Under the pieces are notes generated by a model. That model worked only from the letters and a program-made list of their open reading frames with translations. It made no database searches and was not told the origin of the DNA. DNA of 63,902 bases, counting the filler, from Choristocarpus tenellus KU-1152 (Eukaryota > Protista > Phaeophyceae): NCBI GenBank assembly GCA_964200185.2. It is 10 parts of 10 records of this genome, joined end to end, with 100 filler letters (N's around TTAATTAATTAA, not from the genome) between each part and the next. Parts side by side here need not be neighbours in the genome. Positions count along the whole stretch, not along the records: positions 1 to 17,746 come from CAXNAD020000631.1; 9 more parts are not named here. One strand, given 5' to 3'. Within the stretch, counting starts at the first letter, position 1. Each line of letters starts with the position of its first letter. Position numbers and translations under genes: made by a program. Shown piece after piece: positions 1 through 63,902 of the stretch.

Positions 1-62
1 TCACAACATTGTATTTTGATCCCCAAATGGACGCGGCTCTACCCTCTAAGATACTTTGGCTC
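1..62 (-). mobile_element. Partial copy of MITE family A (Sola-like), one end only
   Basis: ...ccccaaatggacgcggctctaccctctaagatactttggctc is the reverse complement of the family A left end seen at 31989 and 39877. Confidence 0.85.
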
Positions 63-346
63 CACACCCTATCAACCTCACTCGTATTTAGGTTGACTGA
101 TACGCTGGTCACATGGAGACAGACCTTGTAAGCTTGACTGGTATGCTGACCACATACCATCAACCTTTGGCTAATGATATCCTGATCAGATATTCATAAA
201 TGTCATGTTTATGCATTACACTTCATTTTTGTATTAATGAAGTCGTGTAATATATTGGTGCAATAGTAACCCTTTTTCCTATTTTGCTCCCAGAGCTAAC
301 TTTTTGGTTGATCTCAAATCATGTTCACATGACTTCAAGGCTGATC

Positions 347-738
347 AGAAGGGGGGCGATGTGGAAAGGAGGGCTGTCTGCTATATCCTACCGTTATTGC
401 CGTATGCCATCTACCGCAATACCAATTGTTCCTTGTCAGGAATCTTTTTAAGAGACCAATCCAAATGTAATGGATACTCTTCAATCAGATATTTCAAACA
501 TAAAAAGATTCTCTTTGTTGCTTCGTCTTCACATTTTTCTGATCATCCCCCTCTCATGAGATTCTCATCTCTCTGGGATTATCTGCAGTTCTCTGCAGTC
601 TTCTTGCACCTGTCCAACCTTAACCTTGTCCTCTCGATTATGTTTCGTCTTGGGTCTGCCTGGTCCGTCTTGCCTGGTGATTCCCTTCACCACCCCTGCC
701 TGAGTGAACCACGCCGCTATAGAATTATATTATTCACA
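347..738 (+). mobile_element. Polypurine tract plus 3' LTR of an LTR retrotransposon (LTR ~360-738)
   Basis: Purine run agaaggggggcga is directly followed by TGTGGAA, and the segment ends in TTCACA (inverted termini). Its last ~60 bp recur at 61185-61248, where similarity stops at the same TTCACA. Confidence 0.6.
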
Positions 739-1510
739 AAAGTAGAGAAGAAAATCAGTGGCAAGCTTTATTCCACTGGTGGCATTGAGGCCGACACCTC
801 CAATTTCAATTGGCGGAAATATCTGATTTACCCTCAAAATTGTAGGACCGATAATTTATTGCCTATTTTTGATACCCTGTATTAAACCACGATCAATCGA
901 AACCAAATACTGAGTACCGATTCTTGATTGATTGTTTGTCACATGAATATGCGCTGTACGCGCATTTCCCGTGGACTACGGCGATTTGCGCCTCTTAATG
1001 GGGGTGCATTGCATGTAAGTTTCAACTATAATCAATTACTACGTTGAGATTTTTCTGGCCTATTCAACTTACTCAAAAGGTATTTAATTCGCAACAGTAC
1101 TGGAAGTCTAACGAAGAGAACCCATGTGTAATGCATGAATACAAACCAAAGGCTTGAGTCAAACCTGGTCCTATCCAGTCCAAAACACCACGCATCACAT
1201 CTCATACGAAAGAAAAAGAGTACTCAACCAAGAAAAACAAAAAGAAAGACGGCAAGGAAGCAGCATTCCAGCAGGCACCCTGGTTGTGGCAGTGGTTGCT
1301 TGGCTCACCTTACCTGCTTTAGCATGATATGCACAGTTTCCTTGCAATCCACTCTGTCGTGAAACTTGTTGCACCACCAACCACTAATTCGTTCCCCACC
1401 TGTCTGTGTTGGTTGTGCCCCTTGTGCTCCATCCCTCAACTATCATCCCAAACTTCTCAAAATCTTCTTGCAGACACATCCTCCAGTTCTTCTTCTATCT
1501 ACATTGCTTC

Positions 1511-1768
1511 AAGTCAAAGTATCTTAGGGGGTAGAGGCGTGTCCATTTCGGAGGCAAAATCCAATGTTGCGATTTTGATGTAATTTTGACTATCGTGTTT
1601 GTTAGGAAGTGCCAATATCCATGTTCTGGACACACCTTTTCATAACGTATACATTTTACCTACTGAAAACATTTTGGAGTAGGAAAACGTTATTAAAAAA
1701 CCCATGGGAAGCCAAGCCCCAAATGGACAAACAGGGCAAAACTCGTACCCTCTAAGATACTTTCACTC
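1511..1768 (+). mobile_element. MITE family A, full length (~258 bp)
   Basis: TIRs aagtcaaagtatcttagggggta ... taccctctaagatactttcactc; internal sequence shared with the copies at 30138, 31989 and 39877. Confidence 0.9.
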
Positions 1769-4700
1769 TTCCATTTTCCATCCGCAAGCTCCCCAAATAT
1801 TAACAAGTTGGGAAGTCTCTCACCCCCGTGCCTGCAACCAACCCTGCGAATTGGAGTCCATGGTTTTACACTGTCGCCTTGATTATTACATCCCATCTTG
1901 ACAGCATATTCTTAGGACAGTGATCGGTGTATTTCCTGTTTATTGAATCCAACACAATGAACATGGACTTGTGATGGGAGTAAAGTTCCACATACATAGT
2001 GGACTTGGGTGGAGTGCCCATGTCACACAACCACACTACAGAACCCTGAGTACTGCAGCCTTGAGTATTTGAATATTTAGCTCAGGCGATACACCTACCT
2101 GTAATTCTGTCATGTAGTACTAGACTGTACTTTGAGAAATAGCTCCAAGCTTTTTGCACCCTTAAAAAGGGGTATCAAATTCCCTCATTTGTATTAGGCG
2201 CAGAGTTATCCAACTCCAAACGAAGTTGGGGACTGGTCCATATTGCGGGATCCTCACCTCTCTAGTCAATAAACAGACTTTTTCAACCAACATATCTTAA
2301 GACTTGAGTATATCTGATATAATACCCAGATCAGTGCTACACACTAACGCTCCAAAACCATGGTTCTACACTTGTAACAATAGTCTCAATACTTCTTATC
2401 GGTATACTTCGTTGTATCTCACAAGTATTAAAGCACATATCTTGACAAAAAGCTTGGCAGCAGAGCGCCATCCCAAGAACCTTTGCAAATCAGGGCAAAC
2501 ACAAACTCGCCACTACTACCTTAGTCATCTTTCTTCAATGTTTTCTAATCGCATTACGTTATTCCTCTTCATATGTTTGATCACTGCTCTATCCCTTTTC
2601 CCGTTTCAACTATGTGACACGTGGTGATGTAATTCGACTTGGATAGGACCTGGAGTGGGTCAAGGTTTTGTGGAGATGGTAATTAAAATAGTGCACTACA
2701 CCTGGGTTCTTTCAACATCTCTTTTTTCCTTTCTATACTGCCTTTCTGTAATTTCTTCTGCAGTATCTGTATTACCTTCATTTGACCGCTTTATGACCAT
2801 GCACGGGTCTGGGAACCTCCGACTGATGCAAACAGTGCTAGTAAAAGGTAAATATATCATGAAGAACTGTCTACTTGGAGAATGAAGGAACATAGTACTT
2901 TTTAACCTGCACATTCAACACAAAACAAAGTCAGAATTGTTACATTCCCCAAAACACCTATGTGCAGGAATTAGGAGAGTGAACTCCTGATGCCTTCTGG
3001 GTCAAAATCACTTGCTATCGAGAACCACTACAGAAAAGTTTGAAATCGTCCTGATAAAAAAATGGCAGGTTTTGTTTCTCGCCTCAAAGAATAAGACATT
3101 TAAATTTTCAAATTTAGAAATCTCACTTTGGTGGTGGACAACAAAAAAAGGCCTGCATTCAAAAGATCCTGTGATAAATGTACATGAAGAGGAGGATTTT
3201 CTATGGTAGAGATCCAATCAAACAGTTAAGAGTCAGATTTCTATTCTCATGCTTGCCAAATTAATCAACCACTACACATGCAGAGGGTAAAAAACATGGT
3301 TCTCTTGAAAATCGTTTTGTTATTAGGCAACATGTCATTATAACATTCAGTTATGATACCACCAGTTTAGTGTTTTTCGTTTGTTGGTTGCCTCACAATA
3401 TATTAATCCATTTCTTAGCAAATAAAATGAGACAAGACTTTTAGTTAGCAAGGTGGATCACCGAAGGTCTCAGTCACTATTTCACAAGGAGAACCATCCT
3501 GCCCCAGGCTCTTATGTGCTTTCATTCTATCAACATCTACCACTGCTGTTCAGTCATGTATGGCAGGCAAACATGTTGTACAAGCCATCAAACGATCTAG
3601 ATTGCACCGTGGCTCTCCATCTATTTGTTCTTCCCTCTTGACATGTTGCAAGACTATATACTATCAAACCTAAACACTGGAGTACAACATCTTCAAAACA
3701 GAGAGTATTATGCACTAATTGCACTCAAATCATAAACGATGTATGGTGGGTGTACTCACAGATATCGTATAATCTCCCGATCCTATCACATGCAATCCAT
3801 GTCAAACACACACACTGCACATTGCACATGTGCTCTATATCACATCTGAGTGGTGATGCCACTAAAAATGATGAGACTTGATTGAACCGACCTGTGAAAC
3901 AAGTTTTGGGTGCACATTTAAAGCAATGGATTGTTGGACAATCAGAACAAGAGTGTCCTTTCTAAACTTCAAATACAAGCACTTACACTGCAACAAAGTA
4001 AAGCAATTTAAAATTGCTCCAATACTGTTTGTTATACCTTACTGCAAAAATAACAAAAAACAATAAACTATTGAACGTGGTCAGCTTAAAAAATCCTGGA
4101 ATTATCTTCAACAAATCAAACTTGTAGCCAAGAAAAGACAGGTCATGAGACACACCAAGGTCTTATTCTCAGACACCCTGACTAGAAAAAGAAATAGTTC
4201 AACACAAAAGAAAAGGTCGACCAGATGGTTGGCATAGTCAAACAACACAAAGCAAGAATGATTTCTTCCATTGTCAATACTTTAAGGGTATTTATTTGTG
4301 GTTTCCTCATACCCTCAGCAGAATCACTTTCCGACCTACCTCACACTCAATAATCACAACATTGAGAAAACCCCAAACTACGTAGCATTCAACAGTAGCC
4401 AACAACACCATTCAGAACATAATTAGAGATCTAAAGTGGGATGATGCAAGAACTTTATTTACTGCCCTCCTGACTTGAATAAACTATGTTAAATCTATGA
4501 AATAATATTGTAAGGTTAGTTTCCCGATTTTTAGTTGCAAATGAAGATTTGAGTGCTGTAACCCCCAAGTATACGGCATGGCAATCTAAATCATAGTATC
4601 AAAACGCTAAGAATATAAGTAGTGTACTGTACAAATCAAATCACAACCTCTACCTTACTTGAGTAGAGATGGATCATATAGATACACCTTTCATTGGTCA

Positions 4701-5892
4701 TTTAGTCTTTCCTTCCCACAGTGCTTGGACAGATCCAGGAATTGAAAGCTTCAATTGATTCCATAAATCACAAAAAAAAACATTCACCATTTCACACACT
4801 GATTCCCCCTACAGAAAAACATGCTTTCATTAGAATATATCTCTTAACAAGTAGAAATGCTCATAAAACTATCCTCGGTGTCAAATTCGTAAGTCACCAC
4901 TTGTTAAGAACAATGAATCCTATTGGATATTACTAGTATACAGTAGTGATGCCACAACCCTGTGATCAAGGAACTACCAGCAAAAGAGAGACTTCAAAGG
5001 GGAGCTACATGACCTGTGTCACTGCAACTAGCCACATTGCAAGAAACAACCTTCCTGCTGAGAGTGGGGCCTTTTCCTCCAATTGACATACCTGTTTCTT
5101 GTCATGGTCCTCTAGCAGAAGGGCTAGCGCTTGGCCAATCAGAGGCCTTCTTGCTTCCTGATTGAAATAGACCTCCAAACTTCTTTCTAGGGTATTTGGT
5201 GACATGTCTAGCCTGTTCAGCATTTTTTGCAGCATCTTCCAACATTCTGTACCAAGCCAAATGAGGAAGGAACAAGAGGGTCATCAAATCAAATTTGGAA
5301 AAGAAATTTGGGGCTGACTTCTCCACCAGGTAGGGATGTCTTAGGCTGCCATATGATAGTATGGTGTAAGACCATTTTAATTGTGCCATTCATCACTTCG
5401 AAGAATTTCTACACTGTTAGAAAATCAATCAACTTATCTCGCAAGGTAGAGAGAGGTAAGGAAATAGGTGACAATTTCGTGAGATGAAGCAAAACTGATG
5501 ATTTCAAATCCAACCGGTGCGCCTTCTGCCATGACACACACAATATGAATCACCTTCAACTTGAAAACAACATTCATCACTCTAGAGCTCACACCTATAG
5601 CATTGATGTGGACAACCAGAGGCGTCTTTATATTGGATGTGGTAAGGATAGAACATTTCATCAGCAAGAGGAATGATTCTGTTCCTAATTGCTGGTGCTT
5701 GAGCAAGTGTACTGTAAATATCTAGTACTAATTTACTATATAATTTACATCGAAGAGTATAGTGAGGCCAAAAAACGATAACAGACATCATACGGGCAAT
5801 AGAGCCCTCAAGAGAAAGTATGAGCACCCTTGTCAGTTTAGCAATACGGAAACATGGTGAGGCACGAACATAGTTCCAGCCAATAACTTTAG

Positions 5893-6285
5893 GCTGCTGA
5901 AGGTGGTAATAACTTTGATCACAGTAAGTTTGACAGGACAACTCAAGCAAGACACCAACCTGGGTCTTTAATCTAGCCCTTGGTGTACTTCACGGCACTA
6001 AAAAATAGTGTGCATCCTAACGATCTTTTTGAAGATGCACCAATAGAGTTGAACCAAGGGCATGGATTACCACAATGGACACCTAAGAACTACGAAAATA
6101 ATTTTTAAGGTCCGATTCCACTACGCAAAGGTTTTGAGAAATATCGTAATACTGTAACAATAAGAGTAGGATTGTTTGCTGGCTTAAATAAAATTGCAAA
6201 CACTATCGAGAAATTTGGTATCAATGATAATCCTATTGCAGTCGGATCAATAATTCTTGGAGCACTTGAAACTACATTATCTAAG
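5893..6285 (+). pseudogene. mrcA: Decayed fragment of bacterial class A penicillin-binding protein (PBP1A transpeptidase domain), Rickettsiales-like
   Basis: One frame reads AAEGGNNFDHSKFDRTTQARHQPGSLI*PLVYFTALKNSVHPNDLFEDAPIELNQGHGLPQWTPKNYENNF*GPIPLRKGFEKYRNTVTIRVGLFAGLNKIANTIEKFGINDNPIAVGSIILGALETTLSK. This carries the PBP1A motifs FDRxTQAxRQPGSxxKP, WxPKNY, the SxN position and LGxxETT. Stops at 5974 and 6106. Confidence 0.88.
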
Positions 6286-6611
6286 CAGATATTATTGCTG
6301 ATGACTCAACATACTCTTTTCTGAAAAGAAAAAACTTGAGAATGCAACACTGTACTTCACAGTAAACCAAAGCCTGCAAGAGGATGGGACATGAATGAGG
6401 ATAGGAGAGAGGGTTGTTCAGGATATAGGTCACAAAACATTACTTTCAGCAAAAGGTATATCTGAAATTAATCGTTTCTATGTAACATGGGAATATCGCA
6501 TAACACATATGGTAAATCCAGCCACATCCAGAACATACTTGTGCAGTAGGTTTGATGTGGTTTAGTAAGAAAAACAGAACTATTTGGTCTAATCAACCCT
6601 TCTGCCCCTCC

Positions 6612-9600
6612 TTACCCCTGAAGGGTTGCAATGATTTGTTTGAAGTTGAGTCGTTTGTGCATGTCTGAAGACCAACAGTCTGTTAAGAGGCGACCAAACT
6701 CAGGTGGCCAATTCTTGCTGATACGTGGTCTGAACCCACCTATGACCTGGTGTGCATTTGATTTATCAAAAACAAGTCAAGGAGGATCACAGATTAGTAC
6801 CAGATGCTATCACTGTTACTTAGACAACAGGAGGTACTGAACTAAAGCAGTTGAGTAATGACTAAAAGTCGTATGAACAATGCAGTAGAGGTGTAATGCA
6901 GCACGAGGAAATCAAGCCAACCTACAGAAAGTATATTAAGAGGTTTTGATCGCCTACATTGTTTACCATCGTTTTGACTGTAAAACAAAGATGGTTCTTA
7001 CTATGAGCACGGTACAAGGAATTGTAAAAACATTATTACTACCAATCCACAGCATTCATTCACTCTTTCATTCACTCATTCCCAGATTGCAAGAGCATAT
7101 TCTTCAAAGATGGGCACAACTCAATCAGAGCAGGTATCCCACTAACACTCATTTACCCTCAATACTAAAAAACACAAATACTAGCGTGTGTTGAAGTGTT
7201 CCAAAAATACATGCCACCAGAAATTCAAAACAAACCTAAAAAATCGGCAACACCCCCTCTCAACTACTTCTACTCACAAAGTAGACCTACCACATCTTGG
7301 ATGAAACCATCTCGTGCCAAGGCCTCAAAGGGCTTGGTCATGGTTGCCATCTCCCACAAGATCATTGAGAAGCCTGTCCAAACACAGTAGCAGCAATCCA
7401 CCGGCAAACAAAAAAATTAACCAACATTTATCTACAGTGATCTACATTAACTGTACAGTAATCAGCATCAATCTGCTATTGTTTCCAACAAGAGCTCAAG
7501 AATAATGCTGCTATGATCACAGTTGATTTCAATGACATGGCCATCTCATGTTTGTCACACACAAAATGACTCAACACAATAGGTCAATCTAACCCAAAGC
7601 CCAACTCCAACAAGGCTAGCAAACAAAGTCTGAGATCAGGTTTCCCTCCAGATTTATCTGTATTTGAAGGTTTAATATCAGGCAAACCACTCTCTCAATT
7701 CTAAAAAAAGTGTAAGGGTCAGTCTGGCCTAACCAAGGAAATAGGATTACGTCACTCAACAGTGACCACCATCAATCCAAAGGGTGGAAGGAAAATATGA
7801 TACGGAAACTGGTAGCAGTTCCCACAACTGTGGAGTCATGTATGGCACCCTGGTGCACTAGGCATGACATGACAACAAAAGCACAACAACACACATATAC
7901 GCTATTGCTATGTAGTGTCAAAAATGAGTCAGTCAGCTCAGCCCACCAGGTCCAATTAAAAACCCAAATAACAAGCAGTAATGGGCGAGAAGTGGAGAGT
8001 GCTGAAGAGTTTGTTATTAGTTATTAACAGGGCTTATATAAATCCAAACAGTGATAAGCAAGGCATGAACAAGTCATCATTTATATCTACCTCACCATAC
8101 ACATCGGCACTGCCATTGTAGGGCTTTCCCATTGCCACTTCTGGCGCCATATACCTGCATGTCATTGATTTAGTGAAAAACATGGTAGTTTCAGGTTAGA
8201 TAGTCATACACATGATCATAATCAGAGACCAAACATAGAATAAGTGATCAAACTTGAGAGGATGGTAAGGCAAGCACTACAAACTACACAAATAGGGAGA
8301 AGTGATTGCTGCTATACACAAGTATCCACTTTGAACACTCTATGTACTTGAAATATACCTTCCACAGATGTAGCAACCTTAGAACAACAGATGTTACACT
8401 CAGACACGATGTACTTAAAATAGTATTTATTCAAAAACAGTTTAAAACAAGGCCTTAGACGTTACACCCCTCGTAAATAATGGCATTTCTCAAAGTAAGG
8501 GAAGGGACTTCTCCATCCCTGTCAAACTGTGGCCTTTTCTGTATGGAGGTAGTGAACTCCACAAAAGGGAAGTATTCCCATACAACACTCAAAAAAGAAA
8601 TAGTATTGACAAATTTCAATTGAGTATTTCTTCCATTGGTCCCACAAGAACAGGAGCAGTAAAGTATGGCATCTTGCCCAGTTACCTCTAACATTAGGGT
8701 ATACTGCAGTTATAGTAGGCATAGTGACAGCAATCCTTCCCTTAAAATTTCAGATCATTCTTAGAAAGGTCTATACCCCTGGGTGCTAATGATGTACAAC
8801 CTACACCAATTCATCGCCACATTTCTTGATCTGCAACAGCCTCCAAATCCAACTGGAACAGTTTCTGAATAAGTTCACATATTTCAAATATTTCAAATGT
8901 TGCTCCAAATCTTATCGCATTTCACACACACACCTCAAGCTCCCTGTTTCCCCAGTCATCATGTACACCGCCTTGTCGTCCTCCTTCTTACTAATTACCT
9001 ACAAAATATAAGCAATACTAACATCAGTATCAGTAACAGAAGGTACATAATGTTCATGTATGCTGTTATTCATAAGTTATCAACCAGCAAAATTCACCAC
9101 TCCATCACAACTCTCACAACAGTAACTGTAACATTTTGTATTATGTAACATCAAAGGTGCTAACATGTCGACGGTTGGGTTGTGAGGGTTCGAGAGAATT
9201 CATGGGGCAATACTGATTAGAGATACTATTAATACTGAACATGCCTGCCATGCAAGAACATCTATTCGTTGTTGCAGCCCACAACTACTTCTTGTATCTC
9301 TTTAACTCACCTTGCTCAGTCCCATGTCTATGAGTTTAAGGTTGCCAGATGCATCGAAGCCAACGTTGTCAGGCTTGAGGTCTCTGTGCACTACCATCTT
9401 CCCCGGGATGGCGTCGTTGTGCATGTATTGCAGAGCTTCTGCCAACTGCATACCCCGCTTGAGTAGCTCCTCGTACCTTTTTTTATCCCCATAAATAATA
9501 TGTCAACTATTGTTAAAAAAAAAATAATCCAATTTTGATCCAGATTCTTCCATTCCACGTAATGTTGGTTTGACTTCTGTCCAAGATTCTAGAGTCCACT

Positions 9601-12600
9601 GCAGTCAACAACAACATTCCATAAAGAGATGATCTGTGCTATAGATTACTACGGCATACTCTGAAGTACACAAGAGGTCCATCAATGATACTTCACAACA
9701 CACATACAAAAGAACACACACATACCCAAAGGGTCGCTTGTGCCGGAATCGCCGACGCCTGTCTCTGATTGCAAGGGCATTTCCACATTGCTGTGCCAGT
9801 GTTCCCCCATCGAGACGCTCTAACAAGATGAAGTGCTCTGGTCGACTCCCTGCACCTATGATACGGACAATGTTTGGATGCTGCAGGCGCATTAGGATGC
9901 TCATCTCCAGCTCTAACTCCTGGGCACGGAGAAGGGTGGTCAAGGTAAGGGGATAACAAGTATGTGTGCGCTATCATTTGTGTAGTTTAATGTGTAATAT
10001 TGCTTGTAAGAGAGTGAGTGTGTATGGGGTGAGAGTACTGCCGTATCAATACAGCACAAGCAACACCTTGATAAATAGTTTATTTTTCTCATGCACCAAC
10101 AATAGTGTTTCATAAAAATTGACAAAATCAAAGCACCAAATCCAGCAAAAGAATATAAATGTGATACGTAAGAGGAAAAAAATACACACACAACTACGTG
10201 TCACTCTAATATAGTTCAAGTGCATTGATGTATTGATGTATCATTTCCCCCAGAATAAAGTTTGGAATAAATCAAGATGGTGTACCTATCCAGGAGCTGC
10301 CACATCTACTCAAACCTACTAATGTAAGGATGAGATCCGTCTAAACCCAACCAAATTGATATATAACCAATATATCAAATGAAACCTTACAATCTTAGCA
10401 TTCCCTCTCCACAAACAAATTGGATGACAATTTGTTGTTTGTGACTAAATTTTCTGCCACGACAATTCAGTACAATTACAAAAAACGTTTCAATCAAATC
10501 CTCACTTCCCCAAAGGAACTTTATATAAACGTGATTTGCATCTTCAGGAAGTTGATACCATTCTCTTTCACTTATTGAATGTTTGCTTATCAATTCCTTC
10601 GGATTATGTCCAAATCTATCAAGGTGTGTTCATGACCCATAATACTATATTGTCAATGTCCTATTTTGGGTGCACAAAAAAACCCATTGCCCAGTGGTTT
10701 GATGTAAAGATATGGAGGATAAACATACAAACACATCACATTACCTTTCCCAGGAAAGTTCATTCTCTAACAGCACCTACGGCCTGGGCAAACCTCCCCT
10801 ACACCCCCCTGGACGGGCAGATGAACAGGCCTCCAAATATCTTCATTCTAGTATGGACTTTCTCAATTCCAACGGCAATAGGAACCAGCACCAACAAATA
10901 CATGTCAAATAAGAGAAGATAAGAGTACTAGGATACAAACAAATTGCACCTGCTTTTATTGAAAAAATTGTTCAAGTTATATAATAGTACGACAAAGTTG
11001 AACATTGACGTGATTGCTTCCACCATAGGGGGGAAACCATGTATCCCTCATAGACAACCAATGATCAAAGAAAAAGAAGAGTATTTTTTGTTGCTAGTAG
11101 CCCTTAGCCTAGAGGACGAGATGGACAAAAACATGTACTCTACCCTACATCCTGCAGTGTGAATCTTACAGTACAATTAAGAGCACAATCCCATCATCAT
11201 TCCCAAGATTCACTGCAGTAGTACAGTAGAGGTGTAACAGTGTCAACATATTGAATTGGCACCATCCAAGGAAAACTGAATCCATTTTCTGCTAATTCAG
11301 ACAGAGTTTCTGTAACCAAGCACAATTGAGAAAATTTGCTAAGTAAGGTCATAACACGGTGTGAGGAATGATACTACTACACCAAATATCATATACCTTC
11401 TTGACAATATCCTTGTCCTCTACATCCTTTCGTACAAGCTTGACTACCACAGGAATGGTCTCAAGGAAGGCAGTGTAGATGGTGCACCGGCTACCATTGA
11501 CCATGAACTCCACATCACTAAGCTCATCCCACCGCACCTGGGCCAAAAAAAATATAAATTGGCCAATAAAAATATAAATTTATGCATATTTTTACATACC
11601 AGGGTGATTTGGTTTTATATATTCAATGGATAATGTAAACAAGTTTTCCTGATTTTGACCCACATGGACACCCCTGGCGTAGACACACACACACACAGAT
11701 ACTTTGGGTCTCTAATTCGTCAATAATTCAATAATACAACACAACACCAGTACCTTCACAGAATAATGTAACAGTTTCAAGGACAATTCCTTCCTGCTAT
11801 GCTATGATAGAGATAAAAACACTACTTTTGTAGTAGTATCAGCTACATTTCACCAACTAAATTACATCAACTCCACTCAGCCATCATCTGAGAACATTTC
11901 TACTTTGTACTTCACGAACCCTCTGTGTGTGTGTGTGTGTGTGTGTGTGTTATATTGAGTGAACTTTGCCTGCATAGTGTACATATTGAGTGAAGCAACA
12001 CACCCAGTCATACTTCTTTTCCTCCACATGTTAAAAAAAAGCTGTATCAGAATAGTCGAGCTGTGCATCAGTCTGACTCTCAAATGAACCCAAATACCTT
12101 TCACTCAGTTGGGCACACAAATGACGTAAAAAAAACAATAATCAGTCTACTTCTCAATCTACTCTTTACAACATGCTGCCGTAACAGGAACCAATAGAAG
12201 CCCTCACGCCATCCCAGGTGAAAGCTCTCTCAGAGTAGACTTCTAACTCTAAGTTGTACCACGGCCATAATAAGACTGCAACGCATACATGCCTAATTTA
12301 TCCCTTTTTCTTGTCGTGTTTTACCAATTAGGAACACTTAGTCTTGTTCTTATTGAATGGGTTAGGGTTAGGGTTAGCCTTGTTCTTATTGAATGGGCAC
12401 ACTTCACGGTTATCAGATTCGGAAGTAGTAAGTAGTAGTGAGTAGTACAGTAAGAGTTCTGTTTAAAACCAGTTAGTAATACAACATGTAACAATAATAT
12501 CCACTTCAATAACTATTTGATGGAACATCACTACAGGATGGAGGGAAGTAGCAGGAGTCACCTAATTGTCATGTTGGTAGTTGGTAGATGAGATTTTCAC

Positions 12601-13047
12601 AACGCAAGTCTTTCTTGACGTCACACCTGCAAAAAAATACACTATAGACCAGATCCCAGAGGAGCAGGATATTCATGGATGAATCCTTGATTTAAGTAAC
12701 AGAGAATTGCTGCCTCTCATGGTTGGGATAAAACACAAACAGGGTCCAAGATGATATAGCTCAAGAGCTAATTTGACACCACCTTCCACTGGAACACTAC
12801 AATATAATTATTGTAAAGCAGAGCACAGTACTATCGATACCCACTTAAACTGTGTTACCACTACCAACTATTCCAGCCTTCAAGTAACACAAAAAACTCT
12901 CACATCTTCACGAACAAGGAAGCTCCCATCCTTTGGCCGAGTCACTGCTCCTTTAACTTCTTCTGTCTCTTTTTCCTCTCCACCATCTTTGACTGCTTTG
13001 GATTTAATGGAATTGCTCAGAGTCTGAAGTTTGGGGGACAGGAGCAT
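6612..13047 (-). CDS. Ser/Thr (tyrosine-kinase-like) protein kinase, 8 exons, ~328 aa
   Basis: Phase-consistent GT-AG exons 13047-12904, 11537-11397, 9919-9726, 9476-9311, 8998-8934, 8154-8096, 7373-7291, 6746-6612 (987 nt). Motifs [43 protein letters not shown]. The first exon is less certain, and the gene could continue past a possible donor at 6615. Confidence 0.9.
11540..11710 (+). mobile_element. Degenerate MITE family B copy in a kinase intron
   Basis: gggtgatttggtt...ggataatgtaa...ttttcctgattttgacccacatggacacccctggcgtagac...cagatactttgggtc matches the right half of 23306-23483. Confidence 0.65.
12343..12397 (+). repeat. Short interstitial telomeric (TTAGGG) tract between two 19-bp direct repeats
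   Basis: cttgttcttattgaatggg - ttagggttagggttagc - cttgttcttattgaatggg. Confidence 0.85.
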
Positions 13048-13722
13048 GTCAATAGTGCACTTTCAGAGTGGGGAAGTTTTGACTTTGCTGGTTTCCAAAA
13101 AATTGGCACTAAGCGAACCCCAAGATATTATTATGTATCAAAAATACTAATAAAAACATCGTTCTACTTACTGAAGCGCTTGTTTGATTTGCAACACCCT
13201 CACGGGTAATTCCTATGGAAAACTGATACGATATAAGAAACTGATATAATATAAGAAAGGGTTTAGGTAAATCAGGCAGGGATGACCAACTGAGGTCGTA
13301 TTTTCATAAATGCAGCATACCAAGTAATTACTGATTATCTGCGCAAATGACTCTCCCCCACCAATACCGCCACAAAAATAACATAATGGACTGGACTGGA
13401 CTAGACTAGACTGGACTGGACTAGAATGGACTAAAGACCAACACATAACCAATGAACTAACACAACATATATGTGACATCAAGAGCAGCACCAGCACAAA
13501 TACAGTGACCAAGTGGTCATCCAGGTCATCCAAATATCCAACACACATGTAGATCAATTGAGCAGTCTGGCACTCAGCATAGCCATTCTGAACTTATACT
13601 ACAATATGCAGTCATGATTTATCAGATAATCTTAGATTGATCATGGGTAGGCAAGCTCAAAGTTAACTATCATTGGATCCTGGATTGATCTTTCAGTCTG
13701 AACTTTACCAAAAATTCCTCAC

Positions 13723-13863
13723 CATCTGAGAGAAGGTTTCAATGATTGCATCCTCTTCTTTTTTGTTGAAAGCAGGGAATGCTGTCGCTGCCGCATATCC
13801 AGCAGCCCTGCACAGCTGCTCAAGGACCCCAACCGCAGTATCATAGCGCTGGATGCTCATCAT
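13723..13863 (-). CDS. Probable coding exon, possibly the true first exon of the kinase
   Basis: ATG-initiated 47 codons (MMSIQRYDTAVGVLEQLCRAAGY...IIETFSQM) ending at donor GTGAGG in phase 0. An in-frame AG at ~13060 would join it to [10 protein letters not shown]. Confidence 0.5.
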
Positions 13864-15777
13864 TATAATAGCAAAGGAAAAGGAAAAGTGACACAGTGCA
13901 ATAACAAACCGTACATGACAAAAGAGCACAATAGTTAGTCAGCTTTTGGGGCGGAAATCGATCAATAGTTAGTTGTTGCGCTTTGCTTGCAAAAAGAACT
14001 CTCTACAATAGCCCCCAGTACGTCAATGATGGTGAAAATATCAAATGGACAAACATAAGAGCAAGTGAAATATACTTTCATTGCCGCCAACAATGCACCT
14101 CCAACAGAAATTGAGTGTATTGTTTTCGAACTCTAAACTGAACTCACAGCGATAGTCATGATACAAAAACGAAACAATTTATGTCATTCCAAGTCCCCCA
14201 CCTTTCCCCCTGAATGCCATGCATTATTTCTATTTTTCTTCTACTTCTATTGATGCGTAATCAATGTCATTAAAAAGGCATTCAAGTTTTTGATAATACT
14301 GAACAGAAGGAATGCAAAAGGGGTGGGATCTTGCTTAATCTCTTACATGAACGTCATTGACTGCAAAGAAGACGAAGCAGAGGTCCTTGAGGTGTGCGTC
14401 CAGACTGATTGGGAGCGCCACAGCAGTGTTCAGAGGCAGATCTGGGTGCAGCGGTGTGTTAGGGTGCTCTGAGGTGAACCACAGGATATCCTCTGCCATC
14501 CGTGCTTGCTGCACCATCTAACGGTTTAGAGGGTACGCCAGTTCGATAAGGCCAGGAAGATGGACGCTAACGTTGGCGTTGGCATGAACCCATTGCAGCA
14601 AGCGTGGGTATCTGCTATTGCAACTTGAACCTATCATGCGAGCACAAACCCTCCATCAGCCCGTAAGGACTGGTGCGCTCTTCTGGCGTATTGGGCAAAT
14701 AAATAATGTGCATGTTAGACTTGAACCTCAACCTGACGTACATTAGGTGACAGGTGGTGACGGGCATTGTTGTTCTCAACAGTCAAGACACTGCCCAGGA
14801 TCTCCATATACGATACAACAGTGGCCTTCTTTACGAACACTTGAAGACACTTCGGCTGCGACGCCTTGCCATCCTCTGGTCCAAGTCCCCCGACGTAGGT
14901 CCACATCTGTGTACGAGGAACAGTTCCTAGTTATCGTTTGGAGGCAAGGAGATGTAACGAATAGAAAATAGCAACAGACACACGATCAATAACGCAGAGT
15001 TCAAGGGAGCATTGCCTTTCCCTCAACCAGCTACACATCGCCAACATGTGCTCGCCCATTCTCTCACCTCAGCTATCTCGAAGTGCAAGAGTTCGCACAA
15101 GGTTTCCAGACATCGGTCTACTGCAGCTTGATGGGCTGATGACAAGCTGAACCCCTCCAAGGTGTTCTACAGATGAGCGGAAAAACAACGGTAAGGGGGG
15201 GGTGACACATAGTTGAAGGTTACTCATTGAGTAAGCATGAACACAACGGCACCTTAATCTTACCATTTCCTGAGTCGATGATAGAGAGCCCTGTCCACTG
15301 GGAAGAATCAGGTTTGATGTCCTGGCCATTACAGTATCATTAGGTTGGACACGACCACTTCCTTGACTTCTGGTAGATCGTTGATCTGACTTTAGGGTCA
15401 TAGATAGTACCCTAACTTCAAGATCTTTGCAATATGCAAAGCACGGTTTAGGTGGTTGAGAAGGACGTCACACACCATTCACAAGTTAACTGAGAAAATT
15501 GGGATGGAGTCCAAATCTTTCTTTGTCTGGATTGTTTCTCCCCATCTACCTTCCCAACCACTGACTTAACCTGAGATTCCACATCCCCAAGAGTAATACA
15601 ACTGAATATTCTTGGAAATCGTTAACACAAAAAATATCGACAAATGAAATTTCAAGTTCCCAGTTTGGAATTCAAGTACAATTAGGGTTTTCTGTTTATT
15701 TCTACATATGTATGTGTGTTTGCGTTATTATGTGCTCACTCTTGTAGATGTCTCACAGAAAAACCAAAACTAAAACC

Positions 15778-16053
15778 AGTGAAAGTTTATGAAGTAATCT
15801 GAGTTTTGTGGGCGGAAGAATTCTGGTTGGCTAGGGGCACAGGACACGGGAAGGTAGTGGAAAGAAAAAGAAGGAAGCAGGAAGAGAACGAATAGTTAAG
15901 GAATGACTCTAAGAGAAGGGGGAAAAGGTTAAAAGAAATGAGTGGTAGGAAGAGGGAAGGGGAAGGATTGATCAGTATCTAACAAGAGGGCTGAGAACCA
16001 GGGGTACAGGACGAGGAGGGTGAGAACAAGAAAACCTCCGAGCAAGCTCTCGC
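15778..16053 (+). repeat. Purine-rich dispersed repeat, copy 1
   Basis: gaaagtttatgaagtaatctga...aatgagtggtagg...aacctccgagcaagctctc is shared with 26548-26832. Confidence 0.75.
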
Positions 16054-17683
16054 CGGAGTAGATCAAGACAGATCCCCAACAATCTTTCCGACAGCTGGAA
16101 GGGAGAAAGGTCCGTGGAGAGGGGCGGGGATGCTTGAGAACTGGATACTGAAAAATGGTAAGAAAAGTTCCACAAGGTAAGGGGGCTGGTGACTGAGACG
16201 ATGAAGAACATTTTGGATAGGTGTAGGGTAGGTATGGAATATGGGTAGTGAAGTGGGTACATTCAGATATAATACAAGTGGTACCTGGGGAAATCCATAG
16301 AACAAGAAATTACGAAAGACTGACCACGATGTTATGGTGGAGTGATTTAAGTTTAGATGTGTAAAAGATGGATCAGCCGTTTCCCACCGTAGTGGCCCTG
16401 GTAGACATGATAGTACATGCTAATTCGGTAAGTTACAAATGCTGATATTTTTTAGCTTAGTACACAGATTAAAAAGGGAAAGGGTTGAGGGTCCTGCCAG
16501 AGTTACAGTCTAAGGGGTTGACGGGAACTAGTAGTACAGTGCGACAGTTATGCCACAAACATGGTTATCCCATGGAGATCACGATAAAAATGGGAAAGTT
16601 AATGGGTCAGGGTAGGGGTAGCGTACCTGCGCTAATCTTGTGGAGTAAGTGCAGTTTAGCTTGAAAATTGGACCGGGACTGATGCTAGGTTTATATCGAT
16701 TGGTGGCATCGCGTGGATTTGTTTTCCGCTGCTTACATCATTCAACCTAAACCATAGGGCAAAAGAAAATCGAATAGCGTGGGCTCACTGTAGGATGATG
16801 TAGAGGGGACCATTCCGTTAAAGAGTAACGCGTGAAAGTTACGAGGTTAGTGATGGACGTTTACTAAGCACAGGCTACATGTGAATCAGTAGTTATGTCA
16901 TTACGAGTAGCCATAGAATTTATGGATTATAGCTACAAACTGGGAGATAACGTGGCATAGAAAACAAAACAAATAAGAAAACCTGCATAGGTATTCCAGA
17001 GTACCGAATGAGGCCATGAGGTAGGTGGAGTTTCTAGGTGGAGTCATAGCTACGAAATTAAGTACAGATAATGACAGAGTCCCGAATGGACATGCAGTAG
17101 GTGGGAATTTTAGGTGGAGTGAACGTCAGGAAAGTAAGAACTGGGGATTTGCAGTAGATGTATGTTAAAAAAAACTGAGATGCGATAGTTGAAAGAAGAA
17201 TGGACTGGGCGAGAACATATCAAAAGTATGCAGATAAGAAGGTGATTGATGATGTCTGTTGTCTTCACCGGTGAAAAGTGCCTGTAGTAAACGCTTTTAT
17301 ATAAGATCATTTTTTTTTTGTTTAATTTGAAGTCCCAGTTCAGAAGGAACGGGCATACTCAGATTGGACAGGCGCAATTTGAATGAGATTGTATTCTGTG
17401 ATCTTGTATACGTACATTTTAGAGAAAAACATGGAGATGAGTTAATCACATTTGTGATTATGGAGGTTGGAACTGGGGTCCCATTTATTCTAGACCATGT
17501 CAGAGATGTACGTTTTGCAACTTTTGAAGATGTTTTAGAAGGAGTAAGTACATACTAAGATTAGCCCAGATGCAAATTGTTTCTCGTAGTATTCTGTGCT
17601 TTTTGGAATAAAACATCCCAAGAAAAACAAGGGTATGTGTTGATCGATTCTGAACCTAGTCGAAGTTATATATTTTTATTAAA

Positions 17684-17746
17684 GAGCCAAAGTATCTTAG
17701 AGGGTAGAGCCGCGTCCATTTGGGGATCAATATACAATGTTGTGAT
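17684..17746 (+). mobile_element. MITE family A left end, cut by contig end
   Basis: gagccaaagtatcttagagggtagagccgcgtccatttgggg. Confidence 0.85.
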
Positions 17747-17846
17747 NNNNNNNNNNNNNNNNNNNNNNNNNNNNNNNNNNNNNNNNNNNNTTAATTAATT
17801 AANNNNNNNNNNNNNNNNNNNNNNNNNNNNNNNNNNNNNNNNNNNN
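17747..17846. other. Artificial contig linker (44 N + TTAATTAATTAA + 44 N); identical linkers at 27172, 30830, 33707, 37337, 41258, 45114, 54982 and 61085
   Basis: Nine 100-nt spacers carrying a six-frame stop cassette. Confidence 0.97.
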
Positions 17847-17869
17847 CCCCCCAGATACTTTGACCCGAC

Positions 17870-18280
17870 TGGAGGAGCAATAATGTTTGCAGGAGGAGCA
17901 ATATCTTGGATGTGAAAGATACAAAGAGTTGTAGCTCTGTCTCTTTCACGAAGAGTGAGTACATAGCTCTTAGCAAAGTGGCACAGGAACTACTTTTCTT
18001 GAGAAGCGTCTTTGAGTTTATTCAACCACAGTTTCTTAGGCGTTGCATTCAATTGTTTGAGGATAACGATGGTGCATGCGAACTGGTACGAAATCCCACA
18101 AGCTCAGCTAGAAGAAAGCACATTGATGTCCGAAATAATTTTACGAGGGAACTTATATAGAAAATGAGAGATTCGTGTTGTTTTTGTTGGTACTGCAAAT
18201 CAGATGGCAGATGTGCTGACCAAGTATTTGCCAGTTCGAGTTTTAGACAGTATGTGAAGTTTTTGATAAACATCTAAGAT
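17870..18280 (+). pseudogene. Ty1/copia pol RNase H fragment, frameshifted
   Basis: FAGGAISW ... SEYIALSKVAQELLFLR ... LFEDNDGAC ... RKHIDVR ... QMADVLTK. Confidence 0.9.
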
Positions 18281-18345
18281 AACCTGTGTTTTGCATTTTT
18301 TTTATTGTTAATGCGATTGTTAGAGAGTTCATACTTGTTTTCAGC

Positions 18346-18934
18346 AAGGGGAGGATGTCGAATAACCTAGTGTTATCCTTACGTTATCTCTGTGGCGATA
18401 CAAGTATATAACATATGTTCCATGTACGTTTATCCTTAGTTCGGTACAATACAAAGTAGTATCGTGCATAGCGGTATGATGGGTCAGTCTTTGGTCATAC
18501 GTCAGAAATAATGATGGCTAAGACAAAGGTCCAGTGGAAAATAAATATTCAATGTATGTTTTACCATATAACTCAACTACTAGCTTTCGGCGACGAGCCT
18601 TATATGCGCCAAGTTCTTCAACACAGGGGCCTGGACGGTGAACCCACCACCGACACTATTAACATCAGTCCTACATACTGTCGCTCTTGCTCTTGTAATT
18701 CGGGTGGTCCTCCAGACTGACTGTCCGCAGTAGAAGAAAGTTTCTGAAGGTGATGTACTGGAAGGGGGGGCTAATGTCGGCTGTAAACATGAAATTGGTA
18801 GGATTCCCTTCTTCTTTGACAAAGTAGCAGGGGCTTCAACAAACCTTGGTTCCAAGTACCCACAATCACCATTATCCAATCTTCTGCAAAGAGCCCACAT
18901 CATTTATGTGTAGGATCTACTATATTCATCAACA
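18346..18934 (+). mobile_element. Copia PPT plus 3' LTR (~18356-18934)
   Basis: aaggggagga then TGTCG just after the RNase H; candidate end ttcatcaACA. Confidence 0.6.
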
Positions 18935-19538
18935 TTCTTGTTGGACTTACTATTTACAGCCCAAATAACATGTTTTTTAACCGCAAGTCTGGTGTAAGGA
19001 CGTCAGAGATTTCAAATTCGACAGACTACTTGGTGCGCAAACTCTGAGATTCCAATTGAACCAGGAAGGTCTTCTTGTTATCTGGAAGAGGCAAGCTACT
19101 CAATGGGCACTTAGCTGTTGGTATGCTGAATGGGGCCCATCATGGACATCACTACCAACATTTAGGAAAGGGGTGATATCGACGGAGAATAGGGTGGTCG
19201 TTCAATCTTAACGCCATTCATTGTCTGTGGAGGTGTGATGGGCAATCAATCACACGACTCAGTTCAATATATGTCAATAATCAATTCTATCATGAGTTTG
19301 ATGGTCTTCAGACATCGACACCACCCAATATTTTTCACAATGACAATCAATCATCCCGCCATCCATTTTGTGCATCAATTGGTCATCAATATCATCACAG
19401 ATAGGTTAACATTAGAATGAATCTGGGTTATACCTAATTTGTTATTCTCCAGGGTTCAAAGGGAGGAAAACTGATCATTCATGATGTAGGTACTTTAGAA
19501 TTCCACTCAAAACCACTCCATACTGTTCACAACAGAGA

Positions 19539-20858
19539 ATGATCGATTGGCAGGTGCGAGTAGAATACGATATGGGGATCAAATACTCTGGTGCTTCCAT
19601 GGTAGACAAGACATTGAAGGACGAGACATTGGGGTTTGAGACGTTGGAAGATGAGACACTCACAGCTTCCAATAAACAGGGTAATGTGGTGGGGAAGAAC
19701 GACGAGAACTCTCTTGCTGTGGAAAAGCTGTTAGCTTCAATACCTGATCTGGTCTCACAGGTTTCGAGACTGGGCCATTCCCTCCACCATGTCGATGGTC
19801 GATTCGTGGCCCTTCCCACTACGAAAAATGAGAGACCTTTCGACCTGGCAATATCTGAGGTTCATCGACTTCCGAGGGGTGTTGAGGCCTTGAAGTACAT
19901 CAATAATTCACATAGGGCAGATTGTATTTTTCATATGGACGGAACTACAACTTACGCCCATCAGGCTCTACTTGCTCGCCATTCTGGCTACTTCGCAGGC
20001 TTGTTCTCCAAAGGATTCAAGGGAGACCAGTTCCAACCGACTATTGTTCGTCTGCCTGGTCTTCCATACCCAGATGCCTTCGGGGAGGTCCTAAAGTACT
20101 TGTACTCTGGTGATACCAATGTTGTAGATATGGGCTGGGGAGACACGGCCATAAGGTTGGCCTGCAACGCGGCATTTCTCGACGTGGATTTGTCTCTACA
20201 GGAAGCTGCCACCTTGTACCTGGCCCGAAATTGGAAGATGCTGAGGTCGTCAACCCTCGTTTCTGGACAGCGTTGCCGTTTCTGGGACGCGGCCACGCAG
20301 GATCTAATGGACGAGATAATAACATTGCTGCCGGCTGGGGCACAGAGCATATTCGAGTTGCTAGTATCACTTCAAGAGTCCTCTTGGGCCGACTGCAATG
20401 ATCCTCATATGGCTGCTTGGATGCGTGTCCACCTCTCCTCCTCTCAAGTGAAGGAATCGATAACATTGGTTGACCTTCGTAACTGGTTCAGAGAGGGTAT
20501 ATCGAGCGAGGGTACCAGTGTCATCACCAACCTATTGCCTGTGGACACGGTAAAATCGATAATGGAGAAGGAGCTGGAGACCGCAAAATCTAAATTGAGT
20601 CTTTTTCAGAGATTGACGGGAGTGGATGATCTTGAGGGAGATTTAAGCCGCTGTAGTAGATGCGACACACAGGTGCCCTTGGTGAAGAAGGAAGGGACTG
20701 CCAGCACTTGCTATCCTAAACTTAAACACCCTGGTGACTACATTACCGGAGAAGAACATCACTGGTCCTGCTGTGGTAAGCGTTTCAAGAAGAGCAAAGG
20801 ATGTGTTGTTGAAAAAAAAAAAATGTATCATGAGCTACGTTGTAGTTTCCCTGTTTGA
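19539..20858 (+). CDS. Intronless BTB/POZ-domain protein with C-terminal Btk-type zinc motif (439 aa; start may be Met at 19572)
   Basis: Uninterrupted ORF. BTB core ADCIFHMDGTTTYAHQALLARHSGYFAGLF...DAFGEVLKYLYSG; C-terminal CSRC...HPGDYITGEEHHWSCCGKRFKKSKGC. Confidence 0.85.
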   Translation: MIDWQVRVEYDMGIKYSGASMVDKTLKDETLGFETLEDETLTASNKQGNVVGKNDENSLAVEKLLASIPDLVSQVSRLGHSLHHVDGRFVALPTTKNERPFDLAISEVHRLPRGVEALKYINNSHRADCIFHMDGTTTYAHQALLARHSGYFAGLFSKGFKGDQFQPTIVRLPGLPYPDAFGEVLKYLYSGDTNVVDMGWGDTAIRLACNAAFLDVDLSLQEAATLYLARNWKMLRSSTLVSGQRCRFWDAATQDLMDEIITLLPAGAQSIFELLVSLQESSWADCNDPHMAAWMRVHLSSSQVKESITLVDLRNWFREGISSEGTSVITNLLPVDTVKSIMEKELETAKSKLSLFQRLTGVDDLEGDLSRCSRCDTQVPLVKKEGTASTCYPKLKHPGDYITGEEHHWSCCGKRFKKSKGCVVEKKKMYHELRCSFPV

Positions 20859-23305
20859 GGTCTGACATTTTTGGTCTGTTTGGCTCAATGCACAGCAGCC
20901 CAAGGGCATTGGGAGTGTGTAGGAGATGGCAATGAAGTGAGAGTATTCTGAGGAAAACCAAGCACGTGGTGTCAAGAAATACTTCATAGTCCCAAGGCGA
21001 TAGGTTTGTTGTCGCTATGATACTTTGTTATAATGTGCACTTGAGATGACGGCATTGATGCCTGCTTCGTCTTCGTAGTACAGCATATGCCAGAGCCAAG
21101 CGTGATGTTGCACTACCATGCGACAAACTGTTTTGATATCCTCTTACTACTGTGGTCGCTCCCATTAGTTTAATCACCTGAACTACCAATATAGTCCATG
21201 GCTGTAAGTACTACAAAGTGACAATGGGAAAGAATTGTTTTGTGTATATATGATGTCGTCCATGCAAAGAGATGTCTACCTTCATCAAAATGGAGGAAAA
21301 TCGTTCTGCCGCCATTGATGTATTTTTCCCATAAATTACCTCCCATCTCCTGCCCTCTGAAGTGTGTTTTCTTGTGGAGTGCAAAAATATGTCAAAATGC
21401 TGTAGAATATCGCAGAGTTCTAGATGCCATCTTTTTGCAACTGAAAAAGTCTACAATATGTACACATTTAGTCATCTACAATCTCCTTTAGCCCACGGGT
21501 AACACTAGGCTGTCTCCCTGCATCAGGTCTCTGTCCCCACTCTTGCAGTTACCTTCTTGTTGCGTTGCTGCTTCAAAGATGGTATCTATCTGACTTCTGG
21601 GACTCACGATCATAGTCATCGAGGTAGATATAGTAGACCTCTGGAAATCGTGGATGCCAGGAGAAGGTGCAGGGATTGAGAGACCCCATCTAGTCATTCT
21701 CACATATTTTGTTATCAGGAGCAGGAGAATGCTGACTGCTTTTAGCGTACTTGTCACCTCATGTGAAGATAGAGAAAGCATTCTTTGTCGTGAACTTCAG
21801 GACAGGCATATGGAGCATCACCTTTTTTGTGTGCTAGTCATCCAGGGAAGGACCTGTACATAACTACTACTATTAATACTCTTGCATTTTGTTAGTATTG
21901 AATTCACACGCCTCTCACGTATGCATCACCATTCGGGTACAGCCAAGTTGTTACACATTGTTGAATTAGCTTTGTGGGGAAAGGCTGGTCGCCAAAAGCT
22001 GGGGATGTGTTACATGGTGAACATACACTGATTTATTAATTATCCGCAAACATTCTGCGTTAGTCATCCATTATCACAGACATGACCAAACGCTGACTTA
22101 TCTTACCGTTAACTTTGCTACTTTGTATTGTACTGATCTAAAGATAAATGTACACGAAACAGTGTTATATGGTTGTATCAGCACACACAAAGTAAGTCTA
22201 ACACTAGTTGTTCGACACACGTCTCTGGGGGATTGGGTGGTCAACGACTTTTCGATCGTGTCCAATTTGCTTGTCGTGATACAATTTATACACATCCATG
22301 TTGTATTAGTGTGACTCTCCGAGGGAGCTGATCCGCTGTGGGCCATTACAGAATTTGCGCGCAGGAACTCGTGGAGGATAGAGGGGGAGTCCCAAAGCAC
22401 TCATTTCACTTCTTCAACTCCGATCTGTACTGGAATACCTCCTGGTTACCTCAAGTATGGGGTGATATAGGAGTGTATTGCACGTGTGCAGAATACAACA
22501 TGAAATATAGTAACTTGTTAACCAAGAGCATTCTGGTTCATGGTTCATACATCTTGACAGGATATTCATAGATAATCAATTCTGGGTTGTGGTGTCCACA
22601 TATTCGAAATGTTTTTCTATATCTTGATTGAGTTTTCTAGAAGAGTTGTAAGTATTCAGTTTTAGAAAAAGATTTCTTCTAGAAGTAGCAGGTGCTAACC
22701 CAAGCCCCACCACGTATAATAACATCACTTATCTCCTTTCAACCATCTCGTCACTTTGAGTAAAGGGGGAATCGTATGAGTCCCCCATCTCTTTCTTTTC
22801 TCGTCTCCCATCCTGACACGAGCAGCTGTCAAAATCTGCACACCGCGCAGCGTATGGATGGATACTGCGCCTCTTTTATCAAGCATAATAAACACCAGAA
22901 AGTAGAGAGGCAATAAGTTGTAGGAAAGAGAGCAAAACAATGGACCTGAGCCTCCTCAATGATGTAAGGTTATCCTTGTGCTCCATTCACAAATATAACA
23001 TGCAAGTTGGGCTGGAAGGGGAGATTGTATTTGCCTTCATAAGCGCAGCCAGAATTGTAACGAGCTGACAGTTTTGTGGTGAGTGCAATTGGAACATGAC
23101 GTAAATCAATAACAAAGCAGAGACTGGAGGCTACACGGAGGATTAATATGATACTGTCGTTCACGCAGCACATGGTGATGCAATCTTCCTGCAAGGAATA
23201 ATCAACTGTGATTGTGCATATATTTTAAAGTAGGTTTTGGAACAATGAGGTGTGGGTATGTTTTGAGTGTGAAAATCAAACCCTTTCAACTGTAGTAGCC
23301 CGAAA

Positions 23306-23483
23306 GGGTCAAAGTATCTGGGGGTGAGGGTGGCGGCTGTCAATTTGGGGTCAATTTTTTCAAGTCACGATTTTTGGGTCATTTGGTTGCATACGTCGAA
23401 TGAGTAATATAAGTGAACTTTCCTGATTTTGGGCAAATTGACACCTTGGTGTAGACCACCCTTCGCCCCCCATACTTTGGGTC
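23306..23483 (+). mobile_element. MITE family B (~178 bp)
   Basis: TIRs gggtcaaagtatctggggg ... cccccatactttgggtc; homologous to 48067-48252 and 38520-38670. Confidence 0.85.
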
Positions 23484-24499
23484 AAGCTAGAGTCTTTGGT
23501 TCAGGAGTTCTTCGTTTGGACCCGTCGCCAGAGGTTCTATAAATATAAATATGAACATCCCCTTGTATGGACTGGAAAAATGTGAACGCTAGGACGTACG
23601 ATGTTGGTGGGTCAACTCAATAAAAGATTCGAGGTGACCGCACGGCCGTTACATCATGATGGGGATCATATTACTCAAGAACAAATAACAGATATGTCTC
23701 AACAGCAGTCTCCATCACCTACCAAGTGGCAGACTTGAATCTTTGTTTCTTTGGGGGGTTGGGTGTTTCATGATCAATAAATACATTCAATGAAAACCAG
23801 ACATGATGCAATGAACAGCCACCTCTACTACACACACGAGTGCTGATGTGCCCCGTGATACGGTTTCTTCAACACCCCATTTGTCTACTCATGGAAACGA
23901 GGAGAGTTGAGAGATGAGAATAGCATTGTATTATTTGCTTATCTAAACGTCCACCAACATAATCCATATGAATAGGCCATTTGCAAAGGATTGATAGACC
24001 TGGTAATCACCAGATGTCATGTTAGAGCTGGTTCTGAATGGGTTAGATGAGATGAGTTACTAGTATTTACACAAAATGAGAGACTATAGTCATCAATGAC
24101 AATGCGACAAGAACAGATGTTAGTATGGTCGACGGATGCTAAGGATTATGATGTGTGGGTAACACGAGATCTGGGTCAAGACACACGAGTCATCAAAAGG
24201 ATTGGCGAGGATGTGCCTCAGACATACATCCGATGTTCGCTATACTTACACGATAGGTTAACACTATTAAAAGGGAACGCAAGGTATAGTCTATGCAAAG
24301 GAATATATGGTGAGGATAAATACGAAATCTCAAGACAAGACGGTATGGAACCAGAACTTTACCCATTATCCAATCCATTTTCCTCACGATAGGCTGCAAT
24401 CATTTCACTCATTGTGGGATCTGTTCCGCTTTTTTGTGAAGGTCACAAGAGGGTTAATAGCCACACTGACAAAGGCGATAGATAGCATTCGTTGATGAA

Positions 24500-24830
24500 C
24501 GACGACCTCGACACAAGGTTATGCCCACCAATGCTATCAAAACAGTGTACGGCCAATATCAGATCGGGAGACTTGATGGTCTATATCCGTAATGGTAACG
24601 GTTGCCCCAGAAACAAACGATCCAGTTCATTCAAGTCTGGCACGAGAGGATGAACAGGAGAACGTATCATTCTTCCCAGACGACCAAGACCAGGTCTATA
24701 TCCACCAATGCTACCAAAATAATGCACTGGCCAATAACAGGTCGAGAGACTTGATGGTCTATATCTGGCAATGGTAACGGCTTTCCCAGAAACAATCGAT
24801 CCAGATCATACAACTCTGGTATGAGAGGGT
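24500..24830 (+). repeat. Imperfect tandem duplication, period ~177 bp
   Basis: ccaccaatgct...gagacttgatggtctatatc...aatggtaacgg...cccagaaacaa..cgatccag...gagagg occurs twice. Confidence 0.8.
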
Positions 24831-24958
24831 GGACTTTTATAACAAGGTTCGAAAATGGGGAAAATGAGATATTGGTTGGCACGTTCCTTAATCTTTAAAT
24901 GTTGATGAAGTTCACTGCGTGCCAACTCAGGTACAGGCTGAAAAAGATCTTTGCTGAG

Positions 24959-25535
24959 TTAACTCTTCAGTAGTGACATCCGAGAATCAGCTTTAGACAA
25001 CGAATCACCAAGGATAGTATCAACAGGTAAACGAGCTTGTCTTCCAAACAGAAGGTAACACGGGCTTCCATTCAACTCTGCGCTGAAAGCTGTGCTATGG
25101 GCTAATTGCAAGAAAGGCAGTAACGATGCCCAATATCCTTGGTAAGAGAGATATACATTGCTAGTACAGAGTGCAACGTAGGATGTACTCTCTGTAACGT
25201 AGAATTCCTTGACCATGATATGGTGCGGTTTTGTTTTTCTTGTAAGAAAGACAGATTGCAACCCTGCAACGATACTATTCTTAAATTCTGTACCTTCATC
25301 GGATTGTAACAACTCGGGTAGGCAAGAAGTTGAAAATACATGTTATATCAACCGCGCACGAGCAATTATTGTGGCCTCTTTGTTTGGGACAGGGCACAGC
25401 ACAATCGTTGGAGTGACGTGATCAGTGACAGACAAGGCGTTTGGGCACATGACACCATTTGCTGCTGGACAACGTGTTTTGTTGTACTCTACCCAATCAA
25501 TATTTACCAACACATGTAAATGGTCTGTCAACGGG
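24959..25535 (-). pseudogene. Ty3/gypsy integrase core fragment
   Basis: VNIDWVE...SVTDHVT...LCPVPNKEATIIARA...LQSDEGTEFKN...WASLLPFLQLAHSTAFSAELNGSPCYLLFGRQARLPVD, with stops and frameshifts. Confidence 0.88.
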
Positions 25536-25654
25536 CATGTTCGTATCTGGTGCTCTACAGACTTGCAGGATTAGTATCAGTAGCAGAAATATGGATTTGT
25601 GCTACAGAAGGTGATCAAGGACCAGATACACTGTGCACTAAAGTTTGATTTTCT

Positions 25655-25762
25655 TATGAAACCATCACTTTCCAGAAGTGATGGTTCCAGTGTTTTGGAG
25701 AACAGTCTATGAAACCATTACTTTCCAGAAGTGATGGTTCCAGTGTTTTGGAGAACAGTCTA
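25655..25762. repeat. 53-bp tandem duplication, each unit with an 11-bp-stem hairpin
   Basis: (tatgaaaccatcactttccagaagtgatggttccagtgttttggagaacagtc) x2; aaccatcactt pairs with aagtgatggtt. Confidence 0.85.
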
Positions 25763-26200
25763 AGAACGATCTATTTTTCTAGACTTTGACATGTGGAAGG
25801 ATATAGTAAGATCGAGACATTTTTGACTTCTGGAAGTAGGGTTCTTCTAGACGACTGTAAGTGAGTGCTAGTACGGGGAACCCTACCAACTCAAATCCAA
25901 TCTTGACCAAGAAATTCAGTGCTACTAGAGACTGTTTGTAGAAGGGTAGACGTGAGGGCGAATGAGATACTAATAATAGTAATAAGGCTTAACGCATCAA
26001 TAGGTATACATATCATTACGCAAAGATTATTAACTTATATTAACTTTTATACCAAGCCCTCTAAGACATTCATCAATTTCAGGTAATCTGGTACCTGTAT
26101 ATCATACGCCATAATAAACTTGCGAAACGATTGTACAGCTTCAGAATCTGGATACATTACTTTTATCAATCTATCCATTTCCTGTCTGAATTTTTCAAAA

Positions 26201-26412
26201 GCAGAGACAGTTGAGGGAAACTATATTGTATGCGAGATGACCTCTCTAAAACTGATATAGATGAATTTTATTTTGAAGACCTAAAGAATCTCCAAGTACT
26301 GAACCTCAGTGGAAAAAAAATAGGGATTATTTTGGAAATATTTAATTTTGATGCAGGAGATCTAGTTGAAGTAAAATTTTCAAATAGATTAGGCACTGAG
26401 CTTTATCTACTT
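26201..26412 (+). pseudogene. rimM: Decayed fragment of bacterial ribosome maturation factor RimM, Rickettsiales-like
   Basis: AETVEG/KLYCMRDDLSKTDIDEFYFEDLKNLQVLNLSGKKIGIILEIFNFDAGDLVEVKFSNRLGTEL fits the RimM pattern (EFYxxDL...G.I..I.NFGAGD..E.). One frameshift near 26219; GAGD has become DAGD. Confidence 0.85.
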
Positions 26413-26547
26413 GCTTGTCATTGTTTTGTCATCTTGATGAGTTGTATACTACATGTGTGAAAGTACTCAATAAAGAAAATATCGAGTTTATCGATGAGTA
26501 AAATATAGCAAAACAAACTTGTGGCGATCAAGTCGCTATTAAGAGAC

Positions 26548-26832
26548 ACTGGAAAGTTTATGAAGTAATCTGATTTTGTGGGCAGAAGGATTCTGATTGG
26601 TTGGGGGCACAGAGGAAGGGAGGGGACAGAGAGAAAAATAAGAATTAGCAAGAAGGGAAAGAACAGTTAAGTAATGAGTGGCTAAGAGAGGAAGGAGAGA
26701 AGTTAGAGAAATGAGTGGTAGGTGGAGGTACAGGGGAAGAAGAAATGGCCAGTATTGAAAATATTGCCGAGGACTGGGGGTATAAGATGAGGAGGGCGAG
26801 AAAAAGACAACCTCCGAGCAAGCTCTCCCGCC
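26548..26832 (+). repeat. Purine-rich dispersed repeat, copy 2
   Basis: Homologous to 15778-16053. Confidence 0.75.
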
Positions 26833-27133
26833 CACCCACCCTGTCGCTTGCTCACGACCGATGAGGATGCTGGGGAAAGGGAGGGGAGGTCAAGTTCGGG
26901 CGGGGTAGATGTCTTCTAGCCCAAAGGCATGGTATGAAGTGGATGATGAAGGGGTGTTCTGGGATGGTTGTGGAGTGGTGTTGAGTGGTGTGGTGTTGAG
27001 TGGTGTGGGGTTGAAGGGTTGGGGGGTTGACTGGAAACAAGTGGCGAAGGGGTCGCACTGGTTGGTCATCAGATATGGGGGGTGACTGGAAATCAGTGGT
27101 GAAGGGGGTTCGCACTGGTTGGTCTTCAGATGT

Positions 27134-27171
27134 GGGTCAAAGTATCTGAGAGGGGGGTGTCGGCGTCCGTT
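27134..27171 (+). mobile_element. TIR of a CAAAGTATCT-type element (family C) at a contig end
   Basis: gggtcaaagtatctgagaggggggtgtcggcgtccgtt; a similar end occurs at 54851. Confidence 0.7.
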
Positions 27172-28358
27172 NNNNNNNNNNNNNNNNNNNNNNNNNNNNN
27201 NNNNNNNNNNNNNNNTTAATTAATTAANNNNNNNNNNNNNNNNNNNNNNNNNNNNNNNNNNNNNNNNNNNNGTACACCTTCAAGAGTCCCCCTTTACTGC
27301 CTTTAGCGTCAAGAATAGGGTATATAGCCTGTACGGGCGGGGGCTGGTCCTAAGAAGGATTGTTTGCAGCTATGTTATCTCCCTCAATTATCACCAACTA
27401 GATCAAGAAGTTCTTGAGGAAGCTTTGGGCAGAGGGACAACTTGATGACAAGTCACACATCGTGTTCATTGAGAATGTATACACATCAGATATTGAGCTG
27501 ACTCTATGGAGTATTTTCCTCCAGGCGAGGTGCAGGGTATGCACGTTACTGTGCTTGGGAGATATCCAAGAGGAAAGGAAGAAGTCCAAGAAGATGCCTA
27601 GTGTATGGCCTGCCTGGATGAGAATGAGGATGGGGGGGGGGAGGGGGGAATCACGTGTGACGCTGCTAAGGAGAGCATGAAGTACCTTGAGATGGCTAGG
27701 ATGGACTAACGGAGTGAATGAGGAGGATAAAGAGTACAGGATAGCAGAGATGGACACTTAGGAAGCAAGAGAAAACCATCAAAGCTGCAGCCAAAGCAGG
27801 AAGCTCGCGCCTTTGTGCAGGGAGTTGGGTGCATGGTGAGGGAGTCAGTGCAAGGGGGTGCTATCAGACCGCCACCTCCTATGTACCGACTTTATCAGGT
27901 CCTCTACAAAATGAAGCACTCGCCATCCCTGTGTGCAGCAGCATGAACAAGACACCCTTGGGTCCCTGTTCCCCTCAAGCGACACTATCCTGAGGCTTGA
28001 TAGGCTCCAGGCACTTGCTTCCCTAGCGCCCCATCCCACCAAAGCATGTCTCTGGCCTGCCAGAACTCTCCAGGGTTATCTCTGTGGGCGTTCATGATGC
28101 CGTTGATGACCCCAGGACCTTACATGGAGGGCAGGTTTTTCATACCCCTTGGACTCCTCTTTTTGGCCTTTTGTTTCGACCGTGCTTGGGTGTAACCTAC
28201 AAGTTGCTCAACAAAACACACCAGTCAGTCAGTTCTTCAATTGGACGCAACACAATCAAGGGCGAGAGCACTCGAACGCTCTGTTCCTAAACAGGTCCTT
28301 ACTAGGGCAAAAATGGCGACGAGTCATAAGGACCAGTTGCTGGAAGCACTATCTTTTG

Positions 28359-28409
<51 letters not shown>

Positions 28410-30137
28410 ATTAAGTCACAAGAATATTCCTTGTGGAAAAATCTGTTCTTAGTCAGGTGGAGAGCGTAGGGAGACTCAAGGTGTCAACTACCACCCTCAC
28501 CATACATGCCTTCGGGCGCTGATGAGATAATACTCAGTAAATCTAGTAGGACAGTCGAAAAGGTCAACATCTGAATGTTGCTAGGTAAGTAAGTGTATGT
28601 AGTGATGTGGCTGGCTGAACCTTGGTTGTCTTCACTTATGCGCCTCTTTTGTCGACATATGTAGGGCACTTGGTTCACAGACTTCAACGAAGTATTTGCA
28701 ATAAATTCCGACACTGTGAAACGTGGGAGGGGCGTTGAGGCCCGGATTGGACATAACTGTGCTTGATGTAAGAGCCAATATATGTGTACGAAGTGAGAGC
28801 CGGTTTGTAGAATGGACACTTCCTGCCTTTTTCCTTTTTTTATCGCCCCCAAAAGCCACCAGAGATGCCCCTCCTCTCAATAGGTTTAGGATCGATAGGA
28901 ATTGAGATACTTGAGGACCCGCTTCCCAGATTCTAACCACTTGTTGCCAAGTAGCCTATTCTCTTTTCGTAGACATGTCTTCTTCTCAACTTGCATGGTT
29001 GTGCCCCTAAGGCATCAGCCATGGTTGCCGGTTTGTTCTCCATTCTCTAGGTGGACCCAAAAAAGTTGGCCTCAGTGCCATCATCACGGTCTCTGTCAGT
29101 CCATATCAAGGCGGATACAACCACAGTGGGCTTTGCGGGTGTGGATGCTCAGAGAATCATGAACTGGTTGAGCAGGGTTAGGGTTTGGAGCAGGGTGACG
29201 AACGTGACCATAGGGTTAGGGTCGTATATACGGATGGTCTGTGGTCTGCCCATGAAGCTGACAATACAGATGGGTTTATGATGCTAAGGCCATTTAGTAC
29301 CAGTGGCCTCAATCTCCTTTTGTCAAGAGTTCTGGCTACATTGCGAATGTGTCGGTGCCAGATAGAAAAGGGCTCATTTCAATTTCATGAATGATGGAAA
29401 TGACCTCATTCTAATTCAGCAGGTACATGCCGCAAAGAATAAAAGGCCTCAAACGGGAACCTTTGCCCTAGATGGGAACAGATAAGTCAAACGTGCCTCT
29501 GAGTCCCTCCCAACCTTCAAAGGTTCCAACCTGGACCTGAGACTCTTCAGAGCAAGACTCGATCTGCTCAAGAAGGAAGTCCAAGAAAAAGGACGACACC
29601 GTTACCAATAGGAGCAGGACCATGAAGAGTATGGTGATCAAAAAGAGCTATGCTCATGGAGATGAGACCTAGCTTGGTCCACGCAAGAGAGGGAACCCTG
29701 ATGAAATCAAACAGTGCAAGGACGCTCAGACAGAGGATAAGGAGAGGGATTTGTTGTGGGCTCTTCCACCTTAACGTTGGCAAAGGTTGTTGTAGTTTGA
29801 CAACAAAAGTGTGCTGCATTGTATGCTAAGGATCTTCTCTCCTTCACCCTCTCCAGCACATTCTTGTCCATAAAACCACCTGCAGAGAGGTCGGTCCTGG
29901 ATGTCCTATTGCTCCATCAAACCTGCTTGCCTGGTGACAACACTCTCTGGTGGTGAATATTAGAGGACATACTGAGAATAGTAAACAAAAGCCTTAGAAG
30001 GTAGTTGTAGATTATGGCTTTTTAAATGGTATTTTTAACCTTTCCAATGGTATTTCAAAATTGATTTGAGCACAATTAACTTGATTTGCTATATGCCGCC
30101 TATGCTCAAACACACTACTCTCCACAGGTATGTAACA

Positions 30138-30397
30138 GAGTGAAAGTATCTTAGAGGGTACGAGTTTTGACCTGTTTGTTCATTTGGGTTTTGGCTTCCC
30201 ATGGGTTTTTTTCAATACATTTTCCTACTCCAAAATGTTTTGGAGCAGGTAAAATGTATACATTATGAAAAGTTGTGTCCAGCACATGGATATTGACACT
30301 TCCTAACAACCACGATGGCCAAAATTACATCAAAATCGCAACATTGGATTTTGACTCCCAAATGGACTCAGCCTTACCCTGAAAGATACTTTGGCTC
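30138..30397 (-). mobile_element. MITE family A, full length, with 4-bp TSD (aaca)
   Basis: aaca|gagtgaaagtatcttagagggta...gatactttggctc|aaca. Confidence 0.92.
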
Positions 30398-30929
30398 AAC
30401 AATACCCTGGACTATGCAACATAGAGGAGGGCAGAGGATAGAACAATGCAAGCACTAACAAGCAAGGTTGGTGTGACGTGGCCACAGGGCAGGGCAAATG
30501 GCCTATAGTGGGATTTCACTGAAAGTCCGCATACCATAGGAAATAACCCATCACACGCCAAGGAACACACACAAGCATGTTTGGATGACCCCTACGATCT
30601 TAAAGTCAATGCTAAGGAGACTTCGACGCAACAACCCTGCTAACCCTGGTGTTATGGCGCACACCACAAAGTCATGGTGTCATCACTGTAAAAAACAATA
30701 CACACAGGTAGTAAGTACTTTGCACTGAGTATAAACAAGGAAGTGAGTGTTGTATCAAATTTTCGGTGTGCGCCTTCACATCACAATTTCTGTTGCTTCC
30801 ACCCCGCCTCCCCCCCCCCCCAGCGACCCNNNNNNNNNNNNNNNNNNNNNNNNNNNNNNNNNNNNNNNNNNNNTTAATTAATTAANNNNNNNNNNNNNNN
30901 NNNNNNNNNNNNNNNNNNNNNNNNNNNNN

Positions 30930-31730
30930 GGTTTTGTGTTGAGAGGTGGTGGTTGGTGTGTTGGGTTGTGGGGTGGGGGGGGGGGTACCAGCGTCCGTTT
31001 ATTACGCTTTTTCCGATTTTCATTTTTGGTGTGATTTGGTTGCACATGTCGGATTGGAAATGTGGGCAAAAAAAAGAAGACTGTTGGTTAGGTTCCATTC
31101 TGTCCTTGCGTACGCAAAAGGAATGGGAATATATGCCACCATTTATTTGGGCTTGGTTAGGAGTTTCGACGTTTGCATGTGTCGGATCTCGAATATTTTC
31201 AAACAGGCTTATGTCGACGTGTATTTGGTTGTACAGTTAGGATGAAGAATGAGAGATAGGCCATTGACGGTTTCAGGGCTATTTATTGGTTTGTTTGGTT
31301 GCATGAGTGGGATTTGCTCAGCGCATAAAGAGAGCTGTCGGTCAGGGTGTGTTTTCCCAGTGTTAGCACGAGGAACTGAAGAAAAGACCATGGACTGTTT
31401 CGAGGTTATTTTTTTCGTTTATTTGCCTGCATGAGTCGTGTCTGGTATGTACACAAAGAGGACTGTCAGTTAGGGCCTGTTGTCCCGGTGTGTGCACGAG
31501 AAATTACAAAAAAATCATGTACTGTTTTAAATTTAGCATTTCGTTTATTTGCTTGCATGTGTCGGAATTGTATGTACACAAACGGGTTTGTCGCTAAAGG
31601 TGTTAGGGCTAAAGTTGTTGGCATAAAGGAAGGGAAAAGGGTCAGGTCTAACTTTCGGCTTAGTGAATTGTTTCTTTGATGTAATGTGTCGACGGATTCC
31701 GGATGTGTTTACAAAGGCTTATTGGTCAAG
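30930..31730 (+). mobile_element. End of a longer CAAAGTATCT-related element (family C) with iterated subterminal motifs
   Basis: The start matches 54880-54981. The motif tttg(g/c)ttgcat(g/a)(t/c)gtcggat recurs about 6 times, degenerate. Confidence 0.5.
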
Positions 31731-31988
31731 GTCTATTGTCGTACGTTTCGCTGGAAGTATCTCAAGATATACAACCCTTGATTCTGGGTTAGGGTTAGTG
31801 GGTTGAATAAATCCTGATGAGGGAGGGTTGGTTTGGTGTAAGTAGGGTCGATGGCGGCACTGGTACGTAATTCAGGTAAGACTCTTGTCTATTTTAGGTT
31901 GGCACGGAATGCAGATGGGCTCAGTGTGTAAATGTTAGGGTAAGGATATGGTTAGTGTCGGTGTGCGGGGGTGGAGATCCAGGACATT

Positions 31989-32245
31989 GAGTCAAAGTAT
32001 CTTAGAGGGTAGACCCGCGTCCATATGGGGATCAAAATCCAATGTTGCGACTCTGATGTAATTTTGGCTGTCGTGTTTGTTAGGAAGTGTCAATATCCTT
32101 GTTCCAGACCCACTTTCTCATAACATGTACATTTTACCTGTTCCGAAATATTTTGGAGTAGAAAACTTCGTAAAAACCCCAAGGGAAGTCAAGTACCAAA
32201 TGGACAAACAGGGCAAACGTCGTACCCTCTAAGATACTTTCACTC
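31989..32245 (+). mobile_element. MITE family A, full length (257 bp)
   Basis: gagtcaaagtatcttagagggta ... taccctctaagatactttcactc. Confidence 0.92.
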
Positions 32246-32972
32246 TCGACAGACTTGTCGACGCTGCTGCCCACCGCATGGACGTTTGGGGACATTCCGG
32301 GGTCACTCCCGACAGGCATGGACTCTGTGCCTAGCCGCCCCCCCACGTCCTCCTGGACATCTTCCTCTGGACATTATAAAGCCTTACAATTGGGCCGGTC
32401 CCCATCGCCTTGAGGGTCGTTCGGTGAGGGCGTGGTTGGATGCCTTCCCCCATGTAGTGAACCGCTTCCTGCACCTAAGGTAGGGTTAGGCCGTGGCGTC
32501 TCCTGTCCCTCTTTATCACCTAGTGGGTCGGGTCCTCCACAAGGTAGAGGCGTGGATACGCCACCAGCTACCGGTGTCTTCACCACCGCAAAATTGCAGA
32601 AGGTGGAAAGTTCGTCGATGAGGAGTTGGATACGATCTGGATCGTGGTTGTCCCCGAGGGTGGTGCATGTGATTACGATGCCTCCTGGTCGGGTCTGGAG
32701 AAGGGCGACTGCTCTCTCTTGGGCGGCGCTCGTTTCGGACTTGAACTTGCCAAGGTCGTGCTCGGATGTGGTGTTTTTCTCTGGCGTGATCACAATGTTT
32801 GTGGCTCGTTTTATCTTTGTAATGGTGGAGGAGTAGGCAAAGGATGATGCGAAGTAGGAGGCAAAACAACGGGAAGAGGGGTTAGGGTTAGGAGGCAAAG
32901 GATGAGGCAGAGGTTGGTGAAAAGGAGTAAGGGAAGGAGGATATAGAGGAGGAGGCCAAGACTGAGGAAAAG

Positions 32973-33706
32973 ATGGAAGGAAAGGAGCACGTGCGGTTCG
33001 TCATACTTGGGCGGATTATTTTAGCCCATGTGTTCGCGCAATTGATAACACGCCCGGACATCAGCTATGAGGAGCTCAAACGAGCAGTTCTCTTGTCGAC
33101 AACTTACCTTCACTCGGGTCAAGATGGTCATGATGGAGTATTAGCAATGCATGGCAATGTGAAGAACAGCCATGCTCGGAAGACCAAAGGATAATCAGCT
33201 GGAAGTGGCCTCAGACCAAACCAATGTTGATATTGTTTAAGGACGAACCATCGATGGCAGAATTGCTACCAATACTTTAATGGAAAGCCGCCGCCAATAC
33301 GTCCGCCTGGGATGGCACGCGGAACACTTCCGCCACCTCCAACTCGTGGGAGCAGCAACAAAGTCGACGGAAACCAAGCGCGCTCCTTCTCCAGTTTCAA
33401 GGTAACAGCAGACTAGGAGGTTAACAAAAGTGCGGTGTTCAAATCCTCCTGTGGAAGACAAGTCGAGATATTATGTGACTCTGGAGCAAACGTACATCTT
33501 ACACCTGATCGTGAAGTTCTCAGAAGTACTCGGGGCACCAAACGCACATGCACCTTCGGAAACAATGGGAAATTGAAAGCGAAGGAAATCGGGGATATGG
33601 TTCTAATGGTGACGGACAAGAACAGCAAACCAACAAGAGTGGTTCTGAAAGATGCTTCTATGGGTCCCAAGTCTACCATGCCGCATATTGAGTACTGGAA
33701 GTATAC
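32973..33706 (+). pseudogene. Ty1/copia gag zinc knuckle plus aspartic protease fragment
   Basis: C*YCLRTNHRWQNC (CCHC knuckle), then ILCDSGANVHLTPDREVL...TFGNNGKLKAKEIGDMVL...VVLKD; in-frame stops. Confidence 0.85.
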
Positions 33707-33878
33707 NNNNNNNNNNNNNNNNNNNNNNNNNNNNNNNNNNNNNNNNNNNNTTAATTAATTAANNNNNNNNNNNNNNNNNNNNNNNNNNNNNNNNNNNNNN
33801 NNNNNNTTTCCGGTGCCGGAGCACGCAGTCCCGCCCATCCGCCGCACGAGTGTGGCTATTGTGGTGGGGGGGGGGGGT

Positions 33879-33912
<34 letters not shown>

Positions 33913-34933
33913 TCTGGTGACTTTTTGTGTTTTTTCTCTGTATGGAAGCAACCCTCCGTTGCTGATGATCAACCAAGTGGAGGATGCTCCGGTGGCGGAC
34001 CTATCCCTGCCCCGACGGGAGAGGATGTGAGTGACATTAGCGCTTTTTTTGTTTTACTATTTTTTTACTTCGTATATTTTACTTTTTTTTTAACCCTTTT
34101 TTACTCTTTATATATTTTTTCTATTTTTTACTTTATATATCTTACTCTCCTTTTTTACTCTTTTTTTTTTAAAGAAGGTAATGTAAGACGATGTAGGATA
34201 TATATGTAGGACTTGGGTATATTGTTACTTGAAAAAGAAATGATTTTGGAAGGGTTTCTTGTGCCTCCCACGCGAGAGGGTGTTGTGATGACATCGTATT
34301 TTTATTTTTTAAAAACCCGGTATGTTATCGTAATGTTTTGCGTAGCAAGTAGAGAGGACTCGATTCTGTTCTTACTTGAGAATAATAAAAAATGATGCGT
34401 GTGTGTTCTTGGTTATTTTTTATTTTTTCTGCAGTTATTTATTTATTTATTTTTGGGGGGGGGGTTGAAAGAGCGTGAATGATGATGTCACTCGAATGGG
34501 GCTCGAACAGTGCATTTTGTGGAAATATAATATTTAATATTTTTTTGGAATTGTTTTCTGGAGTTTTTTTTTTTAATGACAGTGGTAAATTTGATGCCGG
34601 GTAGAGGAAGTGGTAGGTAAAGTAATTACATATATATTATTTTTATAATTTTTTTGAAAGAGAATGATAGTTTGGGATGCAAGAAAAAGGAATTTATTTC
34701 TTTGAAGTATGTTATGGATCTTTTTTGAGAGGGATTGACAGGTGTTTATTTTGATTCGTCTTAAGGAGATGTGTGTGTTGTGTGTGTATGTATTTTTCTT
34801 ATTTTAATATGAATGTGTATGTGTAGGGTTAGGGTTACTGCACACTTATCTATATGCGTACTTCTCCCCTCTTCTATTTTTTTTTGTATGCCCATTTTCT
34901 TTTCATTTGATGAGTGTGAAGTAGGGCTGACCG

Positions 34934-35068
34934 AAAAGGGTACTGTAACCCCATCAAATCAATTTTTGTTACAAAAAGGTACTGTATCCCCATCAAATCA
35001 ATTTTTGTTATAAAAAGGTACTGTAACCCCATCAAATCAATTTTTGTTATAAAAAGATACTGTAACTC
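34934..35068. repeat. Minisatellite, 39-bp unit x ~3.5
   Basis: aaaaaggtactgtaaccccatcaaatcaatttttgttat repeated. Confidence 0.9.
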
Positions 35069-35499
35069 TGTCGGTGCTCTTTCTGAATTATTTTATTTTT
35101 CTTCCTTTTGAGTTGGTTCACATGGTGCATGTGATTCACAATTTTTATTAGTTTATTTTGTTTTGTATGTTACATTTTCACCCCCATCTTCTCGAACCCT
35201 ACACCCCTCCCCCACCCCCCATTGGTCAGGAGTTGCATATAGAAGATGAAAAATATATATGTACATAAAAAGAAGAAATTAAAAGATGTAGTGAAGAGTT
35301 AAATACTATTGGAAAGAGTTGACGTAGGAGTATGTTATTCCAGTAGTGTTCCCAAGGTCCAATACTGCACCTGCATTCACTCAGATTTAAGAAGATTATT
35401 TTATCTGTTTTGATATTTTTATGTATTGTTATTTCTTCCCCTGTGCTGGAGAAGTACAGGTGTAATAGAGCAAAATGTAAAATGATGTGTGAACATACG

Positions 35500-35699
35500 C
35501 ACAACACTATTGTAACACAACTCACAAACACTTTTACAACACAACACTATTGTAACACAATACTATTATAACACAACTCACAAACACTTTTACAACACAA
35601 TACTATTATGACACAACTCAAACACTTTTATGACACAACACTATTAAAACACAACTCAAAACACTGTTACAACACAATACTATTTTAACACAACTCAAA

Positions 35700-35735
<36 letters not shown>

Positions 35736-35845
35736 CGTGCTCAACGTAAATCACAATGATGCCACAACTCATAAACACTTTTACAGCACAACACTATCAC
35801 AACACATAAACACATGCACAACACAACACTATTATAACACAGTGC
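35500..35845. repeat. ACA-rich degenerate minisatellite
   Basis: acaacactatt...aacacaactca(c)aaacactttt units, plus (CA)n and (AG)n. Confidence 0.8.
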
Positions 35846-36289
35846 ATTAAAACTTTGTAATGTTATTTACTGTGCCGTGTAATGTTGTATAGAGTTTCTC
35901 TCCACAAGCGGAATCCATCCATTGACTCAGGTAGGGATGTGGAGAGCGAGGTCCGGCGCATGGCTCTAAAAGAACTTCCCCTTCTCAAGGCAAGCCCTAG
36001 CCCTAAACCCTTACTCAATGTAATGTAGTTGTTGTCTGCCCACCACAAGAAAGGTGTACCTTATTATTGACAGTTTGGTTTTGTTGGGTTGTGCCTTTTT
36101 TGGGGGGGTGCCGTGCAGAAGGAGTTATACCTTATTTCTATCGGAATGTGTTTTTGTCTTGTGTTGAATGTTGTATTTTTGTGTGTTAGAAAAGGGGTAT
36201 ACCTTATTGATTGCAGTTTATCCGTTGGGAGTGGAGTGTGGGGTGATGGCTTGTGTCGTCGTGTCGTACCTTGTTTTGTCATGATGGTA

Positions 36290-36560
36290 CAAAAAGGGGT
36301 ATGCTTTTGTTATTTTAGCATTTGTCATAGTGTACCCCTTTTTGTTGTAGCACAAGAAGGGTACACTTTTATTTTTTAGCATTTGTCATAGAGTATCCCT
36401 TTTTGTCATAATATAAGAAGGGTATACTTTTATTGTTTTTAGCATTGGTCATAGTGTACCCCTTTTTGTCATAATACAACAGTTCAAGAAGGATACACAT
36501 TTATTGTTTTTAGCATTTGTCATAGTGTACCCCCTTTTGTCAATACAGTCTTAAAGAGGT
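36290..36560. repeat. Degenerate tandem repeat, ~62-70-bp unit x ~4
   Basis: tttagcatttgtcatagtgtacccctttttgt...agaagggta(c/t)actttta repeated. Confidence 0.8.
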
Positions 36561-38519
36561 ATACCTGCTATCTTACACATCTTGTGTCATGTTGTACCTG
36601 GTGTTGTCGATATGGTACAGAAAGGGCATAAGTGCTATTTATATATTGAGACATTTTCTTGTATATTTGTTTTTATTGTGCCATATATAAAGGTATACCC
36701 TAATACTGTTTCGATAGTCTGTTCCACTACAATAAAATTGAAAGATTTAAGTTTCTAAAATGGGTGCTAATTTAGCGACCCTCCATGTAAGACCTTTTGG
36801 GGGGTTAGGGTTTTTCTCACTAAGAAATTGTAGGTTGTGGTATGATGTGAAGGTATTTGCCATGAACGATATAGAGAAAAAAATCTTGGATGATCACACC
36901 GTAACGCTGATTAATAAAATAAAATAAAACCGGCTCTATTAATTTCTGTGGAATGGTGTCTATGAAAGGAAAGATTAATTCAAGAAGAGGTGGTGCTTTG
37001 CAGCAAGACTTTAATTTATTCTTTCATTGAGTGCGGTTTGTGGGTACCAATCCTTTTGTATGTAGAGTTGGGGTTGAGTCAAGGGTATGGTATGACTATT
37101 CCGATTGTTATTGATATCGTATTTTTTTTCCCTTAGTAAGCCAATAACTGACCGACACTAGAGCAGAAGACGACAGTGGTCCCTGCACTATACTTCAGGA
37201 AGAACTCTGGTTTATTTTAATTAATATTTCACTTTTTATTTTTGTCAGATTTTTATTTTTTTTTATTTTTTTATGATGGACAGGTGTTGTGCCCCGCCCC
37301 GCTGTGGTGTGATCCCAGTAGCTTACGTACGGCTTTNNNNNNNNNNNNNNNNNNNNNNNNNNNNNNNNNNNNNNNNNNNNTTAATTAATTAANNNNNNNN
37401 NNNNNNNNNNNNNNNNNNNNNNNNNNNNNNNNNNNNGTGAAGACGACCGACACCACCCCTACGCCCCATGGGGCATATGAGACCCAGTCGGACGAAACGT
37501 CTCCGCCCGACTCCAATAGCGTCGAGGAGGGGCTTCACGTCACTGGGACGAAGATGCACCCCGTTGGCCTCGAGGGCAGCGTGCATGGGGCTTCCGTCGG
37601 GTCGGCGTCGGCCTTGATCGGGACCCTCCCTACTGCTTGCCGCATCCCTAGTGCAGGATGCATCGGTGCTGCTCCTGGCTCAGTTACTCGAGTAGTGACC
37701 CTGTCCCTAGTTTACTGGGTTTCGGGTAGCAATATATATATGCTTAATTGTACTGCTGTGACTGAAAGCTGATAGCTGTTTCGCTTCCAACACCTACCTC
37801 TTGCAATAAGCTGAGAATCCAACCATGTGACTGTGGTGAACCGGTCAGCAACTGAGGTATTGGGTGTGATGGTCAAGAGTATATGGAAGGACGAACCTTC
37901 ATTGGGTGAGTTGCATGAGCAGTAACATGTAATTCGAGGTAATATTATAGAGATAATGAAGAGAGTATCATCTGTTGCAGACTGAATAGAACTGCAGCAA
38001 TAGTTGTCCACTGAAGTATTCTGTGACAAACTGGAGTAGTGCTGAAACAGTAAAAATATTTGAAAAGGTATTAACTCAACCCATCCCCCCATACAATCGA
38101 ATTAATAAATCTATTTACTGCTGGATATGCAAGAAGAACTACCATACAAAAGTACTGTAGTAGTCCGGGTAGGCCTGGTAGTCATCTTGCCGGCTCCTGG
38201 TCTGCTCCCCAACCGTCTCCCTACTCCTACCTGTCCGCCTTGCTGGATGTCTGTGTGCCCAGCTGCTGATGCCCTCATTGTACTGTGTACACAACAAAGT
38301 GATTGGTGCATCATAGTCAGATCTTGCCGTATTTTAATTGCAACCCCACCTGCCACGTTCTGTGTAGCACTGCACTGACACTGCACTGAATAGCAGTGTT
38401 TGACATGCTATCTATGGATACCTTCTCATGCCTGTTGCCATTTGTAGGGGAACTTCCCAGAGTGTGTTTGGGATGCTTGCTGGTACACATCGCGTAAGAG
38501 CATCGATTGATTATATATT

Positions 38520-38670
38520 ATATGTTGAGGGGGGGTCAATTTTCCAAGTCGCGATTTTTGGGTGATTTGGTTGTATGCGTCGGATGGATAATGTAAGTGT
38601 ACTTTTCCTGGCCAGGACCCAAAGGGATACACTGGTGTAGACCCCCCCCCTCCCCCAGATGCTTTGAGCC
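38520..38670 (+). mobile_element. MITE family B, 5'-truncated copy
   Basis: ggggtcaattttccaagtcgcgatttttgggtgatttggttg...cccccagatgctttgagcc. Confidence 0.8.
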
Positions 38671-39286
38671 AACGTGAAGTAGGGCACTGTGTCCGACATT
38701 CATGCCCTTGCAAAAGTCGTGGAATCCATGTCCCCCCTCGACATAATGTGTGGGATGGGCTGTGCCACTTTCTTGTGTGATACCCAGAAACAAGAGCATT
38801 CTGTATGTGACGAGTGGTATATGTTTCGGGGACCAGTTAGCGTATATACCTGCAAGAGTACCCTCTGTAAGTCAGGGAATAACCCCAATTCCATCCAAGA
38901 CAGTCAATTCCACATCTCAGACAAGAAGGTGTAAATAGGAGGATATTGTACAGAACACCTGGTGTGTCGTCCTATTGTATGGGGTAGCAGTGCTTTCGAA
39001 GCATAACTTGCACTGAGTGTCTGATGAGACTGCGAGAGGCTTGCACCTTTGTTCCTCGCATGGAGCATTGCCACCACCAGTGAGTTGTTGAAAATAGTTC
39101 CCATCTGTATGTGGAAATAATGCAGGTGCTATGAAAATCTGGAGTATAGTTATACCGTAAGTGTAAGATAAAGTAAGGTGAAAGGGGAAGAAAAATAATG
39201 AGGCAAAGTTTGATTCACTACTTGTTGTCCCGCAATTGGAGGCATCCTTTTCCCTGTTCTTCTATGGATAACGTATCTTATTGGTC

Positions 39287-39869
39287 TGTTGTGAACTAGG
39301 TGTAACTATGGATACCCTTTATTATCATCTCCACGAGATAGTGACTTAGATATCTGAAACTGTATTCCATTCATGGCGACTGCAATGATCTAATCAAATG
39401 CATTGTATATTATGTGTAGAGTGAGAAGAGCTTCTATGAACACCCTCCCTAGTTCATACAACTATGAGCAATCAATCACTAGTCAGTGTATCACGAAACT
39501 CAAACACAACCGACAATTAGCGAAACTCAGTGAGAAAAAAAAATCACATTAAGAATGCCCACTCCGTCAAGCTCGATTAAAATCCAGAGATATCTCAAAA
39601 ACACTAATTTTCCATTGGCTTGTGAATGTATCTACGTGCTATACATTAGACAATTGATTACTAATCACGATTTACCCCATTGCCATCAGATTCCGCAGGA
39701 AGTGGGGTATGATGTCTATGTTTTCGATCTGCCTGACCTAAGGGGGATGACAGACAATTCGATATAGCTTCCCTATCGTCATCATGAAAAGTATAGCACG
39801 AGTCAGGAGAGTTGAGCCTGCAGAAACTCCAAGACACCCCTAACAAACAATATATATATATAGGGCACA
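39287..39869 (-). mobile_element. Copia 3' LTR (~583 bp)
   Basis: On the minus strand, PPT ...aggagga is followed by TGTGCCC and the LTR ends ...ttcacaACA. It lies downstream of the copia fragment at 40140-40560. Confidence 0.55.
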
Positions 39870-39876
39870 TCCTCCT

Positions 39877-40133
39877 GAGTCAAAGTATCTTAGAGGGTAG
39901 AGCCGCGTCCATTTGGGGGCCAAAATACAATGTTGCGATTTTGATGGATTTTGGTTATCATGTTTGTTAGGAAGTGTCAATATCCATGTTTCAGACACAC
40001 CTTTTCATAACATATACACTGTTACCTACTACTAAACATTTTGGAGTAGGAAAATGTCAAAAGAGTCCATGAGAAGCCAAGCCCCAAATGGACAAACAAG
40101 GCAAAACTCATACCCTCTGAGATACTTTCACTC
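39877..40133 (+). mobile_element. MITE family A, full length, with 4-bp TSD (tcct), inserted in a copia PPT
   Basis: tcct|gagtcaaagtatcttagagggta...gatactttcactc|tcct. Confidence 0.93.
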
Positions 40134-40139
40134 TCCTTT

Positions 40140-40560
40140 GGTTCTGTACCATACCTCGTTGCCAGAGAGAGCAACTGCAAGTTTGATTCTAAAGAACTAA
40201 GCTACTGCAGCACCCGCACACACAACTGCCCTGTCATACACAGAATTTCTATCAGACAATTCACTTGCAAAAAAGGCATCAGTGCATACCTCCGATGCCA
40301 GCGCGGCTCCTCTCTCGTGTACTAGACCCAGCTCCCGAGTTTCCCTCAGAAATTCAAGGATCCGAACAATAGGTTTCCAGTGTACCCGTTTCCCAGGCAT
40401 GAGAGTGACAAGCTGTCGGTGTTCCTTCATTAGCTATATCTGGTCATATTGCTTACCAACAGCAATCCACTATCTTCCTCTCGGAAGAGCCAATCTTCAA
40501 TATCATATCTACCTTTCTAAGACCTAGGTTTCTGGAGGAAGCAGCAGAAATTGAACTCGT
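40140..40560 (-). pseudogene. Ty1/copia RT-RNase H junction fragment
   Basis: HWKPIVRILEFLRETRELGLVHERG...EVCTDAFFASELSDRNSVYDRAVVCAGAAVA*F. Confidence 0.85.
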
Positions 40561-40785
40561 GCCAATGGAAAAACGGTTCCACATTATGTCAATGTGTGCA
40601 GTCTGAGTGATTGGCAGTTGTGTCAAGTTCCAGATCTACGTATATATAATGGGAAGACCTTCTATGAACATCAGATGCATGCTCCCGTTCTCTAGATTGG
40701 GGTCCTGACAAGGGAGATGAGGAGAGGCAAGAAGAAGAGAAGAAAGAGAGGGAGAAGAAAGAAAAATAATTGCACGACGAAGGTG

Positions 40786-41047
40786 AGACCCAAAGCATTT
40801 AAGGGGGTAGGAGTTTTGCCTTGCTTGTCCGTTCCGGGCTTGGCTTCCCACAGGATTTTTGCCTTTTTTCGGTTTTCTGTGTGTGAACATTGTTACCCAA
40901 AACGTATACGACTATGAAAGGTGTTTCTGGAACAAGGATATTAACACTCCCTAACACACGCGATAGCCAAAAATACATAAAAATCGCAACATTAGATTTC
41001 GGCTCCCAGACGGACTTGGCCTTACCATTTTTAATTCTTTGAGACTC
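40786..41047 (-). mobile_element. Diverged MITE family A copy
   Basis: Internal sequence is colinear with 30138-30397; TIRs degenerate. Confidence 0.75.
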
Positions 41048-42630
41048 TGACCATAGTATGAGTATCATGTCGGCGCGAGAGCATATTCTGTTCGTGATAC
41101 AGCAGTAGCCTACGTGGAGGAATATAATAATAATAGAGGGTGAGCCACCAGAAGTATCCACAAGCATTGAGTCAGTTGACACAAACAAGTGCGGTATGCT
41201 TTCTTTTTTGTTTCGGAAGGCTCTCTTCTGCGTGCTTGTGGGACGAAGTATCTGGGGNNNNNNNNNNNNNNNNNNNNNNNNNNNNNNNNNNNNNNNNNNN
41301 NTTAATTAATTAANNNNNNNNNNNNNNNNNNNNNNNNNNNNNNNNNNNNNNNNNNNNCCCCCCTAAGATACTTTGATCCCCCTACAACCTAGCACAACTG
41401 CACTGCACTGTCTAATCCCATCGAAAAGAAACATCTGTATCTATCTGCTCAAGGTGACTTTGGAGAAGGATTACAATACTAAGTACGAGGGAATTGGTGC
41501 CTTGTGTGCGGGCACCCCAGTCGCATGTCCATACCATATCTCATTGGACTAAGTGCAACTATCAGCCACCCTCCCTGCCTGGTTACTCAGCTCTCCTACT
41601 CCTGAAATATGGAAAATTTGAGGATGCTACCAGGCCATATCTGACAGGAGATCACATGGTGCAACGTTGGGGCTCACTGAGCCATTATGGGGGCGCTGAA
41701 CAGCAGCGGGGCAATGATACAGAGGTGTTTGCAGTATGGGAAGTGGTGTGCAATGCATCAACAGGCAAGGCAGGAGAAAGTGAGAGGATCATGTCAGGAG
41801 TGTGAGATGTTTCTTATCCTGAGTTGGGTACTGGGAAGCAAAATCAAACCCCAACATTTCGTTTTGCCCTCAAAGAAGTGTCAACAATTTCAAAACTTGT
41901 TTAAGGCATAAGGAGGTATAGTCACAAACTCCCAAGACATGCTTCAATCCTAAGTTGAACAACAGTGAAGTGGGGGTAGCCGTTGCTGTTTCATGTACAG
42001 GTATGTATCCCTGGAGCAAATCACACCGAAGGAAGTGAGTGACTAGTAATACCCTTTCTCTGTCGAATATGCTTCTTCAGAATCAGCAAATGCGCCAAGG
42101 GGCTCTGCCCTGACTGCACTCACCACAGATATAGTAGATCTAAACTTTCCTAGTGACGAGCGCTACACCAAACACAATTTGATATGGTTACAATAGTAGG
42201 ACTTGATTTACATTACACACACATCCACATGAAGAATGGCTACACAAAGTATACTATAGTTTGCATTGTCAAATGATCAATAATGCAAAACAAAGATTAT
42301 GCTCTACCTGTACGAAGTAGAGCACATGCTCAAACTCCAAATTCGAAATAATCTGAACTTTTACTGTTCATGCTTCTATATCAACATGTTTACTACTTTC
42401 CACTTACAATCGAATACTTTGAAGAACTAGCTCTATGGTTCGTACATATCTTAAGGAATATGGGAATATTACACCCAGTGGACTCGAAGATGGCACAAAT
42501 ATGCACCTGAATGGCTTCAGCAGTCATAATCTATTCAACTCCTAACATCAAACCATCACATCCCTTTCGTTTTCGTTTTTTGGTTCAACGCCATTGCTAC
42601 AGCAGTCCCAACCATTCTTGACCTGAACCA

Positions 42631-44987
42631 TTAACCCCCCCACACCTTGTGAGCCAGGAAGCAGCAGACTGGGCGACCGTCAGCCAGATGGTTTACACTG
42701 TCCTCCAGAACCTCAAAACCTTGCACAGGACTGAATCGTGAGGCCAACTCCCCTCGTCTCAGAACCTTCTTAGGGTCCCTGGGGCTCTTGTGTGGCCAAC
42801 GTTTCTTAAAATCTTCTGCCACAAACTTCCCGGAATTTGTGCCTGGACGACCCCGAGCACCGCCATTGACCCTTGTTACCCCTTTGACCTCTGCTGGAGT
42901 TCCACATCTCTCTCCACAACCCTCTTCTCCCTCGGCAACCTCTTCAATGAAGGTGGACATTAACAAATAGCCGCCAGGGGTGATCAGTCGTGCAAGAGTG
43001 TCATAGGCATTGCGCTCGAGGAAGCGAATCACCAACACAAGCCCGTAAGAAGAACGGAGTTCGATGGGTGAAGAACTCTCAGGGTCATTCTCACACAGGG
43101 TGTACCCTGCATGGACAGGAACAAAGGTGGCCCGGTGGGACACAACAAGGGAGACCTCAGGGAAAAGAAGGAGCGAGTGCATGTGTACGTCTGTACCTAA
43201 GGCACAGAACGGGGGGGGAGAGCACTGCGAAAAAATCATAGTGTCAAGAATTCAACGGCTAGAGCTGCGTTGTGTGATCCTTTTCTGCAAGCAAGATATC
43301 GAACCAGAGCCTTGCTTGTATCGTAGATGCCAATTGCCAGGGAGGAAAAGAGAGGAGGAAAGTTGATGGTAGTATACTATCCTCTCATGAAATGGCACAG
43401 GAATGAAACATCCTACACGATACTTCTATCCTACACTTCATGGACCTACCTGCGCCATGTATGGCATACTAAGTAGGATGTACTACGCATTCAAAATCTA
43501 AGCTCGTGCCTGGCATATCCATTCCCACCTCTCACCATCCACTCCTACTCCTTCTGCCGGCACTGTGATATTGGCAATGCCCCCTTGCTCTTCCAGCTTC
43601 ATCCCACCAGAACCTTTGGGTGTTTCCTCTCTATTTTCTTGTCCACAATTGCTTCGAAGAGGACACCCATTGTAGCCCCCAAACCCAGCAGCAGGAGGAG
43701 GTGGTAGGGTGGTGATGGACAGAGCCTTCTCTGCAACAGGAGGTTTCATTGCAAGCTTAATCTCACCAGTATTGACCACCTTTCCCTTGATAACAACCAC
43801 CCTGGACACCACGAGCCATGCAAGGATTGAATATACAGTATGTATGGCTATGATGTGACAAGTAACATTTCAATCAATGGGCAACCCTGCATCTCTCTCA
43901 CGATGAGTCAGGGGAATAGCCTGCCTCGCCGTGCTAACTTTCATTATCCGAAAATACTACTTCTTACTAGCAATGATATACTTGGTTACTATTTGCAGCC
44001 CACAAAAAGACCACCGACAGTTACAAAGTAACATTCTATTAAAAAAAACGTACACAGTACAGAGTTAATGCTCACATGCTTCATAATATGCTGATGAAGT
44101 ACCCACCTGTGGGAAACGTCCATCCTCTCTGCCAGCTGCGTGGTTCTTAGCAGTGCCACAGTCCAGCAGTCCACTGCCGTCACCTTCACACAGGAACATA
44201 CATGTGGTGCCAGGGCACAGGAGTTGCACGTTGAACTGCAGGCGTTTCTGGCAATTGGTGGATGAAAATATCAACATCATTACAACTAGGTTCAGGGGAT
44301 AGGGAAACATAGCAATGCAAGCAATATGATTGGCTTAATGTAAAAACAGGACATTTCATTGGTACAAATACTGACACGTACACTGTTCCTTACATGCATC
44401 ACCTAAAACATTTTGTGATGAACCCGACTTGGCCCTGGTCCAATCAAAAAGAGTTCTGCAATAATATTCTCGCATTTATAGTTGGGGGAGTGTTTGTCAA
44501 AAATGGGGAGGACGAAAGTAGAAGAAAAAAAAGGAGAATGATCGTATGGCGAAGAGACCTGAAGTGCCGATGTAGTCAGGGATGTAAGGACGGCTCTGAA
44601 GACGCAATTGGTCAGCAACCTATCATGCATGTCAGAGATTGCAGACGGCTATAGGCTATATATGGGGTGGTAGATGAGATGGTATGCAGTACGACCTATC
44701 TTGCTGAGGGCGAAATGCAAACCCATTACATGGTCAATACACTTGCTATTGGTGTCATACTGTACTGTCAACTAAACACCCCCCTGTGTGTCTTTCTGAA
44801 TCCAGCAGCATAGCCTGATGGATCACACACACAAAACACCATGGAAAAGAGATAGTAGCATCTTCGTGGCATGCGGCCAGCTTAGGTCCAAGGGGGCACT
44901 TGTATTCTTGCCTGCCAACCCCTCATTGCCAGCCATACCACATCACGACCACTGCCACAGCCAACGTCCAAGCATGTCACTGGCAGT
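42631..44987 (-). CDS. Class I SAM-dependent methyltransferase (TehB-like); last 4 exons, 5' part beyond the contig end
   Basis: Exons 44987-44912 (CLDVGCGSGRDVVWLAMRGWQ, GC donor), 44183-44107 (VTAVD), 43801-43536 and 43106-42631 (LVLVIRFLER...PGGYLL...LRRGEL...DGRP). Phases are consistent. Confidence 0.85.
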
Positions 44988-45363
44988 CTGAACAGGTAAG
45001 CACACCATGAAGTACACACACACACACACAGGTCGGCAGAGAGGAAAGGAAGGAGGGAGGGGGGGTGGGGGGGAAGGTATGCTATCACCACAACTTAAAT
45101 GACTCACCCTATGNNNNNNNNNNNNNNNNNNNNNNNNNNNNNNNNNNNNNNNNNNNNTTAATTAATTAANNNNNNNNNNNNNNNNNNNNNNNNNNNNNNN
45201 NNNNNNNNNNNNNCCTTCCAGATACTTTGGGTCGGGAGGAGGGCGATGTCTCTGACAATGAGTTACCTGGTGCTGCAGGAGTGCTGGTGTCACCTTGATT
45301 TGTGGTTGCATTACACGAGTGATAGACACACACAATAATTACATAGAGTAACGCACACTGTAG

Positions 45364-45425
<62 letters not shown>

Positions 45426-47904
45426 TTGCGTTAGATATTGGCACTCGCGTGACTGCAGCACAGCTAGCTGACGAAGAACAGGTCCAGAGTAGCAAGAACA
45501 ATACCTTTCAGCGAGAAACACCTTACTGCGAAATTCAACCGAATGTTCTTCTCCACGACCTACTGGGCGTTGATTGTCTCCAAAAGCCCAGCGCCCAAAG
45601 CCCTTTAAATTGGACAGACACGGGCGTCTGTGAAACCTGGGGCGTGTATGAGTGAAGGGTGCCCATGGGATGATTGATCTGGTCTGCCAATCCATTTCGA
45701 TCAACTGCAAAATGCCACCAGGGACCACAGTAACTGAAGGGGGCGGACATACCCCTTCACAGCGAAATTTTCGATGCACAGGATCAACTAGAGGTTAGAT
45801 GATGCAGACTCATACTCTGGTGTCAAATATGTCCCCACAATGTATTTGCCCAACTTACTTCTCCTTAAAGAGTACTATGCAATATCTAGTAACTCTTAGG
45901 TTTGAACTCTGGAAATATAAAAATAGGTTGAGAACTTCAATTCTTCAAAGTGCAAAATATTTTGGATCTCACCAAAAATATGGAATTCAAACCCCACGAC
46001 GTAAGTGTCAGAAACAGGTCGCTTTTTTGGGATCTCCCACACACACTTTGTGGATATTGCGCGCGTCCAGATACATATGCACCCCCCAGCCAACCATGTC
46101 ATCGAACTTGGCATTACTGACCAGTCCACAAAACTGAACACACTTGTAAGATCCGGATTTGACCAAGCAGTGAGAAGGATTATAAGAACGAAGATTGATT
46201 CCGATTCTGACTGATCCATTTTGCTGCTGCGATGTTGCTCAGTCATTTTGTGATAACTCTTCTGCACTATGGTTTTGGTTTTGTTCTGAATTTCCTCAAC
46301 TAACTGACGTTGGGATGCTGCTGGGTCAAGAATTGTGACACTCGGGCTCACCACCCTGTGAGGTGGAAGAGTTCAGTCTGGTGATTGTGAATTGCCTCCC
46401 TTTTCAGAGAGCTTTGGCGCCTTGACGCCTCCACACAAGCTACATTTCGATATGTGTACACTAAAAAAAATGTGTTTCTGATCGAGAAAAATAATCAAGT
46501 TCTTCAGAGTACAGTTAGAGGTAACAGCACCGATATTTACAAAAGTGGCAGACAGCAACACATCTGTAAGGTTTGAACACCAAACAATTCTTTGCACATA
46601 TGTTGACATGAACTCCATCCTCATAACAGTGTTTCTCAGCAAATGAATTAGTCCGAAACTGCCACATGCCAGCTTAAACGCCAGCAGACGAGTCGTCCAC
46701 ACACAGTTTCATTCGGCACGTAAGGCCCGACTCGGTTTAGTGTTTGAATAAAACGTTTCTTACACACTCTTTTCTCGACTCAGTGACATTTGGTTAATCA
46801 AGAGGATTATTGCGATCCTGTATTCTTGACACTGTTCTTGCCCAATTGAATGTTATCACGTGACAAAGTCTTGGTACAAGGCTAGCGCTAGCACTTGTAT
46901 CATATCCATGTTTTGAAGTGCAAACACCACAGCAGAGTTATTTCAATTTCAAAATTAGAGCGTCTGATATTTTGTCGCTGGTGAATACAATGGTGATCCC
47001 GCGTAGGGGTGTAGATTTTTCTGTATACATGTATGAATGTGGCCACTCCCAAGTGACAATTTTGAACTTCTGCTTAGCTATAGTTGGCGCTTGTTTCTTA
47101 CATGCACACTGCATAGGTAGGCCCTTTCAAGTCTTTATCATCAGAGTTCATTGATTTTGAAACATATATATATATATATTTATATATAATAGAATATTCT
47201 AGACTTCAAGCTCTTCGAAATAACTTCATTCCATGCTAAGGATTCTGTGGATGTTTCGACATCCTTTGACACTCATACACAACAAATAACTGGGAATTTG
47301 TGGGTCGAGAAGGTGCTTAGTTTTGACTTCTTCCAGCTTTTTGCTTACAACAATTGCTACAACTCTAGATTCAGGATCAAAATCCTTCACACCAGTACTA
47401 TGGCACACCACACACCCTGTTTCAGCTCAAGGACTCTGGAAGTCCCGCCTGATTTCAAGTAATATCATCCATCTTCACCTTTCCTTCCTCAGAGTTCGCC
47501 AAGCATGTATGCTCTTTCATATGGCGCCACTTGCCTATTCTTGCCCCATGTATGATAACTCCTTCAAGTCACTAGTAAAGCATTGTCTCAACAGCATCTG
47601 GTGAGTACTCTACATGGAGCCCAACGATCCTGCATCTGAATCTTTGTCCATTTTGGCCTTGTTTATCAACATCTTGTACCCTTATTGGTGATACGCAACA
47701 CTCTGCTAACAAAGAGGGGACATGACTGACTGCACCATCAAGGGTAAACACTCACCGGCCTCAACCTTCAGGTTTGGCATACCTACCAACAACGGCCCAT
47801 CCGCCTTACCTTGATACCACCCCACTCTTACTAAACCAATGCAAGGGATTTGCGGCACACAATGGGGATATATTGTTTGCTATCCCAGTGGGAAGGGACT
47901 GCCT

Positions 47905-50900
47905 TCACATCAACCCTTCTGGGCAGCCTGTTTCACTTATCTTTCCAGCTGCGGCGTACTTCTCCCTGAGATCATTGTACTCCTTACCATACCTTCAAAA
48001 GTGGTGGGCAATGCAGGCAGGCACAAAAGACACATCAGTGAAAGGACAGCCGAGAGGTACGCCCCAGACCCAAAGTATCTGGGGGTGGGGGGGGGGAGTG
48101 TCTGCACCAGGGTGTCCATTTGGTCCATAACCAGGAAAAGTGTATTTTCATTAACCATCCGACGTATGGCAACCAAATCACACAAAAATAGTGACATGAA
48201 AAAAATGACCCCAAATGGACAGCTGCCACCCCCCTCCCAGATACTTTGAGCCCCAGTTAGAGTCTTGGGGTTTTGGATGTAGTACACTCTTGCAGTGTAA
48301 TGGTGAACGACACTCAGACACACATTCAATCAAAGCAAGTTTGACGCATGTTCAAAAGCAGTGAAAGGGGATATTGTAGGGCGTAGACTGTTCTTTTTCT
48401 TTGGGCTGAGGAAGGTTCATGTCGTGGCCACTTTTCCCAATAATGGGTGATGCACAGCAATGAAACGCCAAGCAGATGGTCGGCATTCTACAATGAAACA
48501 ACTTGTTACTGCAAGGGCAACCATTACCAGGTGTACACGATCACACACTTATGGTGTTGACCCGGTGGTGATATTATTTGGTTGGGACAAGCAACAACTA
48601 ACAACCATCTAGGCTGTTTTATTCGGCAGGCATGAAGGAGATCAGAACTTGACACGATGTCCCTCTTGCCTTTCTACCATGTCGTTGTGGAATTGGTGGT
48701 ACAGCTCTCCCTTGTAGAACGGAAAAGTCTTCGTGTCCATAACAAAAACCTGCTTGAGGCATCAGCAACCCAAGGCAGTGTCAACGTTGATGAGTTTAGT
48801 GGGGTTGGCCACAGGGTAGGTAGTATGCTGTTGCTAACATAGATACAAATATATTGCAAGCAACAGTTTGGTCATATTGCAGAGCTCTGGAGGGGGATGC
48901 TTGAAATGGTGGCATTCTCACCGACAACAACAATCCATACACAAACACAATTTAGTCAGTCACTTGCTACTATCCCACACACTTGTGCTATTGGTCAATG
49001 TAATGTGCTTATTGAGCTCAATGAAGGAGAGGTGACTTGACATGGTGCACACGTCATGTATAACACAAAAGAAAAGTATGCTTAGTGGTTGAAGTGGACA
49101 AGTTATCACAAGGTACAAGTTTTTCATACATAGCCAAGTGGAGACAAAGGCGTGTTACATTCCTCTGAGGACAAGAGTGCTCATAAAAAAGCCCACAGAA
49201 TGATGCAAAGGTTGAGGGGTTAGTAACGCCTTGCAGGTCAAATGCATCCCATTGGCTCCATCTACTGCACAGGTTGTTCATCCTCCTGCTATAAAGATTG
49301 CTTCTCTTACTGTGCCCACTGTCCTTCATACTCTACTCTGCATGCAGCCTTGCTCACTTTGTTCTTCAGAAGTGTGTCGGGATCATTGCCTGCTCCACTC
49401 TCAAGGGCAAGACCCATCCTAGCTGCCTCTGCCTTGATGGGCTCAGACAGAGGCCCCGAGAGACCACCAGGCACACCAAGCAGTGATCGGTATTCCCCCC
49501 CTCGATCCTAAACATACGCAATGATGAAAACAGTTTCGAACTGTATGAGCCCATTGGCCACATGTACAGAATCAGGGAGAGCTCTGGAAGCCCGAGAAGT
49601 TACTCCTCTTAGTCCTGTGATGTGATTTTAGGTTTCAACTCCAAACCAAACCCAAACTCAAGTCGTAGTTGAATAAAGCACATCGTGGGGATGCTCTTAT
49701 TTCTTGATCATTCAACTGGTTTGCTACATGCTCTTGACATCATACATAGCAACAAGTAAGGTATGCGATAGAACAGTCTATTAATGTGCTCTCGAAAATA
49801 CTATTGGTAGAACCTCAGTGACACATGTAGTCATGAATTAATGTTCTGCGCATGATATTGCACCCAAATTACGAGGTATATTTCAACAGAGGTGAATCAA
49901 GCTCTTAGCCTAACATAAGTAGTTGGGAATCACTGAAGGATCAAGGAACCGTAATCCTGTCATGTCGGAGGCAACCTGTCTAAAGTACCAAAAGTACTAT
50001 ACTTGATATGGAGTATACGTAACCTTCTGGCATGTTTTCCAACTATATATTTGAATTTGTGTTAAAGAGAGGGAGGGGGGAGGCCTTGCCTGTGGGTCGT
50101 TACGGTCAAGGAAGACGCGCCCGGCTCCGTTATCGTATCGTTTGAAGAGCTTAAAGTATGCTTGCACAAACTCAGGGAGCTTCGAGGTCGGTATCTGCAG
50201 TCGTACCACCTGTTGGCACAAATAAAGAAGCAACGGGGGGGATAATGTGAGAGACATGTGCACAAAACACTTCAAAAAGCGCCCAAACAGACTCACGTGA
50301 ACGATTCCTGCAGAATCCTTTGCGACTGTAGGATAACGAACAGACGATTTCTAGAGTGGCATCAACAAACTCCTCATAACTAGTTGAAACCAGCTGGAAC
50401 AACCAATGATAGAATGACACGACTGTCCTACTCTAACACGCTTGGAGTTGCAGCTACTGTGCTTAGATCGAGATCACCTCGGCTGCCCCAAGCTTTCCGT
50501 AGTCGCTAACTCCGCGCATATTGTGGTAGCATAGCTTGCCATCGGGAACGTTCCTAGCACCAGCGTATCCAGCGTAAGCTGTGAGCTCGTTATCAGAGCG
50601 GTCAAGGATAAGCTTCTCCGCCTTCGCCAGCTCATGCTGCACATGCCAGAAGCACCCATTCCCCCAGTAGGTCTCTATCAGCTCTTCTGATGCCAAGGAA
50701 GGGTTGCTACCTGAGGTTAAGGCAAAGCTACCTACAAGCAGTCCAGCCGTAGCGGTTTTCAGAAAGTTGCTTCGGCTGATACTCTGCGACGCACAAGTGG
50801 GTGTGGCAACCATCAAGGGGTTAAAGGCGAAGGTTCCAACCAGAAAGCACAGCAAAGGGGCGATGAGGGCGACCAGCCCCAGTGCATTGAACGGACGACA

Positions 50901-50906
50901 TAGCAT
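47905..50906 (-). CDS. Plastid-targeted (probably thylakoid lumen) MsrA-like protein, 5 exons, 288 aa
   Basis: Exons 50906-50478, 50209-50090, 49507-49358, 48749-48670, 47992-47905 (867 nt; introns 2 and 4 are GC-AG). Motifs YWGNGCFWH, AGYAG, EVV, DRGGEYRS, FYKGELYHQF. N-terminal signal peptide + AF. Confidence 0.88.
48067..48252 (-). mobile_element. MITE family B in the last intron of the MsrA-like gene
   Basis: gacccaaagtatctggggg ... cccagatactttgagcc; reverse of 23306-23483. Confidence 0.88.
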
Positions 50907-51172
50907 CTTTAAGGTACAAGTACTAGTGTGTTGTGGTAGACTAGTGAGGTGTTAATTCAACAACTTGTGTGTCACTTTAACGACAGGTCGGCTTTTTTTT
51001 GGATTATCTGTCGGTATACAATTTCGGATTATCTGTCGGTATATGTTGTTGAACAAAATGAGGTCAAATATTATGTATACTTTCGATGTCAAAACTTGAT
51101 TGTAGGGAGTCGTCATTTGTGATTTCGTCGGTTTATCCACCACGAGTTGACTCATCGTAACCTCTACCAAGT
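50907..51172. promoter_or_regulatory. Putative bidirectional promoter (266 bp) with an 18-bp direct repeat
   Basis: Lies between divergent ATGs at 50906 and 51173; ggattatctgtcggtata occurs at 51001-51018 and 51026-51043. Confidence 0.55.
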
Positions 51173-54100
51173 ATGCGGTGGTCTATACTCCCCGTGCTCT
51201 CAGTAGTCACCCCCATCTCGGCTTTCGCAGGGGTCATGTCGACTGCAAGTGGCACAACGGGTTACACTCTGTATCTCAGTGACAAATGTCCCTATGCACA
51301 GAGGTCATGGTGAGCAATTTTGACCTTAGTTGTTCGTTCAATGGATTTTTCCCATTGATTTCTCTACCTTCCGCCCCATAAATCCCTCGATAGCTTCGTT
51401 ATTGTGCAGCTTTGGCATATTCGTGATCTCGACAGATACGAGCGGACACCCATCCAATGTCTCTGATGGGAACTATGGTATAGGATGTTTTCAATTGTCG
51501 AAGATGATAAACCGAGAATCGGTGAACTGGATCCTCTTTTTATGATATGGGTATGTCCATCACAACCTACCTCAAAATTTCAGATCCGACCCCAACCTCA
51601 TCCACTATCTTGACAACATCGCCCACCTTTGCCACGCCGATACTCCTTGGCAGGATCGCAGCGCGGGAGCTTGGTGTGCCTTTTGAGCTTCACACTATGG
51701 GTTTGTCATTCCAAGAGTTGCTCGAAACGATATATCTTTCGCATGGTGTAGTTCCACTGTTCTCTCAGCTTGTTTTGTTTGTACATTATGAAGTAGTGGG
51801 CCAGCACACTCTGGTGAATAGGCGTTGCGATCGTGTCCATATTTTACTTGGTAGAAGCAGTCCTCGTAAATCAAGAGATAAATTGGTGCTACACCTTCTC
51901 GATCCAAAATCAAACCTCTAAATTAAGCATAACATTCCCCGTTCAACTCGCTAAATATGGTAGCTTGTTTACCGACATGTTTCCAACACTTCCTTTTGAT
52001 TTGAGTGGCTTCAGAGCAACAGAGTTGCTTCCCTATTATGGTACGAGACTCATACTTTAGCCCTCACCTGTGCATTATGCTCTGCCTTCGTTCTTGATGG
52101 AACTAGCATCAGTTGTTGTTCCCTCATTTACGCCCTCTGTACTCTTAAACATTTTTAATACCAGAGCTGGGCAAGGACAATAGGGAAGAATGGTACCTTA
52201 ACATCAATCCTCTGGGAAAGGTGCCTGCGGTGGTTTGTGGCGAAGATGTGGTGAGTGCTCCGCCACAGCATGGTAGTACTACCATGGGCTTTAGTTCACA
52301 TAGCACTTGGCTCGGCGAGCCAAGTGCTATGTTCACCCAAGGTGCTTGGTGCGTATATTAGATCACCAATCGTATCATTGGATGTTCAAGGCCTTATGGA
52401 ATACTTCTTTCTTTTTCCCCTGAGCCATTGAGAACAACAGTCTCCGCTGCACCTTGCCTCCATATTCCCATCATTGCAGTCATGGCCAGAAACTGATCAT
52501 GAGTATTTTTCTCACAACTTCAAATGGTGGGAAGGTTAATCCTACCAAAGATTACAGCCATTATAGAGGATCGACTCCTTCGAGGACTTTCCCCTCCCCC
52601 TTACCATTCAAGCACAAGCACCAACTCCCCACTTGGTCGCCTAATCATACAGGAACCTTGTACATACACAGCATACATAAGTGGCCATGTTCAGTGATCT
52701 GAAAACACTTCTCAATCAGTGAGACAGGGTGCCTTGGGGTGTTGCATTAAGTCCTCCAACCTTCACCGTGGAAGCAGCACGTGGCATTGCAATACTACAG
52801 AGCCATATAGTGTCTGCTATGAGGTTGGCATTATATGTTCAACTTCTGGGTCTCCCTCCCCCCTCCCCCGCTTCCCCCGCAAATGCTGAAGATGCATGAG
52901 CACTTACTCTTACTATTCTTGTCATGAACAGGTGTACGAGTCTCTCGTGATCAACGAGTACCTTGCTGATAAGTTTTCCACTGGGGCAGGCCCCGAGGGT
53001 GTAACACCACTTCTTCCTGGGACACCTGGGGGGCGAGCTATGGCAAGAATTGTGGCCCAGCGAAGCAATGACCTTGTAAAGGCGTATTTTACATACCTCA
53101 GTAACAAGGACCAGGTGCGCGCGCGCGCGTGTGTGTTTTGGCATCCGGGAATTCATATTTTTGTACAAGTTGTGAGCGTGCCCTGTGCGCCTACTTCAAA
53201 TACTTTCAATTTTTCAATCCAATAGTGAAAAGGTTAAGAATGGATGTGTTATGTGTGCTGTTGCCCTAATGCAGGATCTGTGAATACCGTCGACACCGGT
53301 AGGTATTTGTTTTAGAGTCTTTTGTCCAAACAGTCTTCTGCTGTGCTAGCTCCTGAACTCTTCCGAGCACTTGATGTTTCCTGTCTTTTATCTCTACTCT
53401 TGACTCCTGGGCGCTACCGGGCTTCACCCAGAGTCTCCATCTCCTCCACTTTTTTTTTCTGATTTCCTGCGACAGAGAGAGACTTTATTGTGACGAATGA
53501 AGCTGAAGTATTGAGAGGTTTGTTGACACCGCTGGGTGAAACTGTCATGTTGGCTCAATCTGACATCCAGGCGATCCTCGTGATTTCCACGCTGTCATTT
53601 GTATAATTCGTCGTACTTTTTTTTTTGTACTTTTTTTTTTCAGAAGGGATAATTCTCTTTTACACCCTGACTTGAAGAGGTCCAATAGCCCGCTTGCTCT
53701 TCCACATGGAGTTTTCCTGAGCTCATCAACACACTGCCCAATGAGTAGGGTAGCTGTGTTCTAGCACGGTTTGTTTGAAGTAGATTCAGTTTGAAATAGA
53801 TTCAGGCACTGTCAACAGGATAAAGTATCAAAGGAGAGAGACAAGGATCGTGGTTCATGCGGCGACTTTACCGAGTGCATCCTATTATTTAGAGTACAGA
53901 AAGTCAATGTTGGAAATCGGCTAGTGACACAAGTTGGGTGCATGGCATGTACTGCCAACGCCTGCGCAATTAATCTCGATTCTAGTATTTTGTTGGAAAT
54001 CGGCTAGTGACACAAGTTGGGTGCATGGCATGTACTGCCAACGCCTGCGCAATTAATCTCGATTCTAGTATTTTGTCATGTTCAGTGAATGAGATACGTC

Positions 54101-54634
54101 CAAAGTACAACCTTTCCCACCCCCTTGATCTTCTTATCGCGAAAGTATCTTGTTATGGTAGGGTTAGGGATAGGATCATGTTTTGCGTATATATCCTGTT
54201 GAGCCACTTGACTTGGTGTTAAGGGTTTGTTGGATACTGCTACTGTTGGAAGATACACATGACTGAGATTGGACTTTGATTGCGTCGATTTTGAATGCCC
54301 AGAGAGAGAGAGAGGTCAATAAGGCTCTTGGTCATTCTGCATCCATTTGTTGACTTCTTTGTCCCTCCTATACCCTATTGTCTGTCCCTCCTATACCCTA
54401 TTCTTTGTCCCTCCTATACCCTATTGTCGACACTTTTCCTAGGAGAAGGAGACTCCATTGCGTGAGAGCTTGGAGAAGGAGCTCAGGGTTCTGGATCAAT
54501 ACGCAGCGAAGTCGGTAGAGGAGGGGGGAAAGGGTTGGTTGTGTGGGAAGGCTGGCCTGGGCTGTATGACACTGGCAGACATGGCATACTTTCCCTTCAT
54601 GGAGAGGATTAGCGCTACTCTGAAGCCCTACAAG
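51173..54634 (+). CDS. Plastid-targeted glutathione S-transferase, Cys-type (omega/lambda/DHAR-like); 3' end missing
   Basis: Exons 51173-51309 (MRWSILPVLSVVTPISAF...CPYAQRSW), 51654-51700, 52165-52250 (INPLGKVPA), 52932-53114 (YESLVINEYL), 54443-54634 (TLADMAYFPFMER). All phases are consistent. Confidence 0.9.
53908..54076. repeat. Exact 83-bp tandem duplication in a GST intron
   Basis: tgttggaaatcggctagtgacac...ctcgattctagtattt x2. Confidence 0.9.
54357..54428. repeat. ~22-bp tandem repeat x3 just upstream of a GST acceptor site
   Basis: tgtccctcctataccctatt repeated. Confidence 0.85.
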
Positions 54635-54850
54635 GTTTGGCGTCCTGTTGCGTGTCTTTGTTGGCTATTGATGGTGATTTTTATGTGGGTAAGCACGCGC
54701 ACACACACATCAGTGCTTTGTTATGAGTTCTATGGGTAGTTTAGTTGGCAGGTCAGGGTCACTGGATTCAAGGCAAGAATTGTAAGCTGTGACTATCGTT
54801 CTTTCTTTCGTTTGTCAGTGCACTTCTAGTGGTGTCACATTTTCAAAGAT

Positions 54851-54981
54851 GGGTCAAAGTATCTGGGGGGGGGAGGGGGGGAGGGGGGGGGGGGGGGTGG
54901 GGTGTTGGCGTCCTTTTTTCACCCTTTTTTCGATTTTCACTGTTTTTGGTGTTATTTGGTCGCTCGCACGTGTTGGATTTG
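54851..54981 (+). mobile_element. Left end of a family C CAAAGTATCT element, cut by contig end
   Basis: gggtcaaagtatctggggggg...ggcgtcc...ttcgattttca...tttggt; matches 27134 and 30960-31065. Confidence 0.7.
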
Positions 54982-55433
54982 NNNNNNNNNNNNNNNNNNN
55001 NNNNNNNNNNNNNNNNNNNNNNNNNTTAATTAATTAANNNNNNNNNNNNNNNNNNNNNNNNNNNNNNNNNNNNNNNNNNNNGGAGGGTCGGAGTGGCGGA
55101 GGGGGGGGGGGGGGGAGGGGGGGGGGGGGGGGGGGGGGGAGGGCAAGGAAGAAGCAGATACTTTCATAATGGTTCACTATAATAGCGCATCTTTTGCTTG
55201 GGTGTAGGTCGAGGATTCCATGAACAAACAACCCTACAGGGCTGGCGGTGTATGCGGCTCTACTCGGCACTAAGTGGTTGTGCACGATAGCATCGTTGGT
55301 ACACTCAGGGAAGTAAAAAAACAAAACAAAACACACATACACACACACACACACAGGTCATGGTAGTACTGGCCTGCATAGCAACCACACCATGTCGGTA
55401 TTGAGTTTGATTTCACGTCTTCAATCCGGAGGT

Positions 55434-55476
<43 letters not shown>

Positions 55477-55770
55477 CCCGAAATGGCACATTTCTAAAAG
55501 CTATAGCCGTATGACCTCAATCATCGGAGTTCAAGGCACCTCAAGAAAGAGGAGGAGAAGAAAAAACCTTGCAGATCAATACGTACACTAGCTAGAATGA
55601 TTTCCCATATACATTCACACATTCCGGGGGCTCGGACATCCCTCGTGACAGCCCAAGGCACATTTGAAAAAGAAAAAAGGCGGTGACTAAATATATATAT
55701 ATATATATACATATATATACACACACACGGAGATGAATACGTATGTATGTGCCTTCCCCTCTCAAAATAC

Positions 55771-57771
55771 CTTAATACCCTGTCGGATATCCGGGTCAGA
55801 AAGAACGTCGAAGGTCTCAAACTCCACATCGCATGAACGCAAGATCTTGTGCGTCAGGGCACCATGGGGTCAAAAGGTCGGGTGTCGTTGATCCAGGCAA
55901 GGGACAAGAATGGGGCAATATTGGTGCAAGGGTTAACGGGGGGAACGAGCATTGGTGCGATCAAAGCAGTGATGTGTGCATATGTCTAGGTAGCTTTTGA
56001 TTGGTCAAAAGTATCTTGTCGATGATCTTCCACGAAAGAGCCGACAGGGGATAGTGAGGGGCATTGCTTAGAAGCGCTTGTTGGAGGTGTGCGTATGCTG
56101 CCAAGGTGACCTCAAGAGGGCTCAATGAGTACTATTATGCATGCAATCCCAAGAAGCAACTGCTTCGAACCCTCGTGTAGGACACTCTGGTCCCTCTTGC
56201 AGGTAGGTTGCAACACTTCGCACTACAAGAAGACCTAGCCTCTGTGCTATCGGCACTTTCTATTTGTTTAGTGTATGTCTGACACTTGGCTAATGATGTC
56301 TGGGTCAACAGTGGGGAGGTGGGGGGGGGGGGGGCACAGGGTATGGAAGAGAGATCAATTATGTCAAATATCTCAGATTTGGTAAGTCACCTGGATGGCA
56401 GTGTTTGAGAAGCCACACTGGGGGAACATCTTATTTCCCTTCATGAAGAGCATCACCTTGTTGCCCTTGACCATCTCTTTAATACGCCCACTGCCAAAAA
56501 GAACAGGCATGAAGGTTAACACATGTTAGTCAAGAAGTCATGGACAGAAAATCCTGACCTCCCCCACCCCCCTTGATTTTTTGAAGTACAGCAAGCGAAT
56601 ATGGACTTTCCCACACTTCAGCACGACACGACATATGGTAGCAAGGAACTGGGAGATTAGAGTGGGGAAATAGGACCGGGACTATATAGATTGGACATGG
56701 GCAAATGTGGAAGATAAAGAGAGATGTTGAGAACAGGAGATAAGAGATAAGAAACGAGAACAAGCGAAGGTCTAATGTTTAGTGATGGGTGCGGCACACA
56801 AATTTGGCGCATTTGGCTCGCCAATTTCTGTGAGTGTTCAATCTGTGAGTTGAAGGACTCCAATCGTGATATTAGAAGGAAAAAATCGTGTTGGTGGTTC
56901 GGAATACTCACGCGGCCTCTTTTGCCATCTCCTCCATCTCCAGGGCTGCATCAGGGCGAAGGTTCTCCCCTTCCATCTGCGCCTTGAGTACCGCCTGAGG
57001 GCAAAAATACACACAGAAGAGAGGGGGGAGGATGAAGACAAATAACGATAGCTCGAAGATGTAGCAAGGATAAGTATGGAATGACACACTAGAGCACTTG
57101 TGATGCGGGTACAATTGTCGCTACAATCACCTTAGCAATGGTCAGTCAATGCACAAGGAATTAAATCTTTGTCAAGAGATTGAACGAACGAGAAGGGGTG
57201 GTACCCAAGCAGGGTAAATATGCGCTAAGTACATGGTCAACAGGGAGAAGACATGAAAGTATCGATGTAGGAGCTGGAATTGTAGAGGGTAAGGTTCACC
57301 TCTCAGACGGAGGTATAGCACAGGGTGGGCCATCTTCGGCAAGCGACCAAAATCCTATCAACCATGCCAGCGAGATTTTCAAAAGCTGTATATGCTCTTC
57401 GTGACCCAGGAAAGGTTCACCACTTCACATCTAGTTCACATAGGCTTGATGACATCAATTGAGATACGACGCTACGAGTTGCATGTTACTGTTGTAGGTC
57501 AGTAAGCGATACAATAGTATTTGCAATTTTTGCATGGAGTAAGCGGGAGCAACATCTAAAATTGATCATGGGCGAGATTGCAGCTGGACAAAAGATAGGA
57601 AGGGTCCGAAGATGTCCTCACCCGACTCCGAGACGTGGGGGTCTTCTGTGAGGTGGGAAGAGCAAGCCTCATCCTTGAACCAAAGGCAGGGGTGGGGATC
57701 CTAACAAAGGCTGAAGCCGAGGCCAATAGGGCGGCTCCAAGGACCACGAGGAGAGCAGTAAGACGTGGCAT
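55771..57771 (-). CDS. Plastid-targeted monothiol (CGFS) glutaredoxin; final exon(s) not found in this contig
   Basis: Exons 57771-57622 (signal peptide ending ASA-FV), 56994-56912, 56490-56391 (VMLFMKGNKMFPQCGFSNTAIQ), 55845-55771 (ILRSCDVEFETFDVLSDPDIRQGIK). Confidence 0.9.
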
Positions 57772-57950
57772 GACTATCAGGAAGACTTCACTACCTATAA
57801 CTCACCAATTGAAGGGGAATTGAATTAGGACAAGAATGACACTAAGATTACTCTCCCGCTCTGGGCGCTACAGATCGCTACATAACATTTCCATACAGAG
57901 AACGTTTCAACTGGAAGTCAGGATTGGGTCGAGGGTAGTAGAGATATATT

Positions 57951-59884
57951 ATGTCTAGAAGTCTAAAGGACATGGCCAACTTTACTGCACCTGATGGGAC
58001 AAAGTTTACCGACAGGTCAGAGTTCCGAAAGTATGTCTTCCTCACGCAGTACACTTTCAAGGACAAGTGAGTTCCTATCGTAGTTGTTTCTATTATATTT
58101 GCCGTTTGAATTCACATCCACGTACAGTATTGTCGACTTGCTCGCACCAGCCTGTAGTCTGGGCCGCAACGTGAAATTTGGTTCTAATACTAGTAACGAC
58201 AAGTCGGTGTAGCTTTGCATGATTATTCATGCTACCTATGCTCTCCTTTTTGCACCACGGGTGTCAACTAGGGTGGGAGAGTGCCTAAAGAGACTTCCTG
58301 GTGATATTGGAGGGCAGCCATTTGATCTTACTTCATTGACAGAATGCGAGGTTCTGCTATTGGACCATTCCGAGGCTGTGCAAGCAGACGATCTCAAAGG
58401 CTGCAAGTGAGTGTGGAAATGAGATTTCTTTGATGACGAGTTAAACCGATAAAAACGGTGTGAGATGCAAAGAACCGCGGCAGATCTTTTGCATACACTT
58501 CGTACGGCAGAGATCTTAGTTTGACGAGAGTATAATGGAGGGGTGGTGAAACTGATGTTTTCAGCCCGTGTACACTATACCGATTGCTTTACTACTCCAA
58601 CTTCGATGTGCGGCCACCCATGAAAGACAGCAAGGTACAATCTCCTCCAAATCCTGTGCACCTCGCCTCGTATTCCCTCACCCCCCCCCTTCGCTCTGCC
58701 CTTCGTCGGCTCATGCTATCCTACGGATTTAGTGTTCAATATGTCTCAATGTGTTGGTGGTTTGTGCTTTGGAGCAGTCTACCTGTGCAATTACCTGAAG
58801 CTCCTGATCACCTCATCGTTCTCTCCCCCATCGCAGAATATTCATCGCCGCGTGCGCAGACTCTTTGTTTGTGCGAGATTGCTCAGACTGTATTTTCACA
58901 GTTGCGTGCAAGCAGCTGCGTACGCGGAATTGCCATCGGTGTGTGTTCCATCTTTACAGCAAGACAGAGCCCATTATAGAGATGTCGAGTGAGATTTCGT
59001 TTGCCCCGTTCAACGGGGCCTACAAAGGGCATGCCAAGGTGTGCTTTCCGCCCATGGCCGTGCTGTGGGTAGCTGAGATATAGCCTTGGACACACATAAT
59101 GTTATTATACCCTTACTCCTTAAACTTAGCTTTGGGTTCTTTCCGTGTTCAGTACATCGCACTACACCGATTCCTGTGAGTTGTGTTAGTTATATAATGC
59201 TATGTAGGGTAAAGGAATTGTTTTGCACAAGCCCCCATGCCCCATTGACAATACCTACTTTCCGTTCCTTGCTTGGAATCGTGATACTGCTGGAGGAGGA
59301 TAACACAATTTGCTAGATTTGTTGGCGATATATCTGCATTTTTTCCTTCCCACATTTTTTTTTATTGGTAATATAATGTTTGTATTTTTTTCTGACAAGG
59401 AAGTGACTCAAATATGTACATATATATATATATATATATATCGATAGAAAAAAAACACTCCACATAAAAAAATATAACTGCAAGAGTACTGTAGCCGCCA
59501 GTGATAGGAAGAGGACATTCACATTGGACGGCAATCAATGGTATTGCAATTGGTGTCGCCTCTACAACTCCTTAAGGAACCTCTTCTTGGGGAGAGTGTG
59601 CATTGAAACCCTCTATCTCTGTGCTGACACTGCAGTCAGTCGGCAAAGCCAGTATAATATGTGGAATGTGCTATACAGACTGCTGTGAGTCTGTTTGCAC
59701 TGCCACTTATGATGCTGCCACAACATTGTTGTATCGTCTTGTCATGGTTGGTAAAGATTTGTGCTTGAAGTGAAAATGGTGCAGACACTGAGCTGTACCT
59801 TCGAGAGGCCCTCCCTTCTGCATTTAGAATGTAAACAATATACAGACTGTTCTATGAGTGTCCTATGCGTATATACAAGTTCGT

Positions 59885-59941
<57 letters not shown>

Positions 59942-61018
59942 TATATAGAGGGATTGGTTGATGCTTTGAAAGCAGAAATCACTATCTTTCAGTGACCTCC
60001 CTCGTTAAATGGTTGGGTTATGGCAAGGCTTCTTTTAGTGTTGGTAGATACACACACACACACATTACGACACTATGATTATGAATATCCCTAACCCTAG
60101 TGCTATACGCCAACACTCACTTGTATGCGAATACGATTGCGCATGTGCTACATCACCAATGCTCGTAACCAGCACTTAGAAGAGGCCAATCTGACATCGC
60201 CCAACCTGTGGTTCGGAGTGTTTGACTTCAATGATGAGGCCACCACAGGGAAGAACTGGCGCATTCTAGAACCCGCTGGTGAGAACTCAGGTCCAGGTTT
60301 GTGACAGTTGTAATTACTTGGTTGTTCTCTCTCTCTCTCTCTCTCTGAAACTGTTATTTGTGCGTTAAAAGCTTAGGTGGTTGTTCTCAGGCCGATCGAT
60401 CCTGATGGAAAAAAAAACGCTTCCATCCTATTCGGAAACCTTGTCCTGTTGCCGCAGACGCACCGTGAACAGTCTCTTCAGGGTTATTTATATACAGGGG
60501 GGATATAACTTCCGAGCGAAGACAGTCTTTGCAAACAGTACAAAAATAAATAAATAATAGTTAAAAAAAAAAAAAACCCTTTTACGTAGTCGGAGGGTCA
60601 ACAAGAACGGCTTGCTTGCCCAACACGATATTGTCTCAGCCGACCAATAGCCGGAGACAAAATGTTTTTGTTTTTTGTTTTTGTAACCTCCCTCCTCAAT
60701 ACACATCCCTTTCTGACCATGCATGCGGAACTCCTTGCCATTTTCACCGCATGCACGCCTTCCCAAGAGGAGGGAAGACCGTGGCTGCCCTTAGGGGACT
60801 GTGCAAAGATTGATGTACCTCGGACTAAACCTGGTTCCATCCCGCTCCCCAGCAAAGGCCCAGGTGGGGCGGTCGCGGGGGCTGAGGCTACTGGAGGGGC
60901 TGGGATAGGGGCAGGGGGCGGGGCAACGATGTCGTTCTCAATCGACACAGACGCTTACGCAGCGGCTGCAGCACACATGCGTATGGAGGACGATTTGATA
61001 CCACAGCAACAGCAGAAG
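57951..61018 (+). CDS. RP2/XRP2-like TBCC (tubulin cofactor C) domain protein; 3' end incomplete
   Basis: Exons 57951(or 57972)-58066, 58272-58406 (PGDIGGQPF...LLDHS), 58837-59038 (SLFVRDCSDC...ACKQLRTRNC...TEPIIEMS...FAPFN), 60173-60278 (NLWFGVFDFN), 60768-61018. Confidence 0.88.
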
Positions 61019-61184
61019 GTACAGCGTGGCCTGGTTACCCTGGAAAGGCATATCTCTGGAGGGGAGGGGGAGGAAGGAGGAGATNNNNNNNNNNNNNNNN
61101 NNNNNNNNNNNNNNNNNNNNNNNNNNNNTTAATTAATTAANNNNNNNNNNNNNNNNNNNNNNNNNNNNNNNNNNNNNNNNNNNN

Positions 61185-61248
61185 CGGTGATTCTCTTCGC
61201 CACCCTTGCCTGAGTGAACCACGCCGCCACAGAATCACACGATTCACA
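61185..61248 (+). mobile_element. 3' end of an LTR, same family as 360-738
   Basis: ggtgattctcttcgccacccttgcctgagtgaaccacgccgc...gattcaca. Confidence 0.65.
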
Positions 61249-61357
61249 ATACGTCTGTTTTATATCTTGGACTTGAGTGCTATGGGATAACATGTGTGGG
61301 ACATACTAACAATTTGTATGTGGAACGAATTTAGCTTTCTCAATACTACTGTTAATA

Positions 61358-63001
61358 CTACCTCCATGCCACAAGTCTGTGCCGCGTTGTCCATCATTTT
61401 TGAAGATGTTGATGAAATTCATTTCTGAAAGAAGATTTGGAATCCTTGATGGATTTCTGGTTAGGGTCTGCCCTTCTTCTTATTTCTCTCCATCCATCAC
61501 AATTGCATCAGCCACAGAAAAGCCCCCATGTCTACATTCGGCGTGTTTTCAACCTCACCTGACAACTGGATCTTCCTTACCCCTGTGTGCTCCACACTGA
61601 AGACATTCCCCCCTTGTACCTAAGTACTTGATTGTACACCACGAAAGGAGCTGCCAAGCCCTCTCAAGTGTGGTTTCATCATACTCCCCATACTGTTTCT
61701 TAATGACCTTCACCATCTCCTCGACGAATCCAAACCACTCCCCCATCACCCGGCATGTCAAAGACCTGAAGAAGCACAGGTCCAAGGTATTGAGGTCGCG
61801 GGAGTTAAATGGCTGCGTCATAAGCCTAATCGACTACCCCTCAGTCTTCTGCCCGTGTGGAGGGTGGCACCGTCTTGCTGAACGACAACGTGTTTCCCCT
61901 GCAACCAAGGCATCTTGGTCTTGATTGCAGGCAGTAACTCCTCCGTGTACCACTACCTGTACCACAAATGGTCTAAAATACAGTCCTGCTCATACATATT
62001 CCCCTTTTCATGGTTCTTGCTTGTCCTACCTGCCGTTTTGGCACACACACACACCAAACACCAAGCTTTCCATCAATGCTGTGAGCCAAATCTGGGCGGG
62101 CATTGGCTGCAGTGATCATGGTTTTGGTATGACTCTTGTGCTGCACAGTAGGGGAGCCTGGAAGGTCGCTATCATCCTTATGCAGAAATACCCTAACCCT
62201 TTCCCCATCAGCCATCACTTTAAACCAGGTTTTTCATCCACATGGATTGTGTTCGCATGGAGGCGTACACGCCACGTTTCCGGTCCACTTGATGGCAAAC
62301 AAAGTCCATTCTCCATACCTTTTGCCACGATTTAAGATTGAGTTGATCTAGCGGCGTTTCTATATGGCCCCCATGTTATCCAACCAACTCTTTATCGTGC
62401 TCATGCTATAATTCAGCCCCTTGACGATCATTTTCATTGTCACCTGACGCACTGTGGATGACCGATTATCGGAGTTGATACTATGTATTGCAGCGGCCAC
62501 CTTGGTCGGTGTGAGCTCCAAAGGCCGCCCACTAAGCGTCACCACCCCTAGGTCAAGCGTGTGGCCACGGGTGAGCTGATCAGCAACGTCCTCCCAGAGC
62601 CCTTGCACGTAACGCTCGGACACTCCAAACTCCTCTGCAAGGGCCAGTCCAACATATCACGGTAGTTTATGCTTATCAGGGGCCATCGAGAGGGCATGTC
62701 GCACTGCAAGCACAACCCTGGTATTCAGGGACACTTGGGCACCCTTCCTACGCGGGGGGGTTGATGGGGGGGTTGCCATGCCGACGTTCTGACCGTCGAC
62801 GTGTCCAGTTCTGGCCTCAAATCACCCCAAAAGATCACTACTTTAACGGATTGAAGCACCTCGAGTTCTACCTCATGATCCTCGACCCCCACCTTTTCTG
62901 AAAGCCGAGATTATCAACCCAATCTCATTCTGTGGGGTTATCGTCCGATTCGCTCGGCAAGCCCAGATGTTTCGCAGTACAAACTTATGGCACAGAGGTA
63001 G
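61358..63001 (-). mobile_element. Full-length defective Tc1/mariner DNA transposon (1644 bp) with Stowaway-like TIRs and TA TSD
   Basis: ta|ctacctccatgccacaagt ... acttatggcacagaggtag|ta; contains a transposase pseudogene. Confidence 0.9.
61480..62779 (-). pseudogene. Mariner-type (plant DD39D-like) transposase pseudogene
   Basis: MATPP...LAEEFGVSERYV (HTH) ... IHVDEK.WF ... VQHKSH...ARP...DGKLGVW ... QQDGAT ... TQPFNSRDLNTLDLCFFRSL; several stops and frameshifts. Confidence 0.88.
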
Positions 63002-63256
63002 TATTAGTATTTTGAAGCAAGAACAGTGGATTTTAAAAATTGAGGATGGAGCATACTATTGAGGATGGTTTTGACCGAAAATGGTGCGNNNNNNNNCCCC
63101 TTTTTGAATGGGAATCCATGCCGAAGGTGGTAGTAGGACATACTTAATTGATCTTGTATGTTTCCAATGTCCAGAAACCAAAAGGTAAAAAAAAATGGCA
63201 CCCTCCAATTTTTTGAGATACAAAATCTGAAATTGTTGGACATTTGTATTCTTAAA

Positions 63257-63366
63257 GAGTGAAATTATCTTAGAGGGTACACAATAGCCAAAATTACATC
63301 AAAATCACAACATTGTATTTTGACCCCCAAATGGACGCGGCTCTACCCTCTAAGATACTTTGGCAC
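63257..63366 (-). mobile_element. Internally deleted MITE family A (110 bp) with 4-bp TSD (taaa)
   Basis: taaa|gagtgaaattatcttagagggta...taccctctaagatactttggcac|taaa. Confidence 0.88.
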
Positions 63367-63902
63367 TAAAAATACTTGAGACGACAAAAAGCGGTTCTTG
63401 AGTTTCGGTGATTTCTCTTTCTGTTGACAATTGTATTATATGAAAAAAGGAATATCGAACAACATACGATTACATATTGAAAAGAGACAGAGAGTAAAAG
63501 TTTTTTGTGACCTTTTCGTTTCGTACGTTTCAAACGTATTTGGTCAATGAAGGATGTGGTTTGTATTTTTATTTGTTTGTGTAAAGATTAGAATATCATT
63601 CTACTTTTGGAAAAACCCTAACGCATGTCTTTTGGGTGTTCAATGGTATTCAAGTATACCGCTAACCTTGAATACTGTAGATCCGCTTTTTTGTGGTCTC
63701 TAGTGTTTAGCAGTGTTTATTTAAATACTAAAGACGCCAAAAAGCGGATTTAATATTTAATTAAATAGTGGGTACGAGTTGGAAAGACTTCTTAGGGTTT
63801 CTGAAAATTGGAAACGTGTGAGACCCATAAAGTGCTTTCTTGGTATTTTTAAAAATCCTAAGAACGGTTTTTAGTGGATTTAGTATTAAAAAAAACCCTA
63901 AG

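Follow-up and report, generated by a model that had tools for sequence, protein, structure and literature searches.

A decayed piece of a Rickettsiaceae PBP1A gene inside a kinase-gene intron of Choristocarpus tenellus

What is known of rickettsial DNA that has come to lie in the genomes of its hosts? In nematodes and arthropods, nuclear Wolbachia transfers (nuwts) are short pieces of Rickettsiales DNA that decay within the host nuclear genome. In the green alga Volvox carteri, a nuclear region of ~9 kb holds fragments of rickettsial 16S, murB, ddlB and ftsQ that are related to algal endosymbionts, and the strains that carry this region are symbiont-free (PMC4324946; 2015). Eustigmatophytes have a Phycorickettsia-derived ebo operon in their plastids and a nuclear plastid-targeted ACP (PMC6367104). 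For brown algae, a Ca. Megaira genome has been assembled from the reads of Nemacystus decipiens (PMC10132079); the Phaeoexplorer preprint mentions neither Rickettsia nor Megaira and leaves out singleton transfers, and in the open-access literature we found no report of an insert of rickettsial DNA in any brown alga. Green algae and animals already offer examples of DNA leaking in this way from symbiont to host.

Here we describe a fragment of a rickettsial PBP1A gene in Choristocarpus tenellus KU-1152. The window, that is, the whole stretch of DNA analysed, comprises 63,902 nucleotides in ten joined parts of assembly GCA_964200185.2, and the fragment lies in the first of these (positions 1-17,746; CAXNAD020000631.1). 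We conclude that symbiont DNA has genuinely been inserted into the nuclear genome here and that the insert is non-functional. Like the V. carteri region, it is nuclear DNA from Rickettsiaceae related to the Megaira group, it derives from a peptidoglycan gene (murB and ddlB in Volvox), and it is truncated and probably non-functional. However, the V. carteri region extends over ~9 kb and four genes, is 88-92% identical to extant symbionts, is mostly free of premature stops and belongs to a green alga, whereas the C. tenellus insert is a single 394-bp piece that is 80% identical to its nearest relative, contains two stops, lies in an intron of an apparently expressed gene, has a probable brown alga as its host and comes from a different, unnamed donor lineage. 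Similarly, the insert resembles the nuwts in being a short, decaying nuclear fragment of Rickettsiales DNA: it is joined to host DNA on both sides in contigs of three samples, it is fragmentary and has lost constraint, and the orthologous intron is without it in the one distant orthologue available (L025). In this instance, the donor belongs to the Rickettsiaceae and the host is a stramenopile alga. Likewise, the eustigmatophyte genes represent a transfer from Rickettsiaceae to an ochrophyte that can be read as the footprint of a past symbiosis; those genes are whole, retained and apparently functional, whereas the PBP1A piece is a dead fragment.

Three stop-free pieces of the fragment, searched separately, match NCBIfam model TIGR02074 (PBP1A family) in register (model positions 274-300, 302-342 and 344-401; E values of 6e-4, 6e-6 and 5e-7, respectively), and a 65-homologue profile reaches 202.9 bits on the fragment frame, whereas none of 20 shuffled windows exceeds -0.9. 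The piece is thus homologous to the transpeptidase domain of class A PBPs. This bears out the first-pass annotation, which had seen PBP1A transpeptidase motifs in the frame, and every lesion that it had listed (a TAG in place of the SxxK lysine, YRN in place of SxN and a second stop) is present at the positions given in Table 1. The frame (5893-6285, plus strand) counts 131 codons including the stops, and the ends of the fragment are sharp, with exact positions that are uncertain by a few bases. Compared with its nearest relatives among the Rickettsiaceae class A PBP1A proteins (MrcA; TIGR02074), namely P0039 (locus L021) and P0010 (locus L020), it aligns ungapped over the 131 codons with 73-74% protein and 78-80% nucleotide identity. 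It covers only 17% of the gene, being 131 of 788 codons with two stops rather than a full-length open frame with glycosyltransferase and transpeptidase domains; the glycosyltransferase and OB domains are lacking, the fragment stops short of the KTG motif, and the SxxK and SxN motifs are both broken. The fragment has no role as a PBP, and the insert is almost certainly without function. Searches of the PDB with the fragment returned PBP1A matches that are weak only, and Pfam gave no match to the three short stop-free pieces. The same 65-homologue profile detects PBP1A nowhere else in the window, and 841 reading frames taken from the bacterial loci, compared with the window, matched nothing else in it.

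Two candidate extensions of this description were rejected. Homology that appeared by tblastn to reach upstream to position 5848 was discarded when the anchored extension proved no better than random pieces of the window, 10-100% of the null pieces scoring equally high. Base composition was likewise discarded as a marker of the insert: the first-pass annotation had called the frame AT-rich, but its GC content of 0.378 is that of the host introns (0.34-0.40) and hence not distinctive, and 19% of windows of equal size have GC as low or lower. By codon position, the GC content of the fragment is still bacterial (0.47/0.38/0.28).

Table 1. Coordinates of the PBP1A fragment and of the kinase gene that contains it (positions in the window)
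Feature	Position	Strand	Remarks
Pseudogenised Rickettsiaceae PBP1A (mrcA) fragment	5892..6285	+	Transpeptidase residues 433-563 of 788; indels absent
SxxK motif position	5965..5976	+	Ser codon retained; Lys position is TAG stop, 5974-5976
Second in-frame stop, TAA	6106..6108	+	Relatives have Leu here
SxN motif position	6142..6150	+	YRN instead
Host spliceosomal intron with the insert	5247..6615	-	1369 nt, GT..AG; skipped in spliced contig
Last coding kinase exon	5092..5246	-	Stop codon 5102-5104; in spliced contig
Kinase exon upstream of the insert	6616..6746	-	End of PF07714 domain; in spliced contig
Kinase exon	7291..7373	-	In spliced contig
Kinase exon, APE motif	8096..8154	-	Loose end of spliced contig maps here
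Kinase exon, activation loop	8934..8998	-	Predicted from orthologue
Kinase exon, catalytic HRD loop	9311..9476	-	PF00069, E = 9e-11
Kinase exon	9720..9919	-	Donor at 9720 or 9726; 79-82% identity to 4 proteins of other assemblies
Most upstream kinase exon identified	11397..11537	-	Upstream end of the eight-exon frame

Where in the host genome does the fragment lie? Eight exons on the minus strand, from 11537 to 5092, form an open frame of ~329 residues with canonical splice sites, the continuity of the frame having been checked locally only; searched singly against families, exons match the kinase families PF00069 and PF07714. The four homologues of the largest exon come from loci that repeat the exon series. 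Direct evidence for splicing comes from a contig of one sequencing run, X3, with a depth of 235, which joins 7289-7374, 6616-6744 and 5090-5246; both stretches that it skips end in CT..AC, which is to say that they are GT..AG introns of the minus strand. Since this contig is spliced, we take X3 to be an RNA sample, and the kinase gene appears to be expressed. The insert lies antisense within the last coding intron, with 330 bp between it and the splice donor (6615) and 645 bp between it and the acceptor. The first-pass annotation had put the fragment about 330 bp away from the kinase gene; it is in fact inside the gene, and 330 bp is its distance to the donor. The same annotation's statement that fragment and intron-containing gene share a gap-free contig holds, as positions 1-17746 contain no N and splicing is seen. 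L025 carries an intron that matches this one in position and phase but contains no PBP1A; the intron is therefore older than the insert, as judged from this one distant orthologue. Another of the orthologous loci, L024, stems from BioSample SAMN23429951, whose accession falls among those of the bull-kelp metagenomes of PMC9238374; in that study, host DNA made up 39-50% of the whole-tissue samples. A phase of intron gain is common to brown algae and Schizocladia, whose intron positions are stable (bioRxiv 10.1101/2024.02.19.579948). The orthologues make a brown alga or a close relative the probable host. The 3' UTR of the kinase gene probably has an intron as well (3892-5091, minus strand); it would start ~10 nt past the stop codon, as indicated by a loose end of an X3 contig, which maps to 3860-3889.

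What was the donor? A degenerate pattern derived from the fragment retrieved 19 loci in GTDB genomes, of which 16 are titled Rickettsia or Rickettsiaceae, and a protein search seeded with the best of these loci returned 120 homologues. Protein identity to the fragment is highest for P0010 (74%) and P0039 (73%), followed by Ca. Megaera venefica (62%), the Nemacystus-associated Megaira (55%), Rickettsia and Tisiphia (52-56%), and Paracoccus and Sinorhizobium (42-44%). At the nucleotide level, L021 and L020 are 80% and 78% identical, respectively, to 5892-6285 with no gap, and in both the PBP1A gene follows miaB in an ordinary bacterial setting. In a mixture-model tree, from which 80 of the 120 homologues (near-duplicates, thinning) were omitted, the fragment, P0039 and P0010 form a group with 100/100 support that is nested in a clade (100/99) with both named Megaira; the placement is stable with two alphaproteobacterial outgroups, and because the fragment fills only 16% of the tree columns and has a long branch, a finer placement is not warranted. 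In the first tree, the fragment had fallen near the root, a case of long-branch attraction to a distant Bdellovibrionota outgroup (L004) that vanished once this outgroup was removed. AU tests reject grouping of the fragment with the M. venefica group (p = 0.0005), with the Nemacystus Megaira (p = 0.0005) and with Rickettsia/Tisiphia/Trichorickettsia (p = 1e-7). Best matches and tree position both lie inside the Rickettsiaceae, outgroups included, and the fragment belongs not to Ca. Megaira in the strict sense but to a sister group within the wider clade. Judged from this one gene fragment, the donor was an unnamed member of the Rickettsiaceae that falls on the Ca. Megaira side. The attribution to Rickettsiales that the first-pass annotation had made is thereby confirmed and narrowed, and the tree with alphaproteobacterial PBP1A that it had in view leaves the fragment inside the Rickettsiaceae.

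Searches for closer relatives went no further than these two loci. A direct locus search in genomes with the third stop-free piece yielded no relative, nor did a clade-specific DNA pattern in metagenomes, and a wider metagenome search found nothing nearer to the fragment than L021 and L020. L021 itself (GCA_024449895.1, contig JAANSX014500328.1) is a bacterial-looking contig of 5 kb with miaB, PBP1A and DUF772, from an assembly with very many contigs; its source organism could point to the present host of the donor lineage. Some of the other loci merit a remark on their own account. L011 (JAWUXW010000175.1) is a contig with a Rickettsiaceae-type PBP1A inside a MAG titled Paraglaciecola sp., probably a binning error, and L005 (JBEGTS010000028.1) is a Rickettsia-type PBP1A in a MAG titled Pseudomonadota only. 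In L023 (5001-7882), from the cluster nearest to the donor, PBP1A is split into several called genes; the neighbouring cox1 is split as well, so that long-read indel errors are a likelier cause than pseudogenisation.

How did the fragment enter the kinase gene? We propose that a 394-bp chromosomal piece of a Megaira-related member of the Rickettsiaceae was joined into the pre-existing intron and was then inherited. The donor would have been an intracellular symbiont of the host lineage, whose DNA, freed on lysis, would have reached the nucleus and been captured at a double-strand break by end-joining. Capture during break repair is suggested by the sharp ends of the fragment and by the absence of terminal repeats, target-site duplication and mobile-element sequence: neither kind of repeat was found at the fragment ends, and no element genes lie beside the insert, as they would if it had been borne by a transposon or virus. 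The piece would have been dead on arrival, since it represents 17% of the gene, has no start and no glycosyltransferase domain, and ends before KTG, and it would persist because the intron is spliced out. After insertion, very roughly 18-28 neutral substitutions would have accumulated. We consider this account likely as a whole, the endosymbiont route included.

The insertion could be just as real if the rickettsial donor had lived in a protist that grew on the alga or merely occurred alongside it, and if its DNA had arrived by way of a wound, a virus or a mobile element. Ca. Megaira does infect ciliates too (PMC10132079), and the fragment does not group with the Megaira associated with Nemacystus (p-AU 0.0005). 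Against such a route, the fragment has no relatives in viral contigs, the intron has no phage match, the insert flanks have no Pfam matches and there are no terminal repeats; moreover, for the insertion to be heritable, the DNA would have to reach the nucleus of a reproductive cell, and an intracellular resident would do so most easily. We therefore regard a protist's symbiont as an unlikely source and retain the host's own endosymbiont as the preferred one.

When did the gene decay? Private changes were counted at sites where two of the three sequences (the fragment, L021 and L020) agree. In the fragment, such changes number 20 synonymous and 26 non-synonymous (pN/pS 0.38), besides its two stops; the corresponding counts are 14 and 11 in L021 (pN/pS 0.23) and 26 and 8 in L020 (pN/pS 0.09), so that the non-synonymous excess of the fragment over the two relatives pooled is significant (Fisher p = 0.017). 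Of the 54 columns that are conserved in 95% of a set of 105 homologues, the fragment departs at eight, any single homologue at five or fewer, and L020, L021 and L006 at none. The first-pass annotation had described the insertion as neutrally decaying; relaxed constraint stands (pN/pS 0.38; 8/54), but the branch is not fully neutral, as its pN/pS lies below the neutral expectation (p = 0.002). These values fit a relaxation of constraint in the fragment, with much of the divergence being the donor's own, given a pN/pS below neutral and zero indels in 393 bp. A crude two-phase reading, uncorrected for multiple hits and transition bias, adds ~4.5-7% of neutral change, or 18-28 substitutions, to the divergence of the donor. 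The absence of indels is mildly odd, and the transfer may be younger than this estimate, or the decay may have begun in the bacterium. Taken to its end, the latter thought would make the insertion real and recent, the gene having been pseudogenised beforehand, in a degenerating symbiont on its way to giving up peptidoglycan synthesis, so that the decay would be bacterial rather than nuclear. The indel-free 393 bp, the bacterial GC by codon position and the somewhat raised pN/pS of the sister sequence L021 all lean that way. Yet the close relatives retrieved as proteins (L020, L021 and L006) keep every conserved column, and Rickettsiaceae have a deletion bias, such that an old pseudogene free of indels would be unexpected among them. 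Decay inside the bacterium thus strikes us as improbable.

Is the insertion itself genuine? The stretch is present in public contigs (Logan) of three runs (X1, X2 and X3), which represent three samples of one study. In X1, which is probably the source of the window and hence not independent, the whole stretch lies in one contig of 7849 nt. Record 5 of X2 (5949-6510) bridges the right junction and record 12 of X3 (5383-6119) bridges the left one, each with more than 200 nt on either side, so that each junction is bridged in one sample besides X1, with no differing letters listed. The X2 bridging contig has a depth of 6.2, in line with 4.6-6.5 for its neighbours (one depth figure is given per contig). 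In none of the three runs did we find a contig with a loose end at either junction, or one of at least 85% identity that continues into bacterial flanks, the contigs of these runs being informative about the presence, not the absence, of sequence. Bridging contigs in two further samples and a place inside a spliced host intron thus uphold what had been claimed at the outset, namely integration and not contamination, and we are highly confident that the fragment is truly integrated into the host genome. Algal cultures do harbour bacteria, the contigs come from short reads only and X1 is probably the window's own source, all of which would suit a chimera in which the reads of a co-cultured bacterium were fused into a host contig. 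Such an artefact is nevertheless very improbable, as it would require two false joins 394 bp apart within one intron, each junction recurs, with no differing letters, in one of the other two samples, no contig of at least 85% identity runs on into bacterial flanks and the PBP1A of a living bacterium would not have two stops. Least probable of all, and scarcely credible, is co-option of the fragment by the kinase gene, whether as antisense RNA, cryptic exon or regulatory element, which could appeal to the depth of the X3 contig at 5383-6119 (10.6, versus 2.7-6.6 in other intronic contigs) and to a T-rich AG that precedes the left end of the fragment on the plus strand, but contig depth gives neither strand nor level, no contig joint uses the insert, there is no Rfam match and the changes show a loss of constraint.

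The part of the window that carries the insert has several other features that we record as such. A 62-nt repeat stands at both of its ends (1-62 and 17684-17746) in inverted orientation with 98% complementarity and recurs at 1512-1573 (82-84%), with 1746-1770 listed among its sites; positions 1-1572 might represent a non-autonomous DNA element bounded by terminal inverted repeats, and it seems to be at the 62-nt repeat that the assembly breaks. The region 14380-15450 is GC-rich (0.45-0.54) and has no long open frame, the frame at 15072-15467 (minus strand) having no Pfam match; a retroelement in decay, or else an unmapped gene, may account for it. At 12359-12376, internal to the contig, lie three telomere-like GGGTTA units that are part of a 36-nt tandem repeat. 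Finally, 15750-17550 has a strong purine and G skew on the plus strand (GC skew up to 0.47), and none of four frames in it had a long-protein or Pfam match where tested.

What, then, does the insert tell us about the alga? Its value lies in evidence of symbiosis and not in new molecular biology. By a narrow preference, we read it as a heritable footprint, which would place an unnamed Megaira-related member of the Rickettsiaceae, at some time in the past, inside the reproductive cells of a brown alga or of the closest relatives of brown algae; the fragment may then be one among many of its sort in the genome. If this reading is true, it would add host-integrated DNA to brown-algal cases that, in the literature searched, are known from reads (Nemacystus). 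Such an insert is a marker of past infection that can be tested by PCR and that allows dating across strains. Rickettsiales in seaweed sequencing runs may be residents of the alga or of protists that live on it, and DNA integrated into the host genome bears directly on that question.
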